From positions 1-27,496 of the forward strand of contig JAZQAZ010000046.1 in the NCBI GenBank assembly GCA_045545475.1: a stretch of DNA of 27,496 bases. The letters run 5' to 3'. The DNA is from Clostridia bacterium (lineage in GTDB: Bacteria > Bacillota > Clostridia > CAKSNL01 > HGM11501). Both the position numbers and the translations under genes were made by a program. Numbering within the stretch: position 1 is the stretch's first letter; each line of letters opens with the position of its first letter. Below the pieces are notes generated by a model, which ran no database searches, was not told the DNA's origin, and saw only the letters and a list, made by a program, of their open reading frames with translations. Below are positions 1-27,496 of this stretch, piece after piece.

Positions 1-2
1 TT

Positions 3-280
3 GGGCGGTACTCCTTAGGGAGAAACCGGTTTTGGCTTGTTATTTTTCGCTGATAGTGCGCAAAAAAATGCAGATATACGTCAGTATACCTGCATTTTTT
101 ATGCTTCTCTGAGTCGAAAAATCCCTAAACCAAAACTGCGCATGCACCACAAAAATCTCGATTTTGAGTGCAGAACAAGGAAAAAAGTTGAAGGAATCCT
201 GACGGATTTAGAGACTTTTTGACACAGTTATGTGCCAAAATCGTGGTTTTTGGGCGATTTATCCCTAAAGAGTATCGCCC
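3..280. mobile_element. MITE-like non-coding element with 26-bp imperfect terminal inverted repeats and two internal long hairpins
   Basis: 3-28 GGGCGGTACTCCTTAGGGAGAAACCG matches the reverse complement of 255-280 at 22/26. Hairpin 1 spans ~29-136 (loop GTCA, 80-83) and hairpin 2 spans ~150-252 (loop TGAC, 200-203). TT flanks both ends. Mobility is inferred. Confidence 0.6.
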
Positions 281-288
281 TTAGCGAC

Positions 289-1542
289 TTATTTTTTTAT
301 TATCTTATTTATTAATTTAATCAGATAGTAAACTATCATGCCGGTTATTATCGCAACAACCAGGTCAAAAATCACGGTTAAAGCAAAGGTTAAAACGAGA
401 ACTAAAATTTCATTCCATTTTTCCTCTTTGCATATCTTTACGAATTTTCTCCATTCACTCATGTTATATGCAACATGGAAAAGTATTGCTGCAATTACAG
501 GCATGGGAATCCACGCCGCATAGGGCATTAAAATAATTAATATGAGAAGCAGCGTAACAGCGTGTACAATTCCTGCAATGGGGCTTCTTCCGCCGTTCTT
601 TACATTTGCCGCAGTTCTTGCAATAGCTCCCGTTGCGGGGATACCGCCAAAAAGTCCTGATGCAATGTTACCCATACCCTGGGCAATAAGCTCGGTGTTT
701 GAATTGTGCTTATCATCAATCATTCCGTCTGATACAACGCAGGATAAAAGCGACTCGATTGCCGCAAGAATAGCTATTGTAAAAGCACTTGGAATAAGTG
801 CAGGAATTGCATTTAGGTCAAATTCAGGAATACTGAATTTGGGCGGAGCGTTTGAAATGGTATATAAATCACCAATGGTATTTACATCCATTTTAAGAAG
901 CTTTACAATTACAACTCCAAAAATCACGGCAATTAAAGAACCCGGAATTTTCTTGCTGACTTTCGGCCAGAAAATGAGAATTGCAAGGGCAAGTGCACCT
1001 ACAAGCACACTTAACCAATTTACTGTTCCGAAGTTCTTGACCACAGCTGCAATTTTTTCTGTTGTTTCGACAGCGTGGGTTCCTTCGGGAAATGTGAGCC
1101 CGAAAAAGTCCTTAAGCTGACCTGCCAGAATTGTCACCGCAATACCGGATGTAAATCCTACCGTTATTGAGTGGGGTATGTATTTTATAAGTCCGCCCAT
1201 ACGGCAGATACCCATTATTATAAGAATAATACCCGCCATAACAGTCGCAATTACAAGACCCGACATTCCGTCAGTTGCGATTATTCCTGCAACGATTGTA
1301 GCAAATGCCGCTGTTGGTCCCGATATATTAACTCTGCTTCCTCCAAATAGTGCAATTACAAAGCCTGCAACAATCGCAGTATACAAGCCTTGTTCAGGAG
1401 ATGCACCCGAAGCAATGGCAAGAGCGATTGATAATGGCAATGCAATTATCGCAACGATTATACCTGCAATAAAATCGCTTATAAAGCTTTTTCCGTTATA
1501 ATTTTTAAGTGTTTCTATTATCTTTGGGCTAAATGTTTTCAT
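289..1542 (-). CDS. SulP/SLC26 family anion transporter, transmembrane domain only (no STAS domain)
   Basis: SulP motifs DFIAGIIVAIIALPLSIALA, GLYTAIVAG, GPTAAF, ELIAQGMGN, GAIARTAAN; multiple hydrophobic segments; ends right after the last TM helix. Confidence 0.92.
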   Translation of the reverse strand: MKTFSPKIIETLKNYNGKSFISDFIAGIIVAIIALPLSIALAIASGASPEQGLYTAIVAGFVIALFGGSRVNISGPTAAFATIVAGIIATDGMSGLVIATVMAGIILIIMGICRMGGLIKYIPHSITVGFTSGIAVTILAGQLKDFFGLTFPEGTHAVETTEKIAAVVKNFGTVNWLSVLVGALALAILIFWPKVSKKIPGSLIAVIFGVVIVKLLKMDVNTIGDLYTISNAPPKFSIPEFDLNAIPALIPSAFTIAILAAIESLLSCVVSDGMIDDKHNSNTELIAQGMGNIASGLFGGIPATGAIARTAANVKNGGRSPIAGIVHAVTLLLILIILMPYAAWIPMPVIAAILFHVAYNMSEWRKFVKICKEEKWNEILVLVLTFALTVIFDLVVAIITGMIVYYLIKLINKIIKK

Positions 1543-1568
1543 TTTTGTCTTCCTCTCAAAAAACCGAT

Positions 1569-1601
1569 AAAAAGCACAAGACCCATAAAGAGTCTTGTGC
1601 T
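1569..1601 (-). terminator. Intrinsic terminator after rpmA
   Basis: Stem AGCACAAGAC (1573-1582)/GTCTTGTGCT (1592-1601), followed by a T-tract on the minus strand. Confidence 0.8.
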
Positions 1602-1617
1602 ATAGTGTTTGATATAA

Positions 1618-1899
1618 TTACGCTACAGGATAAACGCTTACCTGCTTCTTATCCTTGCCCATTCTCTCAAACTTTACTCTTCCGTTTGCTGTTGCAAACA
1701 GAGTATCGTCGCTGCCCTTCGCAACATTGAGACCGGGATGGATGTGTGTACCTCTCTGGCGAACTAAGATGTTACCAGCGAGAACAACCTGACCGTCAGC
1801 TCTCTTAACGCCGAGTCTCTTGGATTCAGAGTCTCTGCCGTTCTTTGTGCTGCCGACACCCTTTTTATGAGCGAAAAGCTGTATGTTTAACTTAAACAT
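1618..1899 (-). CDS. rpmA: 50S ribosomal protein L27 with Prp-cleaved N-terminal extension
   Basis: MFKLNIQLF|[23 protein letters not shown] is the canonical Firmicute L27 with its extension. Confidence 0.99.
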
Positions 1900-2215
1900 T
1901 CACGTGTACCTCCTTCACAGTGAGATAATCCTCATATTCGATAGATAGATTGCATAAAAATTCCTTAAAGCTACGAAGCAAGTCCTGTGCCTCGTCTATC
2001 GACTCATTTTCAACCTTTAATGTGACATCTGCATCGGCCACGTTATATGTGACCTTTGCACCGACCACGTTTTCAAGACCGTTTACCGTCATCCACACCG
2101 TCGAAGAAACGGATGCACAGACAATATCCTCGCCTTCAACTGCGTAGCCTGAATGTCCACAAACCTTAAAGCCTGAAATTTTTTCGCCGACTAAGTAAAA
2201 TTCCGCTTTAGTCAT
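1892..2215 (-). CDS. prp: Ribosomal-processing cysteine protease Prp (YsxB/DUF464)
   Basis: GHSGY...DIVCASVS His/Cys motif; lies between rplU and rpmA. Confidence 0.95.
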
Positions 2216-2520
2216 TATGCATTGATAGCCTGGATTTCAACTTTTGTAAAAGGCTGTCTGTGGCCTTTTTTCTTGTGATATCCCTTCTTGGACTTGTAGC
2301 GATAAACAACTACCTTCTTGCCCTTGGTCTGCTTTAAAACCTTGGCTGCAACTGTTGCACCTTCAACGTAAGGAGCTCCAACCTTGAACTCTTCTCCGCC
2401 GATAGCTACAACCTTGTCAAAAGTAACGGTTTCAGCATCTGTATCAATCTTTTCAACGAATACGATGTCTCCTGCCTTTACCTGGTACTGCTTTCCGCCT
2501 GTTTCAATCACTGCGTACAT
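2215..2520 (-). CDS. rplU: 50S ribosomal protein L21
   Basis: [12 protein letters not shown]...KKGHRQPFT. The start is placed at ATG 2520 behind a GGAGGTG RBS rather than the GTG at 2529. Confidence 0.99.
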
Positions 2521-2534
2521 TCTTTGCACCTCCC

Positions 2535-2605
2535 TGTATAATCAGACTCGCTATTGCGGGCGGCTTTTGACGCACTTAAATAAGCCCGTTCTATGCGGTT
2601 ACCAT
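2535..2605 (-). ncRNA. Probable L21 leader (ribosomal-protein autoregulatory 5' UTR)
   Basis: Structured UTR ACCGCATAGAACGGGC...GCCGCCCGCAATAGCGAGTCT between the promoter and the rplU RBS. It resembles Firmicute L21 leaders by eye; no covariance model was run. Confidence 0.7.
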
Positions 2606-2608
2606 AGT

Positions 2609-2637
2609 ATACTACCACAAAATCTTAGCAATGTCAA
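2609..2637 (-). promoter_or_regulatory. Sigma-A promoter of rplU-prp-rpmA
   Basis: TTGACA (2637-2632), 17 bp spacer, extended -10 TGgTAGTAT (-10 at 2614-2609). Confidence 0.75.
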
Positions 2638-2667
2638 CAACTTTTTTACTTTTTTTCGTTAATTTTA

Positions 2668-5415
2668 CTATCTTTCAAGCCAGATAAAATTATCGGGATT
2701 TATATCATATTTACCGAGGTATGCCGTTCTGTCTTCGGTATGTCTCAGATAAGACGCCGGACGATACTCCGTCACGTTTGTATGAATTGATATTTTCATA
2801 GGCTTGTCGGTAATATTAAAGTCTTTTTTCTTAAGCGTTATAAGAAAATGACTTCCCGGGAATTCTTCATCGGAAGACAAAGCTTCAACCTTATATTTTT
2901 TAAGTTCATCTTCCCTTGCCTTTTCGGTCATACCAAAGTACATCCATACTCTCACAGGAATAAACGGTGTTCCTTTTTCGTCTATATAGATTGGCGGATT
3001 AAACTTAAATAGGTTAAATTCGCCTGCTACGGTTATCCCCTCTTCTTTTTTCGCCATTACTTCAATTTTCAAATTTTCCGCATCTTCATCTATCCGCAAT
3101 TTTGCATTACTGTCCGAAAAGCTCATCCATCCGCTTCCTATTTTATATCGGGGCACGCCTTCCTCTACACCATCGTAATATTCAAGTGGAGAAAGTCCTT
3201 TTTCTATTCTTTCCGAAACCTCTGCAAATTCGGTTTTTATAAGCTTTCTGAGATACTCTGCTCTGTCATAGAGTTTTTCGGGGAAATATTTAAAACCTTC
3301 CGCCTCGGTGTGATAGCCAAGCCTTCTGTCTTTCTCTGAAACCCTTGCAAGGCTTTCAGAAATTTCAATTTCCCTTAAAACTATATTTTCCATTTTTAAA
3401 AGCGTTTCCTTTAAGTTACCTTCCCCGTTTCCAAGCTTATCCCTGAGATAATAAAACTTAAGTATATTCATTCCGCTTTCAAACTGTAAAGAAAGTGCTT
3501 TTGCAACGGACTCCTGCTCGGTTTCTTCACATGTTTCGCCAAGACCTTCGAGATAAGTCATTCCTTTATTCCAGTTTTCTGACATTTCCTCGGCTAAGGT
3601 TATCGCTTCTTCCAAAGTGTGTCCTGAAAGCAGAGACTCATATATTCTGTCTCCGTTCATCATATCGCCGTACTGCCAGCTTCTTGGAAGCGGATAGTTT
3701 TTAGGCTTAAGCTGTAAAAGCCACACCGATCCGTCATGGAATGGACCGTAATAGCTTGTCATAATGTTAAGAATGCAGTTTCTATAGCCTTTTTCAAAGC
3801 TTTCCCAGGCAGTAACTACTTTTTCGGCTTTCGCTTTACCCCAGTAAATTCCGGCTAAATACAAAAGGAAAGACTTTTTATCGGAAAAGTCCGAAAGAAA
3901 GGCAAGCTCGCCTGCCGCCTTATTCATAAGTGACGGATAGTTTCCGAAATACCAGCACTGCATAACCCCCTTAACTCCAAGGGAATACATGGCCTTATAC
4001 TTGTCAAAAAGATTTCCCGGCACCGGAATATAGGGTACGCTTGCAACCTCGTGGGAACAGCATACCTGAGTTTTTGCATAGATCGTTTTACCGTATTTTT
4101 TTGCAAAAGCTGCTGTGTTCTTAAACATATCCGACGGCCCTATATAAGAAAGCCAGTAGTCGTTTGCTATACGTTCTTTTCCAAGCTGTATACTGCTTCC
4201 CGCATCCTCAAACCCCTGAAGCATCCCGGCATCTTCGGGGATGAGTCTTGCATAGTCTTCAATATCCTCGATCTCCCAGCTTCTGTGTCCGTAGGTCCAG
4301 GATATAAATTCCGCATCGGGTTTTGATGCCCTTACGCCCTTTTTCATAGCTTCAACTGCATCTGCTAAGATCTCTCCCGCCCTTTTATCACGGCAATTCG
4401 GGCAGGTGTAAATACCTTTCTTTATATCACCGTATGCACTTGAGCAGTTTGTAATCCTCTCTCCTGTGGTAAGGGCAATTACTCCACCAAGGTCGGGGCA
4501 TTTTTCGAAAAGTGTTTTGTATGCCTCGTAAATATACTCTGCCCCTCTTTTTGAAGATGTGCAAAAACATCTTCCCCCGTCAGTTGCTACGGCACCGCCA
4601 ATATCCTTATACTTAATTGCAAGCTCACCACGAAGGCCGTCAGGTTCAATTGCCATAATAAACACCTTTATTCCGTAGCGACGGCATTTCTCTATGGTTT
4701 TATTAAGCTTTTTTATTCTTCTTTCGCTATCCTGCCCATATTCTGCAATTATACCTGAAGGCAAAAGATCGGAAAACTTGGTATATACCCATACACCGTT
4801 TGAGCCGTCGTGAGCAAGGCGGTTTAAGTATTCCTCGGGATAGTAATCTATATCGTCTCCAAGTTCCTCACCGTTATTCGGAGGACGGTTTATAGGTGCA
4901 AAAAAGCAATGGGTTATTCTTGATTTCATATGAGGCGTCCTCTTTATTTCACCAATGGGTAAAAACGCACCCTCCCGCCTTCTCATTTCGTCTTCAATGA
5001 AAACAAGACCACGGCGGATTCCTTCGGTATCCTCTGCAGTTATCACAGTTTCTTTTTCCGTCACGGTAATTATATATTCTTCAAAAACCGAGGTTTTTCC
5101 CTTCCTTGTAATTATGGGATACTTGTCCCCTCCGATTTCATATACTTTCAGAAAACTACCAAAATCTGCATACGATGTGTCAAGAAGTTCATCTGAAAAT
5201 TCAACTGCAAGAAACGCTCCATTTACATTGGCTTCTCCTTTTTCTGCTTTACGGGAATTGAAATAAGCCGGTTTCACCTGGTGAACCGGCTTTTTTAATT
5301 CTTCAACAAAAAGCTTTTCGGGCTGACAGTATAAAAACGGATCCTTTTCAACTATATTCCTTAACATAAAATCACGCTCCGTAAACATTTTAACGACAAA
5401 GCCCTCTATATGCAA
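2668..5415 (-). CDS. Large hypothetical protein, possibly glycoside-hydrolase-like (hexosaminidase-type N-terminal domain plus probable barrel)
   Basis: 915-codon ORF. EEYIITVTEKETVITAEDTEGIRRGL resembles the GH20-type domain-2 signature. The true start may be ATG 5367 (GGAGCGTGA upstream). The function is uncertain. Confidence 0.6.
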   Translation of the reverse strand: MHIEGFVVKMFTERDFMLRNIVEKDPFLYCQPEKLFVEELKKPVHQVKPAYFNSRKAEKGEANVNGAFLAVEFSDELLDTSYADFGSFLKVYEIGGDKYPIITRKGKTSVFEEYIITVTEKETVITAEDTEGIRRGLVFIEDEMRRREGAFLPIGEIKRTPHMKSRITHCFFAPINRPPNNGEELGDDIDYYPEEYLNRLAHDGSNGVWVYTKFSDLLPSGIIAEYGQDSERRIKKLNKTIEKCRRYGIKVFIMAIEPDGLRGELAIKYKDIGGAVATDGGRCFCTSSKRGAEYIYEAYKTLFEKCPDLGGVIALTTGERITNCSSAYGDIKKGIYTCPNCRDKRAGEILADAVEAMKKGVRASKPDAEFISWTYGHRSWEIEDIEDYARLIPEDAGMLQGFEDAGSSIQLGKERIANDYWLSYIGPSDMFKNTAAFAKKYGKTIYAKTQVCCSHEVASVPYIPVPGNLFDKYKAMYSLGVKGVMQCWYFGNYPSLMNKAAGELAFLSDFSDKKSFLLYLAGIYWGKAKAEKVVTAWESFEKGYRNCILNIMTSYYGPFHDGSVWLLQLKPKNYPLPRSWQYGDMMNGDRIYESLLSGHTLEEAITLAEEMSENWNKGMTYLEGLGETCEETEQESVAKALSLQFESGMNILKFYYLRDKLGNGEGNLKETLLKMENIVLREIEISESLARVSEKDRRLGYHTEAEGFKYFPEKLYDRAEYLRKLIKTEFAEVSERIEKGLSPLEYYDGVEEGVPRYKIGSGWMSFSDSNAKLRIDEDAENLKIEVMAKKEEGITVAGEFNLFKFNPPIYIDEKGTPFIPVRVWMYFGMTEKAREDELKKYKVEALSSDEEFPGSHFLITLKKKDFNITDKPMKISIHTNVTEYRPASYLRHTEDRTAYLGKYDINPDNFIWLER

Positions 5416-5450
5416 TACACAATCTTAAATAATATTTAAACTATATTAAA

Positions 5451-6017
5451 TTATTTTTCAAAAACTTTTCTGTAATCGTAAATATAGCTTATTCCAGAAA
5501 TTAATGTCGCAAGGGTGGACAAATAAATACTTGCCTGAGAAATCCAGTAGAGGAAAGCTATTTCGCTTGTTCCGAAAAGAATTGCGATAACCATGCTTAT
5601 CATCTGGATCGTGGTTTTAACCTTTCCCCACATACTTGCCGCAACGGAAATTCCCTCTGCAACGGCAATTACTCTGATGCCTGTTATAAGAAAATCTCTT
5701 GCAAGAATAATCATAGCACACCATACGGGGAAAACTCCCTCCACCATAAGGCAGAGCATAACCGCTGTAACAATCAACTTATCAGCCAAAGGATCCATTA
5801 CCTTACCGAAATTTGTAACCAAATTATCCCTTCTTGCTATGTATCCGTCGAACCAATCTGTCAAGGATGCAACGATGAAAACAAGTGCCGCAATTATGCT
5901 CTCTACCGATACTCCCAGTACGGATGCATCAGTAAAATGACAAAGCATTATAATCATAACAACAGGAACCAAAATCATTCTTAAAATTGTAAGTCTGTTT
6001 GGAAGGTTATTAATCAT
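5451..6017 (-). CDS. pgsA: CDP-diacylglycerol--glycerol-3-phosphate 3-phosphatidyltransferase
   Basis: NLPNRLTILR, TDWFDGYIARRDNLVTNFGKVMDPLADK (CDP-alcohol phosphotransferase motif). Confidence 0.97.
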   Translation of the reverse strand: MINNLPNRLTILRMILVPVVMIIMLCHFTDASVLGVSVESIIAALVFIVASLTDWFDGYIARRDNLVTNFGKVMDPLADKLIVTAVMLCLMVEGVFPVWCAMIILARDFLITGIRVIAVAEGISVAASMWGKVKTTIQMISMVIAILFGTSEIAFLYWISQASIYLSTLATLISGISYIYDYRKVFEK

Positions 6018-7341
6018 AAATCATCTCTCCAGTCAAATCATAATCTACATAATCCATTATTTTAACTTTGACAAACTCGCCCGCTTCAACTTCTTTTTCC
6101 GCACCGAAGTACACGAAAGCATCAACGTCCAAAGAATCCATATAACTTCTTCCATAGTATAAGCAGGATTCAGAGTCAAAACCCTCGGTTAAAACCGTAA
6201 GAGTTTTACCGATGAAGCTTTTACCGTTTTCCTCCGCCACCTTGTTTTGTATATCCATAAGAATTTCGGCACGTCTTTCCTTTACTTCATCATCAATCTG
6301 ATTTTCCATTTTTGCCGCTCTCGTTCCCTCCTCTGCAGAGTAGGCAAAGGCACCGAGACGTTCAAATTTCATTTCCTTGACAAAATTACAAAGCGTTTCA
6401 AACTGTTCCTCAGTTTCACCGGGGAAACCTGCAATCAGAGATGTCCTTATAGCAATTCCGGGAATTTCTTTTCTGAGCTTATCAATAAGAGTGCGAAGAG
6501 CCTCTCCCGTGGTTTTCCTATTCATTTTCTTTAAGATTTCATCATCTGCATGCTGAATGGGAATATCCATATATTTTACTATTTTTTCTTCAGTTTTGAA
6601 GACATCTATTATTTCGTCGTTTATTTCTTCAGGGTAGCAATAGTGCACTCTCACCCATTTAACATTTTCAATCTTACAAAGCTTTTTGAGTAGCTCCGGA
6701 AGCTTTTTTTCCTTGTACAAATCAATTCCGTATCGACTGGTATCCTGGGCAATTACGATAAGTTCCTTAACTCCTGACTCTGCCAGTTCTTCCGCTTCGG
6801 CTACTATCTCCTCCATAGGACGGCTCTTATAGCGACCTCTTATAAAAGGGATTGCACAGTAGCTGCAGAAATTATCGCATCCTTCGGCAATTTTCAAGTA
6901 TGCCGTATGCTTGGGTGTTGTTATTACTCTGGGAAGTGTTTTATCGCTGGCGTTTCCCCCGAAAAACTTTCTGTTTCCGTTCTTTTTTGCCTCATCAATT
7001 GCTTCTGCGATTTTGTCATAGTCCTCAACACCGACTATGGCATCAAGCTCCGGAAGCTCGGATAAAATTTCATCCTTATAACGCTGGGAAAGACAACCTG
7101 CACAAATTAATATTTTGCACTTGCCCATCTCTTTATAGCTTGCCGCATCAAGGATTGTTTCGATGCTTTCTGCTTTTGCCGAGTCGATAAACGCACAAGT
7201 ATTTACTATGATTATTTCCGCTTCTTCGATATCCTCCGTAATTTCATAACCTTTTTCCGTAAGAATACCTATCATATTTTCGCTGTCCACCAGGTTTTTG
7301 GAACAACCAAGTGAAATAAATCCCACTTTTTCAGTCTTCAT
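6010..7341 (-). CDS. rimO: Ribosomal protein S12 methylthiotransferase RimO
   Basis: SLGCSKNLVDSE, NTCAFI, radical-SAM CDNFCSYC, C-terminal TRAM-like region; adjacent to pgsA. Confidence 0.96.
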   Translation of the reverse strand: MKTEKVGFISLGCSKNLVDSENMIGILTEKGYEITEDIEEAEIIIVNTCAFIDSAKAESIETILDAASYKEMGKCKILICAGCLSQRYKDEILSELPELDAIVGVEDYDKIAEAIDEAKKNGNRKFFGGNASDKTLPRVITTPKHTAYLKIAEGCDNFCSYCAIPFIRGRYKSRPMEEIVAEAEELAESGVKELIVIAQDTSRYGIDLYKEKKLPELLKKLCKIENVKWVRVHYCYPEEINDEIIDVFKTEEKIVKYMDIPIQHADDEILKKMNRKTTGEALRTLIDKLRKEIPGIAIRTSLIAGFPGETEEQFETLCNFVKEMKFERLGAFAYSAEEGTRAAKMENQIDDEVKERRAEILMDIQNKVAEENGKSFIGKTLTVLTEGFDSESCLYYGRSYMDSLDVDAFVYFGAEKEVEAGEFVKVKIMDYVDYDLTGEMIYD

Positions 7342-7771
7342 TCATACAACTCCTGACATCGCTTAAGGAAAATCCCCGTGATACAAAATAGCGATATATC
7401 TTTTCCTTTTCTTCTTTGTCCTTAAATCTTTTATTAAGTTCTTCTTTTATAATTTCACATTCATCCACATCAAATGCACTAAGTGCATCCTCCGCCAAAG
7501 AATCAGGGATTCCCCGCATTTTAAGTTCCGATAAAATCCTTATTCTTCCATGTTTTTTTATCCTGTAAGAATCCGAAACATAGGCTCTTGCATATTCCGC
7601 TTCGTCTATGTAACCAAGCTCTGTCATGGCTAAAACCGCTCCTTCTATTTCCGAAGAAGGGAATTTTTTCGAATAAAGTTTTTCTCTTAATGTCTTTCTC
7701 GTCTGTCTGCCAAGGGAACAAAGCTTTGCTGCAGTTTCCCTTGCAGTAAGTTTTCTTTTACTTTTATTCAT
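7331..7771 (-). CDS. recX: Regulatory protein RecX
   Basis: LGYIDEAEYA, GRIRILSELKMRGI, YFVSRGFS repeats. The start is trimmed to ATG 7771, which overlaps the hemW stop. Confidence 0.88.
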   Translation of the reverse strand: MNKSKRKLTARETAAKLCSLGRQTRKTLREKLYSKKFPSSEIEGAVLAMTELGYIDEAEYARAYVSDSYRIKKHGRIRILSELKMRGIPDSLAEDALSAFDVDECEIIKEELNKRFKDKEEKEKIYRYFVSRGFSLSDVRSCMNED

Positions 7772-8834
7772 CCGCCAGAAACTCCATAAACACCAAATTT
7801 GCAAGGTCTTCTCCCAGTCTCGTAAGCCGTGCAAACTTACCGTCATAGGATATAAGACCTTTATCCGAAAGCTTTTTAAGCTTTTCATGAAACTTTCCTT
7901 TAGTTTCAAATCCTGTCAGAATGCGAAAGCCCAGCATAAAACGTTCGTATTCAGCCTCAGTTTCTGAAATTTCTATAGCTTCAAATCTTTTATCCTCTGC
8001 CTTTATATATTCTTCAATCCCGGAAATATTCGAATATCTCACATTTCCGTAAAACGAGTGAGCTCCTGCACCAAATCCATAATAAGGAACTCCTGTCCAG
8101 TATTTCATATTATGGCGGGATATTTTCCCGTTTTTCCCGAAATTTGAAATTTCATAATGTATAAAGCCTGCTTTTTCAAGGCTTTCACAAACTGCATGGT
8201 GCATTTCCCTTTCTTCCTCATCTGACGGAAGAGCGGGCGTATTATCATAAAAGGGTGTACCCTCTTCTATTATCAGAGAATAGCAGCTTATATGATTAAC
8301 CGAAAGCTCAATAGCCTTTTTCACGTTTTCAAGAAGACTCTCTTTTGTCTGACGAGGTATTGCCTCCATAAGGTCAATGCTGATATTATCAAAACCGGCT
8401 TCCCTTGCCATAAGCACAGCCTGAGTCGCTTCAAAGGAAGAATGTACCCTTGACAATGCCTTAAGTTCGCTATCGCAAAATGACTGCACACCTATACTCA
8501 ATCTGTTTACGCCCAGGCTTTTTAAAAAGCTGTATTTTTCCTTATCTGCCGTCGCAGGGTTTGATTCAACAGTAAATTCCGTATCGTCTGCCAAAGCAAA
8601 GTTATCCTTTATGGCATTTATAAGCCTTTTAAATTGCTCGTTTGTAAGAACCGTCGGAGTTCCTCCTCCGATGTAAACGGTATCCGCAGAAATTCCTGCA
8701 AAAGGCTTCATCTCATTTATCAGTGCAGTAACATAGTCATCCCGCATGTTCATCTTGCCTGAGTAAGAGTTAAAATCACAATAAGCACACTTTGCAAGAC
8801 AAAACGGAATATGTATATATATTCCGTTACTCAT
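7764..8834 (-). CDS. hemW: Radical SAM heme chaperone HemW (HemN-like)
   Basis: [34 protein letters not shown]; follows lepA. Confidence 0.93.
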
Positions 8835-10635
8835 CTAATTTAAGCACAGCCATAAATGCCTCCTGCGGTACTTCTACACTACCCACCTGACGCATACGCT
8901 TTTTACCTTCTTTTTGTTTTTCAAGAAGTTTCTTCTTTCGTGTTATATCTCCGCCGTAGCACTTTGCAAGTACGTCCTTACGCATTGCCTTTACGGTTTC
9001 TCTTGCTATAATTTTAGAGCCGATTGTCGCCTGTATCGGAATTTCGAAAAGCTGTCTCGGAATAACCTCTTTAAGCTTTTCCGCAATTTTTCTTGCCCTG
9101 CCGTAAGCTTTCTCCTCATGAACAATAAAGGAAAGAGCGTCAACCAGGTCTCCGTTTAGCAATATATCAAGCTTTACAAGCTTGCTTTCCGCATAGCCCT
9201 TAAGTTCATAGTCAAAGGATGCATAACCCTTTGTTCTTGACTTAAGTGCATCGAAAAAGTCATATATAATTTCGTTTAAGGGAAGTTCATAATGAACCTG
9301 TGTTCTTGAATCGTCGATATATGTCATGCTCTTATAGGTTCCTCGTCTTTCCTGACAAAGCTCCATAATCGCACCGACATATTCCGTAGGAGTCATAATG
9401 TCGGCATTTACCATAGGTTCATACATCGCCGCAATTTCAGTGGGTTTCGGAAGATTTGCAGGGTTATCCACCAGCACAACCTCACCGTCACTCTTTTCAA
9501 TACGGTAAATTACACTGGGAGCCGTCGTTACAAGATCAAGATTATACTCCCTTTCCAGTCTTTCCTGAATAACCTCCATGTGTAAAAGTCCCAAGAATCC
9601 GCATCTGAATCCAAATCCCAAAGCCTGAGATGTTTCTGCTTCAAAGGTTAAAGATGCATCGTTTAATTTAAGCTTATCAAGAGCATCACGCAAATCTCCG
9701 TACTTTGAACCGTCAGCGGGATAAATACCGCAGAAAACCATGGGATTTACGTTTTTGTATCCGGGAAGTGGCTCTTTTGCCGGATTCTCTGCAAGAGTTA
9801 CCGTATCACCAACACGGACATCCTGAACACTTTTTATCGAAGCGGTAATATAACCAACCTCTCCGGCCTTTAACTGTGGTGTTGACTTCATTTCTCCCGG
9901 CTTTAAATATCCGGTTTCAACAACGTCAAATTCTTTCCCTGTCGCCATAAATCTTATTCTCTGTCCGGGTTTAACCGAGCCTTCTCTTACTCTGCAATAT
10001 ACAATAACACCACGGTAGCTGTCATAAATTGAGTCGAAAATCATTGCCTGCAACGGTGCATTTTCGTCTCCCTTAGGTGCTGGAATATTTTCAACAACAC
10101 TTTTCAATACCGCTTCTATATTTATTCCGTTTTTCGCCGAAATTCTCGGAGCATCCATAGCGGGAAGACCTATAACATCCTCAATTTCGGATGCAACTTC
10201 TTCAGGCCTTGCTCCCGGAAGGTCAATCTTATTTATAACGGGCATAATTTCAAGGTCCGCATCCAGTGCAAGATAGGTGTTTGCGAGAGTCTGTGCTTCT
10301 ATTCCTTGGGAAGCATCAACCACAAGTACTGCACCCTCACAGGCAGCAAGACTTCTTGATACCTCATAGTTAAAGTCAACGTGACCCGGAGTATCAATCA
10401 AATTAAGCTCGTATGTTTCACCCTCATAATCATAGAAAAGTCTGACAGCGCGGGCCTTAATAGTTATGCCGCGCTCCTTTTCCAGATCCATATCGTCAAG
10501 AATCTGCTCATCCATATCACGCTGTTCAACAGCACCGGTCGCCTCAATAAGACGGTCAGCCAATGTTGACTTGCCGTGGTCGATATGAGCAATTATCGAG
10601 AAATTCCTGATTTTTTCCATTCTTGTTTTTGTCAT
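8827..10635 (-). CDS. lepA: Elongation factor 4 (LepA)
   Basis: [52 protein letters not shown]. Confidence 0.99.
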
Positions 10636-10657
10636 TTACTTTATCTTCTCTTTCAGA

Positions 10658-11077
10658 TTAAAATTTTCCGTTGTTTTCACGCATAATCGTGCGGTAATCA
10701 AGATCGCCTCGTGCCAAGCTATGTATAAGAGCTTCAGCCGTTGCCACATTTGTTGCCAGCGGCACAGTATGCATATCACAAAGTTTTAAGAGTGACTGCA
10801 TATCAGGCTCATAACTCTGAGCAAAGGGGTCCCTGAAAGATAGCACCATATCTATTTCGTTATATGCTATTCTTGCCGCTATCTGTTCGGATCCGCCTTC
10901 TCTGCCGGGAAGAAATCTGTTTATCTTAAGTCCGGTTGCTTCTTCTATAAGACCGCCGGTAATTCCCGTTGCAAGAAGAGTATGCTTTGCCAGTACACTC
11001 TTATAAGCAAGGCAAAACTCCACCATAAGATCCTTTTTCTTGTCATGTGCAATAAGCGCTATATTCATATTCTCCAT
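10658..11077 (-). CDS. mgsA: Methylglyoxal synthase-like protein with degenerate active site
   Basis: IALIAHDKKK, ATGITG, FRDP, PLATNVATAE indicate the MGS fold; several catalytic positions are substituted (see findings). Confidence 0.8.
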   Translation of the reverse strand: MENMNIALIAHDKKKDLMVEFCLAYKSVLAKHTLLATGITGGLIEEATGLKINRFLPGREGGSEQIAARIAYNEIDMVLSFRDPFAQSYEPDMQSLLKLCDMHTVPLATNVATAEALIHSLARGDLDYRTIMRENNGKF

Positions 11078-11090
11078 CCCTTTCTCTTTA

Positions 11091-11873
11091 TTATCTGTAT
11101 TTTTTCTTAAACAGGCGTTTTTTATTAAGATTCAAAAGTTTTACGCTTTCACCGTTAAGTCTTCGTGCGATATTTTTAATCGCCTTACCTGCGGGAGATT
11201 TCCTGTCCGTCACGCAAAGAGTTGACTCATATGCATTTATCAGAACTCTGGGGTCCTCCGGAATAATTCCGATAAGTTTAACCGCAACAGTGAAAAGAGT
11301 TTCTTCTGCTCCTGCCGTCTTTCCTATGTCAGCCAGTTCAGGAATCAATCTGTTTACCAAAAGGTGTGTTTCCTTTACATTCGGATATCCTTCTTCAATC
11401 AGGCCTGCCACTCGGTCAGCATCTCTTATGGCAGCTCTGTCCGGAACCGCCACAATTATAGCTTCATCCGCAGGATAAAGAGCACATTTGAAACCGTATT
11501 CGATTCCTGCCGGGCAGTCTATCAGGATATAATCAAATCTGTTTTTCTGTTCAAGGCAGAATTCCTTGAATTTTTCCAGCTGCAGTTCCTCTTTTTCCTT
11601 TGTCTGGGATGCAGGAATCATATACAGGCATTTGAACACCTCATGTTGTATGAATGCATCCTCAGGCTGTGCAGAACCTTCAAGCACATCTATCACATCG
11701 TAAAGTACTTTGTCCTCAAAACCAAGTAAAATATCAAGATTCCGAAGGCCTGTATCTGTATCAATCATTAAAACCCGCTTCCCGGTAAGGGCAAGAGCCA
11801 CGCCTAAGTTTGCCGTAACAGTGGTTTTACCCACTCCGCCTTTACCTGAAGTTACAACTATTACCTTTCCCAA
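11091..11873 (-). CDS. minD: Septum site-determining ATPase MinD
   Basis: VVTSGKGGVGKTT, DTDTGLRNLD, IDCPAGIE, IRDADR. The start is placed at TTG 11873 behind an AAGGAGGGT RBS. Confidence 0.95.
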   Translation of the reverse strand: MGKVIVVTSGKGGVGKTTVTANLGVALALTGKRVLMIDTDTGLRNLDILLGFEDKVLYDVIDVLEGSAQPEDAFIQHEVFKCLYMIPASQTKEKEELQLEKFKEFCLEQKNRFDYILIDCPAGIEYGFKCALYPADEAIIVAVPDRAAIRDADRVAGLIEEGYPNVKETHLLVNRLIPELADIGKTAGAEETLFTVAVKLIGIIPEDPRVLINAYESTLCVTDRKSPAGKAIKNIARRLNGESVKLLNLNKKRLFKKKYR

Positions 11874-11886
11874 TATTTTACCCTCC

Positions 11887-13905
11887 TTAGTATAATTTGT
11901 CAATCCCAAGGGTAAGCTCAGGTGAGTTTTCTGCATTGAGATATGCGTCGATTATCGCTTTTGCAACAGGTCCGCAATATGATCCGCCACCGCTTCTTTC
12001 AATTACAACAGCAACTGCGATTTTCGGATTTTCATAGGGGGCATACGCAACAAAAAGACCGTTATCGCTTCCGCCGTAAACCTCTGCAGTACCGGTTTTT
12101 GCCGCAACCTTTATAGGATAATCCTCAAAGTATAAAGATGCAGTACCGGAAAGTGCAACAAGCCTCATACCATATCTCACAGCATCAAGATTTTCCTGTG
12201 TTAATGTAATTCTGTCATTTTCCTTTATTTCGGTAAGGCTTATCACTTCTTTTCCTCCATAGGAATAAATGCCCTTGACCAGATGCGGAGTATATCTTAC
12301 ACCGCCGGATGCAATCTGCGACACGTAAGATGCCAGCTGAATCGGAGTAAATTTATTGTCATCCTGCCCTATCGCCGCCTGAAGAGTATAACCTTCATAC
12401 CACGGTTCATCTCTCAGTGCCTTTGTTTCAGGCGAAGCCACGGTTCCCGTTTCTTCCGGCAACTCTATCCCAGTGCTTTTTCCCAAGCCGAATTTATCGG
12501 CATATTCAACCATCTTATCAATTCCAAGTTGATATCCTGCTGTATAGAAAAAGTAGTTACAAGAATCCTTTATAGCAGTCGACACATTTACAAATCCGTG
12601 GTCGTGCAAACATTTAAAGTGTCCTTGCCCAAGCTTATATATAACTTCATCCTTTATAAGAGTATCAGGAAGAATCACCTTTTCTTCAAGAGCTGCTATT
12701 CCCACAAGCATTTTATATGTTGAACCCGGAGAATAAGTTCCCGAAAGTGCTCTGTTAAACAAAGGATTATTTCTGTCAGAAATAAGCTTTGAATAGTTCT
12801 TATTGTAATCCTCAATCGAATAGTCAGGATATGATGCCATACAAATCACTTCACCGGTTTCAACATCTATTGCAACTGCAGCACCGCCTGCCACATCAGC
12901 ACCATAACCTCGTTCTTCATGTTTTGAATAAATCTCCGCTACGGTCTCTTTCAAAGCCTTTTCCGCTGCTTTTTGTACATCAAGATCAATTGTAAGATAT
13001 ACAGAATTTCCGCTTTCTGCCGGAACAGCTTCAGTAAGTGCAACATAATGTCCGTTTTCGTCCTGCTCCGCAACCATACGGCCGTTTTTTCCGCGAAGAT
13101 TCTTTTCAAGATATTTTTCAAGGCCTTCTTTTCCGATATAATCATTCATTCCGTATCCTTCGGTTTTAAGTTCAGAATATTCAGTATCGCTTATAAGGCC
13201 TGTCCTTCCTAAAATATGAGCCCCGAGATTTCCGTGAGGATATTCTCTCACAGGCTTTGTCATTATGTTTACGCCACGGTACTCATCATAATGTTCTTTA
13301 ATTGAAACAACGGTGTCTTTTGAAACATCGCCTGCCAGAGTGTATGATATATTTGTCGAAAAGCCTCTTATCAACATAGTGTATCTTACACCGACGATAA
13401 GTCTGGTTTCGGCATCTGTATATTTTTTGTCCACGTTGAAAAGTAATGCATAATGTTCAACCGTTTCAGCTGCTGTATAATCCTCCGGGATATTCATTTC
13501 CTTTTTCCATGAAGCTTCAGCTTTTCCCTCTTCGTCAGAAAATGTGAAAGCATACGGTCTTTTATCCGTAACAGGAAGTTCATCCGATGAAGGAGTTTCT
13601 TCATTGCTTTTAAAAACGGCATGTGTTTTTAAGATTATCTCGTTTATTTCTGCATCATCCATACCTTTTACACGCTGAAATTCAACAGAAAAGCCCATTC
13701 TGTTTCCAACGATTACTCTTCCGTATCTGTCATATATTTCACCACGAGGAGCACTTATGCTTACAGTTCTCTGGGTTCTGGACAAGCTCTTTTCATAGTT
13801 TTCTTTTCCGTTTACAATCTGTAAGACAGAAAGTCTAATAATAGCTATTATCGCAAATATTATAAGGACTGCGTATAAAACAATATATCGTTTTCTATTA
13901 TCCAT
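11887..13905 (-). CDS. mrdA: Class B penicillin-binding protein 2
   Basis: N-terminal TM anchor, APRGEIYDR, SxxK (STYK), SxN (SCN) and KTG motifs; follows mreD. Confidence 0.93.
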   Translation of the reverse strand: MDNRKRYIVLYAVLIIFAIIAIIRLSVLQIVNGKENYEKSLSRTQRTVSISAPRGEIYDRYGRVIVGNRMGFSVEFQRVKGMDDAEINEIILKTHAVFKSNEETPSSDELPVTDKRPYAFTFSDEEGKAEASWKKEMNIPEDYTAAETVEHYALLFNVDKKYTDAETRLIVGVRYTMLIRGFSTNISYTLAGDVSKDTVVSIKEHYDEYRGVNIMTKPVREYPHGNLGAHILGRTGLISDTEYSELKTEGYGMNDYIGKEGLEKYLEKNLRGKNGRMVAEQDENGHYVALTEAVPAESGNSVYLTIDLDVQKAAEKALKETVAEIYSKHEERGYGADVAGGAAVAIDVETGEVICMASYPDYSIEDYNKNYSKLISDRNNPLFNRALSGTYSPGSTYKMLVGIAALEEKVILPDTLIKDEVIYKLGQGHFKCLHDHGFVNVSTAIKDSCNYFFYTAGYQLGIDKMVEYADKFGLGKSTGIELPEETGTVASPETKALRDEPWYEGYTLQAAIGQDDNKFTPIQLASYVSQIASGGVRYTPHLVKGIYSYGGKEVISLTEIKENDRITLTQENLDAVRYGMRLVALSGTASLYFEDYPIKVAAKTGTAEVYGGSDNGLFVAYAPYENPKIAVAVVIERSGGGSYCGPVAKAIIDAYLNAENSPELTLGIDKLY

Positions 13906-14413
13906 CTATACGCACCTCCTGTTTTTGCCTGTGGATTTTTCTGGCGAAATAAAAAACAGGAATACAAACAATGCCGTTATAAACACATCTTGTAACAAGG
14001 ATTTTAAAAACTTCGCCCGAAATAACCGCCTCGTTCCAAATGGCTGTATTTATAATAAGCAGCAGCGATTCGTAAAGTATTGATGATAAAAAGCAATACA
14101 AAATTACTACCCACATACTTTCGGTAAATATGTACCTGTTAAGAAAAATGTATATGCACACAAACAAAATCAGTAAAAGAGTTGTTATTCCGTAGATTTT
14201 TCCGAAAATCAAGTCCGTCAACGTTCCGAATATAACACTGTAGGAAACAACCTCAGTGTCTTTAAGGAAAAGTGCATACACAAACAATAAAACAAAAACA
14301 ATATTAGGCACTGTTTCGCCTACCTCAAATCTCTTTATTACAGGACTGCTTTGAAAAAAGAATGCAATAAAAAGCAATATAAAATGCGTAATGCCGTATA
14401 ATTTTGTTTTCAT
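13898..14413 (-). CDS. mreD: Rod shape-determining protein MreD
   Basis: Multi-TM protein with GTLTDLIFG; lies between mreC and the PBP2 gene. Confidence 0.85.
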   Translation of the reverse strand: MKTKLYGITHFILLFIAFFFQSSPVIKRFEVGETVPNIVFVLLFVYALFLKDTEVVSYSVIFGTLTDLIFGKIYGITTLLLILFVCIYIFLNRYIFTESMWVVILYCFLSSILYESLLLIINTAIWNEAVISGEVFKILVTRCVYNGIVCIPVFYFARKIHRQKQEVRIDG

Positions 14414-14436
14414 CTGCAGTCCTCCCTTTCGTTAGA

Positions 14437-15246
14437 TTATTCTCTATATGTTGATGTTATAATTATTACTTCCTTAGGGGATTTAATGTTTCCCGTAGGC
14501 TCTACTATAGCGGTTCTCGAAAGATCCTCGTCTTTTATTTCCTTTACTCTGCCTATTGTAAGCCCCGAAGGATAAACGTCACCGCTACCCGATGTTATAA
14601 TGTAGTCCCCGGGCGTTATATTTGCTTCCTTTGACACTGATGTCATTTTACACATTCCGTTAAGAAGTGAATCCCCCTCTATAATGCCTGTCTCTCCCGT
14701 ACGGCTTACTTCCGCACCGCAGGCCGTACCGGGTTCTGCAATCGTCATAACACGAGCCCAGGTGGAGCCAACCTCGTCGACTTTCCCCAAAACTCCTCCG
14801 GAATCCATAGCAACACAGTTTTTGCTTATTCCGTCTTTTTCTCCTTTATCTATTATAAAATAGGTATACCAACCCGATGGGTCAACTGCAATGACAGATG
14901 CTGCGGTTGTATCGAAATCCCTGTACTTTTCGCTTAAATCCACTAAAGAGCGAAGGCGTTCGTTTTCTGATAATATCTCATCACTTTCCGTAACCTTGCC
15001 CTCTAAAAGCATAACTTTTGATTTCAAAGCAGCATTTTCTTTTTTAAGCTCGTCCATATCCTTAAAATAGTCAAACCCATATTCAATCACATTATCGATT
15101 CCCACGAAAAGCTGTTGAAAGGGTTTTGCAATTATTCCGGCAACATCACCTATGATACTGCTTTTGTCTTTTTCAATAGTGCTTACAGCCATCGAAACGA
15201 AAACAACAATTACGATTACTGCAAGCCACACTAATTTCTTTTTCAA
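14437..15246 (-). CDS. mreC: Rod shape-determining protein MreC
   Basis: TM helix, coiled coil ENERLRSL, IIDKGEKDGI, TSGSGDVYPSGLTIG. Confidence 0.95.
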   Translation of the reverse strand: MKKKLVWLAVIVIVVFVSMAVSTIEKDKSSIIGDVAGIIAKPFQQLFVGIDNVIEYGFDYFKDMDELKKENAALKSKVMLLEGKVTESDEILSENERLRSLVDLSEKYRDFDTTAASVIAVDPSGWYTYFIIDKGEKDGISKNCVAMDSGGVLGKVDEVGSTWARVMTIAEPGTACGAEVSRTGETGIIEGDSLLNGMCKMTSVSKEANITPGDYIITSGSGDVYPSGLTIGRVKEIKDEDLSRTAIVEPTGNIKSPKEVIIITSTYRE

Positions 15247-15262
15247 GAAAATCCCTCGCTAA

Positions 15263-16285
15263 TCACTTATTCTTTTTAACGACGTTTTTAAATCCCTTAA
15301 TTTCCCCCGAATCCTTCATGAGGGCACCCATGCCCTCCACGGCACAGGTTATGGGATTTTCCGCCACCGTAACTTTAAGACCGGTTTCCGCTGCCAGAAA
15401 TTCGTCCAGTCCTTTCAGCTTACTCACTCCACCGGTGAGGTAAATTCCTCCCGATGTAATATCTCCGGTAAGCTCAGGAGGCGTTTTTTCAAGCACCTTC
15501 CTTATACATTCAAGAATCGCAGACACCTGATCGGACAAGGCCTCTCGTATTTGTTCAGGGGTTATCGACATGGTTTTAGGAAGTCCCGTAACCAGATCTC
15601 TCCCTTTAAAGCTCATGGCACTTTCGCCCTCATAGGCTGCTGCAGAACCAATTGTATTTTTAATTTCGCTTGCTGTAGGAAGTCCGATAAGCAAGGAATA
15701 GTTTTTTCTAATATAATTTATTATGGCATTATCCATATCATCGCCGCTGATTCTTATAGATCCGCTTGCAGACACACCCATAAGCGAAATTACCGACACT
15801 TCGCAGGTACCTCCGCCGATATCAACTATAATATTAGCTTCTCTGGCTTCTACGGAAAGCCCCATTCCCTTTGCCGAAGCGATAGGTTCATCTACAACCG
15901 TAACCTGGCGTGCACCGCATCCCAACGCCACATCCTCCACGGCACGTTTTTCAACCTCGGTTGCCTCGTAAGGAACGCCTATTGCTATCTTTGCACCGAA
16001 AAAGCCACGATGCTTAACCGTTTTTTCAAGAAAGCTTTTAAGCATAAACTCCGCCATGTGATAATCCGCTATAACCCCATCTCTTAAAGGATGTATAACT
16101 TCAATATACGAAGGAGTTCTTCCAAGCATTTCTCTTGCTTCGTTTCCTACTCTGATAACCTTCTTCTGTCTTGTATCATAGGCAACGGCAGAAGCCTCGT
16201 TCAATAGGATTCCGTGACCCTTTAAGTATATTCTTGTATTTGTTGTGCCAAGATCTATTGCGATGTTTTTTGAAAAGAAAGGCAT
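15263..16285 (-). CDS. mreB: Rod shape-determining protein MreB
   Basis: IDLGTTNT, PLRDGVIAD, VDIGGGT, LTGG actin-fold motifs; heads mreCD. Confidence 0.95.
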   Translation of the reverse strand: MPFFSKNIAIDLGTTNTRIYLKGHGILLNEASAVAYDTRQKKVIRVGNEAREMLGRTPSYIEVIHPLRDGVIADYHMAEFMLKSFLEKTVKHRGFFGAKIAIGVPYEATEVEKRAVEDVALGCGARQVTVVDEPIASAKGMGLSVEAREANIIVDIGGGTCEVSVISLMGVSASGSIRISGDDMDNAIINYIRKNYSLLIGLPTASEIKNTIGSAAAYEGESAMSFKGRDLVTGLPKTMSITPEQIREALSDQVSAILECIRKVLEKTPPELTGDITSGGIYLTGGVSKLKGLDEFLAAETGLKVTVAENPITCAVEGMGALMKDSGEIKGFKNVVKKNK

Positions 16286-16288
16286 TTT

Positions 16289-16867
16289 TTATCTCCCTTC
16301 AAAGATAAACTCTTCTTTAAGTAAATTTATAAGTGCTTCTTTAGGAAGGCCTACGACATTGGAAAATTCTCCATCGATTCCTTCCACAAACTTTCCCCCA
16401 TCGTCCTGTATGCCGTATGCCCCTGCCTTATCTTTTGGCGAGCCACCGGCTATGTATATATCAATTTCATCATCCGTAAGGTTTCTGAAGGTAACTTTAG
16501 TTTCAGCACATTTGGCTACGGTTTTTCCTGTTTTCGTGTCAGACACGCAATATCCCGTGTACACGGAATGAGTATTCCCCGAAAGCATTTTAAGCATTCT
16601 TTTAGCGTCATCATCGTCTGTCGGTTTACCAAGTATTTTTTCACCCAATGCCACAACCGTATCAGCCGCTATAACAAGGCTTTCCTCTCCGACATGAGTT
16701 TTTGCAATATGTGCCGCCTTAAGAAGCGAAAGCTCCCTTACCAGAGTAGCCGGACTTTCCACACCGATGTTTTCATCAATATCTGCAGGCTCAACAGTAA
16801 ACTCAAGTCCCATTTCGGTTAATATATCTTTTCTTCTGGGGGACATTGATGCAAGTATATATTTCAT
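16289..16867 (-). CDS. maf: Maf family nucleoside triphosphate pyrophosphatase
   Basis: ILASMSPRR, IAADTVV, LGKP, DKAGAYGIQ, NVVGLP. Confidence 0.96.
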   Translation of the reverse strand: MKYILASMSPRRKDILTEMGLEFTVEPADIDENIGVESPATLVRELSLLKAAHIAKTHVGEESLVIAADTVVALGEKILGKPTDDDDAKRMLKMLSGNTHSVYTGYCVSDTKTGKTVAKCAETKVTFRNLTDDEIDIYIAGGSPKDKAGAYGIQDDGGKFVEGIDGEFSNVVGLPKEALINLLKEEFIFEGR

Positions 16868-16884
16868 AATATCAACTCCGGATT

Positions 16885-17322
16885 TTATACTCCGGTGGAG
16901 CCGAAGCCTCCGCCTGCTCTTTCGGTTTCGGAAAGCTCGTCCGCCTCTATAAGTATTGCCTGAATTACGGGAGATATAACCATCTGTGCAATTCTGTCAC
17001 CGTTTTTAATTTCAAAAGGTTCATCGGAAAGGTTAACGAGTGCCACCTTCACTTCTCCTCTGTAATCCGAGTCAATTACGCCCACGCAATTCGGAAGGGT
17101 TATTCCTTTTTTGGAAGCAAGACCGCTTCTTGCATAAAGATAAGCAGCAAATCCTTCAGGGACAGCAATAGCAAACCCTGTAGGTATAAGCTTACGCTCC
17201 ATAGGCTTTAATATTATATCTTCTGTTAAGCATGCGGAAATATCCATTCCCGCTGCACCTTCAGTCTGATATGAAGGAAGATTTACTCCCTCCGCCAGTT
17301 TCTTTATTTTAACTTCAAACAT
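16885..17322 (-). CDS. dut: Trimeric dUTPase
   Basis: AAGMD, ARSGLA, GVIDSDYRGE, DRIAQ, RAGGGFGSTG. Confidence 0.98.
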   Translation of the reverse strand: MFEVKIKKLAEGVNLPSYQTEGAAGMDISACLTEDIILKPMERKLIPTGFAIAVPEGFAAYLYARSGLASKKGITLPNCVGVIDSDYRGEVKVALVNLSDEPFEIKNGDRIAQMVISPVIQAILIEADELSETERAGGGFGSTGV

Positions 17323-17355
17323 TTATTACTCCTCCAAAAAACAATACTCTCTGTT

Positions 17356-17384
17356 ATTTTACCACAAATCGGAAAATTTTTAAA
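17356..17384 (-). promoter_or_regulatory. Probable promoter of the dut-maf-mre operon
   Basis: Extended -10 TGgTAAAAT (-10 at 17361-17356) with TTTAAA 17 bp upstream. Confidence 0.5.
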
Positions 17385-17397
17385 GCTTTTTTTGTTG

Positions 17398-19410
17398 TCA
17401 TTTATAAAAATATCCTCTGGTGTAATTTTTCGGCGTCAAAGCCTTTTCTTCATCTGTATACATTCTGTAAATCTTCACACATTCTTCGGGACTTTCTTTC
17501 GTAAACATAAGCCGTATTCCCGATATTTTACTGTTTTTCAATTCAGAAATCCTGTCTGCCATAAAAATCGGCACGCTGTTATAAAGAGTATTGAACTCTC
17601 CATCGGATTTTACGAAAAACTTTACATCTTTTCTGTCCTTTAAATATATGCTCTTTTCGCAGGAGGCACATCCTTTTCCGTCACACTTGCCTGCCGTTTT
17701 TATTACGCAGTTTCTGCTTTTCATCAAAGGAAGATAGCCGTAGGCAAAAGCAAGGCAAGGCATTTTATCCGCAATATTTTTTATCTGCTTAAGATTAAGC
17801 TCAGCTGAAAGTACGGCTTTTTCAAACCTCGCTGCAGAATATGCATTGGAAATATTCATGCTGTAGTCAGCTATCACTTTCTTTCCCATTTTTATACCGT
17901 ACTCTGCCGCACCGATGCTTCCTGCAAGGATATATTCTTCCTCTATTCTTTCAGGCAGCTTTCCGTAAACCGCAGGAATGTAAACGCCCTTCGCCTGAGT
18001 TTTTCCCGTAAGGCTATAAGGAACAAAAACATTTTCCGCTCCTTCTTCTATAAGGGCTTCTGCCTGCTCAATGGTTTCTGCCGTTATATACACTGAAAAC
18101 TCTTCTTTTTCACTTTCCTTAATTAAGGGCAGTTCCACATCTCCAGCAAACACCCTTGTTTTCTCACGCATTCCGGAAAGCTTCTCTGTCGCCTCACGCC
18201 TTAAAGCATTAAGTGCAGAGGTCTTGAAATAAGCATCTGTTTTTATATCTGCCGTAAAGCTTTCCGCCACATAAGGCGTTGCACCGAGCTTTGTAAGCTG
18301 AGCTTTGGAAAATTCTTCGTCAATCGCTTTTCCCGTTCCGCTTTTGTCCGTTTCGCACATTACCGCCACATAATTTTCTCCGTCACTTAAAGTAAGGCTT
18401 GTTTCTTCATCAAAAACAGAAAAGCTCATATCCACCGGAATTTTCTTTATTTCTTTGCCGTCTTCCCATAGGTGCTTAAGCTCCTTTATAAGAGCGGCAT
18501 CGTTGGTTTTTAATACATCGTCGTTAGATGATGTGATATTCATCATCCCGACACCCTTTATGCCACCGTAGCACCCTTTTGTAAATTCACCGCCGCGGGA
18601 AAAGGCACGGACTAATCTTTCTTTGTCTTCCTCGTCGGCATAGCCTCTGTCTATGGTTTTTCTGAATGCGGTAACAGCACTTGCCACATATGAAGGGCCT
18701 TTCATTCTGCCTTCAATTTTAAGGGATGATACACCCATTTTAATAAGGTCCGGAATTTCAGAAAGCAAGCTTAAATCACGAGGACTTAGGAAGTATCCGC
18801 TTTTTCCCTCTATACTGTAAGGAAGGCGGCAGGGCTGGGCACATTCCCCTCTATTTGCACTTCTTCCGCCAAGGAAGCTGCTCATTAAGCACTGCCCAGA
18901 ATAACTCATACAAATGGCCCCGTGGCAGAAAACCTCAAGCTCCATTCCGCTAGTCTTAGCCATATCAGCAATTTCCGCCTTTCGACACTCCCTTGAAAGC
19001 ACAGCACGCTTAATTCCCATTTTCTTAAGATAGTCAAGACCGTTTTCATCAAACACCGTCATCTGAGTGCTTCCGTGAACCGGAGCATCAAAGTTTTCAG
19101 AAAGTGCCTGACACAAACCTAAGTCCTGAACTATATATGCGTCTATTCCGCTTTCATAAGCCTCCTTCGCAACGCTTAAGGCTTCACAAAATTCATTATC
19201 GTGAATAAGAGTGTTAATGGCAAGATAGACCTTTACGCCTCTTATATGGCAATAGCTTACGGCTCTTTTAAGCTCATCGGAATCAAAATTTATTGCATTT
19301 TGCCTCGCACTGAAGCGTGATGCCCCAATATAAACCGCATCGGCACCCGAAGATACCGCCGCTTTTACGGCATCAAAGCTTCCGCCCGGAGCAAGAAGCT
19401 CTATCCCCAT
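17398..19410 (-). CDS. U32 family protein with long C-terminal extension (RlhA-like RNA hydroxylase type)
   Basis: ELLAPGG, GADAVY, HGSTQM, CMSYSGQC...NRGECAQPCR, LKIEGRMK; 670 aa. Confidence 0.9.
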   Translation of the reverse strand: MGIELLAPGGSFDAVKAAVSSGADAVYIGASRFSARQNAINFDSDELKRAVSYCHIRGVKVYLAINTLIHDNEFCEALSVAKEAYESGIDAYIVQDLGLCQALSENFDAPVHGSTQMTVFDENGLDYLKKMGIKRAVLSRECRKAEIADMAKTSGMELEVFCHGAICMSYSGQCLMSSFLGGRSANRGECAQPCRLPYSIEGKSGYFLSPRDLSLLSEIPDLIKMGVSSLKIEGRMKGPSYVASAVTAFRKTIDRGYADEEDKERLVRAFSRGGEFTKGCYGGIKGVGMMNITSSNDDVLKTNDAALIKELKHLWEDGKEIKKIPVDMSFSVFDEETSLTLSDGENYVAVMCETDKSGTGKAIDEEFSKAQLTKLGATPYVAESFTADIKTDAYFKTSALNALRREATEKLSGMREKTRVFAGDVELPLIKESEKEEFSVYITAETIEQAEALIEEGAENVFVPYSLTGKTQAKGVYIPAVYGKLPERIEEEYILAGSIGAAEYGIKMGKKVIADYSMNISNAYSAARFEKAVLSAELNLKQIKNIADKMPCLAFAYGYLPLMKSRNCVIKTAGKCDGKGCASCEKSIYLKDRKDVKFFVKSDGEFNTLYNSVPIFMADRISELKNSKISGIRLMFTKESPEECVKIYRMYTDEEKALTPKNYTRGYFYK

Positions 19411-19423
19411 AATAGCACTCCTT

Positions 19424-19972
19424 TCAGTTTAATTTGTCTCTCATCAGCAAGTATTTTGTAATAGCAATTATTGTTTTGGCATCGTAAAAATGCCTGCCCT
19501 CTTCAATCAGCTTTTTCGCTTCTTCCACATGCATTTTAACAAGGGAAAGATATTCGTCCTCGTCGGTGTGGGCATCGCCTGTCTTTTTCACGTTTTTTGC
19601 AAAAAAGATATATACAATTTCGCCTAAATACCCGGGTGAAGGATAGATTTTGCCAAAATCAACTATTCTTTCCGCACTGTATCCCGTTTCCTCGGAAAGC
19701 TCCCTTAAAGCCGTTTCCTTAGGATTTTCCCCAATATTCAATTTGCCTGCGGGAATTTCGTAAGTCACCTCATCATAAGGGCGGCGGTACTGCTTCACAA
19801 GAAGGATTTCGTCATTTTCCGTAACAGCTAAAACGCCACTTCCTCCGCTGTGCTCGATTATCTCACGGTCGGCAACTTTACCGTCCGGGAGAGTCACCTT
19901 ATCGCAGCGGACTTTAAATATTTTTCCTTCAAAAACATATTTTCTCGAAATTTCTTTTTCAAAAAGCTCCAT
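19424..19972 (-). CDS. NUDIX hydrolase, ADP-ribose pyrophosphatase (NudF-like)
   Basis: Nudix box GKLNIGENPKETALRELSEETGY, QYRRP, YPSPG, DAKT. Confidence 0.92.
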   Translation of the reverse strand: MELFEKEISRKYVFEGKIFKVRCDKVTLPDGKVADREIIEHSGGSGVLAVTENDEILLVKQYRRPYDEVTYEIPAGKLNIGENPKETALRELSEETGYSAERIVDFGKIYPSPGYLGEIVYIFFAKNVKKTGDAHTDEDEYLSLVKMHVEEAKKLIEEGRHFYDAKTIIAITKYLLMRDKLN

Positions 19973-19979
19973 ATTAACC

Positions 19980-22358
19980 TCACTTAATTGTGATTACGGT
20001 AACGCCCGCTTCACCTTCGCCGTAAGCACCGAGACGGAAGGACTTGATGCGCTTTTCCTGTCGGCAATACTGATGCACCATTGCACGAAGGGCACCTGTT
20101 CCCTTACCGTGAATTACTCTTACGGTTTCAATTTTCGCTAAAACTGCATCATCAATAAACTTTTCAAGCTCCATAAAAGCTTCGTCGGACATAAGACCCC
20201 TGAGGTCAAGCTCCGTTGATGCGGTCTGGGTTTTGGAAACCCTGGTTTTGTCAATGCTCTTGACCTTTTTCTCCGGCACCTTTATTTTATCCTCAACTAC
20301 TCTTAAGGCAGAGATATTAACGGTTACTTTTAATATACCCGTCTGCACGATTAAGTTACCTTTGGCGTCGGGCAGCGTCATAACATTTGCCCTTTGACCG
20401 AGAGTTAATACCTCAACCTCCTGACCGAGAAGAAGATTTTTGGGTATCTTATTGTTCTTCGGCATCAATACATTTTCTGAAAGCTTGTCAGAAAGTGCAT
20501 TTTCTTCTTCACGAAGACGTTTTCTTATCTCTTCCGCCGTCTTTTTAGCCTTGGACTTATCGTCCTCGTTTAACGCCTTTTTAACTTCTTCAAGCATTTC
20601 TTCGGTCTGCTTTTTAGCCGCTTCCACAATCCTCTTGGCTTCACGTCTTGCATCCTGTAATAAGCTGTCCTTCTGCTTGTCTATACGACTCTTATCGTCC
20701 GTAAGCTTCTTTTTTGCAGAATAGTTTTCCTGCCTTATTCTTTCCGCTTCTTCCTTTGCCGCCTCAGCTTCCTGCTTGTTTTTCTCAAGCTCCGTCACAA
20801 GATCTTCAAAGCGGATATTTTCCGCAGTTAGGTTTTCCTTTGCCTTTCCTATGATATAATCGCTTACGCCAAGCTTTGATGCAATGGCAAAGGCGTTACT
20901 TTTACCGGGTATGCCGATTAAAAGACGATATGTGGGACTAAGTGTAGCAAGGTCAAATTCGCAGGCGGCATTCTCCACTCTGTCTGTGGAAAGAGCGTAA
21001 AGCTTTACCTCGCTGTAGTGGGTTGTAGCGGCTGTTTTAGCACCCGATGCCCTTACATATTCCAGTATTGCCATAGCAAGTGCCGCCCCCTCTGCCGGAT
21101 CGGTTCCCGCACCAAGTTCGTCGAATAATACGAGGGACTTATCGTCCGCCTCGTTTAATATTTTAACGATATTTACCATATGGCTTGAAAACGTGGAAAG
21201 AGATTGTTCGATACTCTGCTCATCACCGATGTCGGCAAACACCTTGGTAAAGACAGAAAGGCAGCTTCCTTCCTTTGCAGGAATCATAAGCCCCGTCTGT
21301 GCCATAAGAGTAAAGAGTCCTAATGTTTTAAGGGTAACCGTTTTACCGCCTGTGTTGGGACCGGTTATAACAAGAGTATCAAAATCACGGCCGAGGTACA
21401 CATCCACGGGAACGACCTTTCTTTTATTAATTAAGGGATGGCGGCCCTTATGAATTTCTATAATGCCGTCATCGTTAAGTGTCGGCACAGTTGCATCCAT
21501 ATCAAGGGCAAGACGTGCCCTTGCAAAAATCATATCGGCTTCCAGAATATATTTATAGTTATCGCCTATCTGCACTCTGTAATCGGCAATTTGTGAGGTA
21601 AACTCGGAAAGGATTCTTTCAATTTCTTCCTTTTCCATTCCCACAAGCTTATGGATTTCGTTGTTTATTTCCACAACCTGCATAGGCTCAACGAAAACCG
21701 TTGCACCGGAGCCCGAGGCATCGTGAACGATACCCGAAACACTTCCTCTGTGCTCCGACTTTACGGGAAGAACATATCTTCCGTTTCGCATGGTAACAAG
21801 GCTTTCCTGAAGGGCGTTTCTGTACCTTTCCGACTTTATCATTTCGGAAAGCACATCCCTTATCTTATCCGACAGCTTTTCCATTCTGCGGCGGATTGAA
21901 TAAAGCTCGCTCGATGCATCGTCCGCCAGCTCATCATCGGAAAGAATGCAACGGTCAATCTCCCTTTCAAGGGAAGGAAGCTCCGCCATACATTCGGATA
22001 CAATATCCAAAAGAGGGTAATACTCCTCATCGTGATTTCGCATATATGCCTTAAGAAGTCTTGTAACCCTTAAAACGTGACCTACGTTTTTTATTTCACG
22101 GCAGGACAAACAAGCCCCCACCTCTGCCCTTTTTAATGTAGGCACAATGTCCGTTAATGGTGCAATGGGCGCTTCCTGATGCTTTACAGTAAAGCGGAAG
22201 GCCTCGTCCGCCTGGGCAAGGAGCCTTTCTGCTTCAATGCGGTCGGTCGTCGGTCTTAAATTAAGGGCGTTTTCCTTTGTCTTTGCGCAAACCGCCTTTT
22301 CCGAAAGCATTTTAAGTATTTTATCATATTCAAGTACTTTTAAGTTTCTTTCTTCCAT
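19980..22358 (-). CDS. mutS2: MutS2 with C-terminal Smr domain
   Basis: ITGPNTGGKT Walker A, DIGDEQSIEQSLSTFSSHM, DELGAGTDP, coiled coil, LDLRG...IHGKGTG Smr motif. Confidence 0.98.
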   Translation of the reverse strand: MEERNLKVLEYDKILKMLSEKAVCAKTKENALNLRPTTDRIEAERLLAQADEAFRFTVKHQEAPIAPLTDIVPTLKRAEVGACLSCREIKNVGHVLRVTRLLKAYMRNHDEEYYPLLDIVSECMAELPSLEREIDRCILSDDELADDASSELYSIRRRMEKLSDKIRDVLSEMIKSERYRNALQESLVTMRNGRYVLPVKSEHRGSVSGIVHDASGSGATVFVEPMQVVEINNEIHKLVGMEKEEIERILSEFTSQIADYRVQIGDNYKYILEADMIFARARLALDMDATVPTLNDDGIIEIHKGRHPLINKRKVVPVDVYLGRDFDTLVITGPNTGGKTVTLKTLGLFTLMAQTGLMIPAKEGSCLSVFTKVFADIGDEQSIEQSLSTFSSHMVNIVKILNEADDKSLVLFDELGAGTDPAEGAALAMAILEYVRASGAKTAATTHYSEVKLYALSTDRVENAACEFDLATLSPTYRLLIGIPGKSNAFAIASKLGVSDYIIGKAKENLTAENIRFEDLVTELEKNKQEAEAAKEEAERIRQENYSAKKKLTDDKSRIDKQKDSLLQDARREAKRIVEAAKKQTEEMLEEVKKALNEDDKSKAKKTAEEIRKRLREEENALSDKLSENVLMPKNNKIPKNLLLGQEVEVLTLGQRANVMTLPDAKGNLIVQTGILKVTVNISALRVVEDKIKVPEKKVKSIDKTRVSKTQTASTELDLRGLMSDEAFMELEKFIDDAVLAKIETVRVIHGKGTGALRAMVHQYCRQEKRIKSFRLGAYGEGEAGVTVITIK

Positions 22359-22398
22359 AGTTTTGCCTCATAAAATTTCTGCATATTTATACTATTTT

Positions 22399-22427
22399 AT
22401 TTTACCATTTTTTTGCCTTTAAGTCAA
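22399..22427 (-). promoter_or_regulatory. Sigma-A promoter of mutS2
   Basis: TTGACT (22427-22422), 17 bp spacer, TGgTAAAAT (-10 at 22404-22399). Confidence 0.7.
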
Positions 22428-22436
22428 TATCAGGAT

Positions 22437-22471
22437 AAAAAAATACACAGACGTTTTTAAGGTCTGTGTAT
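22437..22471 (-). terminator. Intrinsic terminator after the LOG gene
   Basis: ATACACAGAC/GTCTGTGTAT stem, followed by a T-tract on the minus strand. Confidence 0.8.
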
Positions 22472-22477
22472 AATTAA

Positions 22478-23056
22478 TCATAATTTCAAATCCTTGATGT
22501 CATAGTCGGGAATGTGGTCGTTTTCGATATAGTCAAAAATATCTTCCATATCCTCGGAAAAATGATAAAGACTTAAGCAGTTATCCGCAATAAATTTCTT
22601 CTCAATGGCGTTTTTCATGCTTACGTCAATGTCGTTGTAATAGCCTTCGAAATTGTATACCGCAATGGGCTTTTTATGCTGTTTAAGCTGCTTCAATGTA
22701 AGTATTTCAAAAAATTCTTCATATGTTCCGATACCGCCGGGAACAACTAAAAAGGCGTCGGAAAGCTCCTCCATTTTCGCCTTCCTCTCCCTCATTGTTT
22801 CGGTGAAAATAAGCTCAGTGCACTTATCGAAAATTACTTCTACCCCATCTTCTTTAAAAAACGAAGGGATTACGCCGTAAATTTTAGCTCCGCCCCTGTG
22901 TGCTCCGCGTGCCGCCGCGCCCATAAGGCCGCTTCCGCCTGCACCGAATACAAGGTTGTGTCCACGTTTCGCAAGAATTTCTCCCAGCATTTCCACCTTT
23001 TCAATATATTTTCTGTCAATTTTTTCAGATGCTGCGCCAAATACACAAATGTTCAT
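22478..23056 (-). CDS. LOG family (TIGR00730-type) nucleotide phosphoribohydrolase
   Basis: GLMGAAARG, MRERKAKM, PGGIGTYEE. Confidence 0.93.
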   Translation of the reverse strand: MNICVFGAASEKIDRKYIEKVEMLGEILAKRGHNLVFGAGGSGLMGAAARGAHRGGAKIYGVIPSFFKEDGVEVIFDKCTELIFTETMRERKAKMEELSDAFLVVPGGIGTYEEFFEILTLKQLKQHKKPIAVYNFEGYYNDIDVSMKNAIEKKFIADNCLSLYHFSEDMEDIFDYIENDHIPDYDIKDLKL

Positions 23057-23067
23057 AATTTCTCCTT

Positions 23068-23751
23068 TCAGAACAACAAATCGGCGGTTTTAACGCCCGT
23101 TGCCTCTAACTTTTTATTGTATTCAATAACCCTGTCTCCAAGGTAATCTTCAATTCTGTGCCCGTCAAAGCCGATGCTTACATAAACGCCTGAATCCTTT
23201 ATTATTTTCTGCTGTGTTTCGCTTTCAAAAAAGCGTTTCACATATTCGTGCTCACGGTAGCAGTGAATGGAATCGTAATTTACGTTCATTTCCCAGAATG
23301 TTCCGGTATCAGCTAATCTTTTGAAAAATTCTTCGGGCGCCATATTCCTTTTTTCCGCCGCGGCAAAAAGGTCTGTATGCGCTATTCCCTTTTTTATCTT
23401 TATGCTCTCTAAAAATTCAAAAAGGTTATGCTCCGAAATCTTCCCTTCGGAATCGGGATTTTCTATTAAGCAATAGTCAAAAAGCTTATAGTCATCCTCC
23501 GTCATATCGTACTTTTCGGGAATGACGGAAATTTCAATTCCGCAAAGAAGTGTAATTTTTCCTTCATACTCCTTTTTAAGAGAGTTTATAAGCTTACTGT
23601 ATTCTTCTTTCCTTTGTCCTATTCCGTAATTATGGTCGCAAATTCCGAAAAGCTTTATGCCCGATTCAATAGCCTTGTCAATTATAACGTGGGGCTCGTC
23701 CTTTCCGCATCCCGAATAATAGGTGTGTGAATGTATGTCCATATATTTCAT
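23068..23751 (-). CDS. PHP-domain metallo-phosphoesterase
   Basis: DIHSHT, ICDHN, GIE, AH, GFDGH metal ligands; start at ATG 23751 behind GAGGTGA. Confidence 0.85.
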   Translation of the reverse strand: MKYMDIHSHTYYSGCGKDEPHVIIDKAIESGIKLFGICDHNYGIGQRKEEYSKLINSLKKEYEGKITLLCGIEISVIPEKYDMTEDDYKLFDYCLIENPDSEGKISEHNLFEFLESIKIKKGIAHTDLFAAAEKRNMAPEEFFKRLADTGTFWEMNVNYDSIHCYREHEYVKRFFESETQQKIIKDSGVYVSIGFDGHRIEDYLGDRVIEYNKKLEATGVKTADLLF

Positions 23752-23769
23752 ATGCCTCACCTCTTATTT

Positions 23770-23836
23770 ATTATACATTTTTTCTCACGAAAAGTCAATT
23801 AATACTATTGACACAGAAATGAATTTAATGTAAATT
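23770..23836. promoter_or_regulatory. Back-to-back sigma-A promoters for the PHP and SGNH genes
   Basis: Minus strand: TTGACT (23798-23793), 17 bp, TATAAT (23775-23770). Plus strand: TTGACA (23808-23813), 17 bp, TAAATT (23831-23836). Confidence 0.7.
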
Positions 23837-23864
23837 AAATAAAAACAGTTAAAGGAGAATTCAT

Positions 23865-24569
23865 ATGGCTTTTGACAGAAGTAAATCCATCGCCGACAAG
23901 GCAAACACCGTTGATGCGAAAAATCAGCTTGATGTAAGTAATTATATTTCTTTTATAAATAAGGACGGATGCGGAGTAAGAATTATGTATGCGGGAAACT
24001 CCATCACCCGCCACGGAGTCAATGAGTCCATCGGTTGGCCTAATGATTTTGGTATGGCGGCGTCATCCATTGACAAGGACTATGTACATATCTTATCCAA
24101 AAGGGTTTTGGAAAAAGACGAAAACGCCGCTTTTTGCATAGCACAGTGTGCCGCCTGGGAGCGTGCCTTCTGGGATGATGCGGTTTATGATAAATTCTTC
24201 GTTGCGAAAAACTTCGCACCCGACATTTTAATTTACCGCCTTGGTGAAAATGTGCTTCTTGAGGATTTTAACGCCCACGATTTTAAAGAAGGTATAAGAC
24301 ACCTGCTTAAGTATTTAACAAGCGAAAATCCCGATGCAAAAATTATCTTCACCACAAACTTCTGGATTAAAGAACCCGTTGACAATGCCTTAATTGAGGT
24401 TGCAGCCGAATATGGAAAAAAGGCTCACGATTTAGGCCTGCTCGGCGAAAATCCTGAAATGAAGGCAATCGGACTTTTCGAGCATTCCGGCGTTGCCGCC
24501 CACCCCGGCGACAAGGGCATGGAAGCCATTGCCGACGCAATCTGGGAAGAATTAAAGGATATGATATAA
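23865..24569 (+). CDS. SGNH/GDSL family hydrolase
   Basis: Block I AGNSIT, block III LGEN, block V HPGDKG; AAAGGAG RBS. Confidence 0.88.
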   Translation: MAFDRSKSIADKANTVDAKNQLDVSNYISFINKDGCGVRIMYAGNSITRHGVNESIGWPNDFGMAASSIDKDYVHILSKRVLEKDENAAFCIAQCAAWERAFWDDAVYDKFFVAKNFAPDILIYRLGENVLLEDFNAHDFKEGIRHLLKYLTSENPDAKIIFTTNFWIKEPVDNALIEVAAEYGKKAHDLGLLGENPEMKAIGLFEHSGVAAHPGDKGMEAIADAIWEELKDMI

Positions 24570-24570
24570 G

Positions 24571-24605
24571 AAAGACCCCACACGGAAAATTCCGTGTGGG
24601 GTTTT
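24571..24605. terminator. Probably bidirectional intrinsic terminator at the core/accessory boundary
   Basis: 12-bp stem ACCCCACACGGA/TCCGTGTGGGGT between convergent genes, with T-rich runs on both strands. Confidence 0.85.
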
Positions 24606-24641
24606 GTAATTGTGATACATAAGGTTTAGATGCAAATAATT

Positions 24642-25058
24642 TTACATCCAACCATCAAGAAGTTTTATGATTTCCTCTAACTTTTTATCTTTTGTATTAT
24701 CTGAATCTTGCCAATAAACGAAGAAATTCACAAATCTCTTCATGATATTACTTATATCAATAGATTTAGTTTTCATTATACTCGTAAGATATTCTACCAC
24801 ATTCTTATTATTTAACCTTGCAAAGAAGCTTCTCATATATGCTTTGGATACATCGCTATCAAAAGCATAACGAGTAATATCTTTTAATTTTTCAAGAAAA
24901 AGTCTATATATTCTGTTTTCTGAGATTCCATCAAAATCATTATTCATAAAATCACTAACCTGAATAAACAATTCCTTTATTACAGTTTCGTATTTCGGAA
25001 ATTCTTCTTTCAGTTCGCTTTGCACAAGCTCTAAATATGTCAAACATTCTTTTTTCAT
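24642..25058 (-). CDS. Hypothetical protein (AT-rich, likely helical)
   Basis: 138-aa ORF with an AAGGAG RBS; no motif recognised. Confidence 0.7.
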   Translation of the reverse strand: MKKECLTYLELVQSELKEEFPKYETVIKELFIQVSDFMNNDFDGISENRIYRLFLEKLKDITRYAFDSDVSKAYMRSFFARLNNKNVVEYLTSIMKTKSIDISNIMKRFVNFFVYWQDSDNTKDKKLEEIIKLLDGWM

Positions 25059-25086
25059 TTCGCGCTCCTTTAGACATCATTAAAAA

Positions 25087-25764
25087 TCAACATTCTTCAA
25101 AAACTTCTTTTATTGAAATTTTTTCTATATGTTTCAAATCTTTAAGAGCGGACCATTCTAGACTCTTTTCTGTAAAGCCAGCCCTCTCCCATCTCTTGTA
25201 CCTTGCCAGATAATCAAATGTATCATTACTTATTTTTTTAATATTTATAATTTCTGTATTTTCAAATACACCTACAAATCCATAACCATACACGCCCTCG
25301 CTATTCCGAAAAAAACCGAGAACATAGCAATTGCCTGTATGTTCATCAAATTCGAGTTCTTCAAGAAACATATCTTCTCTTTCTCCAAACAATACCTTTG
25401 CAACAGAAAAATCCGTTGTATTATAAACAGTAAGTTGTGTTCTTGTTGAATAAACAGTTTTTTCTATATTGTAAAAATAATTACCATCCGGAGAAAAGGC
25501 ATACCCCTGATCCTGCGCACCTATTCCTGTTATACTGATTTTCTTAACGAGTTCTAATTTTTCCAAGTCATATACTGCCAGTTTTCCTTCTGTAGATTTA
25601 ACAACAACGACATTTGATCCGGGTTTCAGAGCTGCATTATAACCATAAGCAATATCTTTAAATTTCGCTAACTCATTGTCATTCTTATCATAAACATATA
25701 CGGTTCCGCCGTTACATCCAATTTTATATGATTCATTTTCGTAAAATCCCCAAAATTTTTTCAT
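25087..25764 (-). CDS. Hypothetical protein with beta-propeller-like repeats
   Basis: VYVYD, LAVYDLE, AFSPDGNYFY, LTVYNT and FDEHTG blade-like motifs. An AGGAGG RBS at 25776-25771 favours ATG 25764 or 25767. Confidence 0.7.
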   Translation of the reverse strand: MKKFWGFYENESYKIGCNGGTVYVYDKNDNELAKFKDIAYGYNAALKPGSNVVVVKSTEGKLAVYDLEKLELVKKISITGIGAQDQGYAFSPDGNYFYNIEKTVYSTRTQLTVYNTTDFSVAKVLFGEREDMFLEELEFDEHTGNCYVLGFFRNSEGVYGYGFVGVFENTEIINIKKISNDTFDYLARYKRWERAGFTEKSLEWSALKDLKHIEKISIKEVFEEC

Positions 25765-25786
25765 CATTTTCCTCCTTCCGACGATA

Positions 25787-25825
25787 TCAACAATCTTTAT
25801 ATAAAGACTATATAATCCAGATACC
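25787..25825. repeat. 39-bp direct repeat, copy A
   Basis: 32/39 identical to 27052-27090; the first 16 bp match 26376-26391 at 15/16. Confidence 0.8.
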
Positions 25826-25832
25826 AAGCATC

Positions 25833-25885
25833 AAAGCCTCCCTTGCCTAAAGGGAGGTGTCAGTCGCAGACTGACGGAGGGATTC
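25833..25885. repeat. Double-hairpin REP-like repeat, left of the DUF559 gene
   Basis: AAAG CCTCCCT-TGCCTAA-AGGGAGG T GTCAGTC-GCA-GACTGAC GGAGGGATTC; inverted relative to the copies at 26233-26359. Confidence 0.9.
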
Positions 25886-26230
25886 CTTTACAGCAATATC
25901 TATATATTGACAAATCCCCTCAAAATTTTTATTCACTTCGTTATTGGGGATTCTGATAACAGTTAAATTTCGTTGTTCAATTCTTTCTGTCCTGATTTTA
26001 TCTTTTAGCAAACCCTTTTCTTCATAGTGTTGCGAGCCATCAAGTTCTATAATTAACCTTACGCTATGGCAATAAAAATCTACTATGTAATTATCAATTA
26101 CTTTTTGTCTTAAAAATCTAACGGGATAACTTTTCAAAAAATCATACCAAAGATGTCGCTCTTCTTTTGTCATATTCTTACGCAATGCTCTTGCATTAGT
26201 TGTTAATTCTGTGTTATGTTTTCTTTCCAT
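25847..26230 (-). CDS. DUF559 (Vsr-like) endonuclease domain protein
   Basis: ARALRKNMTKEERHLW, FLRQKVIDNYIVDFYC, IIELDGSQH, DKIRT, VIRIPN are typical DUF559 motifs. The start is placed at ATG 26230 behind GGAGGG. Confidence 0.9.
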   Translation of the reverse strand: MERKHNTELTTNARALRKNMTKEERHLWYDFLKSYPVRFLRQKVIDNYIVDFYCHSVRLIIELDGSQHYEEKGLLKDKIRTERIEQRNLTVIRIPNNEVNKNFEGICQYIDIAVKESLRQSATDTSL

Positions 26231-26232
26231 GT

Positions 26233-26359
26233 ATCCCTCCACCTATCAGCGAATTTTGCTTTTGCAAAATATCGCCTAAAGGTCCCCCTCCGAAATCCTC
26301 CCCCCGTCTGCGACGGTCCCCCCTCCTTTAGGCAAGGAGGGCTTTGCAAGGGAGGCTTT
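26233..26359. repeat. Two nested double-hairpin repeats, right of the DUF559 gene
   Basis: The outer unit is 26233-26291 plus 26346-26359. The inner complete unit is 26293-26345 (CCGTC-TGC-GACGG ... CCCTCCT-TTAGGCA-AGGAGGG CTTT). Confidence 0.85.
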
Positions 26360-26364
26360 TTACT

Positions 26365-26381
26365 TTCGTCAAAATTCGACA
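26365..26381 (-). promoter_or_regulatory. Tandem Spo0A-box-like heptamers
   Basis: The minus strand reads TGTCGAA-TTT-TGACGAA, two matches to TGNCGAA. Confidence 0.5.
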
Positions 26382-26421
26382 ATCTTTATATGATTTTGTC
26401 AAGTTAGGGACAAAAAAAGAT

Positions 26422-26835
26422 TTAGTGACCTCTTAAATCCAAATAATAGAATGGTGCACTTTTAGCATACACTAACACATAATATTTTTTTGAGTTATCT
26501 GTAACATATTTTGAAAATTGTCTGTTTGTTTTGGTTTCAAAGTGTAATTCTTCAAAAGGTAAAACTTCGTGTGCATCCGGAAATTTGTCCTTCACAATTT
26601 CTTTTTGATATTCTGTTTCAATTAAAGCAGTTACTATCAAATATGTATGATCACCATTCGCAACATTGCCACAACCGTTTAATGTATCTATCATACTAAT
26701 ATCATCAACTTCAGCAATAACTTTTTCAACCTCTATCTTATATTGTTCGCACGCAAAATCATCAACCCAATATGGTATAAACAAACATATAATAATAACT
26801 AATGCTATTAAACCCCAAATGATTATTTTCTTCAA
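26422..26835 (-). CDS. Hypothetical membrane-anchored or exported protein
   Basis: TTG start at 26835 behind AAAGGAAGTG. MKKIIIWGLIALVIIICLFIPYW is a signal/anchor segment. The ORF-track extension to 26949 runs through a repeat. Confidence 0.75.
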   Translation of the reverse strand: MKKIIIWGLIALVIIICLFIPYWVDDFACEQYKIEVEKVIAEVDDISMIDTLNGCGNVANGDHTYLIVTALIETEYQKEIVKDKFPDAHEVLPFEELHFETKTNRQFSKYVTDNSKKYYVLVYAKSAPFYYLDLRGH

Positions 26836-26851
26836 ACTATCACTTCCTTTC

Positions 26852-27034
26852 AAGGCTTCTCCTTGAGGAGAGGCCCCGCCTATCAGCGATTTTCGGTTTT
26901 GCATAGAAAATCGCCCAAAGGCGGTGGTGAGGTGTAGATTGCGTAGCAATCGTTATTCTTTTCCACCTCATCCGAGTTTCAGCAAAATCTGCCTGATTTT
27001 GCCTACACCCCCTTCCCCTCAAGGGGAAGGCTTT
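26852..27034. repeat. Gene-less paired (REPIN-like) palindromic element
   Basis: Left AAGGCTTCTCC-TTGA-GGAGAGG...GGTGAGGTG (26852-26934) and right CACCTCATCC...CCTTCCCC-TCAA-GGGGAAGGCTTT (26964-27034) are inverted partners. A central GATTGC-GTA-GCAATC hairpin lies at 26937-26951. Confidence 0.85.
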
Positions 27035-27040
27035 TTTGAA

Positions 27041-27090
27041 TTCGACTTTTTTCGACAATCTTACTATAAAGACTGTATAATCTGGATGCC
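27041..27090. repeat. 39-bp direct repeat copy B, with adjacent tandem 0A-like heptamers
   Basis: 27052-27090 matches 25787-25825; the minus strand at 27057-27041 reads TGTCGAA-AAA-AGTCGAA. Confidence 0.75.
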
Positions 27091-27236
27091 GATATTTTTT
27101 AATGAGTCTTCATGTCGAGTTGGAACCAAAAAGAGATTCTATTAACGAAAGAATTGAATCGGCATTCTCTGCTGAAACAACAACATAATTCAGATGCACT
27201 TTATTTCAGGCTACAATTAACCCATTATAATTCTAT

Positions 27237-27316
27237 ATTATAGCACATCTGGTTTCAAATTTCAATATTTGGAAAAATAGATTTCTATGTTTCGAGCCGA
27301 GATTTCTACGTTTTGA
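27237..27316 (-). promoter_or_regulatory. Sigma-A promoter with three 17-bp direct repeats (putative activator sites)
   Basis: TTGAAA (27265-27260), 17 bp, TGcTATAAT (-10 at 27242-27237). The repeats start at 27257, 27279 and 27300 (AGATTTCTAYGTTTYGA-like). Confidence 0.65.
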
Positions 27317-27347
27317 CCATAAAAGTCATATTTTTTATTACATAATT

Positions 27348-27496
27348 TTATTTTAAATAATCGCTTGATTTCATTTTCCTATATTCGCTTGGAGAATACC
27401 CTGTATACTTTTTAAACACACGACTAAAATATAGAGAATTATCGTAGCCTACTGCATCAGCAACTTCGCTTACATTTTTATTGGTACTATCAAAGT
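27348..27496 (-). CDS. AraC-family transcriptional regulator, C-terminal fragment (5' end outside the window; absent from the ORF track)
   Basis: Manual translation [40 protein letters not shown]...* matches the AraC second-HTH signature. Confidence 0.92.

Follow-up and report, generated by a model that had tools for sequence, protein, structure and literature searches.

A DUF559 nuclease gene between inverted triplex-type repeat units: a candidate selfish nuclease-repeat cassette in a Clostridia genome

A lone DUF559 gene and the repeats around it

The window analysed here is the whole of a 27,496-nt contig (C46; JAZQAZ010000046.1) from a draft Clostridia genome of 2.74 Mb, which has a G+C content of 41% and is 95% complete. 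Gut MAGs that carry the label Clostridia or Oscillospiraceae are its nearest relatives in the public collection. On its 5' side the locus has chromosomal neighbours, namely U32 peptidase, NUDIX, MutS2, LOG and PHP genes, followed by small ORFs without family matches, and no integrase or transposase was found near the cassette among the family matches of the neighbouring ORFs. Between 25833 and 26359, the sole ORF of at least 100 amino acids is a DUF559 gene at 25847-26230 on the minus strand, which encodes 127 residues from an ATG start codon, or 131 residues from an alternative GTG start at 26242. The features of the locus are listed below, where R1 denotes a covariance model of the repeat units that is described further on.

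25787-25828, plus strand: P module, a promoter-like low-copy repeat (TCAACA-18-TATAAT, 10/12), with the left copy of a 13-nt direct repeat
25833-25884, plus strand: left unit, at the 3' end of the gene (R1 64.7 bits, E 4.3e-14; fold z -3.6)
25847-26230, minus strand: DUF559 (Vsr-like PD-(D/E)xK) nuclease gene, 127 aa (Pfam PF04480)
26233-26291, minus strand: first part of the outer unit (a), at the 5' end of the gene (98% over 60 nt to contig C24, 27141-27200, where it is whole)
26294-26344, minus strand: unit (b), nested in the terminal loop of unit (a) (R1 53.1 bits, E 7.1e-11)
26346-26359, minus strand: rest of the terminal hairpin of unit (a), severed by the nested unit (b) (100% complementary to 25833-25846)
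26360-26391, no strand assigned: P module, 3' half only, containing the right-hand 13-nt direct repeat (end of the joint in runs X1 and X3)
26858-27034, no strand assigned: gene-less doublet: two units of a related subfamily, inverted to each other (parsed by eye; below R1 detection at E <= 1)
27052-27095, plus strand: second P module copy (TCGACA-18-TATAAT, 11/12)

DUF559 is a large family of small nucleases. The cassette protein matches the family profile well above threshold (PF04480, E 1.6e-28; 99.2 bits against a cut-off of 20.6), and a sequence search matched it to the solved structure 3HRL in the PDB (E 2.3e-10), which suggests a Vsr-like fold. It is 40% identical to E. coli YcjD and scores 70.6 bits with the NCBIfam YcjD model, below the equivalog cut-off of 218. 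Five residues (D51, E62, D64, Q67 and H68) are invariant among 76 aligned DUF559 proteins and align with 3HRL, and we regard these as the putative catalytic residues. The protein also bears a weak likeness to the homing endonuclease I-Bth0305I (3R3P, E 0.15). Matches returned by PADLOC (methyl-directed REase, DpdF and homing endonuclease; E 1e-8 to 4e-4) were set aside as reflecting a shared nuclease core and not a defence system. The gene is single in the genome as far as a six-frame PF04480 search finds, a search that has false negatives, as the control E. coli genome gave no match though ycjD of K-12 is annotated as DUF559.

Anatomy of the cassette's units

The left unit is made up of a pyrimidine arm (25837-25844), a loop (25845-25849), a purine arm (25850-25857), an inner hairpin (25859-25875) and a mirror purine box (25876-25883). 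Its terminal hairpin is CCTCCCTT / AAGGGAGG with the loop GCCTA, its inner hairpin is GTCAGTC-GCA-GACTGAC, and its box is GGAGGGAT. This unit encodes the final ~12 codons of the gene, the stop codon (25847-25849) falling within the unit's loop. An inverted copy on the right, at 26294-26345, has CCGTC-TGC-GACGG as its inner hairpin, CCCTCCTT / AAGGAGGG as its terminal hairpin, and the same terminal loop as the left unit. This copy, unit (b), interrupts unit (a), which consists of 26233-26291 plus 26346-26359, abuts the start codon, and combines a long inner hairpin with a terminal arm that is cut short; its purine box (26233-26240) places GGAGGG a few bases 5' of the ATG. The nested architecture recurs upstream of DUF559 genes at three loci (L009, L016 and L018). 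A repeat search returned two pairs of inverted arms, 25832-25853 with 26325-26346 (22 nt, 91%) and 25833-25846 with 26346-26359 (14 nt, 100%).

A chance origin of the two copies is excluded by their covariance-model scores (64.7 and 53.1 bits), which correspond to E values of 4e-14 and 7e-11 over the whole 2.74-Mb genome. In folding energies, which cover Watson-Crick pairs only, the left 68 nt reach -15.4 kcal/mol against -7.6 +/- 2.2 for shuffled sequences (z -3.6 on the plus strand and -3.4 on the minus strand), and the right 94 nt fold more weakly (z -1.3 and -1.7). An Rfam scan of 25600-27300 at E <= 1 returned a lone chance-level sRNA match (E 0.34) and no known RNA family. Because a terminator scan flagged nothing at the cassette ends, its sole terminator-like hairpin being at 27011-27030, a reading of the units as pure terminators is weak.

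A preliminary description of this DNA had proposed that a lone DUF559 gene lies at 25833-26359 between inverted double-hairpin repeats of ~53 bp, and the ORF scan, the Pfam match and the R1 scores bear this out. The inverted bracket that it drew stands, but the right copy that it paired with the left unit is the nested unit (b), and it is the outer unit (a) that abuts the start codon. Likewise, the two hairpins that it assigned to each unit are present, but the description was incomplete in that it overlooked a third element, the purine box. The stem differences that it took for compensatory changes separate unit subfamilies and did not arise in place.

Gain or loss of the cassette between strains

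In assembled contigs of two metagenome studies (runs X1 and X3), 25789 is followed directly by 26379, with 589 bp passed over. On its long side, this joint matches the 246-aa gene at 97-99%; its short side is 34-37 nt, 13 of which fit either side. In X3, read depth is 0-1 over the gene body against ~8 on both flanks, and the contigs of the 175-aa gene begin where the joint contig ends. In these two runs the empty allele is without gene and units alike, and in run X2 there is a third allele, whose sequence departs immediately past 25802. The cassette has been gained or lost between close strains, and the event may have been a deletion.

The joint lies in a 13-nt direct repeat, ACAATCTTTATAT, whose copies at 25790-25802 and 26379-26391 are set apart from the hairpin units by 30 nt on the left and 19 nt on the right and do not coincide with the hairpin tips. 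Given the position of the joint in this core, the cassette and two half-modules were gained or lost as a block by recombination there. The copies belong to P modules, which are also found beside the cassettes of close relatives and whose 5' half is present in 2-4 copies in the genome. Because the strain-level joint lies in the P core and the X2 allele diverges behind it, the core looks like a recombination hot spot or an att-like site.

P modules flank both the cassette and gene-less doublets, and are also seen on contig C24 at 27010-27036 and 27256-27280; they share a common core (ATATAAAGATTGT on the gene strand) and have at least three different 5' halves. On the minus strand at 25805-25834, a promoter-like TTGATG-16-TATAGT (9/12), formed by the outer end of the 3' unit and the P half-module, is directed towards the 246-aa gene. 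The cassette may carry an outward promoter.

A DNA search of 40 relatives for a syntenic empty site yielded no match to the neighbouring genes, and repeat modules only. Other short joints, among them some that run backwards (sides of 20-31 nt, likeness threshold 90), were considered as circles or tandem copies, and look like repeat mosaics from other loci or organisms. Cassettes that are 88-96% identical lie in unrelated flanks; this is the case for five of the ten pairs at 90% or above.

The units have a three-part, triplex-type layout

We parsed 102 distinct units from 80 homologous loci and built R1 from 69 of them. The structure of R1 was set by hand; an automatic column-pair search on the unit alignment gave a long-range fold that we judged spurious. 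Read along the purine-rich strand, a unit opens with a pyrimidine arm (CCTCCCTT and its variants), which a loop separates from the purine arm complementary to it; next come an inner hairpin, which varies, and the purine box. The terminal loop begins with G and ends with A, and reads GCCTA in 54 of the 102 units. In the alignment, which is fitted to the model, 99.5% of the terminal-stem cells are paired, with both-side changes at four of the eight pairs. The inner loops are C-GNA-G triloops on the purine-rich strand in 54/102 units, a motif that forms an unusually stable DNA mini-hairpin.

The purine box is a mirror of the purine arm, and neither a direct nor an inverted copy of it. Compared in mirror register, arm and box are 83% identical and 95% triad-compatible (G.G-C, A.A-T, T.A-T), against 39% and 41%, respectively, in direct register; the mirror comparison is anchored at the 3' end of the unit, anchoring at the inner hairpin being blurred by variable linkers. 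Arm and box also co-vary: across 22 distinct types, the observed match was reached in one of 5000 partner permutations. Two other structural readings were rejected, a G-quadruplex because some subfamilies are without four G tracts, and Watson-Crick pairing between the box and the 5' arm because the box co-varies as a mirror and not as a direct copy.

BoxC, PIT and TMECO repeats, first catalogued in the 1990s, occur in hundreds of genomes and are tied to local genome instability. They are the class II purine-motif intrastrand-triplex repeats of Holder et al. (2015, PMC4666352), where the TMECO consensus is given as CCCTCNCCC N3-6 GGGNGAGGG N3 GGGNGAGGG, 34-37 nt long. The units described here show this class II layout, with the GNA-loop hairpin as the connector and the triplex itself a prediction from sequence. 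As in BoxC/PIT/TMECO, a pyrimidine arm, a loop, a purine arm, a second loop and a mirror purine box follow in that order, and, going by the published description of those repeats, both kinds are intergenic, lie in both orientations, often form inverted pairs of two types, and are found where the genome varies locally. Differences are that the arms here are CCTCCCTT/AAGGGAGG-like and not CCCTCNCCC/GGGNGAGGG, so that the TMECO consensus does not fit; that the second loop is a hairpin of 13-40 nt and not 3 nt; that the unit is 47-60 nt long and not 34-37 nt; and that the terminal loop is conserved, while the loops of TMECO are described as varying more than the stems. By these features, we assign the units to the same kind of repeat as BoxC/PIT/TMECO, but not to the same family. 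Holder et al. report no stable triplex in duplex DNA or in vivo, and found no mobile-element link for TMECO-type repeats; their main text makes no mention of DUF559, ycjD or any endonuclease, and names no protein that makes, moves or reads these repeats (PMC4666352).

Units on either side of the gene, and hence in either orientation relative to transcription, retain their strand-specific features, and purine-motif triplexes do not form in RNA (PMC4666352). Taken together, these two points indicate that selection on the units acts at the level of DNA. Units nested in the terminal loops of other units recur at several loci, which suggests that the terminal loop is an entry point for other units.

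Inverted units bracket DUF559 genes across homologous loci

R1 identified 202 units in the 80 loci. These were concentrated beside the genes, with 155 units in 44.6 kb there against 47 in 194.6 kb of outer flank; R1 was trained on units from the same 80 loci, which affects detection but not this positional contrast. A forward unit was present within 80 nt upstream of the start codon at 69 of the 78 judgeable loci (median gap 5 nt), an inverted unit at the 3' end of the gene at 64 of 77, and both at 59 of 75. Genes of this DUF559 clade are, as a rule, bracketed by inverted units, and the window contains, at 25833-26359, one copy of a widespread small cassette in which an intact DUF559 gene lies between such units. 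The fit between gene and units is close: the purine box (GGAGGG) of the 5' unit ends no more than 9 nt before the start codon at 45/69 loci, and the stop codon lies inside the 3' unit at 49/65. By their sequence, the units provide the gene with its ribosome-binding site and its stop codon. The gene itself is intact at 75 of 78 homologous loci.

We also looked at more distant DUF559 genes, the family being present in only eight of a sample of 301 phylum genomes. With a strict generic finder, class II-type units were detected within ~150 nt at 6 of 15 further loci (3 of 7 genomes), one of these six distant Bacillota loci having near-TMECO arms. In another Bacillota family, a DUF559 gene is flanked by tandem arrays of 4-5 near-identical units of ~60 nt (locus L118 in genome G232, 1220-1480 and 1790-2130).

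In E. coli K-12, TMECO no. 9, at its published position (1,351,239-1,351,204), is 168 bp downstream of ycjD on the same strand. By chance, a given gene would have a TMECO no more than 200 bp from one of its ends ~0.2% of the time, a post hoc estimate from 23 sites in 4.64 Mb. The last codons of ycjD run into a CCCTCTCCC arm, and the DUF559 gene of a high-GC Bacillota genome ends likewise. About 40 nt of the ycjD 3' end are duplicated ~100 nt downstream, before TMECO no. 9 (locus L114, 11230-11420, minus strand); the duplicate looks like what is left of a second copy, or like the trace of a rearrangement at the repeat.

The supply of a ribosome-binding site and of outward-facing hairpins by the units is also what one might see if the protein were a host repair nuclease, either a solitary Vsr-type mismatch endonuclease or a remover of replication-blocking folded repeats, to which the units would be incidental or regulatory. 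The one functional lead for DUF559 found in the literature searched is of this sort, since VsrA of Caulobacter, a protein with a DUF559 domain, is described as functionally tied to a solitary cytosine methyltransferase, a methylation-linked role of the Vsr type (PMC12907096). However, a search of this genome (95% complete) for a C5 cytosine methyltransferase (PF00145) found none; among relatives the gene has a patchy distribution and its surroundings are unrelated; and the strand-specific features of the units persist whichever way the units are oriented relative to transcription. A regulator at the RNA level is further disfavoured by the inability of purine-motif triplexes to form in RNA. We therefore consider a host repair role improbable.

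Units without a gene, and their co-occurrence with DUF559

R1 found six strong units in this genome, including a gene-less doublet on contig C24, and further weak or divergent units can be read by eye. At 16700-16860 on contig C40, an intergenic unit of the GCTCCC subfamily has another unit inside its purine arm or loop; this is the genome's second case of nesting. The gene-less doublet within the window, at 26858-27034, has a small GTA-loop hairpin between its two units, has 80-82% matches in three genomes of the same genus, and precedes or overlaps the start of a 175-aa ORF. Translation from the listed start of this ORF, at 26949, would run through repeat DNA, which makes a later start codon the more likely one.

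Over 60 nt, the C24 doublet is 98% identical to the cassette, and by eye it keeps ~20 nt that resemble the last codons of the DUF559 gene. Gene-less doublets with the layout of the cassette, as at C24 and 26858-27034, could be the targets of a homing-type selfish gene, whose nuclease would cut them and whose filled copy would template the repair, so that the gene lands in the middle of its target. The near identity of the C24 doublet to the cassette fits such a scheme, as do the weak likeness of the protein to I-Bth0305I (E 0.15) and the match to the PADLOC homing-endonuclease model (E 4e-4). The apparent gene remnant at C24 makes that doublet more likely a deletion derivative than a virgin target, though, and the empty allele of X1 and X3 is without units as well as without the gene. 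On this evidence homing seems to us decidedly unlikely.

We next consider how units and gene are distributed among genomes, with the proviso that unit counts in large genome searches are lower bounds, only part of the candidates having been scored. Of 41 relatives, 14 had units and 10 had DUF559; nine had both, five had units only and one had only a weak gene match. The five relatives with units only (G001, G005, G006, G012 and G026) are 59, 92, 76, 65 and 100% complete, respectively, and G005 has 8-13 units with no DUF559 gene found. Copy numbers ranged from 1 to 64 units in the relatives searched. The highest, 36-64 depending on the run, was in G008, which has two DUF559 genes; its amplified units form inverted doublets and share a genome-specific terminal loop with the units that flank one of the two genes.

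In an even class-level sample of 150 genomes, each at least 90% complete and one of them unscored, 15 genomes from eight families had both units and gene, six had units only, two had the gene only, and 127 had neither. Units were therefore present in 15 of 17 gene-bearing genomes and in 6 of 133 gene-less ones, counts in which related genomes are non-independent samples. As R1 derives from gene-flanking units, ~2 units per gene-bearing genome are expected by construction; extra units were present in 11 of the 15. An order-level set of eight genomes added nothing to the co-occurrence.

Such a distribution could also be thought to reflect self-standing, BoxC-like structural repeats that are propagated by host replication or repair, with the DUF559 gene a passenger, or a favoured landing place, and with no action of the protein on the units. 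The six class genomes that have units with no DUF559 found, the nesting of units in one another's loops without a gene, and the absence of a mobile-element link in the account of Holder et al. (PMC4666352) are all in keeping with this, and the gain or loss that we observed runs through flanking direct repeats and needs no dedicated enzyme. A passenger would not, however, be expected to sit in a fixed register with the units, through its ribosome-binding site and stop codon, at most of 75 loci, nor to be intact at 75 of 78. The contrast between gene-bearing and gene-less genomes (15/17 against 6/133) and the similar association in E. coli and in a high-GC Bacillota genome also speak against it. 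We judge the passenger explanation unlikely.

Comparison with known mobile systems

In RAYT (TnpA-REP) systems, the gene of an HUH tyrosine transposase is flanked by inverted REPs. The preliminary description had likened the present locus to these systems, and the likeness holds up in part. Here too a single-copy enzyme gene lies between inverted short hairpin repeats, which are also found elsewhere alone or as doublets, and gene and repeats co-occur across genomes. That description had further suggested looking for inverted units in the flanks of DUF559 homologues and for a relation between repeats and gene presence, and both were found, in the 59 of 75 loci with both units and in the class-level counts. 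The unit type of G008 and the presence or absence of the cassette between strains fit the analogy as well. Where the analogy fails is in the enzyme: the REP/RAYT enzyme is an HUH (Y1) transposase, whereas the only gene of the cassette encodes a DUF559 protein, predicted to be a Vsr-like PD-(D/E)xK hydrolase and not a strand-transferase. The units, moreover, have a triplex-type three-part layout, and the ends of the indel fall beyond the hairpins, by 30 and 19 nt. Against the tens to hundreds of copies typical of REPs, the counts made here are lower (six strong units in this genome, 1-64 per genome searched), those from the larger searches being lower bounds.

MITEs and mobile insertion cassettes likewise share inverted ends, gene-less miniature derivatives and strain-level presence or absence with the cassette, which differs from MITEs in being without a transposase, and in having an indel that is bounded by a 13-nt repeat 19-30 nt outside its ends, with no end duplication. 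I-Bth0305I (PDB 3R3P) is reportedly a small homing endonuclease of the Vsr fold that is borne by selfish DNA. Unlike that gene, the one described here lies between repeats and not inside a host gene, and no intron or intein is involved. A full-text literature search, judged by titles and abstract openings, returned no link between DUF559 and these repeats.

A possible nuclease-repeat cassette

The explanation that we favour, and hold to be probable by a modest measure, is that nuclease and repeats here form a cassette, selfish or semi-domesticated, in which the enzyme acts on units that have folded, this action of the nuclease being what we infer. When single-stranded, a unit would fold into a pyrimidine/purine hairpin, with the 3' purine box laid along it in mirror register and the GNA-loop hairpin serving as connector. 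The nuclease would recognise and nick such folded units, for example at the replication fork, and repair or recombination templated by other copies would spread the units, the doublets and the cassette. The spread would resemble that of REPs by RAYTs, but would be driven by a hydrolytic nuclease; the event seen here used the 13-nt repeat in the flanking P modules. We count several points against this explanation. A PD-(D/E)xK nuclease is by itself incapable of strand transfer, strong units number only six in this genome, two gene-bearing genomes of the class sample showed no units and six gene-less ones did, the empty-site joint lies outside the hairpins and has just 34-37 nt behind it on its short side, by the strict finder only 6 of 15 distant loci in the phylum have units within ~150 nt, and Holder et al. 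saw no stable triplex in duplex DNA or in vivo.

New here are the three-part unit, the general bracket, the co-occurrence of units and gene, the gene-less doublets, the joint between 25789 and 26379, and the position of TMECO no. 9 beside ycjD. Judging by the layout of the cassette, a class of bacterial repeats that has long lacked an explanation may have its partner enzyme in this nuclease. In its widest form, which we offer tentatively and find possible but rather doubtful, the proposal is that DUF559 is the missing partner of BoxC/PIT/TMECO repeats, a structure-specific nuclease that would read the single-stranded triplex-hairpin and spread both the repeats and its own cassette.

The register-exact and phylogenetically repeated pairing gives DUF559 and the BoxC-type repeats each a testable function, in a system small enough for a simple assay with a 127-aa protein and oligonucleotides of ~50 nt. 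If the proposal is true, these cassettes would be a second widespread class of REP/RAYT-like replicators in bacteria, one in which a hydrolytic nuclease takes the place of the transposase. If the nuclease does act on folded DNA, it would be a natural enzyme specific for non-B DNA, and would represent a new route by which bacterial repeats spread.
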